From Candidatus Bathyarchaeota archaeon (GTDB taxonomy: Archaea; Thermoproteota; Bathyarchaeia; Bathyarchaeales; Bathyarchaeaceae), in the NCBI GenBank assembly GCA_963697165.1, contig CAVOMX010000012.1:96001-160000 (forward strand): a stretch of 64,000 nucleotides of DNA, written 5' to 3'. Below the pieces are notes generated by a model. That model saw only the letters and a list, made by a program, of their open reading frames with translations. It made no database searches and was not told the DNA's origin. Position numbers and translations under genes: made by a program. Shown here one piece after another: positions 1-64,000 of the stretch. Every line of letters starts with the position of its first letter. Positions within the stretch are counted from its first letter, which is position 1.

Positions 1-537
1 AACGTAAAAGAAGGCGAGCTTGAACTCCCTGAAATATATGACACTGTGAAAACCTTGCCCCAAACCGTGGATGTTGATTACACAATTTCTGGTTGTCCAC
101 CTCCTATTCCTGCTATCCTAAACATGTTTACTGCATTCATAAGCGGAAACATTCCTCCAAAAGGTTCAAGCTTCTTGCCAAACAAGTCAGTTTGTGACGA
201 GTGTCCGCGGGAGAAGAAGAACCGTGAACTAACTGAAATAAAAAGAATTTACGAAATTGATGACGATGGTGTAACTTGTTTCTGGGATCAAGGCGTAATT
301 TGTATGGGTCCAGCTACTCGTGCAGGTTGCGGTTCCCAGTGCCCACTTGTTAACAAACCTTGCACTGGTTGTGGTGGTCCAGGTCCTCGGGTTATCGATC
401 AAGGTGCTGCTGCAATTAGCGCTCTTGCTTCAATCGCTACCAATCCAGATGTTGTTAAACAGGTTGCGGATCCAATAGGAACTTTCTACACGTATTCGTT
501 AGCTCACTCTATTCTTAGGAGGAAAGTAAAGAAATGA
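1..537 (+). CDS. mvhG: F420-non-reducing [NiFe] hydrogenase small subunit (5'-partial)
   Basis: SGCPP, CDEC, CMGPATRAGC..CP...PCTGCGG motifs; directly upstream of the large subunit; ORF runs off the window start. Confidence 0.9.
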   Translation, partial: NVKEGELELPEIYDTVKTLPQTVDVDYTISGCPPPIPAILNMFTAFISGNIPPKGSSFLPNKSVCDECPREKKNRELTEIKRIYEIDDDGVTCFWDQGVICMGPATRAGCGSQCPLVNKPCTGCGGPGPRVIDQGAAAISALASIATNPDVVKQVADPIGTFYTYSLAHSILRRKVKK

Positions 538-1988
538 GAGAAATAGTAATAGATCCAGTAACACGACTAGAAGGACACGGAAAAATAACCATATTCCTAA
601 ACGATGCTGGAAACGTTGAAAACGCATACTTCCAAGTTCCGGAACTACGCGGCTTTGAACGTTTCTGTGAAGGAAGAAAAGCTGAAGACCTGCCCATAAT
701 AACAACCAGAATCTGTGGAGTCTGCCCAGTTGCTCACCATATGGCAGGAGCAAAAGCTGTAGACGCCGCATTCAATGCAGAACTAACAGAGCCAGCAAAA
801 AACTGCGAGAACTCGAGTATTGTGGTTATTACATTTACGATCACATACTGCACTTCTACTTCTTGGGTGGCCCAGACTTTGTGGTAGGCCCAGACCGCTC
901 CCGCCGCTAAACGTAACATTCTTGGAGTAATCGAAAAAGTCGGTTTGGACATTGCAGGAGAAGTCATAAAACACCGAGCTTATGGACAAAGGATTACTGG
1001 CATCATTGGAGGACGACCAACTCATCCTGTGAGTGCTCTTCCAGGAGGAATGGCTAAGGCAATAAACGAGGAAGAACGTCAAGATATCGAAGATATGCTC
1101 AAAAGCTGCCACGAATTCGCCAAGTTCAGCCTGAAAATCTTTGATGACATTGTTCTAAAAAATGCTGATTACGTGAACTTGATTACAAGTGACCCCTACA
1201 ACTTGGAGACCTACTACATGGGTACGGTTGACAAAAACAACAAGGTAAACTTCTACGACGGCAAAGTTCGTGTGGTCGATACACAAGGAAAAGAGTTCGT
1301 GAAATTTGGTCCTTCAGAATATTTGGACGTTATCGAAGAACATGTTGAACCTTGGACTTATGTAAAAATGCCTTACTTGAAGAAACTTGGTTGGAGAGGT
1401 CTTGTTGATGGACCTGAAACAAGTCTGTATCGGGTCGGTCCACTTGGAAGACTCAATGCCTCTGACGGTATGGCAACACCAGTCGCCCAAGCAGAATACG
1501 AGCGGATGTACAAGACTCTTGGCGGAAAACCTGTTCACGCTACTTTAGCTTTCCACTGGGCCAGATTGATTGAGCTTATGTATGCAACCGAAAGAGGTCT
1601 AGAATTGATCAAAGACAAAGACATAACTAGTAAAGACCTCAGAAGCGAACTTGGAAAACCTGGTGAAGGTGTTGGAATTGTTGAAGCTGCAAGAGGCACT
1701 CTTATTCACCATTACCAGTTGGATGAGAATGCTTTGGCAAAGAAAGTCAACCTCATAGTGGCTACAACCCATAACGCACCAGGCATCTGCATGTCCATAA
1801 AGAATGCTGCACAAGGCATTATCAAAAATGGCGTAATCAACGATGGCTTGCTAAACATGGTTGAGATGGCCTTCAGAGCCTACGACCCATGCTGGGCTTG
1901 CGCTACACACTTCGCCATCGGTGAGATGCCTCTAGAGGTTAACATCTTCAATAGCAACCAAAAACTGCTAAAGACCATCAGAAGATGA
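534..1988 (+). CDS. mvhA: Group 3c [NiFe] hydrogenase large subunit (compensating indels at ~800 and ~895)
   Basis: N-terminal TRLEGH and RICGVC; C-terminal DPCWACATH plus maturation tail; reconstructed across a 6-A run and an extra C. Confidence 0.92.
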
Positions 1989-1999
1989 GCGAATGAACC

Positions 2000-4425
2000 A
2001 TGGAACAACCTAAAGTCGGAGTATTCTTATCTGACTGCGGAAATCAACTCTCTGATATCCTAGACTTCGATGCTCTTACAAACTTCGTGAGGGTCTGTCC
2101 CGAACGTAGCTCTCATAGCAAAAGGCAGCGAGTTCTGGCGAGGCAACGGATTACAGGTTATCGTGGATGCAGTAAAAAGCGGAAAGATCAATCGTGTCGT
2201 TGTTGCTGAGAATCTTCCGAAACTGAGTGAAGTAAACATAGCTCAGGCAGTTGAAGACGCAGGTTTAAATTCATACTTGGTTGAGGTAATTGATCTTAAG
2301 GACCACTGTGCGTGGCCCCACAGGGCAACACCTAACGAAGCCACTGAAAAAGCTAAAGCCATGCTTTTGTCTGCAATTGAACGTGCCAAACTTCTTGAGC
2401 CTATCGAGAAACTTGAGTTTCCAACTCTAAAATCTGCCTTGATTATCGGCGGTGGCATCGCTGGTATGCAAGCTGCTGTGGATTTGGCAGATTTAGGTTT
2501 TGAAGTGAATCTGCTTGAGAAAGCGCCATTTCTTGGCGGTTTGGCTGCTCGAGCTGGACGGTTCTTCCCAACAGACGACTGTGCCATCTGTATTCAGTCT
2601 CCCTCTTCTGACGTTGAAGACTATTACTCATACTTCTAGAAAGTGTGTATATCGTTCTGGTTTCAGCGAAATTTCAAACCTAAACATATTAACAAACTCT
2701 AAAGTTGTGAGTGTTGAGGGCGTTCCCGGAAACTATAAGGTTACAATCGAAAAGAAGCCACGGTATGTTAAAGCGGATAAATGTGTAGTCTGTGACAAAT
2801 GTGCGACTGTTTGTCCTGTGGAAACTCCTGACGAATACAATGCGAACCTGAATAACCGCAAAGCAATTTACTTGAACGTTCCCACTGTTCACCCACAAGT
2901 CTACGTTATTGACGAGGATGCCTGCAAGTTCCACGAATGCGCCAAATGTGTTGAAGTTTGTCCAACAAACGCTATTGATTTGGATCAGAAAACTGAGCAG
3001 ATAACCTCTGAATGTGGGCAGCATCGTTGTTGCTACGGGATTCAAGGAATTTGATTCCAGCGCCATAAAAGAGTATCATTACGACGATTACCCTGACGTT
3101 GTAACTAACCTTGAATTAGCTAGAATGATTGACGGTTTTGGTCCAACAGGCGGCGCTATTGTCCGACCTTCAGACGGCAAACCTGCCAAGAAAATCGTTT
3201 TTATTCAATGTGCTGGTTCGCGAGACAGGCGATATAATCCGTATTGTTCAAGCATCTGCTGTATGATTTCTTTGAAAAACGCGTCTTTGGTTAAAGAGGC
3301 TAATCCCGACGTAGACAGTTTCTATCTGTTACATTGACATCCGAACCACCGGAAGAGAACACGAATACTACTATGAACGAGCCAGAGATATGGGCATTAA
3401 GTTCGTTAAAGGACGTCCAACTGAAATCTATAACGACGAAGAAAAAGGCAAATTAATTGTCGATGTTGAGGATGCACTTCTTAAACGATTCTTGGATTTA
3501 GAAGCTGATTTAGTTGTGTTAGCTACTGCTATGGTGCCTGCTGAAGGAACTAAAGAACTTGCCGAAATGCTAGATCTTGACTTAGAACAGGATTGTTTTT
3601 TCAAGGAATACAACGCCAAACTTAGACCTACCGAAACTAAGCAAAAGGGAATTTACCTCTGTGGAGGAGCAACTTTCCCGAAAGATGCACCAACAGCTTC
3701 TTTGCATGCTCACTCTGCAGCTTTGAAAGCTGCAAAGTTTCTAACTAATGGCAAACTAGTGAAAGACCTCAGGACTGCTGAAATCAATGAAGAATATTGT
3801 GGTGATTGTGAATTCTGTCCAGTAACCTGTCCATATGGTGCCATAAGTTTGGAACCTACAACAGGAGACCACTTTGTTGCCCGCGTAAACGACATAAAAT
3901 GTGAAGGATGTGGTGTTTGTGTTGGGACTTGTCCATTGAATGCTATCGAGCTTAGGCACTCAAGACCAAGCCAGATGGCAGCACAGATGAATGCACTCCT
4001 ATCAATTAATGGAACCTCAAAACCTCTTGTTCTAGCAATCTGCTGCCAAGAATGTGGACACACAGCTGTTGACTCTTCTGGTATGGCTAAACTGCAGTAT
4101 CCCGCCAACGTGCGAATCATCAAGGTTCCATGTGCTGGAATTGTGCGCGTTAACCAGATTCTGGAAGCCTTCAAAGCTGGCGCCCAAGGCGTTATGATTG
4201 TGGGCTGCAAGACTGATGGCTGTCACTATGAGGTTGGTAGTGATAAGGCTGAAAAGAAGATGGATCTTGCCAAGATATTGCTCAAGGAATACGGTATAGA
4301 GCCAGAACGGTTAGAGATGTTCAAGATGGTGTTCATTGAAGGTGCTCAATTCGCAGAAGCTGCTAAGATGATGACCGAACGTGTAACTAAACTGGGTCCA
4401 ATGAAACTATTGGAAGGCATTCTGA
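2000..4425 (+). CDS. hdrA: Heterodisulfide reductase subunit A with C-terminal MvhD domain (several indels)
   Basis: IIGGGIAG FAD motif, FPTDDCAIC, ferredoxin CxxCxxC motifs, FIQCAGSRD...CSSICC, then MvhD motifs CCQEC, VPCAG, GCKTDGCHY; 3' end approximate. Confidence 0.88.
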
Positions 4426-4439
4426 GGAGGCTAATTGTA

Positions 4440-4949
4440 ATGACACATCATAATATGAAAAGAACTGCAAACATGTCATTCTCTGATGAGGTTACAAGCC
4501 GTCATGGCGGCGAAACCTTGACTGCATGCTACCAATGTGGAACATGCGCTAGCAGCTGTCCAGTAGCCAGACTTGATTCTAGCTTCAATCCACGAGAAAT
4601 CATTAAACTATCTCTCTTAGGCAAAAAAGAAGAAGTGATTTCAGGAGACTCCATTTGGTTGTGCACTTCATGCTTCAACTGCCAAGAACGATGCCCCCAA
4701 GACGTTGAGATAGCCGACGTAATCTATGCACTAAGGAACATTGCTCTGGAAGCCGGTACATTCACCAAACATCTATTCCGATTTTGCATCTGCACTCATT
4801 GCTGACGGACGAATTGTTGCGATTTCCAAGTTCGTCGAAAAGAAACGCGAAGAATACGGTTTACCTGCCCCTTAAAACGCTGGACATTGCAGCAATCAAT
4901 ACGATTCTTTCTTCAACGGACTTTACTAAACCAGAAAAGACGGAGGTAG
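4440..4949 (+). CDS. hdrC: Heterodisulfide reductase subunit C (indels; end approximate)
   Basis: CYQCGTCASSCP and WLCTSCFNCQERCPQ; GGAGG SD at 4426-4430. Confidence 0.85.
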
Positions 4950-4954
4950 TCACA

Positions 4955-5830
4955 ATGAAAAGCTACGCAATATTTCTTGGATGCACTATACCTGCACGTC
5001 AACCAAACTATGAATTGTCAGCACGAAAAACTCTTGCTAAGCTAGGAGTAAACCTTGTAGACTTGGATGGTTTTACTTGTTGTTGTCCTCCACCCATACA
5101 ATCGATAAATCTGGAAAGCAGCCAAGCCATAGCTGCCTACAACATCTGCTTAGCTGAAGAAGCTGGTCTGGATATTGTTGCATTGTGTAATGGGTGCTTC
5201 GAATCTCTTGCAATGGTTAACGCTGCTCTCAAGAAAGACAAGAAACTAAAGGCAGAGATTAACGACACCTTAGCTAAAGTCGGTAAAGAGTTCAAGGGCA
5301 CTATCAAAGTGAAACATTTCCTGCAGGTCTTGATGGACGATATTGGACTTGAAAAAATCAAAGAAAACGTCGTTAAGCCATTAAGCAACCTGAAAGTAGC
5401 ACCATTCTATGGCTGCCACTCTCTTAGACCGAGCAAACTGCTACAGTTAGACGATCCTGAGCGACCACAAATCTTCGAAAACTTGTTAGAGGCTCTGGGC
5501 GCAGAAAGTGTTGAGTACCGAAACAAGTTGAAGTGCTGTGGTGGTCTGCTGAAAGGCATTTCTGATGATACCGCACTTAGCCTAGCTAGAGAAAAATTAG
5601 TAAACACAAGCAAGGCAGGCGCTGACTGCATCAGTACTCTTTGTCCATTCTGCTTCGTTGCCTTGGATATAGGACAAATCCAAGTGAAATCGAAATTCAA
5701 TGAAGTCTACGATATGCCAATACTTCACTACTCAGAACTTCTTGCTTTGGCTCTGGGTGTAGATCCAGAGGAGTTGGCACTTAGAAGCCACAAGGTAAAG
5801 ACCGACAAGATTCTCGAAAAAATCGCATAA
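4955..5830 (+). CDS. hdrB: Heterodisulfide reductase subunit B
   Basis: FLGCTIP, CCCP, CNGC, YGCH, CCGG, CPFC CCG-domain motifs; GGAGG SD upstream. Confidence 0.92.
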   Translation: MKSYAIFLGCTIPARQPNYELSARKTLAKLGVNLVDLDGFTCCCPPPIQSINLESSQAIAAYNICLAEEAGLDIVALCNGCFESLAMVNAALKKDKKLKAEINDTLAKVGKEFKGTIKVKHFLQVLMDDIGLEKIKENVVKPLSNLKVAPFYGCHSLRPSKLLQLDDPERPQIFENLLEALGAESVEYRNKLKCCGGLLKGISDDTALSLAREKLVNTSKAGADCISTLCPFCFVALDIGQIQVKSKFNEVYDMPILHYSELLALALGVDPEELALRSHKVKTDKILEKIA

Positions 5831-5839
5831 TCAACTAGC

Positions 5840-5881
5840 CTTTATGCGGGTTTTTTTTGGCGCCCGCCATGTTCTTTTTTC
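5840..5881 (+). terminator. Oligo-T terminator region after the mvh/hdr operon
   Basis: T8 and T-rich runs with a short GC inverted repeat (GCGGG/CCCGC) right after the hdrB stop. Confidence 0.45.
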
Positions 5882-5957
5882 ATTGCATTTAAAGCTGCAA
5901 TAAAGTTAATATTTTGAAACTCGGTACACTTCCAAGCTTGAATATAGGTGATCGAAA

Positions 5958-6968
5958 ATGGTGAACGCAGCAATAAATGGTTTTGGAAGAATAGGGAGGC
6001 TCCTTTACAGGGCAGCCCTTGAGGAAAACGCAGACATAAACTTTGTAGCAGTGAACGACCTAACCGATGCAAAAACCTTGGCGCACATGCTCAAAAACGA
6101 TACAGTCCACGGCAAATTCCCCTTTGACGTAAAAGCCAAAGATTCGTCTCTCATGGTTGATGGAAAAGAACTAAAGATTATTGCAGAACCAGACCCCGCT
6201 AAACTACCTTGGAAAGACATGGATGTTTACGTTGCAGTTGAATCAACAGGAAGATTCAGAACAAAAGACGCAGCAGGAAAACACATAACCGCTGGCGCAA
6301 AGAAGGTTCTTGTTTCCGCCCCCATGAGTCCAGCAGCAAGCGCTGACCTAACCATAGTTTATGGCGTAAACGACAACCTGTATGACCCTAAAAAACATAG
6401 TATAATGTCCTTGGCTTCATGCACTACTAACTGTTTAGCACCCGTCGCTAAAGTTCTCAACGAGAATTTTGGCATTGAGAAAGGTCTAATGACCACAGTT
6501 CACGCTGTAACAAACGACCAGAGACTTCTTGACATGCAACACAGCGACCTCCGAAGAGCTAGGGCAGCACCCTTTAACATGATTCCTACATCAACTGGTG
6601 CAGCCTCAGCAGTTGGTTTGGCACTTCCAATGCTTAACGGAAAACTGAATGGTGTATCACTACGTGTTCCACTACCTGACGTCTCCATAGTTGACTTGGT
6701 GGCAATACTGAAGAAAGAGGCTACCGCGGAAGAAATCAATGCAGCTCTCAAGAAGGCAGCTAACGGAAAACTGAAAGGCGTCTTAGCCTACAGCGAAGAG
6801 CCTCTTGTCTCATCAGATATTATCCACAACAATAACTCTGCTATAATCGACGGACAGTTAACCATGACCATAGGCAACTTGGTCAAAGTCTTCGCATGGT
6901 ATGACAACGAGTGGGGCTACTCCGTTAAGATGGCACGAATGATCGAAAAGATCTGCAAGATGGCCTAA
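5958..6968 (+). CDS. gap: Glyceraldehyde-3-phosphate dehydrogenase, class I (bacterial type)
   Basis: INGFGRIGR, ASCTTNCLAP, WYDNEWGYS. Confidence 0.96.
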   Translation: MVNAAINGFGRIGRLLYRAALEENADINFVAVNDLTDAKTLAHMLKNDTVHGKFPFDVKAKDSSLMVDGKELKIIAEPDPAKLPWKDMDVYVAVESTGRFRTKDAAGKHITAGAKKVLVSAPMSPAASADLTIVYGVNDNLYDPKKHSIMSLASCTTNCLAPVAKVLNENFGIEKGLMTTVHAVTNDQRLLDMQHSDLRRARAAPFNMIPTSTGAASAVGLALPMLNGKLNGVSLRVPLPDVSIVDLVAILKKEATAEEINAALKKAANGKLKGVLAYSEEPLVSSDIIHNNNSAIIDGQLTMTIGNLVKVFAWYDNEWGYSVKMARMIEKICKMA

Positions 6969-7029
6969 ACTGAGACTACAAAAACCTCAAATCCCCCCTT
7001 TTCCTTTTTTTTAAATTAAGGTGAATAAT

Positions 7030-8256
7030 ATGCCAAAATTCTTGACAATAGACGATTTCGACCTAAAAAACAAGACAGTCCTTGTTAGAGTGGACTTTAA
7101 CTCTCCTATTGACCCGAATACCAAAAAAATACTTGATGATACAAGAATCCGTGCCCACGCAGACGCAACAATTAAAGAGCTTGTCCAAAAAGGCGCAAAA
7201 ACCGTGATCTTAGCTCACCAGGGAAGACCTGGAGACGCAGACTTTATTGGTCTTGATCAGCACGCAGCGCTTCTCGGCAAAGCACTAAACATGCCTGTCC
7301 AGTACGTGGATGATGTTGTGGGAAAACAGGCTCAGAACGTCATCAAGGCGTTGAAGAGTGGCGAAGTTCTGGTCTTAGGAAACGTTCGAGGTCTCCCTTA
7401 CGAGCAAAGTAAGGGAACTCCTGAGGAGCATTCTAAAACCGAGTTCGTGAAGAACCTAGCTCCTTTGACTGACGTTTTCATTAATGATGCCTTCGCTGCG
7501 GCTCACAGGGCTCACGCGTCGATGGTTGGCTTCACGGCTGTTTTGCCCAGTGCTGCTGGTAGAATAATGGAACGAGAACTCAAAGCTTTGGGAAAAGTTC
7601 TAGAAGCTCCTGAAAAGCCGTCCGTATTCGTGATTGGTGGAGCGAAAGGCGACGATTCACTGGACATATCCACGTATGTGCTGAAGAACAAAATAGCTGA
7701 TTATGTTTTAACTGGTGGAGTAATTGGACACGTCTTTCTGGTAGCAAAGGGTGTAGACCTAGGCGAAGCCAACATGAAGTTCTTGGAAAAGAAGGAGTTG
7801 ATGGGTCTAGTTCCGGGAATAAAGGAACTCATGAATCAGTATCCTGGCGCTATCATTGTTCCCGTTGACTTAGCCATGGAAGTAAACAAGAAACGAAAAG
7901 AGATAGCTGTTGACGACCTTCCAACGGACAATCCAATCTTTGATATCGGAACAAAAACTGCAAACAAGTTCGCTGACATAATACTGAAAGCCAAAACAAT
8001 AGTGGTCAGTGGTCCTGTTGGCGTCTTCGAAAATCCAGAATTCAAGAAAGGCTCCCAGATCGTTCTTGAGGCAGTAGCCAATTCTAAAGGTTACTCGCTG
8101 GTTGGCGGAGGACACACAGTCGCTACAGTAGAAAAACTGGGGCTGACCGACAAAATGTCCTACGTAAGCACTGCAGGAGGCGCACTTATAGAGTTCCTTA
8201 TGGGAAAGCAGCTACCCGGAGTTGTAGCTCTGGAAAAGGCAGCCGCCAGAACCTAA
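7030..8256 (+). CDS. pgk: Phosphoglycerate kinase
   Basis: VLVRVDFNSP, AHQGRP, NDAFAAAHRAHAS, GGGHT, STAGGA. Confidence 0.96.
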   Translation: MPKFLTIDDFDLKNKTVLVRVDFNSPIDPNTKKILDDTRIRAHADATIKELVQKGAKTVILAHQGRPGDADFIGLDQHAALLGKALNMPVQYVDDVVGKQAQNVIKALKSGEVLVLGNVRGLPYEQSKGTPEEHSKTEFVKNLAPLTDVFINDAFAAAHRAHASMVGFTAVLPSAAGRIMERELKALGKVLEAPEKPSVFVIGGAKGDDSLDISTYVLKNKIADYVLTGGVIGHVFLVAKGVDLGEANMKFLEKKELMGLVPGIKELMNQYPGAIIVPVDLAMEVNKKRKEIAVDDLPTDNPIFDIGTKTANKFADIILKAKTIVVSGPVGVFENPEFKKGSQIVLEAVANSKGYSLVGGGHTVATVEKLGLTDKMSYVSTAGGALIEFLMGKQLPGVVALEKAAART

Positions 8257-8552
8257 TCCTCCTCTTTTTTTGGAGAACCTATTTTTTTCTTATATTTTCT
8301 TGATATTATAGTGTTTTTTGGCTTGGTTGATTTTTTGAAAAAATAGAGGTTACTTCTTAATCCACTATAAACGATTTGAACTTCATAGTAATCACCAATT
8401 TTTTAGTGAACATTGCAAACTTCGCCTCAATATCACTAATTATCTCCCCCGCCTCTAACATTTTTGTCTCCTTGGGTTGCTTCCACTTAATTACTTTCTT
8501 GGTCACTCATGTTTTCAGACGGATATTACCCCCAAAAAAGGGTGTAGTGATG

Positions 8553-11526
8553 TTAATGCCTTGGTTTCCTGTAATAGACAATAACACCAAAGTCTATAAT
8601 GCCAATTACCAGTAGAACGGCGCTCACCCATGTTGATAAGGAAGCGGCTTGAGGTTCAAGCTGGCTTGGACCAATTATTGTCCTGGTGTTATATTCCTTG
8701 ATGTAAGCCATGTGCTCTGCGTCATATGGGTAACTTTCTGCTTCGGTGTATGGGAAGCCCGTCATGTTCCTGAAGGGAAGTGGGTCTACTGTGAAATCAA
8801 ATCCATAACCCCAATTCCAAGGCGGATCTTTGAACCAGCAAGCTACAAAAAAGAATACACTTCTTTCCTTATCATCTTCAAGCGAAGGTAGATCGACAAT
8901 AGGATACTTGAGAGTAATTTTGTCACCTTGCATTCCGATAACAAAAATATCATCCGCATCCCCAAGTAAAGGTGAAACATCACCGTACCTTGTGAAATTC
9001 CCTGAAACAGTTGACGTTGTAGTGGCAAAATCCAATGGCTCAAGAATAGCGATAGGCGGGATCTCATAAACAGCCATTTCCTCTTGTGGACTTGTATCTA
9101 TTCCAATGTAATCAAACGTTACATTCCAAAAATTAGTTATTCTAATCTTATACTCACTCACATCTGTGGGAAAAAGCCCATTCAAGTCTACACAGAACGT
9201 TCTAGGGATATAATCTGCAGGAACCGGAATTTCCCTATCTTGGGGAACTCTTACCCAATTACCTTGTCGCATCCATGACTTCCATGGTAGGTGGTGAGGT
9301 GATTTGTGTTCCATTTGGTACTACCCCTTCAGCAGATGCCATCTTAAATTGGTCTATCCAATCATAATAAGGCTCAGGCGGTCCCCAATCAACCATACCA
9401 TTGATTAAAAGCTTAATTTCCGGAGCATTGGATAAATCACCCAAGTTCAATATCAACTGATTTACTGTGATGTTGTCCCATGATGGACTAAGAACTCCAT
9501 CTATGCCCGGAGTAAAGATGCCATCAAGTTGAGAGATTTCAAATAAGACATCTATCCCCTTTTTCGTTTGTAGCCGAAACTGGCATTAATAATTCGTCTT
9601 GGTTTACAGTGTAAATTTCCCCGATAAAATCCTCGATTTACATAATTTACCATTGTTGAATAAGCATCGGTACCCTTGGGATGATCAACAACCACCATGT
9701 AAGCTGTATCCAAATAATAGATTTCATCCCATTGTTGAAACAAGACAACATCATAATAATCATAGTTATTATCATTATCAGTCCTTAACTGTAATTGACT
9801 TTTGTCTAATTTGACGTGATCCCATGGATTACCCCCACTAAACACAAAGTCACCCGCTTCATTGATGTAATCCATATATCCTAACCAACCAGCATTTGAG
9901 ACTTCAGTAACATAGCTATACTCGGTTCCGTTCCAAATATACAGCGAAGGACATGACGCATATCCACTAATAATAATGTAATGTGCCAACAATGCTGTAT
10001 ATTTATCCAAGGTGAAAGTTCTTGATCCACTTTCTATACCATCGTTCCAGTGTGAAAATTCTACTATACCTGTTCCAAGATCAACGATTTCGTCTGTGTA
10101 AATGGTGTATTCTCCCACTGGTGAAAATTTAGAGTAAGGTGTTTCGTATGTTTCACCGTTGAGAGTAAATATCATAGGTGTGGTACCTCCACCTGCCCTG
10201 TTAATACTGAGTGTATGGAAGTCGTCAGAGGCAACTTGGAAATATCCAATTAAAGTATTACTTTGGTCACCCATATTCACTAATTCAACTCGATAACCTT
10301 TGGTTCCTATTTCTATAGGTCCACTCCCAGCTGTAACTGAAAATTCAATTGAAACATCAGTTGCACCAGCATCCAAAGAGAAGCTTTTAGTTTCTTCAGC
10401 TACCCCACCAATCAAGAGTCTTACATGAAGCGTACCGGGTTCATTTGCCAAATTGTCGGCTTTGGCTCTAACGTTCACAGTCTCCCCACTCCAAACTTCA
10501 TAGGGATTAACAATCATTCCATGCAATTTTGTGTCTGATGATCCAGGAGCCAGACTTTCAACAGTAAATGATCCGGATTGGTTGTCTATCTCAACGGTGT
10601 GTTTACCCGAGTTTGGCTCGGAGATTTCAAATTCTATAATCTCTGTTGCTTGTCCAACCAATGTAACATCTCTGGTCTCTCTTGTGAATCCATCAATTTG
10701 GAGGTTCACTGAATAACTCCCAGTAGCTTCTCCAACATTAGTCACCTTAATCGATATTTCCACAACTTCATCAGCTAGGACAGAGGAAGGATTAACCGCT
10801 AAATCGGTTACTTGAAATTCTGCAGGTTTAACTGGTTGAGCCTCAGAAGTAATTTTAAAGGAGGTGGTCAAAGTCCCCAACGTTAACAACATAGTCGCCT
10901 TCAGCATTTTCAACAATTTCAAACTGGACAGATTTGCTTTTGCCACCATCCAACTGAATGCTTTTAGTTTCTCTTTTTTGGTTGTTTACGAAAAGTTCCA
11001 GCAAGAATTCGCCAGTTTCGTCGCCTATGTTGGTTGCCGTAACTGAAACAGTTATAGGGTCTCCAATTTCAGCCTCTTTTCGACTGGATACCAGATTAGT
11101 TAATTGTAGTTCAGCCTGTTTGGTTGGAATTTCCGAAGTGACTTTGAATGATCCCGTTACACTCCCTATTGTAATTGTGTGGTTGCCTTCAGTTTGTTCT
11201 GTTGCTGTGAATACTACTGTTGTAATTTCTCCTCCTGAAAGCTGAACAGTTTTTGTCCATATCGGAATATCATCTATTGTTAGGGTTACTGTGTGGTTAC
11301 CTGTCTTGTCTCCAATGTTAGTTACGGTAACCGATATTTGCACAGGTTCCCCAACTTGTACCCAATCAGAATCAATAATCAAATGAGTTACTTGAAAATT
11401 GGCGGGTTTTAAAATCTGTGAATCAACATAGAGGAAAGTGGGAAATATAACAGCTAGAATTACCAAGTCAGTCAATAAAGCTATCTTTAATTTAGTTGAG
11501 CGAGAGACCAAGAAAATTCCACTCAT
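8553..11526 (-). CDS. Large membrane-anchored CARDB/Ig-repeat surface protein (split by indels)
   Basis: N-terminal TM, repeated VxNxGxxxG Ig-like modules, SCPSLYIWNG domain, C-terminal TM with basic tail; pieces 10855-11526, 9552-10949, 9259-9456, 8553-9314. Confidence 0.75.
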
Positions 11527-11743
11527 AGTAACGATAAACTACAGGTTATATTTAAGAAACTAATTTCAATATTTCGGTTTTTAGCATTTGGTAGTGCCCA
11601 AAAGATATGGAAATAGTTTTTTTTGATCTTGATTTTATGCTGTTTCATGCATATCCTGCAACAGGTTTTTAATACCAACAACTAAAACAAATGTTTCATG
11701 ATTACAGACAACACCAATATTTCGTCTAGGATCATTCAATTTC

Positions 11744-12724
11744 TCAATCAACTTCTGACGGTTCCAACCAGTTTCGAGACTTGAAAACGGTTTTTCTTCC
11801 CAAATTTACTTTCAAGCAACCTTCGTAAGGACACATTTCAACACATCGGAAACATAGCATGCACATTGAAGTCATTATTTTTCCCCCTTTCTGATCGTAC
11901 ACTTCAGTGACCTGCACCGGACAAACTCTCTTGCAAATTCCACATTTAGTACATTTTTTTTCGTTCTTGTTAAGATGAAGCACAGGAGCCCACCTAAAAC
12001 CCTTAAACCTATTCAGAATAGCAATCGATGATCCTGTTGGACAGAAGCGACACCAAACTCGTTTTATAAATAATGACCCTAAAATTGTCAATGCCAAGAA
12101 AATTAATGCAGTGCTTTCACTATAAAATTCGCCGGAGTATTTGATTACTTCTTGAACGTAGGGATAACTAAAAAACAATCCACTAATTTCTATTGGTCCC
12201 TTCCAGGGCACAATCAGAGGCACCGTAGGAGCCAGTAGGATTCCTAGAAGTTCAAAAGGACCCGCAAAAAGCGAGGCCATTAGAGTGAGAAGATTCAAGG
12301 ATCCGGGTGGTTCCATTAGAATCAGAAAAAAAGGTAGAATTAGAAAGAAGAGTAACAACATGTATCTGAAATTATGTAAGAACTTGTTAAGTTTATTGGG
12401 GAGGATTTGGTGACGTATTTTGAAAGCCTTTCGGATTAGAGTAAGCACGTCCATGTATAGCCCAAACGGGCAAATCCAACCGCAAAAGAATCGTCCCAAA
12501 ACAATAGGCATTATCAAAATAACTGCTAGTATAATAAGTGGCCTTATAGGATACGTAAATAAGTAAAAAAACGCAGCCAATGATGCTACTTGAGTAACAA
12601 ACTTGATATAAGTTATTTTTGTTGTCCGATTCTTTTTCCATATAATGATAACTAATATTCCTGCTATAGTCAGTCCTGCAAGTGCCGCTAACTTCAAAAA
12701 TTCTCCTATAAGTTCTATGTTCAT
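11744..12724 (-). CDS. NapH/FixG-like membrane 4Fe-4S protein
   Basis: GRFFCGWICPFG and WCRFCPTG motifs, TM helices, two C-terminal CxxCxxCxxxCP. Confidence 0.85.
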   Translation of the reverse strand: MNIELIGEFLKLAALAGLTIAGILVIIIWKKNRTTKITYIKFVTQVASLAAFFYLFTYPIRPLIILAVILIMPIVLGRFFCGWICPFGLYMDVLTLIRKAFKIRHQILPNKLNKFLHNFRYMLLLFFLILPFFLILMEPPGSLNLLTLMASLFAGPFELLGILLAPTVPLIVPWKGPIEISGLFFSYPYVQEVIKYSGEFYSESTALIFLALTILGSLFIKRVWCRFCPTGSSIAILNRFKGFRWAPVLHLNKNEKKCTKCGICKRVCPVQVTEVYDQKGGKIMTSMCMLCFRCVEMCPYEGCLKVNLGRKTVFKSRNWLEPSEVD

Positions 12725-13261
12725 GTTTATTTCGCCTTCACAATATCTGGGTAGCAAGCTGTTGTACAAAATCCTAATTGATATAATAATAGTTCAGTAA
12801 TGAACGCTTCAAAACATTGATGTGAACTTTCAGTAATCAACGGCATGTGGAGTTCTCGTGAAATTTTTAATTAAGTGAATACTAGAAGAGACCTTTTAAA
12901 TCTTAGCAATTTTTGGTGGTGTCTGCTATCGGTTAACTTTTGAGCATAACCAAATCAATTCACAAGTTACTAGAAGAGAATGAGGGTTAAACCCAATCAT
13001 CTCAATCCAAAACAAAATTTTAGATATATCAAGAATCGAGTTGCAGGTCTGTCCCTAGACCGGAATGAATCTAACATTCTGCCAAGAGATTCCTAGGTTG
13101 TGCTTGATAATGCAGCCGTCAGACCCTATTGTCAATCCATTTTTGAACAACCTTGACTCTTAGGTTTTTTTGTGTGGATGTTCCTGTTTTGTGATCCTGA
13201 ATTGTTTTTGTTGGCAAACCATATGTAACTCCCGGTAACAGATTAATTTAGGTTTAATCTA

Positions 13262-14197
13262 ATGCTTGATGATCTACTAGTCCAACTGTTAATCCTTGGT
13301 GCGTCATTGGTTATTTTGGCTTTGTCTAGTCACTACACAATAAATGCAATAGAGAAGCTTATAGCGCTTACAGGATTAAGCGATATGTCTGCAGGATTTA
13401 TTCTTCTAGCCACCTTGACTTCAGTGCCTGAAATAATTGTAGCCCTCTTTTCTGTTCTTCAAGGAGAACCTGGAATAAGTGTAGGTGATATTCTTGGCTC
13501 AAATGTTTTTAACGTCGGAGCAGTTTTGGGAATACTGGCAATGTTTGGTTACCTTAAAACCTGCTGTACAGACTTGCTGCTGGACTTGACAGACATTCTT
13601 TTTCTTACATCTTTAATTCCTTTGCTTCTTGTAATATTCAATGTGTCAAGTCCAATAGTCGGAGCACTTCTTTTGGGAACTTTTGTGGCGAACACCTATT
13701 TTATGGTAAAAAAGAGAACACCTACAGTAGAAGTTAACGGCAACTCTGAAATGGTCAAAAAGGAAGGCAAAACAAAAGTAATTGGACTGTTGAGTGTTGG
13801 TTTAGTTGGCATTATTGTTTCTGCTCGCCTAGTTGTTTCATCTGGAGTTAACCTCGCCGCTATATTAGGTGCTCCGCCAATATTGCTTGGAGCAAAAATT
13901 ATTGCTATAGGCACATCTCTTCCCGAATTTACTACTACTCTTGCAGCTGTTCGACGAAGACGCGTTCACTTGGCTATTGGAGGAATAATTGGCTCTAACT
14001 TGACAAATCTGACTCTTGTTTTGGGTTTGGTTCTTATAGCTTCTCCATCTGTTGACATAACACTCTTAACAGAAATTCTCCCGTTCCTACTGATCACAAC
14101 AGTAATCTTCTGGCGCTTTCTCACAAGAGGCGGAATCTCTAAAATCGGCGGAACACTCCTTTTGGTAACATACTTGCTGTTTCAAATCGTCATATGA
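13262..14197 (+). CDS. Na+/Ca2+ (K+) antiporter, CaCA family
   Basis: Alpha-repeats TSVPE...GSNVFN and GTSLPE...GSNLTN. Confidence 0.9.
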   Translation: MLDDLLVQLLILGASLVILALSSHYTINAIEKLIALTGLSDMSAGFILLATLTSVPEIIVALFSVLQGEPGISVGDILGSNVFNVGAVLGILAMFGYLKTCCTDLLLDLTDILFLTSLIPLLLVIFNVSSPIVGALLLGTFVANTYFMVKKRTPTVEVNGNSEMVKKEGKTKVIGLLSVGLVGIIVSARLVVSSGVNLAAILGAPPILLGAKIIAIGTSLPEFTTTLAAVRRRRVHLAIGGIIGSNLTNLTLVLGLVLIASPSVDITLLTEILPFLLITTVIFWRFLTRGGISKIGGTLLLVTYLLFQIVI

Positions 14198-14322
14198 TCT
14201 GTTAGAATCACCTTCTTATTATATAGAACAAGCTGATGATGTCGCCAAAAGCTATATTTATTAACTGAAGAACGAGACTATTCGCTGATTCGAAACCCTT
14301 TCTTTTGAGGGGAAAATTTAGT

Positions 14323-15531
14323 ATGTCCAAGCCTTTCGTAATGATTACGGCAACCGGAAAAGACAAACCGGGTTTGACAACAGAGATAACCGAGTTGATT
14401 GCTGAAGCAGACGGGAACATCATTGACATCGAAGCTTTCAGCATGAGGGGACTCTTCGCTATCTTTATGATAGTTGACTGTCGTGTAATATCAGTGTCTC
14501 TTGAGACTCTTAGAAGTCAGCTTATGGAAGTAGGAAATAAGATAGGTTTGGACGTTAACATAGAGCCTCTTCCATCTGGACGACGTAAGAGCGGCAAAAA
14601 ACTTGTGCTCTTGACAACCCTTGGAAAAGACAGGCCAGGCATAGTGGCAAAGGTTTCACGTTTTCTTTCTCAGAACAACGCAAACATTGAACGGATAAAG
14701 ATGATTGCTTATGGCGAATTAAATGCCATGGAGATACTCATTGACATTAATGACCTCACGATTTCAATCGAAGACTTCAAAGAAGCCTTGGGTAAAGAAT
14801 GTAAACTGGTTGGGCAGGATGTTGTCTTTCAGAAGGACACTGTCTTTCGGAGACCAAAACGGCTGATTGTCTTCGACGTGGACGGCACACTAATTGATGC
14901 TGAGATGATAGATGAGCTGGCGAAGGCTGCTGGAGTAGGCGGAAAAGTCAGCGAAATCACTTCAAGAGCCATGAATGGAGAGATAGAGTTCAAGCAGGCA
15001 CTCAAGGAAAGAGTTCAGTTGTTGAAGGGCTTACCTGTGGGAGTCCTCAATTCTATAGTTGAAAACTTGGATGTAACCCCGGGCGCTGAAGAACTGATAA
15101 CTGCCCTCAAAGCCCTAGGCTATAAGATAGCCCTTATTTCTGGAGGTTTCACCCAGTTTGTTGAAAAGATTAAGGAAAAACTTGGAATCGACTATGTTTA
15201 TGCCAACAAGCTTGTGATTGAAGATGGGAAGCTGACTGGCGAGGTTGTGGAGCCGATAATTGATGCGGAGCGAAAGGCTGAGTTGATGCGGGAGATAGCT
15301 GAGAAAGAGAATCTTTTGATGGAGCAGGTGGTTGCGGTGGGTGATGGGGCAAACGACAGGTTTATGCTCCAGAATTCTGGGTTAGGGATTGCTCTCTATC
15401 CTAAAGCTGTTCTTCAGAAAGTGGCGTCTGGCGTCATAACCAAGGACAACCTTGCTGGGATTCTTTACTGTCTGGGTGCACCAGAAGACAAGCTCAAAGA
15501 ATTAATTCCAGACAAGAAGCCTCATTCTTAA
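14323..15531 (+). CDS. serB: Phosphoserine phosphatase with two ACT domains
   Basis: GKDKPG and GKDRPG ACT motifs; HAD motifs FDVDGTL, SGGF, GDGAND. Confidence 0.93.
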   Translation: MSKPFVMITATGKDKPGLTTEITELIAEADGNIIDIEAFSMRGLFAIFMIVDCRVISVSLETLRSQLMEVGNKIGLDVNIEPLPSGRRKSGKKLVLLTTLGKDRPGIVAKVSRFLSQNNANIERIKMIAYGELNAMEILIDINDLTISIEDFKEALGKECKLVGQDVVFQKDTVFRRPKRLIVFDVDGTLIDAEMIDELAKAAGVGGKVSEITSRAMNGEIEFKQALKERVQLLKGLPVGVLNSIVENLDVTPGAEELITALKALGYKIALISGGFTQFVEKIKEKLGIDYVYANKLVIEDGKLTGEVVEPIIDAERKAELMREIAEKENLLMEQVVAVGDGANDRFMLQNSGLGIALYPKAVLQKVASGVITKDNLAGILYCLGAPEDKLKELIPDKKPHS

Positions 15532-15565
15532 CTATAACCTGTTGTCAAAAGCAGGTTAAAGTTTG

Positions 15566-15916
15566 TCAAGTTCTGAAGTGCCTGATTTTCAGTATGTCAT
15601 TGTTCACGTCTTGGAACGTTTTGTAGACGTCTTCCACATGCAGTGTCGACTTTTTGATTCTGTTTTGAACAAGTCCAGCTACTAGGACGGCTGCGCCCAC
15701 AGTTTCACTTATAGGAGTGGGTTCCGGAAACGTTATCAAAGTTAAGGCGATTTTGATGAGCTTAGATTTTTGTTCGCCTCTCCATAATTTTTTGGCATTG
15801 TTTGCGTCTTTAGCCATTTCATTTATAACTTCAAGAGTCTCTGTGTAGCTTAGCCCCAATTCTTGTAGCACAGTTGCCATTCTTTTCAATTCTTTTGTTT
15901 CCACGATGAACCCCAT
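15566..15916 (-). CDS. Hypothetical protein
   Basis: 116-aa ORF with ATG start and a hydrophobic hairpin (FPEPTPISETVG). Confidence 0.65.
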   Translation of the reverse strand: MGFIVETKELKRMATVLQELGLSYTETLEVINEMAKDANNAKKLWRGEQKSKLIKIALTLITFPEPTPISETVGAAVLVAGLVQNRIKKSTLHVEDVYKTFQDVNNDILKIRHFRT

Positions 15917-16406
15917 TTTTTAATAGTTTTGTTAAGATGACTGTTAGTTCCTTCTAGCACAAAAGCTTTAACACCTATAACGACTCACAAAAGCCATTTC
16001 TACACGATTCTGACCACAAAAAGTTTCAGTAAACTATGCAAAAACTGTTCCATCAAACCTCATTTTTTAACTAAAAACGCCAATTTTCTACTGAAAATTT
16101 CAGCAATTACTGAAATCTTTCATGCCTTTTTATTTTTTGTGCCAAATTTATGGGATACCCTTATTGAGCGCGCCTGAATTTGCTTTCATTTCGTAAAATT
16201 TCCGTGCATTTTAGGTGTTTCCTGGAATATTTTTCTTTTTGATGTTCAAATTTATTTAATTTTTCCTGTTTACGCACGTTTATCTGGATTTTTAACTCTT
16301 TGTTTCCATATTTTTTATGGCGGCTTTTGATTCTTCGTTATTTTGTATCCATAGTGTTAATATTCATGAAGCATCAAACATACAGAAGTTCTCAGGAGAT
16401 AGACTA

Positions 16407-16949
16407 TTGGCGGGGAAACCTATTAGTGAAGAGGTTCGGCGCAGATTTCCTCGATTAACGATGAGTTTAGTGATGGCTGTTATCTTCTATCTGATAAACA
16501 CCTTTGTTCCGAGCACGATGGAAGGTCTTAACATTCCTGGGCTCAATATAAATGCCGGCACACTAATTGGAACTATTGCTCTGCTCTTTACTGCTATCTT
16601 TCTGATACGAGCATTATCTGATGCCTTGGTGCTGAGCGACATCCTAACTGACATATTCATTAAACGTTTGGGTATCAAAGAGGAGCGGTCTCCGAAGAGG
16701 GCTGCGAGAGACCTAATATATATTATTGTCATTATTCTGGTGACAACAGCTCTTCAGCCTCTAATATCAACCCTAGAGTCGGGTGCTAGGGAACTGTTGA
16801 CAAACGTTACTATCTATATTGCTCTTGGAGTAATTCTCATCCTTATCTATGATATTGGGCGAATTCTCTATCGTATAGTCGAACGGAAAGCCGAATCTGT
16901 GGCAGATAGTCTCGCAAAAATGGCTGACAGAAACAAAAACAGTGAGTAA
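16407..16949 (+). CDS. Four-TM membrane protein
   Basis: Four hydrophobic helices; TTG start after GGAGA; overlaps the next gene. Confidence 0.7.
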   Translation: MAGKPISEEVRRRFPRLTMSLVMAVIFYLINTFVPSTMEGLNIPGLNINAGTLIGTIALLFTAIFLIRALSDALVLSDILTDIFIKRLGIKEERSPKRAARDLIYIIVIILVTTALQPLISTLESGARELLTNVTIYIALGVILILIYDIGRILYRIVERKAESVADSLAKMADRNKNSE

Positions 16950-18224
16950 AATGGACGAAGTTCAGATAATCTTCATTCTCGTCTACCTGCTAACCATTCT
17001 TCTCTCAGCTACCAAAATCGTTCCCATGTCAGTCGCTGCCATGATCGGAGCTTTGCTTACCGCATGGTTCGGTCTCCTCTACGGCGTCTTCGAATATAAT
17101 GAAGCTATGGGCTTCATCGACATTCGGCTAATCTTTCTATTGCTGGGTGTCATGATTGTTGTGGAAGTGGCTGAACGTAGCGGTCTCTTTCGTTTCGGAG
17201 CCTTATATGCCGTCAAAGTTTCGGGCGGAAACCCCCAGATACTCTTTGTTTCTATCTGTCTAATCTCTGCAGCTGTTTCAGTGTTTCTCAGCGACCCAAC
17301 AGCGATGCTGCTTATCGCCGCTGCCATGGCAACCATAACCAAGCTGTTACGTTACGATCCTGTGCCCTACTTCATTTCTGCAATGATAATGATTAATCTT
17401 GGAGGAACAAGCACCCTGATCGGCTCTGTTTCTAACATGATAATCGGTCTTCAAGCAGGACTAAGTTTTACATCATTCATTGGGTACCTAGCCGTTTGTG
17501 AACTTGCCCTCTGGGGGCTGACCATCTTCGCTTTATATATGATCTTCAGAATCAAGACTTGGCGAGAAAAAACAGTTGCCGGACTATAATCCTTGGGAGA
17601 GCGTAGAAAACAAGAAACTGTTTTACCGTTCCATTTTTATCCTCATTCTTCTTAGTCGCTCTTTTTTTGACTCTGGAAAACCTTGGAGTTGGAGCAGAAG
17701 CTGTTGCCTTGGGCTGTGCTGTCCTTGCTTTGGCTCTGAGCGGTTCTGATCCCACAGAGATTTTCAAAAAACTGGACTGGGAAACAATCTTCTTTATTGC
17801 AGGCTTCATGTTTGTGGTTGGTGGTCTAGAAAGCTCATTAATCTTGAGGGACATATCAACGCAGCTTTTCCAAACGTTTGGACAAACCCAGTTAGGAGCA
17901 AGTATGGCAACTTTGTGGTTTAGTGGTCTTGCAAGCACCACAGTAAGTAATATCGCGATTGCACTAACTTTTTCCCCGATAATCGGCGGAGTTGCCGGAT
18001 TAGGCACACCAGCCGTGTGGTCAGCGTTGATTCTCGGAACGAATCTGGGAGGCGCCACTACACCTTTGAGTGGTGCTGTAACCATGATGGGTGTAGGCGC
18101 ACTCAAACGTGAAGGGATATCTTTGAGTTTTACTGAGTTCACAAAAGTGGGTATAATCACGTCTCTTATTCAACTAGGCTTTGCAAGCTTTTATTTAGTT
18201 ATACGCTTTAATTTAGGTGCGTGA
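16942..18224 (+). CDS. ArsB/NhaD/CitMHS (ion-transporter superfamily) permease (indel at ~17550)
   Basis: NLGGTSTLIGSVSN and GTNLGGATTP repeats, DWETIFF. Confidence 0.85.
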
Positions 18225-18478
18225 ATAATTTGGTTAAAAAGTGGATTGAATCTAGAGAAATAAAACCAGAATCTGAGTATGAAGAAGCTAAAAGACAATT
18301 TGAGATGGCTATGGGAAATCCCTTTATTACGCTGATATTGGAGATTCCGACAGGATTCGAAGGATTCAACAATGAATTCCTAATGCTGGAAAAGGACGCT
18401 CAGTTCCATGAAGAAGTTCAGGACCTGATTAAAAAGCGACTCCTGTTTGATTCGCGCCGAAAAAAGATTTCTAGCTAG
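18221..18478 (+). CDS. Hypothetical protein, coupled to the transporter
   Basis: GTGA overlap with the upstream stop; 85 aa. Confidence 0.65.
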   Translation: MNNLVKKWIESREIKPESEYEEAKRQFEMAMGNPFITLILEIPTGFEGFNNEFLMLEKDAQFHEEVQDLIKKRLLFDSRRKKISS

Positions 18479-18617
18479 ACTCTGTTGTCGCCATCGATTT
18501 CTGGTTTGTTGCTCTTTTGTAAAGAGAGTAACCTGTCTTCTTTTTGTTGAACTTTAAAACCTTTTAGCTAATAGAATCTGTCCAACGGAATTTCAACTGG
18601 GCTTCTTTTCTGTGTTT

Positions 18618-19031
18618 TTATTCGTCTTCGACTAGCATTTTCTTCAGAGATTCTACTTCCTCTCGAAGAGACGATATTTCTTCCTCCAGAGTGCTGGCTT
18701 TTGTTTCTCCTGTTCTCTTGAGTTCCTCTATTTCTTCCAGAAGTTCAGCTCTTTCGTTTTTCAGTTTCTCAATTTTTTCTTTCAAGTCTCCCATCATATG
18801 TACAAGCCCTCTTTCAATTCCTTTAATTTCTTCAACCGCGCCTTTAAGATTTCCTTCCTCTTTCTCTTTTCCCAAAACCTTCAGGAACCTTTTTTCGCAT
18901 TCAGGACACATGAAAAACCCTAACGTGAGCTTGAACTGTTCGCTAGTTTTGTTGGGGCTGCCAATCATGGACCACGTTTTGATTTGGTTGATTACCTCTG
19001 TTCCACATCTGGGGCAAACTGACAACTGCAA
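18618..19031 (-). CDS. Zn-ribbon (Cren7-like) domain plus coiled-coil protein
   Basis: CPRCG...KTW...LGFFMCPECEKRF followed by a heptad-rich E/K/L tail. Confidence 0.65.
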   Translation of the reverse strand: MQLSVCPRCGTEVINQIKTWSMIGSPNKTSEQFKLTLGFFMCPECEKRFLKVLGKEKEEGNLKGAVEEIKGIERGLVHMMGDLKEKIEKLKNERAELLEEIEELKRTGETKASTLEEEISSLREEVESLKKMLVEDE

Positions 19032-19129
19032 ACCTCAATATGAGTTGAGGTTATAAGTTAAAAATTTTTTTCATATTCTACAGTGCATCCGCTAATCCCA
19101 TTGACAATCAAAACAAAAACAGTTGAATA

Positions 19130-20065
19130 TTAGAGATAGATGACAAACTGTAGACGTTCAACCAGTTCTTTATAGCGGTTCCTTATGGTTACTTCCGTCA
19201 CCTGAGCAATCTCCGCAATCTCTCTTTGCGTTTTTCTTTCTCCAGTCAAAACTGATGCAATGTAGCTGGCTGCCGCGGCTATGCCTGTCGGACCCCTTCC
19301 TGATGTGAGCTTCAGTTCCTTGGCTGTAGCAAGAATCTTGTGGGCAATCTCCTCAACCTTTCCCTGCATTGTCAACTGGTTAGAAAACTTGGTTATATAC
19401 TGGCTCGGCTTTAGCGGCGGAATGAAATAGTTTAGTTCCTTTATTAGAAAACGGTAGCTTCGTCCAACCTCTTTCTTGTTTACAGTAGACGCTTGAGCAA
19501 TCTCATCTAACGTTCTAGCCACTCCACACTGTCGGCAAGCTACGTAAATAGCGGCAGCAGTTACGCCCTGAATAGACCTTCCCCTGATGAGACGCTCTTT
19601 AACCGCTTTACGATAGATGACTGAAGCAGTTTCAAGAATGTTTTTGGGCAAATTGAGATTGTTCGCTATCTTGGATATCTCAGAAAGGGCAAAAGCAAGA
19701 TTCCTTTCTGTGGCGTCGGAGACCCTAATACGCCGTTGCCACTTCCGCAACCGGTAAATCTGAGCCTTCTGACCCGGAGCAAGTCTCTTGCCGTAAACGT
19801 CTCTGTCGTGCCAGTCGATCATGGTTGAGAGACCCTTATCATGAATTGTGAATGTAAGGGGAGCGCCTGCTCTGGCACGTTTAGCACGTTGCTCATCGTC
19901 AAATGCTCGCCACTCTGGTCCTTGATCTGCGAGTTTGGCGGCAACGACGAAGCCACAGTTCATGCAGACTATTTCAGCGCAGTCGTAGTCTCGCATGAGG
20001 CGGTTGCTTCCACATTCTGGGCAACTTCGAATTTTCGGAGGGTGCGGAATGTTTTCTTCTGTCAT
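19130..20065 (-). CDS. tfb: Transcription initiation factor IIB
   Basis: Zn ribbon CPECG..CMNCG, GPEWRAF, cyclin repeats, [13 protein letters not shown]. Confidence 0.97.
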
Positions 20066-20337
20066 CTTCTATTCCTCTTTTTTCTCCCGTCTTGGGCGGG
20101 GGCTACATAAAGAACTTGGTTTACAAGTTTCTCTGGGCTCTGGATGTTGGGTTTCACGGCCACATAGGGGGAGGATATAGGACCAAAAACATCAAAAACT
20201 GTTCCCACTGGCTTGAGTTTTTCGTTTGTGACTTCATCGCCGATGCGGGGGATGTTTTCTGCTTTAAGAATTATGTTTTTTGTGTTGCTTACGTGAAGGA
20301 CGTAACCGATTCTGTGCAAAATCCCTTTTCCCCTCAC
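20062..20337 (-). CDS. gar1: H/ACA RNP protein Gar1/Naf1
   Basis: [20 protein letters not shown]; usual gar1-tfb synteny. Confidence 0.9.
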
Positions 20338-20617
20338 AAAACCTATGTTTCACACGGCTCGTTTTATTTAAACGTTTCTGAGCATATCTTTCAGTTTGCA
20401 CAACCGATTCCTATGTTTGTAGTTTTTATTCTAAATGAAAGAATTTAAGTAAAATTAATTATGATAAAATGTTTATTTGTTTACATTTTTAACAAATAAT
20501 TTCTGTATGTCTATGGGAGAAGCCATTTTAATTTAACTGCACCAAAAATTCCTCGAAACCAAAAAGTGACTACCGTAACTAATAAAACGCTCTAAGCCAA
20601 TAGCAAACCAGATAGAG

Positions 20618-20902
20618 ATGCGCAAACAAAACAAAATTTTTCTTTGGTCCGTTTACTTTGATGCAAGCAAGTCTCGAACTGATGGACGGAGGGTTCCAAA
20701 AAAGCTTGCCATATCTGCACCAAAACTGGAGGAGCTTCAGATAGCCGCAAAAAGGTTGGGTCTGCAACCTGAGATTGTATCTGGTGCTACGTATCCCAGT
20801 TGTCCATGGCAAAAAACTGGGTTAGTCATACTTCCAAAAACTGAATCGAAAGGTAAAATTTTGAAGAATATTGCAAAAGAACTTTGTAGCCTACGCCGAT
20901 AG
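20618..20902 (+). CDS. srp19: Signal recognition particle protein SRP19
   Basis: LWSVYFDASKSRTDGRRVPKKLA...YP..PW. Confidence 0.93.
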   Translation: MRKQNKIFLWSVYFDASKSRTDGRRVPKKLAISAPKLEELQIAAKRLGLQPEIVSGATYPSCPWQKTGLVILPKTESKGKILKNIAKELCSLRR

Positions 20903-20911
20903 AAATGTTTG

Positions 20912-21305
20912 TTAGTCACCCTTTTTGGCTACTAGAATCGCGTTTACGATTCCGTCTTGTCCCAGGGCGGGATGTTACGCGTGCTGTTCCCAATGACGTT
21001 GCAATCATTGTTCCTTTTGTGATTACACCTCGGCGGTCGTAGTCCACGTTTGCTGGGTTCTCCATTACGCGAAGTATATCTACTTTTGAGGTTTTTCCAG
21101 AAGCGTCAGAGATGTTTGCCTCGTTCACTTTTAGCAGTCGAACCTTTTCGTTACCTCCATGCTTTCGCATGATTTTGCTCTTGTTTTTACCCAATGCAGT
21201 TTCTGCTGGGAAGAAGCCTTTTTCATATCTTCTTTTCTTGCGGTTTAGTATTTTCTTGCCGCCAGAATTTTTGCGTTTATGTTGATCTCCGTGCCATACT
21301 GACAA
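20912..21305 (-). CDS. rps8e: 30S ribosomal protein S8e (1-nt insertion near 3' end)
   Basis: GGNEKVRL, NPANVDYDRRGVITKG, VTSRPG(QDG). Confidence 0.95.
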
Positions 21306-21371
21306 ACTTACATCATCTCATTGATATCGATGAGACTAGCAAAACTTGACATATAAGCTTATCTTCGCAGA

Positions 21372-21968
21372 CTATGTTTCCTGATTTGTTTCTGCCTTTT
21401 CTTCGGGCTTTTCTACCTCTTTGAATAAGATTTTAAGCTGACGTTTCATGGTTCGCAGTTCTAGGCTTAATCCGAAGAAGTCAGCGAAAAACTGTGTTGT
21501 TTTTATCATCCTTTTTTTTCCGACGCCTTCGCGGTTGATCAGTTCCATGGCTTCTAGTTGTTTAAGGTGACCATAGGAGTGGTGTCCTCTAACGTCGACG
21601 ACTTGTGTTTGAAGGATTGGTTGTCTAAATGCAATATATGATAAAGTTTTTAGTGGACCTGCAGACAGGAGCGGTCTTGTGGATAACTTTCTAACTTTGC
21701 CTGTGTACTCGGCTTTCAGTTGCATAACGAATCGTTCCCCTTCAAGTTCAAGGATTTCAAGGGCTGTGTTACGGTTCTTGTAGTTCTCCGCTAAAGTTTT
21801 TGCGAGTTTTCTTACCCTTTTTTTCGAGTTGGTCCCTGCTACACTTGCCAATGTCTTAAGGTCAAGGGGGCGTCCTGCCACGTAGAGGCCTGCTTCCATT
21901 AAGGCTAATTGATGAGCGATTTTTTCTTTTTTTTCTGTTTCAGATTGGTTCTGTTCGTTTTCCATCAA
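21372..21968 (-). CDS. scpB: Segregation and condensation protein B
   Basis: EAGLYVAGRP, LKTLSYIAFRQP, TTQFFADFFGL. Confidence 0.92.
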   Translation of the reverse strand: MMENEQNQSETEKKEKIAHQLALMEAGLYVAGRPLDLKTLASVAGTNSKKRVRKLAKTLAENYKNRNTALEILELEGERFVMQLKAEYTGKVRKLSTRPLLSAGPLKTLSYIAFRQPILQTQVVDVRGHHSYGHLKQLEAMELINREGVGKKRMIKTTQFFADFFGLSLELRTMKRQLKILFKEVEKPEEKAETNQET

Positions 21969-22632
21969 AGACAGGGTCTCCTATGACTGTTATGTACAAT
22001 TCTTCCATTTCTTCCTCTTGCCATAACCCTATCTTTCCTCTTTGGGCAAGAAACAAGAGAATTATGAATGTTTTAACTGCTTCAATATTTTCTAATCCCG
22101 CAACGAGTTTTGAGAATGCTACCAGTTCTCCCGTGCCTATGAGTTGGCAGAGTTGATCGTAAAGGGTCTTCATGTGGTCTTCGATTTGAAGCAAATACAT
22201 GTCAAGTGGTGGAAGTATTTCTGGGGCGGGCAAGATTGGTTCTGACAGTTTTGGAGGGCGTATGCTCTCGCCTTTTAGTACCTCATCTAGTACATTCAAC
22301 AGGTTGTCTATGGTGGTTGAGGATAACTCGTAACGAAGAGGAAGGAACATGGGCGGAGGAATAAAATCTGGTAGCGCTTTGGGTGTTGGCGGGGGCTCCT
22401 CCAGTTTTAGTAACAGTTTGGTTTTTCTGAGGTATATTGTGCTGGAGGACTCTAATGCCATGCCTGATGCTCTAAAGTCTACTTCGCCTTGCTGTTCCAT
22501 CTCCTTCAAGAACATTGTTAGGAGATAAGAAATGTTGACTTCCCACGGCATTACCTTCTCTAATCTGTGAATCTCAAAGAGTATACTCAATGGAGGATGG
22601 AAATAGAACGGTTTTTTCATGGTTTTTGGCAT
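21940..22632 (-). CDS. scpA: Segregation and condensation protein A (kleisin)
   Basis: PWEVNI, FIILLFLAQRGKI..QEE; lies between smc and scpB. Confidence 0.88.
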   Translation of the reverse strand: MPKTMKKPFYFHPPLSILFEIHRLEKVMPWEVNISYLLTMFLKEMEQQGEVDFRASGMALESSSTIYLRKTKLLLKLEEPPPTPKALPDFIPPPMFLPLRYELSSTTIDNLLNVLDEVLKGESIRPPKLSEPILPAPEILPPLDMYLLQIEDHMKTLYDQLCQLIGTGELVAFSKLVAGLENIEAVKTFIILLFLAQRGKIGLWQEEEMEELYITVIGDPVFDGKRTEPI

Positions 22633-25600
22633 CAGGCAGTCACCTTTAGTTTAGCTGATACCACATGAGAATATCCATTGCGTTCATAGATTCCCCAGAC
22701 TTTCTTGGCTTTGCTAACCATCTCTGGCTTCAAAGTGATAACCACAAACTGGGACTTCATGGATTCTTCAGAGAATAGGTCTCCCAATCTTGATACGTGG
22801 AAGGGATCAAGGTGCGCGTCGATTTCGTCGAACACGTAAAATGCGGTGGGCATGAAGTCCTGCAGAGCAAAAATGAAGGCAACCGCAGACACGGATCTTT
22901 CTCCGCTGCTGGCTCCGCTTACAAGGATAGATGCTTTGTTTCGGAATTGAACATTCATATCCATTCCTCCAGCGAAGGGGTCTTCCTGATTCTCAAGTAT
23001 CAGAGCAGCTTCTCCGCCGCCTGTTAACTTTGAGAAATATTTTCTAAAGCTGTTATCAATCTTTTCAAACGCTTCCATGAAGACTGCCCGCTTTTTTCTC
23101 TCAATCTCGTCCATGAAAGCAAGGATGGCTTGTTTTTCTTTCTCCAGTTCATTCATGCGTATGGACAGTTCTTTGTAACGCGAAGCCTGCTCCGCGTAGT
23201 GATCAAGAGACAGCTGATTTACGGCGCCGAGTCGACTCATCTCAAGGCGTAGCAGTTTGAGAGATGTTTCAGCCGTTTCTAGTTGTTGCTGCGATATCGG
23301 CAAGGGTTCATCATAGCCAAGTTGAGCTAATCGTTGAGTGTGCTGTTCCCGTTTCATTTGATTTGTTTGGAGGCTGAATTGCAGCTCGTTATAAAGCCTG
23401 TCTGAACGTTCATACACGGAATCTAATTGACGTAGCTTCTTGTCTATGTCATCAATCTGGACCGTGTATTTTCTGGACTCTTGTTTTGCGTTCAAAACAG
23501 TTCGAGATAACTCTTCTTTAGTGTTTTCCAGTTCCAGAAGTTTCTTTTCCAGAACCTCTTTTTCTTTGGTAGCTTCTTTTACCTCGGTTTCTACCGTTAT
23601 AATTTGCCCCTTCATTTTTCGCAGCTGGATTCTAATATTGTCCGCGCCTATTTTGAGGATGTTCCCAAACTTGGATTCGAGAGTTGCAAGATTAGTTTCT
23701 ATGCTACCCATGCTTTGACGCGACTTGATACCCTCTTCTCCTAACTTTTCTCGTTGAATTTCCATCTCCTGAATCTTGGATGTGTCCGTTTTCAGACGTA
23801 ATTCATCTAATTCCTCGCGGAGCTTTTCCATCTCTTTGTCAAGCTCGTTACGATGTAATCTTAAATTCTCTAAGTTCGTCTTTTCTTCTTCTCTTTTTTC
23901 TTTGATTCTAAATAAATGCTTCTCGATGCGCTTGACATTTTGTCTTGTAATCTTAACATTTTGACGTACTCTTCCAATCTCTCCCCCAAGAGTCGACAAT
24001 AGTTTCAGCCATGCTGGAGATTTCTAGCCTGGTTGTTTCAATTTCTTCTTCAAAACCATTTATGTCAATCTCCCTTTTTGACAAATGCCGCTTAAGAGCT
24101 CCCACGGCTTCGTCAAGGCTCTTTACAGCTGACTCGCTAGGAATAATCGAAGAATAGTCAACTGGCGATCGATAATAACCACTTTCGAAGCCGCCCTGTG
24201 ACTCGTAAAGGTCCCCATTAACAGTGACTGTTCTGTTACCATTTCGCGAAGCGGCAAAGGCAGTTTTTTCGTCGTTTGTTACAAGTGTATCTCCGAAGAC
24301 AAAGCTTACAGCAGGCTCAAACCTTTTGGAGCAGCTAACAAAATTGGAAGCAGTGCCGCTAATTCCTCTAATCGCCGGGGTGGTGACGGAATCAATTTCA
24401 GACATTTCGTCAAGGGGAATTATCTTGATTCTACCCAGTTTCATACGTTTTAGAGTTTCAGCACACATGAATGCTGCATCAAAGTTCTGAACAACCATGG
24501 CGTCAAGCCATCCGACTGCGGCTGCTTCTACTGCTCGTTTATATCCCTTTTCTACTTTGATCAGTTTTTTGAGGCGCCCGTGAACTCCTTTAATTACGCC
24601 CAAATCTGCCATCTCTTCGATGTTCCTGAGTGCGTTTTCTTCTGTTGCAACTTTTTCAGCCATTTCTCTTTGAGCTACAAACTCCACTACTGCTTCTCGC
24701 GCGGATTCGGCAATCTTCTCTGCTTGGACAATCTCTAACTTTACAGCTTCTTCTTGCGCAAATCTTCTCTCTATTGTTCTTTCAAGATTTGTGGAGCGGT
24801 TTACCTGTTCTCTTTGAACCGTCTTGAGGTCTGCATAAGATTTTTTGAGTGCAGTAAGGTTGGATTCTAAACTATCCTTTCGTTTTACTAGTTCATTTAG
24901 TTGCCGCGTAAGAACCTTTAATGATGTTCTGCTCTGTATAACATCGCTGCGACGATTAACAAGTTCTTGTGTGTAGCTGTCTAGCTTCTGCTCAATTTCT
25001 CTTATTTTTGTGTTGTTTTCTCCCAAACTGGCTCGCAGTTTGGATGCCTCATTTGAGACCGCATCATAATCTGCCTGTTTCTGGGCAATTTCAGTTAGGA
25101 AACGTTCTCGTTCTCGCTTTAATCTTCGAATTTCATTTCGGTTGTCAGTAACCTCATGTTGCATAGATCCTAGTTTCTGTATGTTGCTCTCCATCACTTT
25201 TTTGAGTCCATCAACGCTTGCGGTTCCGGCTCCAATCTTTGTCGTTAATTCGCTTATTCTGGACCGAACTTCACCTATATTGTATTGAACCTCAAGAAGC
25301 CGCGTTCCACGCTCTTCAATCATTTCTGAACCAAGTTTTCTCCATTCTGAATCAACTTCATACCGCTGAGACCTAAGCTGTTCCCTTTGCTGTCTTGAGT
25401 TCTCAACCTTACTATGAACCGCTTCAATCTTTGTGGTTACATCATCTATCTTTCTTTGAACTTCCAAGATTTCACCGAAAATCTTCATAGCCTCAAACCG
25501 TTTGATCTCTTTTTGAAGAAACATGTAACGAAGCAGTTCGTTGCGTTCTCTTTCCAGATCATCTACCCTCTTCTGTACCTCATCTATTCTGCCCATAGCT

Positions 25601-26181
25601 GTTCGTATAGAAATATCAGCCGCCCGAAGTTTCTCTTCAGCCTCTGCCTTCTCTACATCATATTGGGCTATGCCAACCAAGTCAGAAATCATTTTTCTAC
25701 GATCTGGAGAAGAAATCTCGGCAATACGCGTGATACTTCCCTGCAAAACAACATTGTGTCCAGTTGGGCTGATGCCTGCCATAGATAGGATGTTGAGAAT
25801 GTAGGTTCTTGAAATTCTTCTTCCATTGAGACGGTAGATGCTCTGGCCCGCCCTGTTGAGTTCACGAGAAATAGTTACCGTGTTTGTGTCTACGGGTAAA
25901 CGGTTGTCAGAGTTGTCAAACTGGATAACAACTTTGGCACTATTCGCTTTTTTAACCTGTAAGTCGGGGTAACCGTGATAAATTAGTTTAGAGAAGCTTG
26001 CAGCGCGCATTCTTCTAGCGCTGAGTTCGCCTAAGCCAAAGAGGACGGCGTCTGCAATGTTTGTTTTTCCGCTTCCGTTCGGTCCCGTAATAGCTGTGAA
26101 GCCCTTATCTAACGTAACGGTGGCGGTTTTCGGACCGAAGGACTTGAAGCCTTTTAGCTCAATTTTCTTAATGTAAGGCAT
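22632..26181 (-). CDS. smc: Chromosome segregation protein SMC (indel at ~23995)
   Basis: GFKSF, GPNGSGKT Walker A, coiled coils, hinge domain, SSGERS signature, FDEIDAHLD. Confidence 0.95.
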
Positions 26182-26326
26182 CTTTCTCTAATTCGCCCTC
26201 GGTTTTTTTGCATATGCGGGAATTAACCTAACGTTTTTCACAACTTTTCTGTAATACCTTCTATAAATAAGCTGTGTTTAGAAAAAGAGGTTTAAACTAA
26301 CTGATACAAAAGTTTAGATGCCTTCT

Positions 26327-26845
26327 TCACCTGTTTCTGGAGCCGCGGAACTGTTCCGCCATACTTTTAACAAATGATTTAATGTTGTCTCTGTTGCCGT
26401 AAACAATCATGTACCCTTTTTCCTGCTTTTTGTAAGAAAGTTTGCTTTTTGTCACAAGTTTTTTTACGGCTTCGAGGGGTGTATCTTCTGAAATTTGGAT
26501 TCGCACCCAATTCTTGTCTCGGGGAAAGCCGTGGATAAATCTGGAAGACGCCTCCCGTTTTTCCTTCTTTTCCACTCTTATTGGATCTTCGAGTTTTTTG
26601 AGCCACTCTTCTGCAATTTCTGTTTCCAGCTTTTCTGCGGCGAAGATGGCGTACGATTCAACACTTCTCAGGTATGTTTCAATTCTAGAGATGCTTTCTG
26701 TGTGTGTTGGGTCAGCTTTTAGAATTTGGATTATTGTCTTGGCTGAGCGCAGGTCATCCATGATTTCTACAGGAGTCTTCTTGCCCCTTTCTTGCAGTTC
26801 TATCAGGAAGTCAGCCAAAATTTTCCATTTTTCTTCATAACTCAT
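26327..26845 (-). CDS. DUF2096-like archaeal protein
   Basis: WKILADF...DLRSAKTII pattern typical of the family. Confidence 0.65.
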   Translation of the reverse strand: MSYEEKWKILADFLIELQERGKKTPVEIMDDLRSAKTIIQILKADPTHTESISRIETYLRSVESYAIFAAEKLETEIAEEWLKKLEDPIRVEKKEKREASSRFIHGFPRDKNWVRIQISEDTPLEAVKKLVTKSKLSYKKQEKGYMIVYGNRDNIKSFVKSMAEQFRGSRNR

Positions 26846-27186
26846 TTTGTATTTCATCTCTCTATTCACTATGGTTTCTGGTGCATATTGCTGACTAAAA
26901 AGCCGTTAAGCCTCAGATAAAATAAACCTTTTTGAGGCGTTTGCCTTGTTTTTTGGGTGGAAGAATAAAATAATCAATAACAATCTGTCATCAATTGTTA
27001 TTCATTACCCAACTCCATTATGCAGTCTGCTAAATTCGTAGTCTTGTTTCTCCTCAAATTTTAATTCTAGCCTAGATTACAATTTTTTAGATTATTTTGC
27101 TCTATTACTTGCGCTGGTGAAACCATCACACCAAAAAATGTCTGAAACAGGATTTTTTAGACAAAAAACCACAACCCAGTGTTAGT

Positions 27187-27264
27187 TGGTAGCGGGGAGT
27201 TGATTTGAACAACCGATCTCTGGGTTATGAGCCCAGCGGGTTCACCTGGCTACCCCACCCCGCT
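27187..27264 (-). tRNA. Initiator tRNA-Met (CAT), CCA encoded, no intron
   Basis: Reverse complement AGCGGGGTGGGGTAGCCAGGTGAACCCGCTGGGCTCATAACCCAGAGATCGGTTGTTCAAATCAACTCCCCGCTACCA; A1:U72, three G-C pairs in the anticodon stem, TTCAAAT T-loop. Confidence 0.96.
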
Positions 27265-27458
27265 ACATTCAGGCTATGAGCTTTTGCCAGACTAACTTTC
27301 TAGCCCGATGGATACCTTTGTCGCACTCTTTCTTAAGCTTTACTTTATACAATGTTTAATTTCAACTTAAAGGTGGTCATAGAGACAATAATGTAGTTAA
27401 AGTAGTGACGAAAATCCTTTAACAAGCCTTAAATCCCATAACTCTAAAACCAGAATAC

Positions 27459-28817
27459 ATGACCAAAAAATTAACCGTAGACGAACTTCTTGAAAAAGCA
27501 AAGAAACCCGCCAAATTGGCGTTAGCTTATCATCCTTTCTACGAGGGAAAAGTTCAGGTTATGCCCAAATGTGTTATACGTAATTCACAAGACTTCGCAA
27601 TATGGTACACTCCAGGTGTGGCTGCCTCCTGCAAAGCCATACAAGATGACCCCGAACAGGTTTTCACTCAAACGAGCCGCGGGAACTACGTGGCAATAGT
27701 AAGCGACGGAACACGGGTCCTCGGATTGGGCGACATAGGTCCAGAAGCTGCACTGCCTGTTATGGAGGGAAAAGCTTTGCTCTTCAAATATCTGGGCGGA
27801 GTAGATGCCTTTCCCATATGTTTGGCAACCAAAAACCCAGACGATATAGTTACTGCATGTAAGTGGCTGGAGCCCACCTTCGGAGGCATAAACTTGGAAG
27901 ACATATCCAAACCCAAATGCTTCCATGTTCTAAACAATGCCCGCGAAGAACTCAACATTCCCGTCTGGCACGACGACCAGCAGGGAACCGCCACGGTCAT
28001 CTTGGCTGGTCTCATCAACGCCCTCAAGCTGGTGGGAAAAAGTATGAGCCAAGCAAAAATTGCTATGCTGGGAGTGGGCGCAGCTAATACACGAACTGCT
28101 CTGGTTCTAATGAGGGCGGGAGTTAAAGCCGGCAACATTGTAATGGTGGATCGGAACGGTATTCTTCATCCAAACCGAAAGGATGTGGAAGCTAAAAAGG
28201 AAGAGAATCCTTGGAAGTGGCAGTTTTGTCTAGAAACCAACAGTGAAGGAAAAACTGGTGATGCTGCTGAGGCACTAAAGGGTGCAGACGTCTGTATAGC
28301 TGCGGCTAAGCCGGGTCCGGGCACAATCAAGAAGCCTTGGGTAGCTGAAATGGCGACTGATTCAATAGTTTTTGCGTGCGCGAATCCTATTCCCGAGATT
28401 TGGCCTTGGGAAGCAAAGGATGCAGGAGCAAAGATTGTAGCCACGGGGCGTTCGGACTTTGATAATCAGATAAACAATTCGTTGGGTTTTCCCGCTATCT
28501 TCAGGGGAGTTCTTGACGTGAAGGCAAAGACTGTTACTGACGCTATGTGTATTGCCGCGGCGAATGAGTTGGCTTGTTTTGCGGAGGAGCGGGGAATCAA
28601 CGAGACTGACATAGTTCCGCGGATGGATGAGTGGGAGGTCTTTCCCCGAGAGGCTGTGGCTTGTGCTTTGGAGTCTATTAAGGAGGGTGTTGCCCGAGTT
28701 AAACCAAGCAGGCAAGAACTTTGGGAAAGGGCGACCCGTATCATTAAGAATGCTCGGGACTCAACTGAAATGCTGATGAAGAAGGGGCTTATTCCGCCTC
28801 CCCCAGAGGATATTTGA
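27459..28817 (+). CDS. NAD(P)-dependent malic enzyme
   Basis: YTPGVA, DGTRVLGLG, VMEGKALLFK, NLEDI, HDDQQGTA, ANPIPEI, NNSLGFP. Confidence 0.95.
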   Translation: MTKKLTVDELLEKAKKPAKLALAYHPFYEGKVQVMPKCVIRNSQDFAIWYTPGVAASCKAIQDDPEQVFTQTSRGNYVAIVSDGTRVLGLGDIGPEAALPVMEGKALLFKYLGGVDAFPICLATKNPDDIVTACKWLEPTFGGINLEDISKPKCFHVLNNAREELNIPVWHDDQQGTATVILAGLINALKLVGKSMSQAKIAMLGVGAANTRTALVLMRAGVKAGNIVMVDRNGILHPNRKDVEAKKEENPWKWQFCLETNSEGKTGDAAEALKGADVCIAAAKPGPGTIKKPWVAEMATDSIVFACANPIPEIWPWEAKDAGAKIVATGRSDFDNQINNSLGFPAIFRGVLDVKAKTVTDAMCIAAANELACFAEERGINETDIVPRMDEWEVFPREAVACALESIKEGVARVKPSRQELWERATRIIKNARDSTEMLMKKGLIPPPPEDI

Positions 28818-29092
28818 GAATAAGCTTGTTGTTGGGTCTGTTGGGGGCACCCACAATTCTTTCTTTATGTTTTGTTTCTTCAGTAAAGTGTATAACATAG
28901 TTATAATTAATTATCTGAGTTTAGTATAAGATTTTTTATAATGCCAACGTAGGCTAATTTAACAAAGCACAGCTAAATCAATAGTATCAACGTTTTCATG
29001 AAAAAAGCAAAAAACCAAAGATACAGAGTTAAATTTTTGGGGTTAAAATTTAGCCCCAAACCCAAAAACATGTTTCGTCATTTGCTCATTGG

Positions 29093-29575
29093 TTATGCTG
29101 GAATGTTTATTGGTGATTTTATTATATTGTTTGCTTCTATGATCCATTTTGAGATTTGTGTTATCGGGATTCCAGTTTTTTCTGAAAGATGTTTGGGGGA
29201 ACGTTTTGCCAAATCAGAAGTTGTTTTTACTCCTGCCATTTCTAACTCTTTTGCCCTTTTTGAGCCTATTCCTTTTATTTCAGTTAAATTTGATATGTCT
29301 GGAGTTACTTGAGCGTGGTCTAGTTTTTTTTGGGATTCACCAACAGCGTTTGAAGTCTTGATTAGAGGTTCTTCGCATGGATTTTTGTTATAACCAAATA
29401 TAAGTTTAGTTTTAATAATTATTTTTTCCCACTTTTTCTGAAGCATATTGTATCTGAAAATGTGTTCGTTATGATTTTCAAGGCAGCCATAATAGAGGAG
29501 GTTATCAGTGTTTTCGGTTAGAGCCATTTTGCCTCTGCAGTTTTTTTCTGCACAAGGTAATGTTTGTATTACCAT
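29093..29575 (-). CDS. Protein with C-terminal helix-hairpin-helix (DUF4332-like) and N-terminal Cys/His cluster
   Basis: LTEIKGIGSKRAKELEMAGV...DLA...WI. Confidence 0.7.
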   Translation of the reverse strand: MVIQTLPCAEKNCRGKMALTENTDNLLYYGCLENHNEHIFRYNMLQKKWEKIIIKTKLIFGYNKNPCEEPLIKTSNAVGESQKKLDHAQVTPDISNLTEIKGIGSKRAKELEMAGVKTTSDLAKRSPKHLSEKTGIPITQISKWIIEANNIIKSPINIPA

Positions 29576-29978
29576 GAGATATCACATTTATTAATATTCC
29601 ATATACACATAAAAATATTATTGTTTAGAAATCTACTCTTAAAGACGTCATAGATAGGACAGAATTAGTGACTAAACGTTAGTTAAAAAGAACAAGCCTG
29701 ACACTATAAAAATGCAATATTTAACCTAACTACCCTTTTTGTTATTTATGTGAGAGAGCTAAGCGCAGGCGGGCGGAAGAGCAGGGGTAAACAGTAAATG
29801 TACACAGGTTCGAATATACACACATTTGAACACGACCGCGCATGGGTTTGGATGGGAGGTTAAAATTTAACAACCAACCAACCATTGCTTATGATAGTTG
29901 ACGCCTCAAACTGAGAATAGAAAGCAGCTATATATCTAAACATTCATCCGATAAATTAGAAATAATGAGGTTAGCTTA

Positions 29979-30707
29979 ATGTACTATGAGGATCTTTTAA
30001 TTGGGCATAAAGCATTCTGGAAAATAGAACGAAGCGCTAAGCATTACGATATTTACATGAGAGAACTAAAAAATTGGGAAAAATGGCCAGATTCCGTGTC
30101 AATAGATGAAATAGAGAAGCTTTTACAATTTATTTCCAAATGGGACAGACAATTTAAAGGCAAAAATCCAACAAAATTCGCTGAGATATTCAAACAAATT
30201 CTCCCAACTATCAAGGAGTTAAAAAATGAGAAACTGGAAAATGCAAAATTTACTTCCGAATTTTTACAAAAAATCAGAGCTATTTTTGATAAAGTGACTA
30301 AAGGTCAAGGTCATTACGAGTCCACAGACTGTTCAAAAATTTTACATACAATTCTTCCTCATCTGATTGTAATGTGGGACAGAAAAATCCGTCTAGGAAT
30401 TCTAGGGAACGAAAACAAAAAAAGGGGCTCAATGTATGCTTTAGATTTTCTGCCAAAAATGCAAAATGAATTGTTCGAAGCTATTAATACCTGTATGGAG
30501 GAAAAGAAATTAGAACGAGAAGAAGCCATCAAATACATTCGACAAGAATGCGGTAATGAAACTCTTCCAAAACTTATTGATGAACACAATTATGTGACCC
30601 ATACTGAAACCATCGAGTTCAAATATTATCTAGAAAAAAATAAGGAGGATGGTAAAATATCCGCCAATGACTTTAAAAGATTGGTTCAAAAATTGCCATC
30701 ACATTAA
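29979..30707 (+). CDS. Hypothetical protein with a DNA-glycosylase-like SKxLH..P..WD motif
   Basis: 242-aa AT-rich ORF containing SKILHTILPHLIVMWDRKIR. Confidence 0.6.
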   Translation: MYYEDLLIGHKAFWKIERSAKHYDIYMRELKNWEKWPDSVSIDEIEKLLQFISKWDRQFKGKNPTKFAEIFKQILPTIKELKNEKLENAKFTSEFLQKIRAIFDKVTKGQGHYESTDCSKILHTILPHLIVMWDRKIRLGILGNENKKRGSMYALDFLPKMQNELFEAINTCMEEKKLEREEAIKYIRQECGNETLPKLIDEHNYVTHTETIEFKYYLEKNKEDGKISANDFKRLVQKLPSH

Positions 30708-30868
30708 TATTGGTTTTTCTTTTCATAATCAGACGACAAGGGTATTCCAAAACCTTATTCAAGCCACTTGGCGTGAGTTTTTTTGGTTAAATTTTAATTT
30801 CCAAACCCAAACTGATTTTGTTAAGGTCTGTGGAAAAAAATTTAAGCGTGATAATACAAAGTACACTT

Positions 30869-31165
30869 GTGAGTTCTCAAGCTTCTCGTGCATATGTTCT
30901 AGTGGAACTTTATCCTGGAAAGGAGAAAGAGTTCTGCGAAGAAATCATAGATAAAGGACTTATTTTGGACTCTAAAGTGGAACGAACAGATTTTGTTCAC
31001 GGATCTTACGACTTCATCTGTGTATTAAATGGAAATATATCAGACATTGACAGAAGAATCATTGAATTAAGAAGATCCCTGTATATACGCAAAACTGTAA
31101 CTCTCATTTGCTTTGACATGTTCACGTGGGATGAATTAAAAAAGAAAGTAGACGAAGAAAAATAG
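30869..31165 (+). CDS. Stand-alone Lrp/AsnC ligand-binding (RAM) domain protein
   Basis: AYVLV...G.E...VHGSYDFI...I..TVTLI. Confidence 0.75.
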   Translation: MSSQASRAYVLVELYPGKEKEFCEEIIDKGLILDSKVERTDFVHGSYDFICVLNGNISDIDRRIIELRRSLYIRKTVTLICFDMFTWDELKKKVDEEK

Positions 31166-31522
31166 AAAACTTTTTACAAAAACTTAAACTTTTTCAAATA
31201 TCAAATTAAAAAGTGAGGTTTTGTAGATCATCGAATATCCCTTCTAAGAAATGGCTAAAGCCCTTCCTCTCGCCTTATTTTTTCTGATAAAAATCGAGAA
31301 TGCTCAAAAAGCTGGAATGTAGAAGTTTTTGTGCCTCTGCTCTTTAGCTTAAGATATTCCCATATCTATGTTTCAAATATGCTTTCAAAAAGTATTTTAG
31401 ACATCAACTGATCAATATTATGTCATAATTATAAACTTTTATATGATCAACTTAGATAAAATTAAATAGAGAGCAAACTATTTAGGTTATATATGAAATT
31501 TTTGTCTGTTGGAGGTTTGTAA

Positions 31523-31765
31523 TTGGGTAACCAAACTAAACCTGACCGAAACCTTGACTGCATAGGTCTTTACTGTCCTGAACCCGTATTTAGGACCCGT
31601 CAGGAAATCGACAAACTGGATGTAGGCGAAGTTCTGGAGGTAATCGCAGACGACCCAGCTGCTGAGGAAGACATACCCCGTCTGGTCAAGAGGCTTGGTC
31701 TTGAAATCGTTGAGATGCGTAAAGAAAAAGACCAACTTCATTTTGTCATCAAAAAAATAAAATAG
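31523..31765 (+). CDS. tusA: Sulfurtransferase TusA family
   Basis: LDCIGLYCPEPV...LEVIADDPAAEEDI. Confidence 0.92.
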   Translation: MGNQTKPDRNLDCIGLYCPEPVFRTRQEIDKLDVGEVLEVIADDPAAEEDIPRLVKRLGLEIVEMRKEKDQLHFVIKKIK

Positions 31766-31780
31766 GAAGTATTTTAGAAG

Positions 31781-32956
31781 TTGCGAAAAGTGTATATGGA
31801 TAACGGGGCTGGGATGCCCTTAGATTCTAGGGTATTCGAAGCCATGAACCAGTATTTAATGGAGGATTACGGAAATCCTTCATCATCCCATTCTTTTGGA
31901 AACAGCGCCAAAGAAGCTTTAGCTACTTCAAGAGAGCAGGTTGCCCAGCTGGTGGCTGCAGAGACTTGTCGAGAAATCATCTTTACTTCAGGAGGCACAG
32001 AATCCAACAATCTGGCGATTAAAGGGGTTGCTTACCGTAATCGGGAGAAAGGCAACCATGTAATCACCACAGCAATCGAACACATCTCAGTGATAAACAT
32101 CTGCAAGTATCTTCAGAAGCAGGGCTTCGAAGTAACCTATGTTCCCGTGGACAAACAGGGCGTGGTTGACCTCGAAAAACTCAAAGCCGCAATAAACAAC
32201 AAAACATGCCTCATTTCAGTCCAGTATGCGAATGGCGAGATTGGAACAATTCAGCCGATAAGCGAGATTGGAAAGTTAGCCAAAGAAAAAAATGTCCTGT
32301 TTCATGTGGATGCTGTGGCTGCGACAGGAAAGGTGCCCATTAACGTTGGAGAAGATAACATTGACCTTCTGTCCATTTCTTCAAATGACATGTATGGACC
32401 CAAAGGCGTGGGAGCCCTTTACATAAAAAAGGGAACAAAAATTGTGCCAATCATTCAGGGCGGCGGTCAAGAGAATGGATTACGTTCAGGAACAGAAAAC
32501 ATTCCGGGCATAGTCGGTATTGGAGCGGCAGCTGAGCTTGCACAAGCAGAGATGGAATCCGAGAGCAAACGCTTGATTGGATTGCGGGACAAACTGATTA
32601 AGGGCGTTCTGGACACGATTGATCACTCTTTTTTGAATGGTCACCCAACAATGAGGCTTCCCAACAACGCTAACCTCAGGTTTAGTTATATAGAAGGCGA
32701 GTCTCTCATTTTAGGTCTAGACATGAATGGAATTCAAGTATCCTCCGGCTCTGCATGCACATCAAAAACATTGGAGCCATCCCATGTGCTGTTGGCTATC
32801 GGCTTAGCTCACGAGGAGGCTCATGGGTCTCTTGTATTTACCATGGGCAAACAGAACTCTGGGGAGGATGTGGATTACGTGATAGAAGTATTACCCGATG
32901 TGGTGAAACGATTGCGGGCGCTTTCGCCCCTAACTCCGAAGGAAATCTTGAGGTGA
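31781..32956 (+). CDS. iscS: Cysteine desulfurase IscS/NifS
   Basis: YGNPSS, FTSGGTESNN, GPKGVGAL, RSGTEN, SSGSACTS. Confidence 0.95.
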   Translation: MRKVYMDNGAGMPLDSRVFEAMNQYLMEDYGNPSSSHSFGNSAKEALATSREQVAQLVAAETCREIIFTSGGTESNNLAIKGVAYRNREKGNHVITTAIEHISVINICKYLQKQGFEVTYVPVDKQGVVDLEKLKAAINNKTCLISVQYANGEIGTIQPISEIGKLAKEKNVLFHVDAVAATGKVPINVGEDNIDLLSISSNDMYGPKGVGALYIKKGTKIVPIIQGGGQENGLRSGTENIPGIVGIGAAAELAQAEMESESKRLIGLRDKLIKGVLDTIDHSFLNGHPTMRLPNNANLRFSYIEGESLILGLDMNGIQVSSGSACTSKTLEPSHVLLAIGLAHEEAHGSLVFTMGKQNSGEDVDYVIEVLPDVVKRLRALSPLTPKEILR

Positions 32957-32959
32957 AAA

Positions 32960-33346
32960 ATGGGAATGTATAGCGAAAAGGTTATGGATCATTTCATGAA
33001 ACCCCGAAACGTAGGCGAGATTCCAGACGCGGACGGCGTTGGAACCGTCGGCAATCCCGTCTGCGGGGACCTCATGACTATGTACATCAAAGTGAAAGAC
33101 AACAAGCTGACGGATGTTAAGTTCAAGACTTTTGGTTGCGGAGCAGCCATTGCCACAAGCAGCATGACCACCGAGCTTGCAATCGGAAAAACTATTGAAG
33201 AAGCAATGAAGATTACTCGCGCTGAGGTAGCCGAGAACCTTGGAGGTCTTCCTCCCATCAAGATGCACTGCTCAAACCTAGCCGCAGACGCTCTACATGA
33301 AGCAATCAAAGATTACCAGAAGAAACAAAAAGAAGCAAAAAAATAG
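32960..33346 (+). CDS. iscU: Fe-S cluster scaffold IscU/NifU
   Basis: GNPVCGD, FGCGAAIA, LPPIKMHCS. Confidence 0.95.
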   Translation: MGMYSEKVMDHFMKPRNVGEIPDADGVGTVGNPVCGDLMTMYIKVKDNKLTDVKFKTFGCGAAIATSSMTTELAIGKTIEEAMKITRAEVAENLGGLPPIKMHCSNLAADALHEAIKDYQKKQKEAKK

Positions 33347-33535
33347 CCATTCTACTGATCACTGCCATAGTAGGAGACTAATAACAGAGCATTGTTGAAA
33401 ACAACCTTTTTTCTGTTTTTCGCACTTGGAGTTTACCAAAAAAACTCTTCAACAACTCTTTCTCAAACTAGGTCAATTCCCTACATTTGACAAGGCTTAT
33501 AGGAGAAATGGATCTTTAAGAAAAGAAGAGCGGGC

Positions 33536-34658
33536 ATGTCTTCAAAACTGATTGTGGTCAAGGTTGGAACTGGAAGCTTAACCAAGAGCAACGGAATTCT
33601 TGACATAGAATTGATGCGCAGACTGGTTGACCAAATAGCCGCGGCAATCAAGCAGGGAAACAAAATCGTTTTTGTAACTTCCGGAGCCGTAGCCGCTGGC
33701 ATAGCCGAGCTTGGCATACCCCCAAAACCAAACGACATCGTCTTCCAGCAGGTCTCAGCGGCAGCCGGACAGAGCATAATCATGTCCACATACCGCGAAC
33801 TTTTCGGGAAGCATGACCTGAAGGTTGCCCAAATCTTGCTCACCGCAGAGGACCTGTCTAACAGAGCCGCCTACCTGCATATCTGTGACGTCTTAGAACT
33901 GGTTCTGCAGTTAGGAATTGTTCCAATCATCAACGAGAACGACGTAACATCAACAGACGAGCTGGTTCCCGTAACAAAAGGTTACGAAGTGAACTTCAGC
34001 GACAACGATATCCTATCCGTTCTTGTGGCTAACGCCCTAGAAGCAGACATGGTCATTATCCTGTCTAACGTAGACGGCTTATACACGATGAACCCCAAAA
34101 AACAGGATGCAAAACTGATCAAAACAGTCGAAACAATCACACCCGAACTCAGATGCGAAATCGAAGGAAAGAGTAGGCTGGGTAGAGGCGGCATGAAAAC
34201 GAAACTTAAAGCCGCAGAAATCGCCACATCCAGCGGTGTGCCCTTGGTGATAGCTAACAGCAACAAAGAAAATGTAATCATTAACATACTTGCGGGAAAG
34301 CCGATAGGAACATTCTTCAAACCACAAGAGCGGTTGCCATCAATAAAACGGTGGATCGCTTATCGGCGCTTCAGTGAAGGGACAAATCTTTGTAAATGAG
34401 GGAGCTAAGAAGGCGATTTTGCAGGGCGCTAGCCTTCTTCCTGTGGGCGTGATTAAGATCACGGGAACATTCAATGAGGGCGACGTGGTTAGCTTGCTGG
34501 ATCAGGATGGTGTCGAGTTTGCGAAGGGCAACCCGAACTATAACAGCGGCGAAATCAGCATCATAAAAGGCTTAAAAACAAATCAGACAAAAAATGCTCT
34601 TGGGTACATACGTCACAAAGAGGTTGTCGCCCGAAAAAACATCTGCATAATGAAGTGA
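33536..34658 (+). CDS. proB: Glutamate 5-kinase with PUA domain (indel at ~34365)
   Basis: VVKVGTGSL, TSGAVAAG, PIINEND, DNDIL, GGMKTKL; PUA domain SLLPVGV. Confidence 0.94.
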
Positions 34659-34664
34659 AAAATT

Positions 34665-35906
34665 ATGATTTTAGAAATTTGCCAAAAAGCAAAAATTGCC
34701 TCGGCGCAGCTAGCCAAAGCATCCGCTGAACAAAGAAACAAGGCATTATGTAACATGGCTGACTCCCTTGAAAACTGCTGCATAACGATTTTGGAGGCAA
34801 ACATGAAGGATGTTGAAGCTGCAAGAGCCAAAGGCGTAAAAGAGGCGCTGATTGACCGGCTGATTCTGGATAAAAAACGTGTAAGCAGCATGGCATCCAA
34901 CCTGCGGGAGATAGCAAAGTTGCCTAATCCTGTTGGTGAAATCGTGAAAACATGGACCCGACCCAACGGCTTGATTATTGGGCAGATTCGTGTGCCGCTT
35001 GGTGTAATCGGAATAATCTACGAGTCCAGACCCGACGTTACGTCAGAAGCGTCTGGGCTGTGCATAAAATCTGGAAACGCGATAATCTTGAGGGGCGGCT
35101 CAGATGCCATAAACTCGAACATGGGAATAGGAGACGCACTACGTGTCGCACTGGAAGAGACAGGCTTAATGAAGGATATCATTCAGGTTGTTCCAGTGAC
35201 GGACAGAAGTTTTGCCGAGAAGCTAATGACAATGAGAGAGTATATTGATGTGCTGATTCCCCGTGGAGGAGCCAGCCTCATCAAAACAGTAGTAGAAAAA
35301 TCTACCATTCCTGTTATCGAGACAGGAACAGGAAACTGCCACATCTACGTTGAAGAAGACGCAGACCTAAACCGAGCCGTGGATATTGTAATCAATGCTA
35401 AATGTCAGAGACCCGGAACATGCAACGCTGCAGAAAAACTAATAGTCCACAAGAGCGTTGCAAGACAGTTTTTGCCAAAAGTGGTTTCAGCTCTTAACCT
35501 TAATGGAGTCGAAGTCAGAGCATGCAAAAAGACAATGGAGTTGCTTCCAAACTTGAAGCCAGCAGTTGAAGCAGACTGGGGAACAGAATATCTTGACCTG
35601 ATTATTGCCATAAAAATAGTCGAAAATTTAGACGAAGCAATCGTTCACATTAACAAGTATGGCACAAAACATTCTGAATCGGTCTTAACAGCAGATTTTA
35701 ATAAGGCACTAAAATTCATTAACGAAGTAGATGCCGCAGCAGTCTACTGGAACGCATCCACACGCTTCACGGACGGCAACCAGTTCGGACTAGGAGCAGA
35801 AATCGGAATCAGCACCCAGAAACTGCACGCAAGAGGACCAATGAGCGTCCAGCAGCTAACAACAACAAAATTCTTCATACTGGGTAGAGGACACATCAGG
35901 GAATAA
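34665..35906 (+). CDS. proA: Gamma-glutamyl phosphate reductase
   Basis: VPLGVIGIIYESRP, CNAAE, NASTRFTDG, GISTQKLHARGP. Confidence 0.96.
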   Translation: MILEICQKAKIASAQLAKASAEQRNKALCNMADSLENCCITILEANMKDVEAARAKGVKEALIDRLILDKKRVSSMASNLREIAKLPNPVGEIVKTWTRPNGLIIGQIRVPLGVIGIIYESRPDVTSEASGLCIKSGNAIILRGGSDAINSNMGIGDALRVALEETGLMKDIIQVVPVTDRSFAEKLMTMREYIDVLIPRGGASLIKTVVEKSTIPVIETGTGNCHIYVEEDADLNRAVDIVINAKCQRPGTCNAAEKLIVHKSVARQFLPKVVSALNLNGVEVRACKKTMELLPNLKPAVEADWGTEYLDLIIAIKIVENLDEAIVHINKYGTKHSESVLTADFNKALKFINEVDAAAVYWNASTRFTDGNQFGLGAEIGISTQKLHARGPMSVQQLTTTKFFILGRGHIRE

Positions 35907-35930
35907 CCCCCTTTTGAAGTAGTGGATGTT

Positions 35931-36520
35931 CTAATCTTTATCACTGAATGCTTCCCATCCTTCTTTCAAAAAGAATGGAATCAAAAACAGGGCAGCTATT
36001 GGATCTGCCCACCACCATCCAAATAGAGCATTCAGTCCCAGACCAGCTAGGACAGTTAAGTCTTGAAGGTCACACATCAGACTTTCTACCGCTTCAGCTC
36101 GGAGAGCACGGGAACCTAAATATTTTGCCAACCTTGTCTTCCCAAGATATAAAACTATCATTACTAGTGCACTGGCTAAAACAAGGACTATTCCTACTGG
36201 ACTTTCTTGAGGCTCAACTAGAAAACCTGTCAAAGTAGCTAATGACTGGAAAGCCACAAAAGCAGCTAACAAGAAAAAGGTCGCACCTACTAATTTCAAA
36301 GCCCTGCCTTCAGCCTTCTCTTCCTCTTTGTCTTCTCGAAGATTCAATCTCCAAATCAAAACAGCCCCAGCAAAAATTTCTATTATACTATCCAATCCAA
36401 AAACAAAGAGAGCCACGCTGCTAGAAGTGAGGGCAGACCAAAGAGCTACCCCTGCCTCTAAGAAATTCCAAAGAAAGCCTATCCACACTAAGATCAGAGC
36501 TTTTCTCCGAAGAGCATTTT
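35931..36520 (-). CDS. Cation diffusion facilitator-like transporter (TM domain only; 5' end unclear)
   Basis: SVALFVFGLDSIIE, ALRAEA, WWWADP. Confidence 0.8.
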
Positions 36521-36799
36521 CCTAACTATGATTGCCAACAACGTTAAGATTGTGAATAATAGCAGAATAATCTCTGATGGAAATTCTGGTATTACATTCG
36601 TGGCAATAATATCTATCGTGTGAGTACTATGTTCGTATACTATGCTAAACAAATAATGAGTGCTATTATATGTTTCAGTATAGTCAACATTCTTGATTAA
36701 TAGTGTATCATCTTTGTAAATTGAAAATAGTCCTGAAAGTAATTCTGCTGGAATTGTAATATTACATACTCCAATTGTGTAAGTAGCTCCTTCAACATT
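36494..36799 (-). pseudogene. Headless C-terminal fragment of a PEF-CTERM surface protein
   Basis: Open frame NVEGATYTIGVCNITIPAELL...HSTHTIDIIATNVIPEFPSEIILLLFTILTLLAIIVRK; an in-frame stop lies just upstream with no start codon. Confidence 0.7.
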
Positions 36800-37077
36800 G
36801 ATTCATTATTTACAATAGAATATTCGTCTATAACATTTGTAAACTTTAACCACAAATATTATTACGGTAAATACCTGATAAAACAACTGGGGGATTACAC
36901 AAATCCAATTCTGGGTTAGTAATTTTTAGTATTACTTATAGTCAGAAACACTACATTCTGAAATCTGTCACTAACCTTGTGACACACAACATCTTATCAA
37001 CCTAAAAAAAACTCAGTTCTGCATCAGGGGGAGACGTAAACAAAGCCACTCCCTAATCGGGTAAATAAAGGAATGAT

Positions 37078-37477
37078 GGGAGGTGAAATAATGAATAAGA
37101 AAATTCTAGTTATTACAGTTCTCCTATTGACTTTTGCTTTGATTTCAATTCCAGTAATGGGTGCACCAGCAACAATTAAAGAGGTTACAATGACAGCTGC
37201 GAATATACCAACTCCTGACGACCTACGGTGGGTAAGTCATGATACCATAAGACATGCAAGAGGCACAGGTACAGGTACAGGTGCAGTTACTCTAAATATA
37301 CCAGGACAAGATCCTCTAATTGGAGATTGGTATAGTGAATGGGCTAACGAGGGTAATTTTATTCAACCAAACGGATCACAACTTAGTTGTCGAATTAGAG
37401 ACCAGAAGCAAACGGAGACACTCTCAAATCAGATTTAATAAAGGAAGAAGGGAGGTGAAATAATGAATAAGAAAATT
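37078..37477 (+). repeat. 28-bp direct repeat covering SD, start codon and MNKKI
   Basis: GGGAGGTGAAATAATGAATAAGAAAATT at 37078-37105 and 37450-37477. Confidence 0.9.
37091..37438 (+). CDS. Small secreted protein (possibly truncated)
   Basis: GGAGGTG SD, MNKK signal peptide. Confidence 0.7.
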   Translation: MNKKILVITVLLLTFALISIPVMGAPATIKEVTMTAANIPTPDDLRWVSHDTIRHARGTGTGTGAVTLNIPGQDPLIGDWYSEWANEGNFIQPNGSQLSCRIRDQKQTETLSNQI

Positions 37478-37998
37478 ATGCTTATCAGCATTATGTTGTT
37501 AGTGTTGCTAACTATCTCTGCTATTCCAGCATATGCAGATCCAACAAAAGGACAAAAAACGGCAGTTACATTAGGCATGAAACGAACAACTGACCCGGAG
37601 GATATCGACGATCCTGTATCTACTGGTCCTGTAACCCATCAATATATACGTGTAAATTATGACGCTACTATTACATTTGAAGATGGTTCAACTCTTGTAG
37701 GAACACTCGTTACTGAAAGGAAGGTCGTCATAGTGCCGCAAAAGGAGGGAGAAAAAAGAATTTTCACAGACTACTATGTGTTTACGTTTGGAGATGGAGG
37801 CTTTGAAGGCAACGCTAAGGTAATCTTAGATGGCTGGATTACGGGAACACCGTCATCCTGGAAACAGTCGAGGGACCATGGAGTGTATACCAGGGTACTG
37901 GAGACTTTAAGGGGCAAACACTGAAGTTGGGCACATTTGAGGGAGCACCACCACTGACTAGCGGCTAGGATTTCTGGATTACTGGCCAAAACGGTAGC
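37463..37998 (+). CDS. Small secreted beta-rich protein (3' indels; end approximate)
   Basis: Signal peptide; GGFEG motif; alternative frame continues QGTGDFKGQTLK. Confidence 0.7.
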
Positions 37999-38353
37999 CA
38001 CAAATGTAGAACCTTCAGTCTCAATAATCTCCTTTTTCCTTTTTTTCTAACCAGAAAACAGTAACGTTAGATTGCTCTATGAACAAAGTTGGATACTAGT
38101 CAAGTATAATCTCAATTTAGTAATAATTCACACCCGATTATGGGAACAACACATTTGGGATGAAAGGTCGGAATGAGGAATTTTATTTTGGTACCTTACA
38201 GTTCCCTATTATTTGATTGTGTTTAGTGAACTACCATACACTAGTTTTCTGTTAGATTATTTTAATTAAAAAAATTATTAAAAACATGGATGAACACAAT
38301 ACAAACAGCCTTTTGAATCAAGAAGTAAGTCTGTAAACCAGTTTCTGTCTAGC

Positions 38354-38653
38354 CTATTTTTTGCCGATGGCGTCGGTTAATAGTTCCATGGTTTTTTCGA
38401 TGTGGTCTTTCTGTTTGGCGCGGATGATTGGACTGAAGATTTTTTTGACATACATCCCGTAGATGAGGATTTCTCTTGGGTCAGTCTCAGAAAGCGCCTC
38501 AAGAAGCAAATTCAAAATCTTCTGTTTCGCCTCGCTACTTTGAATATTCTTCAAAACATCTGCAATATCGTTGACTGCGTCCTCTTTCTCAGGGCTACTT
38601 CTTGGGCTTGTAGCCTAACTCTTCAAGTTTCTTTAGAACCATTATTTGCTCAT
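38354..38653 (-). CDS. Small helical hypothetical protein (indels)
   Basis: ATGA overlap with the ferredoxin stop; frame reconstructed as ..VLKKLEELGYKP..LRKEDAVNDIADVLKNIQ. Confidence 0.5.
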
Positions 38654-39147
38654 CTCCAAGCTTCTGGAATCAACTTGTTAACTGTAGCTTTTCTTGCTTT
38701 CTGGTCAAACTCTTTTTGTGTCATAAGACTCAAAGCATTTTCTGGGCACCATTCAATACATTGAGGTATGCCCTCACACAGGTTACATATCATAACCGTC
38801 TTTTTGTCTTGATTCAAGAATATGGCGCCATGCTTACAGCTTTCAAGGCACCAGCCACACAGATCACATTTTGCATCATCAATCATAATTATGCCTGTTT
38901 CCTCAGACCGCGCCAAAGCATCCCGAGGACACGAACGAACACATGGAGCATCCTCGCAGAGCTTACAAGACACGGGCATGTTAACAAGCTGATGTAAACG
39001 TAAAACTTTGATTCTGGAAAGTTTAGGATCAAAAACTTTCTCATTTTCCAACGCACAAACAAGTTCACACACTCTGCAACCAGTGCACTTTTCAAAGTCT
39101 GCACCAATAAATTTCTTTTCATCCGTCACTTGCTCTGACACCACCAT
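38650..39147 (-). CDS. 4Fe-4S dicluster protein (HydN/DmsB-like)
   Basis: CTGCRVCELVC, CKLCEDAPCVRSCP, CDLCGWC..SC, CNLC...PQCIEWCP. Confidence 0.9.
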   Translation of the reverse strand: MVVSEQVTDEKKFIGADFEKCTGCRVCELVCALENEKVFDPKLSRIKVLRLHQLVNMPVSCKLCEDAPCVRSCPRDALARSEETGIIMIDDAKCDLCGWCLESCKHGAIFLNQDKKTVMICNLCEGIPQCIEWCPENALSLMTQKEFDQKARKATVNKLIPEAWR

Positions 39148-39393
39148 TCCGTCAACCTCTAAGGCAATCACCTAAAAAGTTGTTGCATACTTATAGGTTT
39201 TCGTTTCCTCTTTTTCAATTAATGGTTATTTTTGTGTGCCTTAAAACTGTTTACGGCAACTTTGCTGAAACCTAAACGAGAGCTTGAAACAGAATTTTGT
39301 TTCATGTACCAAGAACAATGACAAAGAAGTTGATGTTTATTTCAACTTTTAACATTAGCTTCATAACTGTTATGTATTTTTTGTGGTATATTT

Positions 39394-39415
39394 AGTGATG
39401 TCGCTGGTGACATAA
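39394..39415. promoter_or_regulatory. Putative PadR operator ATGT-N8-ACAT (copy 1)
   Basis: AGTGATGTCGCTGGTGACATAA upstream of the PadR relic. Confidence 0.55.
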
Positions 39416-39425
39416 AGGCTGATTG

Positions 39426-39545
39426 GTGAGCAAAACGAACAGGCGGGACTCCTACGTTTCCTAGTCATGAACATGCTAGCAACAGGAGAACCCCATCAGA
39501 TTTTCTATAAAAAACCGATAATACACAGCGCTCTAGAAAACCTGT
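39426..39545 (+). pseudogene. Relic of a PadR-family regulator 5' end
   Basis: Encodes GLLRFLVMNMLA, matching GLLKFLVLKMI of the PadR at 46192-46752; shares its upstream operator. Confidence 0.6.
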
Positions 39546-39789
39546 GAACACTATATTGATAGCCACAATTTGGGAAAACAAATTTTACAAACGAGTTTTG
39601 AACGATGCTTGTTTCGGTTACTCCATGCTTCCTCTTCAACAATTTCTTTTTCACAAATCTTACATTTTCGACCATTCAAGGGATTTCGACCGGACTTTTT
39701 AATTCGTACCAACTTCCAAGGCATTTTGGGTCATCTCAATTTAAACTAAATATTATTCGTTAAAATCAATTCATGTTACATTAGTGAAT

Positions 39790-41605
39790 CTAGTTTTTAA
39801 TTTCTCCGTCTTCGATTTTGATCTTTGTTTGGGCATAGTTTGCAATATCTGGTTCGTGAGTGATTATTATAATTGTGGTTTTTGTTTCTTCATGAAATTT
39901 TTTGAGTAATCTCATTACTTGCTTTCCTGTTTCTGAATCTAGGTCTCCTGTGGGTTCGTCCGCAAATAATACTTTAGGTCGATTGGTTAATGCCCGGGCG
40001 ATAGCTACTCGTTGCATTTGCCCCCCACTTAGCTGGGCGGGATATTGTTTAGCCTGTTGTTTGATTCCAACACCATCAAGGAGGTCTTCAATTCTATTTT
40101 TCAGTTCTTTACTGAATCCTGCTAGATCAGCAGGCAGAGCAACGTTTTCTCTTGCATCATAGTGTGGCAATAAAGCATAGCTTTGAAAAATGAAACCCAT
40201 ATCTAACAGCCTAACTTTTGACTTTGCGTTGTCACTCATTTTGTGGATGTTCTTTCCTTTAAACAAAACAAAGCCATAATCGGTTTCATCTAAGCTGGCC
40301 ATACAATTTAACAAAGTGGTTTTTCCTGCTCCAGAATTACCTACAATTGCCACAAAGTCGCCTTCTTTAATATCAAGATCTATTCCTCTAAGAGCATATA
40401 CAGTGGTTTTTCCTAGTGTGTAATTTTTTGTTAGACCTCTAACTAGATATGATGTTTTCAGCGGAAGTTTGGATATCTTCGGATATGGAATCACTAAAAA
40501 TCTTATTTTGAAAAGTGAAGTATGGAAGATCTGAACCGAAAAAATCTAACCACATTTTCAGCAATTCAGCTTCGATAAAAAGATCTGAACTTAACTCAGC
40601 TAATGGTAACATGGCGAGTTTAAATTCTTCCATAGAGTTTACAGTTTTTACTCCGTATTTTGTTTCGTCCAGATAATCTCGAAGGCTAATTTGGCAGATG
40701 TCAAGTTTCTTTTGGACATCTTCTAGTAATCCTTTGCCTTGATTTATTTTCCATGCTACTTGTCTTAGTTTTGTATCAAAATTTTCGCAAATTTGTTTGA
40801 AGTCATGTTTTCCAAAGAAAAAGGATTTTGGTACCTGAAACAGATTTAGGATAGTTGAGATTGTTTTATCCATGTTTTGTAGAGCACTAAGTTTTGCTTG
40901 AAGAATTCTGAAAAACATTTCAAGTTTTTTTTGAGTTTTGGGGTCATTGATTCTGTGATGTCTTCCTTGGAGGCCTAAACTTAATCTTTCTAATACTTGA
41001 TTCATATTTCTTAAATTAGTTAATGTTGGATTTAGAAAAACTAAAAAGAAATTCATTAAAACTAGTTTGTCCGTCATTTCTTCAAAATCAATTATGTTTC
41101 CGTTAGATATTGTGAATTTTCGTGTTTTGCATCCTGAAAGTAGAATATGGGTTTCATTACTTTCGTTCAAATTCCAGATCATTGCCATACTGTTTTGTTG
41201 GATTTCAAAGTATTGATTTGGCAAATCTGACAACAATTTCTTTAGATTCAATTCGAAGGTTTTTGGGAGCTTTGGGTCAATTACTTTTAAGAATTCTTTA
41301 ACAATTTCAGAGGTTTCCTTAAGTTCTTGTTTTTCTTTTAGTAGTTTTTTCAGTTTTGTTTTGTTTTTTTTATAGTAGTCTTGGAGTATCGATGAGATGT
41401 TGTCTTCAATTTTTTCTAAAGTCTCTGTTTGCAGTGGTTTTTCGAGGTTTTTTTCAGCTCCTAAAAATAGGAATGTGTTGTGTTCTTTTTTGCTTATTTT
41501 TGATTTTTTGATTTTTTTCTTAAATTCTTTTTCAATTTTATCGGCTAATTGCGAGTTTTGTTTAGAGACAGACTTGTCTATTAAAGCCCCAAAATATGCT
41601 TTCAT
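39790..41605 (-). CDS. LolD/MacB-type ABC ATPase with ~385-aa N-terminal extension (probably one gene, indel at ~40443)
   Basis: [22 protein letters not shown]; removing one base joins [13 protein letters not shown]. Confidence 0.75.
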
Positions 41606-42351
41606 TGTTTCTTTCCTCCAGACCTAATTAAGCCCTCTTCTATGTGTGAGACAACTCCATCGGTCATATGCACTATGTAATCGCATTTTTCTGCAATCCA
41701 TCTGTTGTGTGTTACAAGAACCAATGTTTGTTGATTAATTCTGTTTATTCGACGAAATAGATCCATAACTTCCGCACTTGTTGAAGAATCTAAATCTCCT
41801 GTCGGTTCATCTCCCAAAATTATGGCAGGCTGATTTATCAATGCCCTAGCTACAGCAACTCTTTGTTGTTGACCTCCAGATAGTTCTGTAGGCAGATGGT
41901 AAAGTCTGTCTCCCATTCCTAATTCTCGAAGTAACATTTTTGCTTGTTCTCTTGCTAAACCTGAGCGAACTCCACTTAGTAACAAAGGTGTTTCAACGTT
42001 TTCAACTGCTGTTAAGAATGGAAATAGGTTGAATAGTTGGAAAATGAATCCGATTTTATCTCGGCGAAATGCTGTCATTTGGCCGTCAGAAAGTGAAGAG
42101 GTGTCTACTCCGTCAATTATTATTGTACCTGAAGAGCGTTTATCAAGGTGACCTATCATGTTTAGAAGGGTTGTTTTTCCGCATCCAGAGGCACCCATAA
42201 TGGCCATCATGTCTCCTTTGTTTACTGTTAAATCTATTCCTTTTAGAGCGTGAACTTCGTTTGGTTTTCCTTCATTGTATTTTTTATGTAAATCTGAAAT
42301 TGAAAGGATAGACGTTTGGGATAACGTTTCTTTTTGGTTTATCTTTTTCAT
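41602..42351 (-). CDS. LolD/MacB-type ABC ATPase
   Basis: GASGCGKT, LSGGQQQR, GDEPTG, VTH. Confidence 0.93.
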   Translation of the reverse strand: MKKINQKETLSQTSILSISDLHKKYNEGKPNEVHALKGIDLTVNKGDMMAIMGASGCGKTTLLNMIGHLDKRSSGTIIIDGVDTSSLSDGQMTAFRRDKIGFIFQLFNLFPFLTAVENVETPLLLSGVRSGLAREQAKMLLRELGMGDRLYHLPTELSGGQQQRVAVARALINQPAIILGDEPTGDLDSSTSAEVMDLFRRINRINQQTLVLVTHNRWIAEKCDYIVHMTDGVVSHIEEGLIRSGGKKQ

Positions 42352-45300
42352 CCTACATACCTCAATGCTTCTGCTGGGGGAATTCTTGAAGCCACAAGCG
42401 CAGGGAGTGACCCAGAGCCTAGGGCTATTAGTACAATTATTGAAAGATATAGTCCGATTTCTTGCCAGGGAATTACTAGTGTTACGCCTTGCATGTTTGC
42501 AAAACCTACACTTACTAGCAATCCGTTGGCAGTTCCGATTAGTAATCCGATTATTCCAAGTACTACTAGTTCAAGGAGAACTGAAAGAATTACTTGTGTT
42601 CTAGGAAATCCTATGGCTCTCATCATTCCGATTTCTCGTTTTCTTTCTGAAACGTTTCGAACTGAAATTACTCCCATGCCTACTGCTCCAATTACTAAAC
42701 CAAATGTAACGTAGATTTGAAGGAAAGATCCTATTCGATCTGTAAGTTCTAATGTTGATTCAATTCTAGAGTAGGTTCGACTAGAACTTGCAACATAGAA
42801 GTTGTCATCTGCTAAAAGTCGGTATCCTTCTCCGTTTGTGTTTGTGAACTCTTCAATTTTTTGAGCTATATCTTCAATTTGAGGATCATCAATAGGGAGA
42901 CTAGTTTTTATCAAATAAGAGTTGTATTGATTTTCTTCTCTGGAAATTAGGGTTTTTCCATCTGCTTCACCTAAATAATTTGTTTGGTTTGACCAATATT
43001 CGGGAAGATACAAAGTTCCTAGAATTGCTTGAAAGTCCATGTCGCCTCCACCAATAGATAAACTGGCTGATAATGGGAATCCTCCAGCACGTTGGTTGTC
43101 AAGACTTCCTCCAATAGTAAACGCTTGATACTTTGGAAATCCGTTGGTCGAAGAATTCATTGGTATCCAGATTTGCATTCCAAGAGGCAAAATAAACGAG
43201 TCAGTGAATACTATTGGGTTTTTGATAATGTTTCCATCATCGTCTCTCAAAGGTTCAACGCCTTCAAGCGGGTCTTCTCCTGAGCCTCCAACAAATCCTC
43301 CTCCGTCTCCGCCTCCTATCTGAAGTTCAGAAAGGTCTGTTTCTCCAGAAAATATGGAAAGTATACGAGATGAAACATTGTAGGCAGCCATTTCGTATTC
43401 AGGAGTAAAGAATTGATCCCAACCTTTTTTGGTTAACACTTCTAGTTCTTCATCAGAAAGGTCTGAAAGAGCAGATTCCCTAATTCCATCAGGCAGATCA
43501 CCTAAATAAAACGGGTAACGCCAATTAGGATCTGAATAGTCTGAGGCGTTTCCTCGAATTTGTTCGGCTTTGAATTCTCCAATTCCAATTGGAACAAAAC
43601 TGGTTGCAGCATCAAAATCTGAAGAACTGGGATCCTTTAATGATACAAACTTTGTGAAGTCTTGTCCTGGTCTGAAAGTTTTGAATCCTATTATGTCTGT
43701 TATTCGATCGTCAAGTTTGTAAACTTGGTCTGTATATGAAGTGTCAGGAATTATTGCTTCGGGTTTGTTTAGGAATATTACCATGTCAACGCCTTTGCTA
43801 TCTTCTTCAAGTTGAATTGCAGTTCCTAAGCTTGTGGGAATCAATGTGGCAACCAGCACGTTAAGCGTTAATATGACTGCAAAAATTGCAAATGTTAACG
43901 TAGAACGGGTAATATGGGATGAAATTAGTGATGGAGATATTTGGGCAACGCCTTTTACTCCTCGAATTTTTATCAGAACATTCCTTAGGCCTCGCATTAA
44001 AATAGGTAGATTGAGTGCGACAAATAGGATTGATCCGATCATTATTTCGATAATTCCCAAAATTAGGATATCAATAGATAGACCTGTTATGTCTGTTACC
44101 CAGTTGCCCATAGCTACAACAAATAGGATTGACGGAATAACCCAAAGGGTAATTGCTGCTATGTTGAAAGCTTTTACCCTGTCTATATATTTGGAGAGGA
44201 CAAGACCTAAGCCTCCTGTTAATAGGCCAAATCCCATCATTAGAGATCTCCATTCGTTAAGGGTGTCCCATCCTTCACTGGTCCAGAAGACTTGGTAGGA
44301 TTCTTCGATTATTCCGTTATTTATTAGAAGAATTATTCCGCCTGCAATCATTAGTACTCCTAATGCTGCTAGGTTTCGGCTTGATTTTTCTTTGAATTCT
44401 ACTTTTATTCCACGTAGAGCTTCTACGATTTTGACTCGTGATGCCCTTAAGGCAGGAAGAATTCCGGTTATAATGCTTAAGACTACACCGATTATTACAG
44501 ACAATATGACTGCTTCTTGAGAAATAACTGGTTGAACACTAAGCTCCCCAGTTCCAAATAGGCTTACTAGATACATTGCTACAGCTTGGCCAAATGCTAA
44601 TCCTCCAATTAGACCTACGATTCCTCCGATTATTCCTTGGAACAAGTTTTCAATTATTATTGACTGAAAAATGCCGCTACGATTAGCACCTACTGCTCGT
44701 AGTACTCCTGTTTGAAACTCTCGGTCTTCTACACTCATCAATTGAACGTTGGTTATTAGCAAAATTCCGGTCATTGTGATTAAGAACCCTAATGCAGTTA
44801 GCATTGTGCTCATTAATGTGATGAAGAATTCTGCAAAAGTAGTAAAATCAAGTCGGTTCGATGTAACTTGGTAGATTTTTTGGGTGTTTCCTGTCTGAGG
44901 GTTTATCTCTTCGGGAATTGTGTTTTCTACTTGTTCTAGTTTGTTTCGCAAGAAATCTTCGTCTATACCTAAAATAAAGTGGTCAGATTTGTAGCTCACT
45001 AGAAATGTGCTGATTATGTCTGTTTCTTTCTTTGGGTCCTGTAGACTTAGCCAGTTTTGTAGATAATCTAGTCTTATTATGCCTCCTGAGTATTGGGAGC
45101 TGATTCCGGGACGGTTCGAATCAAAAATGCCGACTACATTCATTTCTATTTTTGAAATTTCAGGAGTAAATGAAATAATTGGTACTCTTTGGGTTCCATT
45201 TGGAGTTAAAGTTTCAAAGGCAATTTCTGTTATTTCAATACTGGCTGGAGTTCCATCAAAACTTACAATTCCTAGGAAGGCATCTCCTCTTAGAACTCTT

Positions 45301-46178
45301 CCAGTATAAGGTGTTAAATCAAAAGTTGAATTATTAAGTGTGATTAAATCGGTCCAGTTTGCCACATCAAGGGTGCTGCCATCATCTAAGGAGAAACCTA
45401 ACATAATTCCTGTGTTGTAGGTTCCTGTCGCTGTTACATTGACGTAATTATAATTTGACAAATTTAATGATGGACAGTTAATGGTGTAAATCATAACTGT
45501 GCCTGTGAAGTTAATTGGTTGAATTTCAAGGCTTAGACTAGCGTTATTGCTGTTTAGAACGTAATTGGTGGTTGTGAAATTAGCGTTTATTGTCCATTCA
45601 GTCAAAGGAACAACTGGTGGAGTAAAAGTAGCTGAAAGGTTAGTGAATTCAGTAGTTAAAGTCACCGGTAATGGTGTATCTTCGTTAAGTCCAAAGGTTT
45701 CAGCTTGATCGCTGGATAGTAAGATGCTTTTATTGTCGTTTAATAGATTGTTTATGTCCATTTGTTGTTGGGTTTTCCAGTCATAAAATATTCCAAAGGC
45801 ATCGGGGTAATCTGTTGGAATTCCTGAAAGTTTCATTTTAGGATCAAATTGGCTAGATATTAATGCAGGAACATCAGCTGATAATTCGGGCATAACTCCT
45901 AATGCATCAGGAACTAGATTGTTTACGGTTTCTTGATCACTGATGCTCAGATATCCGCCATTGGTAACGTTCATTATTCTAAGATCGACTTCTCCTTCAC
46001 CTTGAAGAATACTTGTTATGAAAGAATTTTCTAAAGTATCAGTTGTTATAGTAATTCCTACAAGCAAAGTAACTCCTAATGTAACAGCCAAAATTGCGCT
46101 AAGATTCTTTGTTTTTCTTCGGGATAACGATCTCCATGCAATCATAAAACTAGATTTTAAACCCAAATTATTCACCAA
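42348..46178 (-). CDS. Giant FtsX/MacB-family ABC permease (two FtsX domains)
   Basis: DREFQTGVLRAVGA and ERKREIGMMRAIG motifs, EALR endings, large extracellular loops; 1276 aa. Confidence 0.9.
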   Translation of the reverse strand: MVNNLGLKSSFMIAWRSLSRRKTKNLSAILAVTLGVTLLVGITITTDTLENSFITSILQGEGEVDLRIMNVTNGGYLSISDQETVNNLVPDALGVMPELSADVPALISSQFDPKMKLSGIPTDYPDAFGIFYDWKTQQQMDINNLLNDNKSILLSSDQAETFGLNEDTPLPVTLTTEFTNLSATFTPPVVPLTEWTINANFTTTNYVLNSNNASLSLEIQPINFTGTVMIYTINCPSLNLSNYNYVNVTATGTYNTGIMLGFSLDDGSTLDVANWTDLITLNNSTFDLTPYTGRVLRGDAFLGIVSFDGTPASIEITEIAFETLTPNGTQRVPIISFTPEISKIEMNVVGIFDSNRPGISSQYSGGIIRLDYLQNWLSLQDPKKETDIISTFLVSYKSDHFILGIDEDFLRNKLEQVENTIPEEINPQTGNTQKIYQVTSNRLDFTTFAEFFITLMSTMLTALGFLITMTGILLITNVQLMSVEDREFQTGVLRAVGANRSGIFQSIIIENLFQGIIGGIVGLIGGLAFGQAVAMYLVSLFGTGELSVQPVISQEAVILSVIIGVVLSIITGILPALRASRVKIVEALRGIKVEFKEKSSRNLAALGVLMIAGGIILLINNGIIEESYQVFWTSEGWDTLNEWRSLMMGFGLLTGGLGLVLSKYIDRVKAFNIAAITLWVIPSILFVVAMGNWVTDITGLSIDILILGIIEIMIGSILFVALNLPILMRGLRNVLIKIRGVKGVAQISPSLISSHITRSTLTFAIFAVILTLNVLVATLIPTSLGTAIQLEEDSKGVDMVIFLNKPEAIIPDTSYTDQVYKLDDRITDIIGFKTFRPGQDFTKFVSLKDPSSSDFDAATSFVPIGIGEFKAEQIRGNASDYSDPNWRYPFYLGDLPDGIRESALSDLSDEELEVLTKKGWDQFFTPEYEMAAYNVSSRILSIFSGETDLSELQIGGGDGGGFVGGSGEDPLEGVEPLRDDDGNIIKNPIVFTDSFILPLGMQIWIPMNSSTNGFPKYQAFTIGGSLDNQRAGGFPLSASLSIGGGDMDFQAILGTLYLPEYWSNQTNYLGEADGKTLISREENQYNSYLIKTSLPIDDPQIEDIAQKIEEFTNTNGEGYRLLADDNFYVASSSRTYSRIESTLELTDRIGSFLQIYVTFGLVIGAVGMGVISVRNVSERKREIGMMRAIGFPRTQVILSVLLELVVLGIIGLLIGTANGLLVSVGFANMQGVTLVIPWQEIGLYLSIIVLIALGSGSLPALVASRIPPAEALRYVG

Positions 46179-46191
46179 TTAATATATTATT

Positions 46192-46752
46192 TCATTCTAC
46201 AAACATATTGGAAGAATTCTGAAAATTATTTTTCATTCTTTGGACAATTTTTTCAAGTTTGTCATAACAATCGTTCAGGGATGCTGATATTTCTTCAACT
46301 TCCTTTTCTGAAATCCTGTCAGCATTTTGGCGTAATACGATTAATGACTTCATTACGTTCTTAGCAGATTCTTTTGTCTTGCGAAATCTTTCATTTTTAT
46401 CCTCAAGGTCGAAACCACCAACTAACATAGGTGCAAGGAATTCAATTCGTTTTATGAAATCCTGTCCAAATGCTATTTGTTTTTCAAAGAATCTTTTTCC
46501 TTCATCTGTAAAACTATATCTTTTAAATCCCTGATCATCCGTAGGTAACTCTATAGTTAACCCTTTTTTGTTTAACCGAGCTAGGAGAGGATAAATTGAT
46601 CCTGAACTGGGTTTCCAGCTTCCAGTTTGTTTTTCAATTTCTTCCACAATTTCTGCTCCAGACATGGGTTTTTCGTTAATCATCTTTAAAACTAAAAATT
46701 TGAGAAGACCTCTAGGAACGCCTACTGTTCTAGATTTCCTAGTAAAAGTCAT
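46192..46752 (-). CDS. PadR-family transcriptional regulator
   Basis: LKFLVLKMI..KPMSGAEI...WKPSSGSIYPLL..L...G..Y..T..G. Confidence 0.92.
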   Translation of the reverse strand: MTFTRKSRTVGVPRGLLKFLVLKMINEKPMSGAEIVEEIEKQTGSWKPSSGSIYPLLARLNKKGLTIELPTDDQGFKRYSFTDEGKRFFEKQIAFGQDFIKRIEFLAPMLVGGFDLEDKNERFRKTKESAKNVMKSLIVLRQNADRISEKEVEEISASLNDCYDKLEKIVQRMKNNFQNSSNMFVE

Positions 46753-46764
46753 TTAATCACATCG

Positions 46765-46786
46765 TAATGTCACTAGCAACATCACT
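46765..46786. promoter_or_regulatory. Putative PadR operator ATGT-N8-ACAT (copy 2)
   Basis: ATGTCACTAGCAACAT at 46767-46782, between a TATA-like box and the padR start. Confidence 0.6.
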
Positions 46787-46841
46787 TGAAATATAAAAAT
46801 GTTATGAATTTCGGTTCTGCTTTGTACACGTTTCAACTGTT

Positions 46842-47871
46842 CTAGTGCATTTGTTTCATTTTCAATTTGAAATCCTGCAGTGTTGACTGAAAATCGTTTC
46901 TTATGAAACCGCCTTTAACAAGCTCAGAATCTTTTACGCGCCTCTTGGACTGAAACACAAGCCTCTTTTTCCATATTTTGGGCAAAGTTGCAATCGGATT
47001 AATAACGCCCTTCAGGGTTGCTTTTGCCTCATCATGTTTTTTTACAGCAAAAAAACCTGCAGAAACAATAAACGTGAAAAAAGTCAAAACCGAAAATCTC
47101 CACCAGACGTTTCTAAGTTCATAGTTCTTGAGTACAGTATTCAATCGATTTTTAGAAGAATAATAAAGCATCATTCCGCTTACTCCCCTTAGAACGCCGC
47201 CGCGATGAATCACCACAGCGGATGGAACAAACATTACCTTATAACCCAGCAATCTTGTACGAAGAGAAAGGTCGGTATCATCATCATATATGAAATAGTC
47301 AGCGTCAAAGCCTCCAACTTGGTCAAAAACGTCTCTTCGAGCAATACAGCAACCTGAAGACGCCGCTAAAATCTCAAAATTTTCTTTAAGCATTTCTTCT
47401 TTTGAGCCATAGTTTGCAGCCCACGTTCCCAAAGCGTCAACAGCAACGCAAACATAGTCTAAACAACGTTTGTCTTCTGATAACACAATTTTAGCTTGCG
47501 CTAATCCGACTGTTTTATCCTTTTCCATGACATTAACTAGTTCGCAGAGCCAATTTTTTTCCTCGAATTCTATGTCACTATCCAAAAAAACAATGTATTG
47601 TCCTTTAGTCATTCTTGCGCCGATGTTGCAGCCCTCAGAATGTCCTACATTCTCACGTGTTTTCAACAATTTTTATTCGAGGATTTGAACCAAAAGAAGC
47701 TTCTATCTCCGCGAGGCTTCCGTCTGTCGAAGCATTATCAACAACAACTACTTCATAGTTAGGATAATCTGTATCCAAAAGAGTTTGTAAACACTGCCTC
47801 AAGAGATCTTTCCCATTAAAATTCACGATTACAACCGAGACAGAAGGGAAGCTCTCACTCTTTTTTGACAC
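46842..47871 (-). CDS. Glycosyltransferase family 2 (indel at ~47660)
   Basis: VSVVIVNFN, VVDNASTDGS, FLDSD, GGFD..FIYDDDTDL. Confidence 0.9.
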
Positions 47872-48023
47872 AACTATTCACCATACGAAACAAAACTTTA
47901 GCTTGGTTCCAGCACGTTTTCTCGTTTCAATAAAGTATTGGGCTAACTTAAAGCCTTTTTTGGCACAAACAATAAATTGTTTTCTATGCTGATTCTACGA
48001 AAGCGTAAATAGAAGCGATTCTG

Positions 48024-49055
48024 ATGGACAACTACAAAACATCCTCCTTCGGTCACTGTTATAGTTCCTGTACGGAATGGAGAACAAACTATCCAACCGT
48101 TACTTGAGTCTCTCCAAAAGCTGGACTACGACAGAAACAAAGTAGAGGTGATTGTAGTTGACGGAAACTCTACAGACAAAACTCGAGAAATAGTCAAAGA
48201 ATACCCCGTGAATCTTGTTGTTGAAAAAAGAAACGGATTAAACATTGCAAGAAACACAGGAATAAAATGCAGCAACGGAGAAATCGTTGCATTCACTGAC
48301 TCCGACTGCATAGTGCCTCAAAACTGGATAACAAAAATCGTCGAGAACTTCAAAGACCCCAAAGTCGGCTGCGTAGGTGGAAGCACAAAAGCTCTTGACA
48401 ACGATTTTGTTTCACAATATGCTGACAACAGCATAGTACAGACTGATGCCATTCTTCAGGAAACGGGAAGAACTTGAAAAAGTGAAACCGTTCTTCCGAC
48501 ATCCAGCAGGATGCAACATGGCTTTTAGACGAAAAGTAGCCGAGAAAGTCGGATATTTTGACGAGAATATTCAGTATGGCTTTGATGAAGTTGAGTTTGC
48601 AGACAGAGTTTGCATGGCAGGTTACAAGATGGTTCTGGACCCCGAAGTTTCGGTCTGGCACAAGCATCGAGCAACACTTGGAGACTTTATGAAACAAAAC
48701 TTTCAGTATGGCAAAGGAAGCGGATTGGTGCTTAAAAGAAACAGGTTGAAGGACGCGGTTTCTAGATGGGCGTTTCTGGGACTAATTGGTTTCATAAGTT
48801 GGCTGATGATAGTTGGATCGTTATCGTTTCTAACTCTTACGTCAAGTTCCAGCATTTTCCAATTGGTTACTCTTCGGGTTCACTGGCTTGCCCCTAATCA
48901 TATTGGCGTCAGTTTATGTATATCGAGCAGTTCAGAACAAAAAATTTGCCAGAATTGTAACATACCCGTTTATTGATCTCTTCAGAACGCTTTCTTTCTG
49001 TTGTGGACAAGTTTATCAACTTTTTAAAAGGACTCGAAACGTAACAGAGTGTTAG
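48024..49055 (+). CDS. Glycosyltransferase family 2 with C-terminal TMs (indels)
   Basis: VTVIVPVRN, VVDGNSTD, ARNTG, FTDSD, GCNMAFRR. Confidence 0.88.
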
Positions 49056-49286
49056 CTCCTAAACGTCGGCACTATGTCCGTGAACAAAAACATTCCCAAA
49101 TAGTAAACATATCTGCTCCTGCAACTTTTCTTAAATTACTCGTATCCCCTTTTTTCTTAGTCAAGGAGAGGGTAACTTGCTTTGGATTTTGAGTCTGAAG
49201 GCTACGTTTACAACCTGTTCGAAGCGTTAATTGACCTTGTACGTGGAGAAAAACGCAAAAAACTACATTTGCCAAATGCCTGATTT

Positions 49287-49511
49287 GTGGTTGCCTTAGC
49301 CAATTCAGACCGAAATCCAATAGCATGCAAGTTCACAGATCTTTACTGCAATAACTGCGGAATCATCATCTCTTTTGGCACAAAAGGAAAGGATCCTCAA
49401 ATAAGCGAACATGCCAAAATATTTTGTGAAAACTGTGAAGACGACTGCAGAAAATGTCAAATCAACAAATTAGCCAACGAAAAGTTATTAAAAGACATTA
49501 ACCGCAAATAA
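49287..49511 (+). CDS. Possible small Cys-rich (Zn-finger) protein
   Basis: CNNC...CENC..CRKC; start uncertain. Confidence 0.4.
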   Translation: MVALANSDRNPIACKFTDLYCNNCGIIISFGTKGKDPQISEHAKIFCENCEDDCRKCQINKLANEKLLKDINRK

Positions 49512-49566
49512 ACATATTGTAGACTCAAAAAACAGCTTATTTTTTAATAAGAAAAAAATCTAATTA

Positions 49567-49587
49567 CAGTTACCAAAATGGTAACTG
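49567..49587. terminator. Perfect 9-bp inverted repeat between convergent genes
   Basis: CAGTTACCA-AAA-TGGTAACTG, flanked by T-tracts on the minus strand just past the ssb stop. Confidence 0.5.
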
Positions 49588-49615
49588 AAACAAGGAAAAT
49601 GAAAAAGAAGTATTT

Positions 49616-50167
49616 TTAGTATCTTCTTCGCTGGTATCCGCCGTCGTTGCCGCCGCTTCTTCCGCCACCGCCGTATCCGCCGCCGCCTCTACCGCCGTAG
49701 CCACCGCCGCTTCTCCGCCACCGCCGTATCCGCCGCCGCCTCTACCGTAGCCACCGCCGCCGCCTCTGTTGAAGCGTCTCTCTTGTTCGTATCGTTTGTC
49801 TGAAATGTTGTTTTCTGTGTTGACTTTAGATGATTGGCGAATCTTCTACTATTTCGTAGCTGCCATATTTTCCGATGTTTAGGCGTATGTTTCCTCTGAA
49901 GAGGTTTATGTAACCGTTAGTGATGCTTAGTGTGGCTTCTTCGTTTATTGCGTCTATTTTGTCATCCCAAAGGGTCATGTATACACATCCAGTCTCGTCG
50001 CCAACTAACGCATCTGCAACTCGTCGTACAGAATAATCACGTCCAGTGACGCTCCTGATTTCACCCTTAGAAACTACTTTCACGATGGTGTTGACGCCTC
50101 TAGAATTGGGGGTCAACGTTTCAATTTTTACCAGTTCTTCACTTTCAGATGGTTCTTCACCTGACAT
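49616..50167 (-). CDS. ssb: Single-OB-fold ssDNA-binding protein with Gly/Arg/Tyr-rich tail (indels)
   Basis: VADALVGDETG...LWD...NGY..LNIGKYG; tail GGGGYGRGGGGYGG...QRRRY. Confidence 0.88.
49655..49765. repeat. ~54-bp GC-rich tandem duplication encoding the RGG/YGG tail
   Basis: CCGCCACCGCCGTATCCGCCGCCGCCTCTACC occurs twice. Confidence 0.85.
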
Positions 50168-50359
50168 TTAATCTACATCCGATTTACATGGTCATTTAGA
50201 GCGGTTCTTAAAGATTGTGGTATAACCCCATAGACCACAAAAACTTGAAACATAACGTTTGAATCAAAAAACGGTAAAATAAACCAAAATTAGCCAATCA
50301 GCAAGTCACTCACAATTTATAAGTTCCCTCACTGCAACTCTTTACTCGATGGTGTTTCT

Positions 50360-51846
50360 ATGAATGGGCAAAGAAAATTTCAGGAACCTAGAGCATCTGT
50401 TCCCATCGAAAAAATTGACGATTACCACTGGCAAATACCCACAAGCTACAAGTCTGGTATGCGTGTTCCCGGTATGGTCTTTGCTGACGAGCAACTCATC
50501 GAAAAAATAAAACTGGATCGAACACTTGATCAGTGCGCCAATGTTGCTCACTTACCCGGAATTTACAAGTATGCGATTACGTTGCCTGATGGTCATGAAG
50601 GGTATGGTTTTCCGATAGGCGGGGTTGCGGCTACAGACTATAATGAAGGCGTGATTAAGTCCAGGGGGCGTGGGCTACGACATCAACTGTGGTGTGCGTC
50701 TATTAACAACGAACCTTTCTGAAAGCGATGCTAGACCATACCTTGCTGGCCTCACCAACTCCATATTCAATAATGTTCCCAGCGGACTTGGTAGCTGCCG
50801 CAAAGACTTCCGACTGAACCTGCATGAACTTGACCAGCTGGTTACGGAGGGGGTGTCTTGGGCAGTAGATAAGGGGCTTGGACGGTCTGAAGACATCAAA
50901 CACTGTGAAGAAGAGGGATGTATGGAAGGCGCTAACCCTGACAAGATTTCGTCAAAAGCCAAGCAAAGGGGTCTTCCTCAAAGTGGCACCCTCGGTTCAG
51001 GAAACCATTTCCTAGAAATCGGAAAGGTTGACAAAATCTACGACAATAAAGTGGCTAAAACCTTCGGCGTCACACATGAGGGACAAGTTACAGTTCTGAT
51101 TCACTGTGGCTCACGCGGATTCGGACATCAAATCTGTTCAGACTATCTGCGTGTCATGGAACGAGCCGTCCAAAAATATGGCATCTCATATACCCGACAG
51201 GGAACTCGCCTGTGCACCAGCCACAAGCAACGAAGCCCAAGATTATTATCAGGCTATGGCATGCGCAGTCAACTACGCTTTTGTGAATCGTCAAGTTATC
51301 ACACATTGGGTTCGCCAGAGCTTTGAAGAGATTTTCAAGAGATCAGCGGAAGACTTGGGTTTGAATCTGGTCTACGATGTTGCCCATAATATCGCAAAGA
51401 GTGAAGAACACACTATAGACGGGAAGCGAACCAAAGTTTGGACTCACAGGAAAGGAGCGACAAGATCGTTTCCGCCTGGACACAAGGACGTTCCAGCCGA
51501 TTACCGTTCTGTGGGACAGCCTGTCATTATACCCGGAAGTATGGGCACAAGCTCGTGGCTGCTGGCGGGAACGGCTAAAGCTATGGATGTTTCTTTTGGT
51601 TCCACGGCTCATGGAGCTGGTCGCATGTTGAGCAGATCGGCTGCGAAGCGAAGGTTCTGGGGCGGAGACGTAAAACAGGCGCTGGAGGGTCGAGGAATCG
51701 TTGTCAGAGCAGCCAGTTCTACTATTTTGGCTGAAGAAGCTGATTTAGCATACAAGGATGTGGACAGAGTAGTGGACGTGAGCGATAAGGCGGGAATCGC
51801 AACCCGTGTTGCCCGCTTGGTTCCACTGGGAGTCGTAAAAGGATAA
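50360..51846 (+). CDS. rtcB: RNA-splicing ligase RtcB (indels at ~50658 and ~51190)
   Basis: [60 protein letters not shown]. Confidence 0.96.
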
Positions 51847-51855
51847 AACTGGCAT

Positions 51856-52750
51856 TTAGTGCTTCTGTTGGGTTCGCAGTAGATGGAACAGGTATTCCTG
51901 TGCGTATCCTGCATATCTTCCAAAATATTGTCTCCCAAAGGAGCCTATAGTTTCGTATTCCTTAGGTGTGGGTGAGCCTTTGCTGGCGACTCGTTTAATG
52001 AACGAAGAGTCAAAGTGGCAGGTATAGAGACTTGTGGCTGCCCTCTTCATCCATACATCTATAGGAAAAGCCTCAAGCTTCTCTAAAGAAAAGAGAAGAA
52101 CGCAGTCAGCAACTTTATGTCCCACTCCTGGTAAACCCAAAAGGGTTCGTTTAGCCTCCAAATAGTCCATGTTCTTCAAAGACTCAAGAGATAGTTCCCC
52201 GTTGTCAATCATTTTTGCGGTCTCCAAAACTCGCTCAGCCCTGAAACCTAAACCACAACTTCGCAATTCTTCGATGCTGACTTGTGCTAGGTCTTCTGGC
52301 TTCGGAAAAGTGTAAAAAGTGTAGACGATCAAACGCCAACTTTTTTCCAAACTGTATGCAGATGCTATTGATCATTCTTTTGATGGCTGGGATACTCTTG
52401 TATGTTGCACAGATGTAAGAGATGAGGCACTCCCACGGTTCTTGCCTGCATAATCTCAGTCCACAGAAAAGTCTGATTGCCTCTCGAATATTCTCATCTT
52501 TGTTTATCTCAGACAGAATAGATGCTAAGTCATCGTCTAATCTCAAGTAATTCTCGATAAATCCGTGTTTTTTTGTTTCTGGAAAAATCTGAAAAATCAG
52601 CCTTTCGTTGCACTGTTTTATCTTAATCACTCTGTCTGCAACAGTGCCATACCACCAATCATCCAGTTTTTTCCATCGAAAAAGTTGACCACAATTCAAG
52701 GTGTGCTCTAAGCTGAAGGGACCAGATGACCTGTTCAGCTTAAGTTCCAT
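51856..52750 (-). CDS. ogg1: 8-oxoguanine DNA glycosylase/AP lyase, OGG1-like (indel at ~52318)
   Basis: CGQLFRW, QEPWECLISYI, GLGFRA, LPGVGHKVADCV...FPIDVW, AGYAQEYLF. Confidence 0.9.
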
Positions 52751-52760
52751 GGCGTTTCCT

Positions 52761-53358
52761 TCAGCAAGTTGGTTCAGTCTGCAGGAACGGATTGTGCCTC
52801 TTTTCGTCGCCTATGGTAGTGAATGACTCGTGTCCGGGATATACCTTGAAACTGTCGGGCAAACACAAAAGCTTGGTCTTAATCGACCGTATTATCTCTT
52901 CGAATGATCCTCCGGGAAAGTCGGTTCTGCCTATAGAACCCGCGAAAAGTGTATCTCCAGTAAAAACAATGTTGTCTCCTACGAGGCATATGCCGCCTTT
53001 TGTGTGTCCGGGCGTGTGAAGAACAGCCAGCTTGAAATTGCCTACATGTATGCCGTCTCCGTCGTGGAGCTTCTGGTCTGCATTTACACGTCCAGAATGG
53101 CTTTCATGGATAAGTATGAGCGCATCTGTTGCCTCTTTGATGAAACCGTTTCCGGATATGTGATCGGGGTGACCATGAGTGTTTATGACATATTTTACGT
53201 GGAAGCCGTTCTGTTTTATGAAATCCAAAATCTCTTCTAGCTTCATTTTTGGTTTCTAATCCCGGGTCAATAATCGCCGCTTCTTTGGTTTCTTCGCAGC
53301 CTGCGACATAACAGTTTGTGGATAACCACCCAACCTTGAAGCATTCTATGATCATCAA
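52761..53358 (-). CDS. MBL-fold metallo-hydrolase (glyoxalase II-like; indel at ~53240)
   Basis: TNCY, IDPG, THGHPDH, HTPGHT, GDTLF, PGH. Confidence 0.92.
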
Positions 53359-53509
53359 TATACCTCACTGAAAGTTGACGACAACTCCTATTCAAAAAGG
53401 GAACCACATTATAAAACATACTGAATTTTAGAGCAGAGTATCTTCAGATTAACTCTCTAAACTAGATTTCATGTAAAGTCTTAATTCACACGCTTTAGTA
53501 TATGATCTG

Positions 53510-54229
53510 GTGGAATGGAAGATGAGTCAGCAGGCTTGGGAAGGACTTATTCAAAAATTGGCTAGAACCGGTATCCTCCAGTCGCCAAATGTCATCAGAG
53601 CATTGCGTCAAGTTTCACGGAGCCAATTTCTTCCTGAAAACGTGAAAGCTAATGCAGCCATGGACTGCCCGCTTCCGATAGGGTCAGGCCAAACAGCTTC
53701 CGCGCCTCTCAGTTTACACAGTGTGGTCAACTGGGCGAAACATGGTAGCTATAATGGATGAAGCCCTTGATTTGGAAGTGGGACACAAGGTTCTGGAGGT
53801 GGGTGCAGGTTCAGGCTGGCACGCTGCCACCATAGCTGAGATAGTGGCTCCGTCGGATGCGCCTAAGGAAGAGTGGGGACACGTCTACACGGTGGAGAGA
53901 ATACCAGAGTTAGCCGCGTTTGCCAAAGACAACATTACGAAGGCAGGGTATGGAAACCGAGTCACCGTAATCCATCAGGATGGAACATTAGGGTACATCC
54001 TGAAGAGACTCCATATGATCGTATCCTAGTTGCGGCGGCTGGTCCAGAGGTGCCCAAACCTTTGATTCAACAGTTAGGCGAGGATGGAATCCTTCTTGTT
54101 CCTGTGGGAGGCGCCCAATTCTACCAAACTTTGATTAGACTCAGAAAAGAGAACGGAAAAACAATTGAGGAAAACTTGGGAGGAGTCGCCTTCGTACCTC
54201 TAATCGGTAAATACGGCTTCGAACCGTAA
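53510..54229 (+). CDS. pcm: Protein-L-isoaspartate O-methyltransferase, interrupted by a BHB intron (plus an indel at ~53997)
   Basis: [53 protein letters not shown]. Confidence 0.93.
53709..53739 (+). other. 31-nt bulge-helix-bulge intron in pcm mRNA
   Basis: Central helix CGCC/GGCG, 3-nt bulges TC^T and AA^A, intron stem CAGTT/AACTG; removal gives CCT CAC ATG (P-H-M) in frame. Confidence 0.85.
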
Positions 54230-54235
54230 ATGACA

Positions 54236-55270
54236 CTAGCCGAACCACGTTTCAAGAGTTGTTTTGCTTTTTGCTTCCTTTAGTCCTTCAGCCATTTTGT
54301 TGAGGGTTCTACGCACCCGATCCTCAGAAAAGTCTCTTTCGCGGCAAAGAAAGTCTACTACACCATCGACGTTGGGCGCTTTCCATTCCAGCTTATAGTT
54401 GTCCGTAACTTTTGGGTGAAGAAAGATTTCCCGTATTCTTTTAGGTTCAGCCGGAAATGTGGCATCTTCCAACTCAGGTATAGCCTCTTCGATGCTTCCA
54501 TGTTTCTTGATCAGTTTCAGAGCAGTTTTTGGTCCTATTCCCTTCACGCCATTAGGATTAAAGTCCGTTCCCACCAGAATCGCCACATCTATGAGCTGCT
54601 CACGCGTGACATCCAAATCTTTGAGAACCTGATCAAGTTTCATAATCTCCGGCACAACTTCAACATAAACATTCTTTCTTGGAACCTTTCGTCTGCCACT
54701 TATAGTCACGTTTCTCACAAGAGCAGTTGCGCCAAAGAGAAGACTATCGTAGTCTTGGCTGGCACAGTAGTCAGCATCACCCTTGATTGTTAGGTAGGCA
54801 GCTTGGGATTCACCTTCAGACGGCGCTTGAATCCATGGCACGCCCAATTCAGTGAGAAGCCGTTTCGAATCATCTGGCATGTAGTCCTTTAGCTTAGAAG
54901 TCATTTGAGCATAGCTTCTAGCCTTCTCCATTTTTCCTTCCATTATAGCTGTTTCATACCTGACAAGAGCCTCCGCCTTGACTTTGGCTCTGCGTTTAAT
55001 CTCCGCCTCTTTGAGGGCAGGCGGAGCCCCATCAAAAACATAGGCAACCTTCATGCCCATCTCAACAAGATTAGCAGTTCTGTAGAATAACCCACTAAGA
55101 TGACTGGTTATCCTGCCAGAACGATCCTTCAAAGGTGTGCCATCTGGCTGACGGATGATCGCCAAAAACTGGTAAAGGGCATTGTATGCGTCGATTGCTA
55201 CAGTCTTTCCGCTCAGGCTCTTGAAATCAACCTTTGTCTTAGGTATCAATACCCTCAAATTTACGCCCAA
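54236..55270 (-). CDS. fen1: Flap endonuclease 1
   Basis: AIDAYNALYQFL, VFDG, SEGESQ, SQDYDSLLFG, GTDFN.GVKGIGPKTA, C-terminal PIP-like TTLETWF. Confidence 0.96.
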   Translation of the reverse strand: MGVNLRVLIPKTKVDFKSLSGKTVAIDAYNALYQFLAIIRQPDGTPLKDRSGRITSHLSGLFYRTANLVEMGMKVAYVFDGAPPALKEAEIKRRAKVKAEALVRYETAIMEGKMEKARSYAQMTSKLKDYMPDDSKRLLTELGVPWIQAPSEGESQAAYLTIKGDADYCASQDYDSLLFGATALVRNVTISGRRKVPRKNVYVEVVPEIMKLDQVLKDLDVTREQLIDVAILVGTDFNPNGVKGIGPKTALKLIKKHGSIEEAIPELEDATFPAEPKRIREIFLHPKVTDNYKLEWKAPNVDGVVDFLCRERDFSEDRVRRTLNKMAEGLKEAKSKTTLETWFG

Positions 55271-55327
55271 AGTTATCTGCCACCAGATACTGGTTAAAGG
55301 CTGAGCCACGAAGATGCTCGAGGGTGG

Positions 55328-55565
55328 CTATTTCCCCTTCTCTACTAATTCAACTCTTCTTTTTCCTTTGGTGCGATCTGAAACATATATTGTTCCTTCA
55401 ATCTCCATTCTCATCAGAGTCTTGTTCAGTTCGTTGAATCCTACACCTTCATGAGTCCCCTTTAAAGAGGTCAAACAACTCAACATCAGTCATTGGACCC
55501 TTCCGATCAAGAAGCTCCTTTATTTGTGTATACACAGGATGAGATTTCCACGTTTTCATCATCAT
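55328..55565 (-). CDS. Small winged-helix-like protein (indel; missing from the ORF track)
   Basis: MKTWKSHPVYTQIKELLDRKGPMTDVELF...ELNKTLMRMEIEGTIYVS...KRRVEL. Confidence 0.7.
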
Positions 55566-55590
55566 TTTCACATTCCTGAAATATTTTATG

Positions 55591-57765
55591 CTATGCCACA
55601 GGCGTCGTGGGCTTCTTCAACTGTCGAACATGCTTCATGAAGCCCTTATACCAAGCCTCCATGTTCGGCATTATAGATGGCCCAATCTTTTCAATGGCTA
55701 TCTTGAAGTCGTTGGCATCAACTTCCTTGGCATTTATGTCCGTCCGCAGGGCATTCAGTCCAGCCTCTCTACAAAGCGCCTCGATGTCCGCCCCCGAATA
55801 CATCTTCGTTATGGTAGCCAAATTGGACAAATCCACATCTTTTGCCAGCGGCATGTCCTTAGTGTAGAGTTTGAAGATGTTTTGTCTACTCTCTTGGTCG
55901 GGTTCTGGAACGTATATCAAGCGGTCAAACCTTCCTGGTCGAAGAATCGCGGGATCCACAATGTCTGGCCTGTTTGTCGCAGCGATTATAACAACATCCT
56001 CCAAAGAGATAAGTCCATCCATCTCCGTTAGAAGTTGGCTGATAACCCGCTCTGTAACTCCACTGTCTGAGTAACCCATTCCTCGTCCGGGAACTAGAGA
56101 ATCAAATTCGTCAAAGAATATGACAGTTGGTGAAGCCATCCTTGCTTTCCGGAAAACTTCGCGGATAGCCTTCTCTGATTCACCTACCCATTTGGAGAAG
56201 ACTTCTGGACCCTTTATGGTTATGAAGTTTGCTTCACTCTCTGTGGCTACTGCCCTAGCTAGCATTGTCTTTCCACATCCAGGAGGTCCGTAGAGCATGA
56301 TTCCCTTTGGTGGTCGTATACCCATTCGAGTGAAAACGTCTGGGTTTTTGAGGGGCCACTCCACAGCCTCTATGAGGTCCTCTTTCACGTCATCTAAGCC
56401 GCCTATGTCTGTCCAACGAACCGTAGGTACTTCGATGTAGACTTCTCTCATGGCCGTCGGCGTGATTTCGCGGAAAGCGTTTAAGAAAGTCTTCCATTCG
56501 AACCTCCATTTTATCCAAAACATTAGGAGGAACACGCTCTTCCTCTAGATTTATTTCTGGTAGGTATCTGCGCAACGCTTTCATGGCTGTTTCGCGTCCC
56601 AATGCGGACAAGTCGGCTCCTGTGTAACCGTGAGACATGTTTGGAGAGCTTATCCAAATCAACATCTTCTTTTAGGGGCATGCCTCTGGTGTGAATCTGA
56701 AGTACTTCAAATCGTCCTTTTTTGTCGGGTACGCCTATTTCAATTTCTCGGTCAAAACGTCCAGGTCGTCTCAAAGCAGGGTCTAAGGCTTCAGGCCTGT
56801 TTGTGGCGCCTATTACAATGAGGTAGCCTCTTCCTGAAAGACCATCCATCAAAGCTAGAAGCTGAGCAACAACCCGTCTCTCAACTTCTCCTGTAACCTC
56901 TTCTCTTTTAGGTGCGATTGCATCCAGCTCGTCTATGAAGACGATGCTGGGAGCGTTCTTTTGAGCCTGCTGGAACATTTCGCGGAGTCTAGCCTCAGAT
57001 TCGCCGTAAAATTTGCTCATTATTTCTGGACCGTTTATTGAGTAGAAGTTAGCCTCAGACTCGTTTGCAACTGCTCGGGCTAGAAGGGTTTTTCCACATC
57101 CCGGCGGTCCATGTAACAGAACTCCTTTTGGAGGATCAATTCCAAGCCTTTGGAAAAGTTCTGGGTGCCGCAGCGGAAGTTCAACCATTTCTCGAATCCG
57201 CTGAATCTCCTCCTCGAGTCCTCCTATATCCTCGTATGTTGTGCGAGGCAAGCCTTTGGTTTCAGGAGCTGGTTCAGCCATTATCTGGAGGCTTGTGCCG
57301 TGGCTGATTCTCACGATTCCGTGAGGACGAGATTTGGTTACTCGGAAGGGTATGGCATGTCCTAGCATCATAACTAGGGTGGTGTCTCCTTCCACGAATG
57401 TTCTTTCCATAAGTCGGTTTTTCACAAAGTTTGTGAAGTCTTCATCAACATTTAGTTTCATGTCTATGGGAGCTAAAACTACGGTTGTGGCGTTGGTTAC
57501 ATTTGCAGATCGAATTACTACTAGTTCATGCATAGCAACTCCAGCATTTTTGCGTGTGAATCCGTCGATTCGGATAATGTCTCTGTTTTGGTCTTCAGAG
57601 TATGCTGGCCATGCTATGGCGGCGGTGTTTCTTTTTCCAACAATTTCTATTACGTCGCCTGCTGAGATGCCTAAGTTTTTGCATGGTTTGCTGATCGATT
57701 CGGGCGATTCCTCGATAAACGTCACGTTGTCGAGCGTCTTCTACTTTAAGTTGTACTTCGCTCAC
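55591..57765 (-). CDS. cdc48: AAA+ ATPase Cdc48/VAT (several indels)
   Basis: N-domain plus two AAA modules with GPPGCGKT, Walker B and RPGRFDR. Confidence 0.95.
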
Positions 57766-57844
57766 TTGTTTTCCTTCCTTTATGTGTAATCGTGAAGCTT
57801 CACATTTTTCGAAGGAGACTATTCATATATAAACTTTGACGAAA

Positions 57845-58113
57845 CTAGAGCCTAGTCATTCCTAATGTCTGTATTTGACCGACTCTCTTCGATGTCAGTC
57901 ATTCAGTTTCTCTGTTTCGTCCAAAATTCCTTCTTTTTCCGGTAGAACCATGTTAACTTTCAGTGCACAGAGACCAAAAGCTATTGGTTCTTCAGCGAAT
58001 CGTTTAATAGCAGCAATATCTGCTAGTTTCTTCTTAATTTTTTCTTTCAACAATTCAAGGTCAACTGTTGATTCTGATGGAAAAATTTTGTAAGCAATAA
58101 CTATCTTTCCCAA
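57845..58113 (-). CDS. ef1b: Elongation factor 1-beta (3' indels)
   Basis: KIFPSE..VDL...EPIAFGL. Confidence 0.9.
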
Positions 58114-58443
58114 TGTTCTTTATCTCCTAAAGTCCTGTTAAGTTTTTTGTCACATTACGAAAGTTTTACATGTATTTTTGGTAATGTGAACTAGCAAGCT
58201 AGACGATAAGCTGACCTATTAACCTTACTATGTATGTTTCTGTGACATAATCAATGGAACTTTTACCTGTTGTGTAACAAGGAACCGAATAATTGCTCTC
58301 CTTATTTTTACTACGAACACGTCGACTACAACGAGGACAAGACCAATAGTACTTTTTTCAACTCTTTTTTGGATTGTTTGGGTGTGAGAATATTTATTAA
58401 ATAACCTTTAACCTAATCGTAATCCTCTTGTGAGTGAACCGGG

Positions 58444-58626
58444 ATGCAACTCAAAGATGAAAACATGCTGGCAATAGGCATGCTGTCAATGGCTCTTGGC
58501 ATTCTTGTTGGACACTTTGTAAGCTTTGAGTATTCGGGTTTATCGGTTTCAGTTTTTGTTGAAGGAGTCCTTGTTGGGCTGTCGCTAGTGATGAATCTTA
58601 CCTACCTTATACGACGACGAAAATAA
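58444..58626 (+). CDS. Small two-TM membrane protein
   Basis: Two hydrophobic helices and a basic C-terminus. Confidence 0.6.
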   Translation: MQLKDENMLAIGMLSMALGILVGHFVSFEYSGLSVSVFVEGVLVGLSLVMNLTYLIRRRK

Positions 58627-58711
58627 AAAAAGTGATGAATCAGCGCGTATATGCGTCTGAATAGCAACTCTTTAATTGTCTGCTAACCAATTGTTTCGAT
58701 AGTGATTTTGT

Positions 58712-59149
58712 ATGAAACTTCCAGAATATGTTATCTGTTCAAGAAGTGAAGACGAGTTTGTGCTGAACTCAAAATCAGAGATTGGACATTGCTGAAAAAA
58801 GCTGAAGTATTACCTAGAAGAAGCAAAAACAATATTGGCTGAACTTGAAACAGGAGAAATGAAAATCAAACTTGAAGATTTTCGTATGGGACTAGAAGTT
58901 GAACTTGAACATGGGATTCAATTCCCCGAGGCAAACGTCACCAACAACCATCCAATATTAACTGGAAAAATCGTGATTGCACACTTCAAGGAATCACTAG
59001 ATTATTACCGGCGTTTAGACGTGGCTGAAATCGAGGGCGACATACAAAAAGCTGTATTCAGCAAGAACGCAGCAAAAGTTTTGGTTCTCTATGAAAAACT
59101 TGTAAAAGCAAAATTGGAGCTAAGCCAAGCAGAATCCGAGATGCTTTGA
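58712..59149 (+). CDS. DUF5661-like protein (5' indels)
   Basis: FRMGLEVELEHG...NVTNN.P..TGKI..AH..E..DYY.RL. Confidence 0.75.
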
Positions 59150-59266
59150 CCAAAAAACTGTTCTTTACAGCTTTTTGTGGACTCAAAAAACAAGCATTTG
59201 TATGTAGGGGTTAACCTTGTTTTTCGGCTGGACTGATGGGTTACACGGGGGTTGAGGGTTTTGCTA

Positions 59267-60050
59267 TTAGATTTGTGCCCGCGAGAAGAGATAGGTGCCT
59301 AGACCAACCATTAAAGCGTCGAAGCCAACCACCACTCCCAAGCTGATTAGCCACCCGAATGAACCGAGTAATGGTGATCCAGCGCCTAGGAGACACCAGC
59401 GTAGCAGTTCAACCCCATAAAACATGGGATCACATAGCATGGCAACTTGAAGAGGTAACGGTGACACGTCGATAGGAAAGAACACGCCAGATAACATGAA
59501 CATTGGCCACATCACAAAAGTTGACAGCAGCTGAAACGCGTGAAAATCGTTCAGGGTCGAACCGATTGCTACCCCAAGACCAACAAAGCCGGCAGTGATG
59601 AGAAGCATCACGCCTATAGATGCAAATGCGCCCGCAAGGAAAGTGAGGGATGGCGTAAATGCGCCCATGGCTCCAGCCACTACCAGTAATATTATGCCTT
59701 GGATTGTGGCAGTGGTTGCTCCGCCAAAAATTTTTCCAAGTATAATGCTGGTTCGGCTGACAGGTGCAACTAGCATCTCTTTCATGAAGCCGAATTGGCG
59801 GTCGAAGATTACTGAAACGCCTGAGAAGACGGAGCTAAAGAGAAGCCCCATGCCTATTACGCCTGGCGCCATGTATGAAAGGTAATTGATGTTGGCGATT
59901 CCGCCGATGAAGCCTCCTAATCCCAAACCGAAGATTGCTAGGAAGAAGAATGTTACTGCCCATAGGATTTGGAAGTATGCTATCGGTTGCTTCTTTGAAA
60001 AGCCCTCGACTAGTTTTGTTAATGATTCGCTATTTTTTGTGCCTTCTAAA
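59267..60050 (-). CDS. ABC-2 type permease with aberrant or truncated N-terminus
   Basis: DRQFGFMKEMLVAPVSR, LSGVFFP, DPMFYGV; no partner ATPase adjacent; start unclear. Confidence 0.75.
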
Positions 60051-60106
60051 ATGGTTGTTCAGGCAGCTACTATGTTAGATTTTAACGCATAATCCAGTAG
60101 TGGAGT

Positions 60107-60274
60107 TTAGCTTTCGATTACTTGTTTGACTAAGTCTTTGTTTTCTTTTAGCCAGTTTATGATCACGTCTTTGTTGCTTTCTAGCATGTTTTCCGCCATT
60201 CCGCCGAACATTGGAGGCAACGTTTTGCCTATTTGTTGTTTAAGTTTAGAAATCAATTCATCTTCTGCATTCAA
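60107..60274 (-). CDS. Small hypothetical protein (55 aa, below the ORF-track cutoff)
   Basis: MNAEDELISKLKQQIGKTLPPMFGGMAENMLESNKDVIINWLKENKDLVKQVIES. Confidence 0.6.
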   Translation of the reverse strand: MNAEDELISKLKQQIGKTLPPMFGGMAENMLESNKDVIINWLKENKDLVKQVIES

Positions 60275-60336
60275 TGTCTCTCAACTCATTATGATTATTT
60301 TACTCTAGTTAAGACGTTTAAGTTGATTGATAATAA

Positions 60337-62469
60337 TTAGCGTTTTTTGGTTGAGCTTCGTTGTTGTTTGAAGTGTCCAGCTAATCTGCGTCCCGTGGCT
60401 GCGTCCATAACGATTGTGCGTTTTTTCTTGCTCTTTTTATGTCTTACTTTGAGCGTCCACACGGGAAATAGCACAATTTCAGAGTAGACTGGCACAACTC
60501 CCAAGGTCAGTCGTAAGGTTGAGTAAATTTTGTCTTGTCCAATCTTTATTTTAGGAATTCTAGGAATTTCTTTGGGAAGACGCGGAATAAACGTGATGTC
60601 AATGTCATCATCCAAGTCTTTGAATTTTTCAGCACTCTTTGTCACCAGTTTGTGAAACAGCATTGCCCCTTTCTCAAGAGAGATCATTGCACCTGTTGTT
60701 GCGCTCAAGTAGTACGTGTCCACTTCTTCTTTTCTGAAAAAGAAGAGATGTTTGGCTTTGCGGGTTGCTGAAACCTTCCAGATGGGAATGTGAGAAAATG
60801 TTACATCATAAATTTCTTCTTTTTTTGTGAATAACCCGCCTTCAAGCCATGATTTGGCTCTCTTGAATGCTTCAACCTGAATTATCCGTATGGGAACAGC
60901 CAAAACTTCTCCCAAAACATTCTTGGATGGTTCGAAACCAAACTTGGATAGCCAATACAGGTACTCTTCGTCACCTCTGGCTCGGCTTTTCTTAACATCC
61001 CTGGATTTGACAAGTGAGTTAAGCGCCTTTTCAGCATCTTTAACAATTACGTTCAGGCTCTCTGCAACATATTCTGCGGAGACGCTTTGTCTTACAGAGT
61101 TGAGTAATAGTTTTATTCGTTCTGCAAGCGATTTTTCTGGAACAGGTGACCGCGGCGCAGGCTTCACTGTTTTTTCTTTTGTTTCTTGTGTGGTTTGGAA
61201 CTTTTTGAAGAACTGTTTTGTTTCAGGCGATATTGCCTTTGGGATGTCTTGTTCATCCATTGTCATGTGGTCTGTTACCAGCCATCGAACCTGAAAATTC
61301 ATTACGTCCTCGTAGACGTCTGGGGACAGCATTAGGAATTCGCCTGTTCTGAGGCTTGGAAGCTTCTGCAGAACTGTTTCAGCGTGGGTTGGGTCTATTG
61401 ATTGGATAATCTGTTTTACCCTTGATATGTCCTGCTGGGTCATCATTCGACCTAAGCACCAAGTGTTGACTTGTGCGAGGGCTTTGTAGTCAATGTCTGT
61501 TATGTTTTGGGTGGCGGCTATGAGTCCAATTCCGTATTTTCGAGCTTGCTTGAAGAGAAAGGCGTATGCTTCTTTTGGTGGAGGATTTCGTGGATATGGC
61601 GGAATATAGGGCGCTATTTCGTCGACGTAGAATAGCAGTTGGATGTCCTCTGAGGGATTCTTTAGCATCCAACAGTAAAGCTCACGAAGAAGAGTGGCTA
61701 GGAAGAACTGTTTGTCGTTTGTGGAGCTTAGAGTGTTCATGTAGATTATGTTGAGGGGCACCTTTCCGTCGCTATTGTCCATGAACATGTCAATGTCAAT
61801 TTGGACGCCCTTCTGAAACATGAGACTGGGAGTTCCCACTGTAAGAAACCGTAGCTTACGGGCGATTTCTTGTGGCTCCCTTTTTGTAACAAAACTCTGT
61901 AGCTTTTGGACGATTTCTGAAGGAGGATTCAGCACAATCTCTGCCAGGTGTGCCATGTCTTTGATTGTTTCTCCTTTTTGCCACAGATGCTCCAGAATAG
62001 TGAATAGGTACGCTTTGGCTCCTTTTCCAGCATCTGATGCTAGGTCATATCCGAGAAAGCTTGAGAGAGAAGTAGCCGTCAAGTCAAGAGCAAGGATAGC
62101 TTCTTCGTGGGGCATGTCCTTTGACGGAAACGAGAGGGGATTGACGCTGATGGGAATGCCTTTGCTGCTGGCAGGAGTAAATATGGCGATTCGTGCCTTT
62201 TCGAAGTACTCCTCCTGCATGGTAAGGGGTATTCCGTGACTCTCCATCTCTTCAGGGTCTCCTTTCAGGGCTAAAGAGGAGATGTCGCCTTGTGGGTCAA
62301 CTATGATCACAGGGATATTATGGCGTATAGCCTCTTCCATCATACATTTGCAGAGCACAGTTTTGCCTGAGCCGCTGGCTCCAAGCGCCATCAAATGTCG
62401 GTGAAGAGCTTCCACAGGTAATTCAACTGGGATTTCGGTTCCCTGTTGTTTGCCTAAGAAAAAAGACAC
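60337..62469 (-). CDS. HerA/FtsK-superfamily ATPase (DUF87/DUF853-like) with wHTH-like and C-terminal domains
   Basis: LHRHLMALGASGSGKT, VDPQGD, YVDEI, ARKYGIGLIAATQ; GGAGG SD. Confidence 0.85.
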   Translation of the reverse strand: MSFFLGKQQGTEIPVELPVEALHRHLMALGASGSGKTVLCKCMMEEAIRHNIPVIIVDPQGDISSLALKGDPEEMESHGIPLTMQEEYFEKARIAIFTPASSKGIPISVNPLSFPSKDMPHEEAILALDLTATSLSSFLGYDLASDAGKGAKAYLFTILEHLWQKGETIKDMAHLAEIVLNPPSEIVQKLQSFVTKREPQEIARKLRFLTVGTPSLMFQKGVQIDIDMFMDNSDGKVPLNIIYMNTLSSTNDKQFFLATLLRELYCWMLKNPSEDIQLLFYVDEIAPYIPPYPRNPPPKEAYAFLFKQARKYGIGLIAATQNITDIDYKALAQVNTWCLGRMMTQQDISRVKQIIQSIDPTHAETVLQKLPSLRTGEFLMLSPDVYEDVMNFQVRWLVTDHMTMDEQDIPKAISPETKQFFKKFQTTQETKEKTVKPAPRSPVPEKSLAERIKLLLNSVRQSVSAEYVAESLNVIVKDAEKALNSLVKSRDVKKSRARGDEEYLYWLSKFGFEPSKNVLGEVLAVPIRIIQVEAFKRAKSWLEGGLFTKKEEIYDVTFSHIPIWKVSATRKAKHLFFFRKEEVDTYYLSATTGAMISLEKGAMLFHKLVTKSAEKFKDLDDDIDITFIPRLPKEIPRIPKIKIGQDKIYSTLRLTLGVVPVYSEIVLFPVWTLKVRHKKSKKKRTIVMDAATGRRLAGHFKQQRSSTKKR

Positions 62470-63358
62470 AATGCTTATCCTCCTTTAACGTTTACGCTTG
62501 CGGTTTTTATTTATCTATCTCTGTACGCTGACTAGGTTAACTGCTTATGTGCTTGATTTTTGAGCAAAACTTGCATAATATATTGGTTAAAACATGTAAT
62601 CCAGTATTTGATTGGTGCTTTTCTTTATATGGTATTGGCAACAGCGAATTGTCAGTAAACAATAAAATTGTCATTTCTGCGATTGTGGTTCTTGTAATTG
62701 CTTTGATTTTTGTTACATTGTTTATTGATAACACCCGCCAAGTTCGGAGAATATGGAATTGGTTAATTAAGAGAAATGGGAAAAATATACATTTCAGATA
62801 TTGAACCCCTAGAAATTGAACTGGTTTGCTCTTTTCGGAAAAATGCTGGATATGAGATCGTCTTTTCTGTTGCGGTTATCCACACTTTATTTCAAATTAT
62901 CTTAATTGGAATAAGATTTTATACGATGCCAAAATTTTTGTTATTTTTATAAAATGTAGCAAAATCAAAGTCATCATGTTTTCATAGAAAATAACTAAAA
63001 TCAATCTTCAAACTGATGAGGTGCGACTAAAGTAAGGTGCTATTGATTGAGTTGTGACCCAACATATTTTTAACCAATAGAATGTTTTCGGTTTTATTTC
63101 AAGTCAGGGTGGCTTTCCCTGGTGGTAACGTGTGAAAACTTATTTTTTTCAACATATTGTTCTGTAGGTTTCTGATTGTTTTTCATTATCTTTAAAATAA
63201 TCGTCTTTGTATTACCTATTTTTTAATATATTTTTTTAAAATTTTAATTACTTTGCCATGTTTGGATTTTTTTTTGAAAATAACACCGCTTATTTGGAAA
63301 CTTATAAATAATATCAAGGTAGTAAAGGGAAAAGAAACAATTAAATGAGAGAGATAAA

Positions 63359-64000
63359 ATGGAAAACTTAAGAAACAAGAAAACCAAATTTACTGCTATA
63401 TTCATTGTTGTTCTTTTAATGACTTCTATCTTTATGTTGTTGGCAACTACTCAAGCTCAAACGGAATATACTAATTTGCAAGAAGGAGGTTCGATACCAT
63501 TACCTTCAGGTGTTACTCCTGACTTGACACTTGAAACAATAGCATACCTCAGTTTTAGACCACAAACCGTCGGACTTGGTCAAGCCTTCTTGGTTAACAT
63601 ATGGCTGCAGCCCCCACTTCACATATCTCGATACCATACTCGATACGCAGTTACATTAACGAAACCCAGCGGAACAGAAATCGTTATTGCTCCAATCGAT
63701 TCCTATCGAGGGGACACATCGGCCTGGTTTGAATGGATTGCCGACGAGGTTGGCACTTGGACAATAGAGTTTGACTTCCCAGGAGGCTATTTCCCAGCAG
63801 GTAATTACACTACAATTGGCCGCTATGGGAGTGACGATGTTGTAACAAACTTTGAAGAAACAGTTTACTATGAACCCAGTTCTGTTGGACCGTTCGAACT
63901 TGAAGTTCAGGAAGAAATAGTGTATTCTTGGCCCGAATCTGACCTTCCAACGGATTACTGGACACGACCTGTTTCGCCAGAAAATAGAGAGTGGTGGCCG
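63359..64000 (+). CDS. Large secreted protein, N-terminus typical of PQQ-like beta-propeller surface proteins (3'-partial)
   Basis: Signal peptide, AYLSFRP..VGLGQ.FLVNIW, LPTDYWTRP; the propeller itself would lie beyond the window. Confidence 0.65.
   Translation, partial: MENLRNKKTKFTAIFIVVLLMTSIFMLLATTQAQTEYTNLQEGGSIPLPSGVTPDLTLETIAYLSFRPQTVGLGQAFLVNIWLQPPLHISRYHTRYAVTLTKPSGTEIVIAPIDSYRGDTSAWFEWIADEVGTWTIEFDFPGGYFPAGNYTTIGRYGSDDVVTNFEETVYYEPSSVGPFELEVQEEIVYSWPESDLPTDYWTRPVSPENREWWP

Follow-up and report, generated by a model that had tools for sequence, protein, structure and literature searches.

We propose that the pcm messenger RNA of a bathyarchaeial genome carries a real intron of the tRNA type, built on a motif of bulge-helix-bulge (BHB) form and very probably spliced by the endonuclease EndA and the RNA ligase RtcB. 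The window analyzed here, a stretch of DNA of 64,000 nucleotides, had been singled out in an initial annotation for tRNA-type splicing of pcm mRNA, and this reading is supported by covarying inserts at the same site in related genes, by the restoration of the SAPHM motif in 205/205 alleles, by purifying selection, by the presence of a suitable EndA and by two RNA contigs that contain the spliced junction. The pcm intron appears by analogy to work like the known intron of the cbf5 mRNA, in a new gene and in two phyla.

The interrupted gene is identified by its sequence as pcm, the predicted gene for protein-L-isoaspartate O-methyltransferase (PCMT/PIMT). Exon 1 (53522..53708, plus strand), which ends in QTASAP and the first base of a His codon, covers positions 4-59 of the Pfam PCMT model, and exon 2 (53740..54229, plus strand), which begins with the AC of that codon followed by MVAIM and contains the SAM-binding motifs, covers positions 61-137 and 138-208. 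Together the pieces span model positions 4-208 and include both QTxSAPHM and the SAM-binding motifs, and only the His at position 60 is missing between them. The claim that a 31-nt insert at 53709-53739 splits the His codon of SAPHM is thus exact in all its coordinates, the gap in the Pfam match being precisely that residue. An intronless allele from the same genus matches solved archaeal PIMT structures with E-values of 1e-56 and 3e-52. Relatives, whose proteins start MSQQ or MTQQ, suggest ATG 53522 as the start of the gene, and GTG 53510 is the start given by the ORF finder. The unspliced reading frame does stop at 53761 as had been described, but the length of 83 aa assigned to it holds only from GTG 53510 and becomes 79 aa from the probable ATG 53522. 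Unspliced pcm RNA would yield a truncated peptide that lacks the SAM-binding domain. We take the SAPHM motif to lie in or beside pre-motif I of the enzyme. Pre-motif I lines the substrate site of PIMT, according to excerpts of a published study (PMC12590147).

The BHB motif (53702..53741, plus strand) is closed by the pair G53702-C53741 and has its cuts after 53708 and 53739. Within the intron (53709..53739, plus strand) lie an inner hairpin (53710-53733), the strand 53734-37 that forms the 3' side of the central helix, and two of the three bases of the 3' bulge. The central helix pairs CGCC (53703-06) with GGCG (53734-37), the bulges are UCU (53707-09) and AAA (53738-40), and the intron stem is CAGUU/AACUG; helix, both bulges, intron stem and closing pair were all verified in the bases as first reported. 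A cut after the second base of each bulge gives Pro-His-Met and restores the frame and SAPHM, as had been predicted, and the same rule applied to the 205 alleles yields SAPHM in every one. The description of the motif as a textbook BHB fits the 4-bp helix, the bulges and the intron stem, but not the exon-side stem, which is a single G-C pair that is disfavored in free RNA, and the AGCU/AGCU extension proposed for this stem is not conserved in our alignment (A1). The 81-nt region of the window folds no better than shuffled sequences (z 0.18), and its exact BHB conformer, at -13.2 kcal/mol, lies 2.9 above the minimum of -16.1 kcal/mol reached by a form with a 5-nt 3' bulge. The ensemble probability of the closing G-C pair is 0.01 in the window and averages 0.02 over 141 alleles, and the mean z of folding over these 141 alleles is -2.3, with 77 below -2. 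Look-alikes of the BHB geometry number 16,443 in the 2-Mb genome under a loose definition and 1,730 under a strict one, and since the region is no more stable than its shuffles and the strict look-alikes are this numerous, shape alone is weak evidence. It is conservation, not shape, that places the site above chance in our sequence comparisons. No Rfam match at E <= 1 was found in 53400-54300, and a group I or group II self-splicing intron is ruled out, as the insert has 31 nt and the core of such ribozymes has hundreds of bases.

Conservation was assessed over 205 distinct intron alleles of 21-57 nt from Bathyarchaeia, other Thermoproteota and Asgard, which are related by descent, such that the counts overstate the evidence. 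Alleles found by DNA pattern fit the geometry partly by construction, and the 142 alleles found by protein search without a DNA pattern are reported apart; in 142/142 of these the helix is paired and the cut rule leads to SAPHM. Over the full set the central helix pairs in 205/205 alleles, as CGCC/GGCG in 184, CACC/GGTG in 18 and CGCC/GGTG in 3, and the only free position in the helix is the wobble base of the Ala codon, where the 18 alleles show a compensatory change from G-C to A-U and the 3 have a G-U pair. The closing pair is G-C in 203 alleles and G-U in two, and 995 of the 1025 pairs in the first five positions of the intron stem are formed, with covariation. Among the 52 distinct alleles of 31 nt, 95% of the cells pair, double changes occur in 9 of the 13 pairs, and covariation scores 0.38 as against 0.19 for shuffled and at most 0.12 for slid alignments; in pairing and covariation they exceed all 500 shuffles, as well as all slid controls, a result that is inflated by kinship.

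Because of the helix pairing, the synonymous codons on the exon side of SAPHM are frozen. Ala GCY and Pro CCS are each absent from the intron alleles (0/205) but are used in 14/45 and 16/45 of the intronless SAPHM alleles, respectively, and the His codon at the site is CAT in 2/205 intron alleles compared with 17/45 intronless ones, while elsewhere in exon 2 CAT encodes 328 of 789 His residues. The BHB offset is the sole excision offset that restores SAPHM in 78/205 alleles, including that of the window. Intron lengths occupy all three classes modulo three, and an in-frame stop is present inside 38/39 introns with a length divisible by three versus 116/166 of the others; because 38 of those 39 hold such a stop, unspliced pcm RNA almost never reads through. 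The one in-frame intron without a stop (27 nt, locus L153) would if unspliced add nine residues at the motif, within an open frame of 265 aa.

These data also bear on the idea that pcm is a split gene that is expressed without splicing, in which the insert terminates exon 1, translation restarts at the ATG of exon 2 and the two chains assemble into PIMT. In its favor, AC-ATG opens exon 2 in nearly all alleles, a stop comes early in most inserts, GGYG stands 4 nt ahead of the exon 2 ATG, and the residue after Pro would still be His without splicing in 112/205 alleles. However, this residue would be Leu, Gln or Arg in 93/205 alleles, the window included, the position of the insert stop is scattered between 43 nt upstream and 498 nt downstream of the exon 2 ATG, GGCG/GGTG follows the wobble base of the Ala codon and not the anti-Shine-Dalgarno sequence, the frozen His, Ala and Pro codons would be unexplained, and the RNA contigs contain the junction, all of which make a split gene very unlikely. 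A hairpin with an early stop resembles the signals for ribosomal bypass. The pcm insert has this form, and alleles with an ACA bulge repeat CAC at both ends of the insert, but the UCU-bulge class to which the window belongs has no matching take-off codon, and bypass or recoding across the hairpin in the absence of RNA splicing would explain neither the helix between exon and intron nor the closing pair, nor the junction in the RNA contigs, and is scarcely credible.

Both exons of pcm are evidently under purifying selection, with dN/dS values of 0.19 (exon 1) and 0.09 (exon 2) among intron-bearing alleles (120 pairs) and of 0.17 and 0.13 among intronless alleles (21 pairs). This contradicts the view that the insert has killed a dispensable gene. 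The same view, or that of an error-prone assembly, draws on the several small frameshifts in the window, where rtcB is in three pieces and pcm has a second break, and on the one relative (L073) that has both the intron and a damaged exon 2. The insert is nevertheless seen in independent assemblies, including a DNA locus (L293) that differs from the window in 5/216 bases, 43/46 intron alleles have an open exon 2 of 160-167 aa, and a search of the 81%-complete genome gave no other full-length pcm. The independent assemblies, the open exon 2 and the purifying selection already largely refute a dead gene or an artifact, which we regard as extremely improbable. The second break, two extra nucleotides near 53997 (53995..54000, plus strand), lies outside the intron system; these nucleotides are missing from two contigs of the RNA runs, the closest DNA loci (L243, L291 and L293) read through, and they are most likely an assembly error. 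The genes for RtcB, an 8-oxoguanine glycosylase (51856-52750), a metallo-hydrolase (52761-53358) and Cdc48 (55591-57725) are each found in overlapping ORF pieces, which fits small assembly errors. In L073, a 22-nt intron is followed directly by the in-frame loss of a SAM-binding stretch, consistent with a pseudogene or a misassembly.

Four metatranscriptome runs, assembled as contigs, were searched for the spliced junction, which in RNA runs alone has the same sequence as an intronless allele. The exact joint of 53708 to 53740 that had been anticipated was present in two of the four runs, but an intronless allele would give the same joint, and such alleles occur in the genus. One contig of 245 nt (X16) joins 53708 to 53740 with 0 differences from the window in 107 upstream bases and 3 in 138 downstream, and in a second (X20) the joint is identical and 247 bases contain 9 differences; the depth of the two is low (2.2 and 3.3). 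Unspliced contigs with 0 (X18) and 3 (X17) differences come from other RNA runs than the spliced contigs. The DNA loci closest to the window all have the intron (L293 with 5/216 differences, L291 and L243 with 22-23/245), the closest intronless DNA locus has 33/245 differences from the window, and all five pairs of loci within five differences share the same intron state. Since an intron-plus/minus pair exists at 10/245, X20 (9/247) is not diagnostic, and only X16 (3/245) is closer than any such pair. Hence X16 is good evidence for the splicing of pcm but falls short of proof, and that from X20 is weak. The pair at 10/245 flanking differences consists of the intronless locus L275 and the intron-bearing L249/L252, and represents a very recent exact loss or an allele replacement.

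The genome is predicted to encode a two-subunit EndA with the crenarchaeal loop. There are two EndA genes, one for an alpha subunit that is closest to the catalytic subunits of Sulfolobus and Aeropyrum and that, in an alignment read by eye, keeps the Lys-Pro-Lys of the loop and residues matching A. pernix K44/R46, Y125, H133, R157, K164 and W183, and one for a second subunit in which no catalytic His is seen by eye and which is taken to be structural. The loop and active-site residues of the A. pernix EndA are tied to catalysis and broad specificity in excerpts of the work on that enzyme (PMC3241643), and an EndA of broad specificity would suit a motif with a single pair in its exon-side stem. 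At the first position of the 5' bulge the window has U, compared with the A given in the same excerpts for the cation-pi site of EndA (PMC3241643). The gene for RtcB (50360..51846, plus strand) is located 1.7 kb from pcm, in three overlapping ORF pieces that match Pfam RtcB 1-44, 46-218 and 202-426. In the mechanism that we infer, base pairing between the Ala-Pro codons of SAPHM and the insert's 3' end would give the 4-bp helix between two 3-nt bulges, together with the intron hairpin, and the weak closing G-C pair would presumably form on the enzyme. An (alpha-beta)2 EndA would then cut after the second base of each bulge and RtcB would join the exons, which would rebuild the His codon (C from exon 1 and AC from exon 2) and the reading frame. 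The intron most likely persists because an inexact loss would break the enzyme, only a base-exact loss leaving PIMT active, while a constitutive EndA keeps the cost of the intron low.

The pcm gene was found in 58 of the 61 relatives searched and was scorable in 57. An insert of 28-46 nt at the same His-codon phase is present in 46 of these and is lacking in 11, namely 8/24 members of the genus of the window and 3/3 of family f6; the alignment of pcm from relatives, which the initial annotation had suggested as a check, gave a same-phase insert in 46/57, and across the alleles the BHB pairs covary, with the helix kept in 205/205. Three further Bathyarchaeia families outside the order carry the insert, at loci chosen for their short frames, and most other Bathyarchaeia families are without it. 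The 52 metagenome loci comprise 35 with the intron, 11 without and six that were dropped as short or poorly scored. A DNA-pattern scan of GTDB gave at least 106 pcm loci among the 119 matches listed, 12 non-pcm matches (including a duplicate of L073) and one short locus having been dropped; the rows of L058 (no motif, contig end), L068 (exon 2 off the contig) and L073 (damaged exon 2) were also dropped. Among the matches listed, the named carriers outside Bathyarchaeia include Baldrarchaeota, two Jordarchaeia, the complete chromosome of Atabeyarchaeia-1 and four genomes titled Thermoproteota, the pcm of one of which groups with Jordarchaeia genes. An unbiased protein search centered on Atabeyarchaeia-1 gave matches in 140/151 genomes of its phylum (inferred to be Asgard), and the intron was verified in 17 of the 140, nearly all others listed having frames of more than 200 aa. 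In Thermoproteota outside the class of the window, nine of about 120 genomes with a match have the intron, and they belong to two families (6/6 and 3/3).

Several loci are distinct in other ways. L237, titled Wukongarchaeum, is on a small contig, and its intron matches that of a Bathyarchaeia-family allele exactly; it is probably misbinned and is not counted as Asgard, and one such locus was left out of the Asgard sample. L064-L070, L044 and L046, mostly from the G+C-rich family f20, have longer introns (34-57 nt) with extended hairpins and an unchanged splice motif. In genus g34 of family f9, pcm was matched with the query used in only 2/12 genomes, most of them more than 90% complete, a possible loss of the gene.

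Trees of pcm need 16 changes of intron state, several of them exact losses inside the genus of the window, and it appears that the intron has been precisely lost many times, also among close relatives. A reverse transcriptase (PF00078) was not found in the 81%-complete genome. Asgard pcm genes with and without the intron are compatible with one clade (p-AU 0.57). Constraining all intron-bearing lineages to group together gives trees that are rejected, with p-AU values of 0.0001 and 0.001 that derive from a quick search over 220 columns and from groups named after the tree had been seen, which makes one recent transfer of the whole gene unlikely; a test of all intron-bearing genes as a single clade is uninformative, since nested losses reject it trivially. 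The convergent neighbor of pcm in the window is fen1 (54236..55309, minus strand; Pfam XPG_N/XPG_I), and among the Asgard loci the two genes are adjacent in 12/14 that bear the intron versus 1/14 that are intronless. Two histories remain, ancient inheritance with many losses or the spread of the intron alone. In the latter a mobile intron would have moved laterally into the motif, through short-patch recombination or with a homing endonuclease supplied in trans, which is compatible with splicing and which we consider possible but doubtful. The patchy distribution points to such spread, with the intron in 17/140 Asgard-phylum genomes, in 9/~120 Thermoproteota outside the class and missing from most other Bathyarchaeia families, as do the 16 changes of state. 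On the other hand, no homing-endonuclease family was found among 132 representatives of neighboring ORFs (106/244 plus 26/34 clusters), and hence none in or beside the intron in the neighbors scanned, the flanks have no LAGLIDADG-like motif, LAGLIDADG_3 (PF14528) was not found in the 81%-complete genome, all introns are of 21-57 nt, and the intron-bearing Asgard loci keep the pcm-fen1 adjacency while transfer of the whole gene is rejected. Both the adjacency and the absence of a homing endonuclease from the neighbors scanned favor inheritance without settling the matter, and vertical descent of the intron from an ancestor of Asgard and Thermoproteota is a plausible reading that we hold tentatively, as close to evenly poised.

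The intron might also act as a regulatory switch that makes the output of PIMT depend on EndA/RtcB activity or on how the weak closing pair folds, for example in heat or in stationary phase. This would be compatible with splicing, and it is suggested by the retention of the intron at one site across two phyla, by the marginal stability of the BHB, which could make splicing conditional, and by the origin of spliced and unspliced contigs from different RNA runs; a role as negative regulator has been proposed for the cbf5 intron in passages of PMC2738675. The repeated exact losses, also in close relatives, argue against a switch, and the unspliced contigs of the RNA runs may be DNA, so that regulation seems rather unlikely. 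That the intron is both ancestral to Thermoproteota and Asgard and, kept at one active-site codon, gates the repair of protein damage through EndA/RtcB is a speculative and quite improbable combination. If true, it would be the archaeal equivalent of XBP1/HAC1-style splicing, found in the lineage from which eukaryotes arose.

The cbf5 pre-mRNA intron was reportedly described by Watanabe in 2002 and by Yoshinari in 2006. As stated in passages of Yokobori 2009 (PMC2738675), it was the only confirmed intron in an archaeal coding sequence in 2009, and unconfirmed further predictions are attributed there to Peng 2004 and Brugger 2006. By 2020 the examples were cbf5 and the 5'-UTR intron of Haloferax HVO_1309, as given in excerpts of Schwarz 2020 (PMC7714728), and the Asgard introns that appear in excerpts of PMC11291895 are in tRNA only. 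No report of a pcm intron was found in the openly accessible literature consulted (PMC12397907 and PMC12918454 among others), and a prior mention elsewhere is possible; 'mRNA' and 'cbf5' are absent from the main text of bioRxiv 10.64898/2026.10.13.758758.

Like the cbf5 intron of Desulfurococcales and Sulfolobales, as described in passages of PMC2738675, the pcm intron is short, lies within the coding sequence, where it interrupts a conserved active-site codon after its first base, has a BHB-like motif that a hetero-oligomeric EndA would cut after base 2 of each bulge, and has been secondarily lost in some lineages. Unlike cbf5, pcm functions in protein repair rather than RNA modification, the codon is that of His rather than a catalytic Asp, the intron is found in two phyla (Bathyarchaeia, other Thermoproteota families and Asgard), and the central helix has no unpaired position in any allele, whereas the same passages call most cbf5 motifs unconventional. 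Moreover, while the splicing of cbf5 is confirmed, that of pcm is proposed here from genomes and metatranscriptome contigs and not from the cDNA of a cultured strain. With the BHB introns of archaeal tRNA and rRNA, several of which occur in tRNA genes of this genome, the pcm intron shares the 3-4-3 geometry, the size range and the proposed enzymes, but it is located in an mRNA, its helix is constrained by codons and its exon-side stem is one pair. The HVO_1309 intron is likewise an mRNA substrate of EndA, although it is in the leader and breaks no frame (excerpts of PMC7714728). In XBP1/HAC1 splicing, as outlined in excerpts of PMC13149111, an endonuclease and a ligase also excise a short intron and switch the frame of a proteostasis-related mRNA, but there IRE1 cuts at stem-loops and is regulated by stress, and the likeness is one of analogy only. 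If pcm is spliced as we propose, then mRNA splicing by EndA/RtcB is neither a one-gene phenomenon nor limited to hot-spring crenarchaea, and splicing of mRNA without a spliceosome is placed in close relatives of eukaryotes. The 205 alleles with their repeated exact losses would provide a natural series for the study of intron gain, intron loss and EndA specificity, and many genomes probably have an intact pcm that their annotation gives as broken.

A genome-wide scan for BHB motifs, which had been suggested as a check, was swamped in its loose form, where 240 of the 16,443 hits pass a weak coding filter, many of them in a high-GC block, but the strict form leaves 9/1,730, with pcm as the only credible case; both are blind to relaxed motifs and to sites near assembly errors. 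Of the eight other strict candidates, four are accounted for by an intact msrA, an intact DUF211 gene, a gene boundary and, in DUF2284, a simple frameshift, and the remaining four lack a protein family that continues through the site, with three of these four scanned. The cbf5 gene of this genome has an open frame of 349 aa, with one TAA inside the span of the cbf5 match, and the frames of rnhB, carB and gatE are long and open. A 14-kb block that lies outside the window, at about 105000-119000 of contig C9, has 62-75% G+C, compared with about 41% for the genome, and looks foreign or misjoined. At 32371-32463 of contig C22, ARAGORN predicts a 'Stop' tRNA with a 16-nt intron whose body is like that of the Lys tRNA on contig C11, which probably reflects a misplaced intron boundary.
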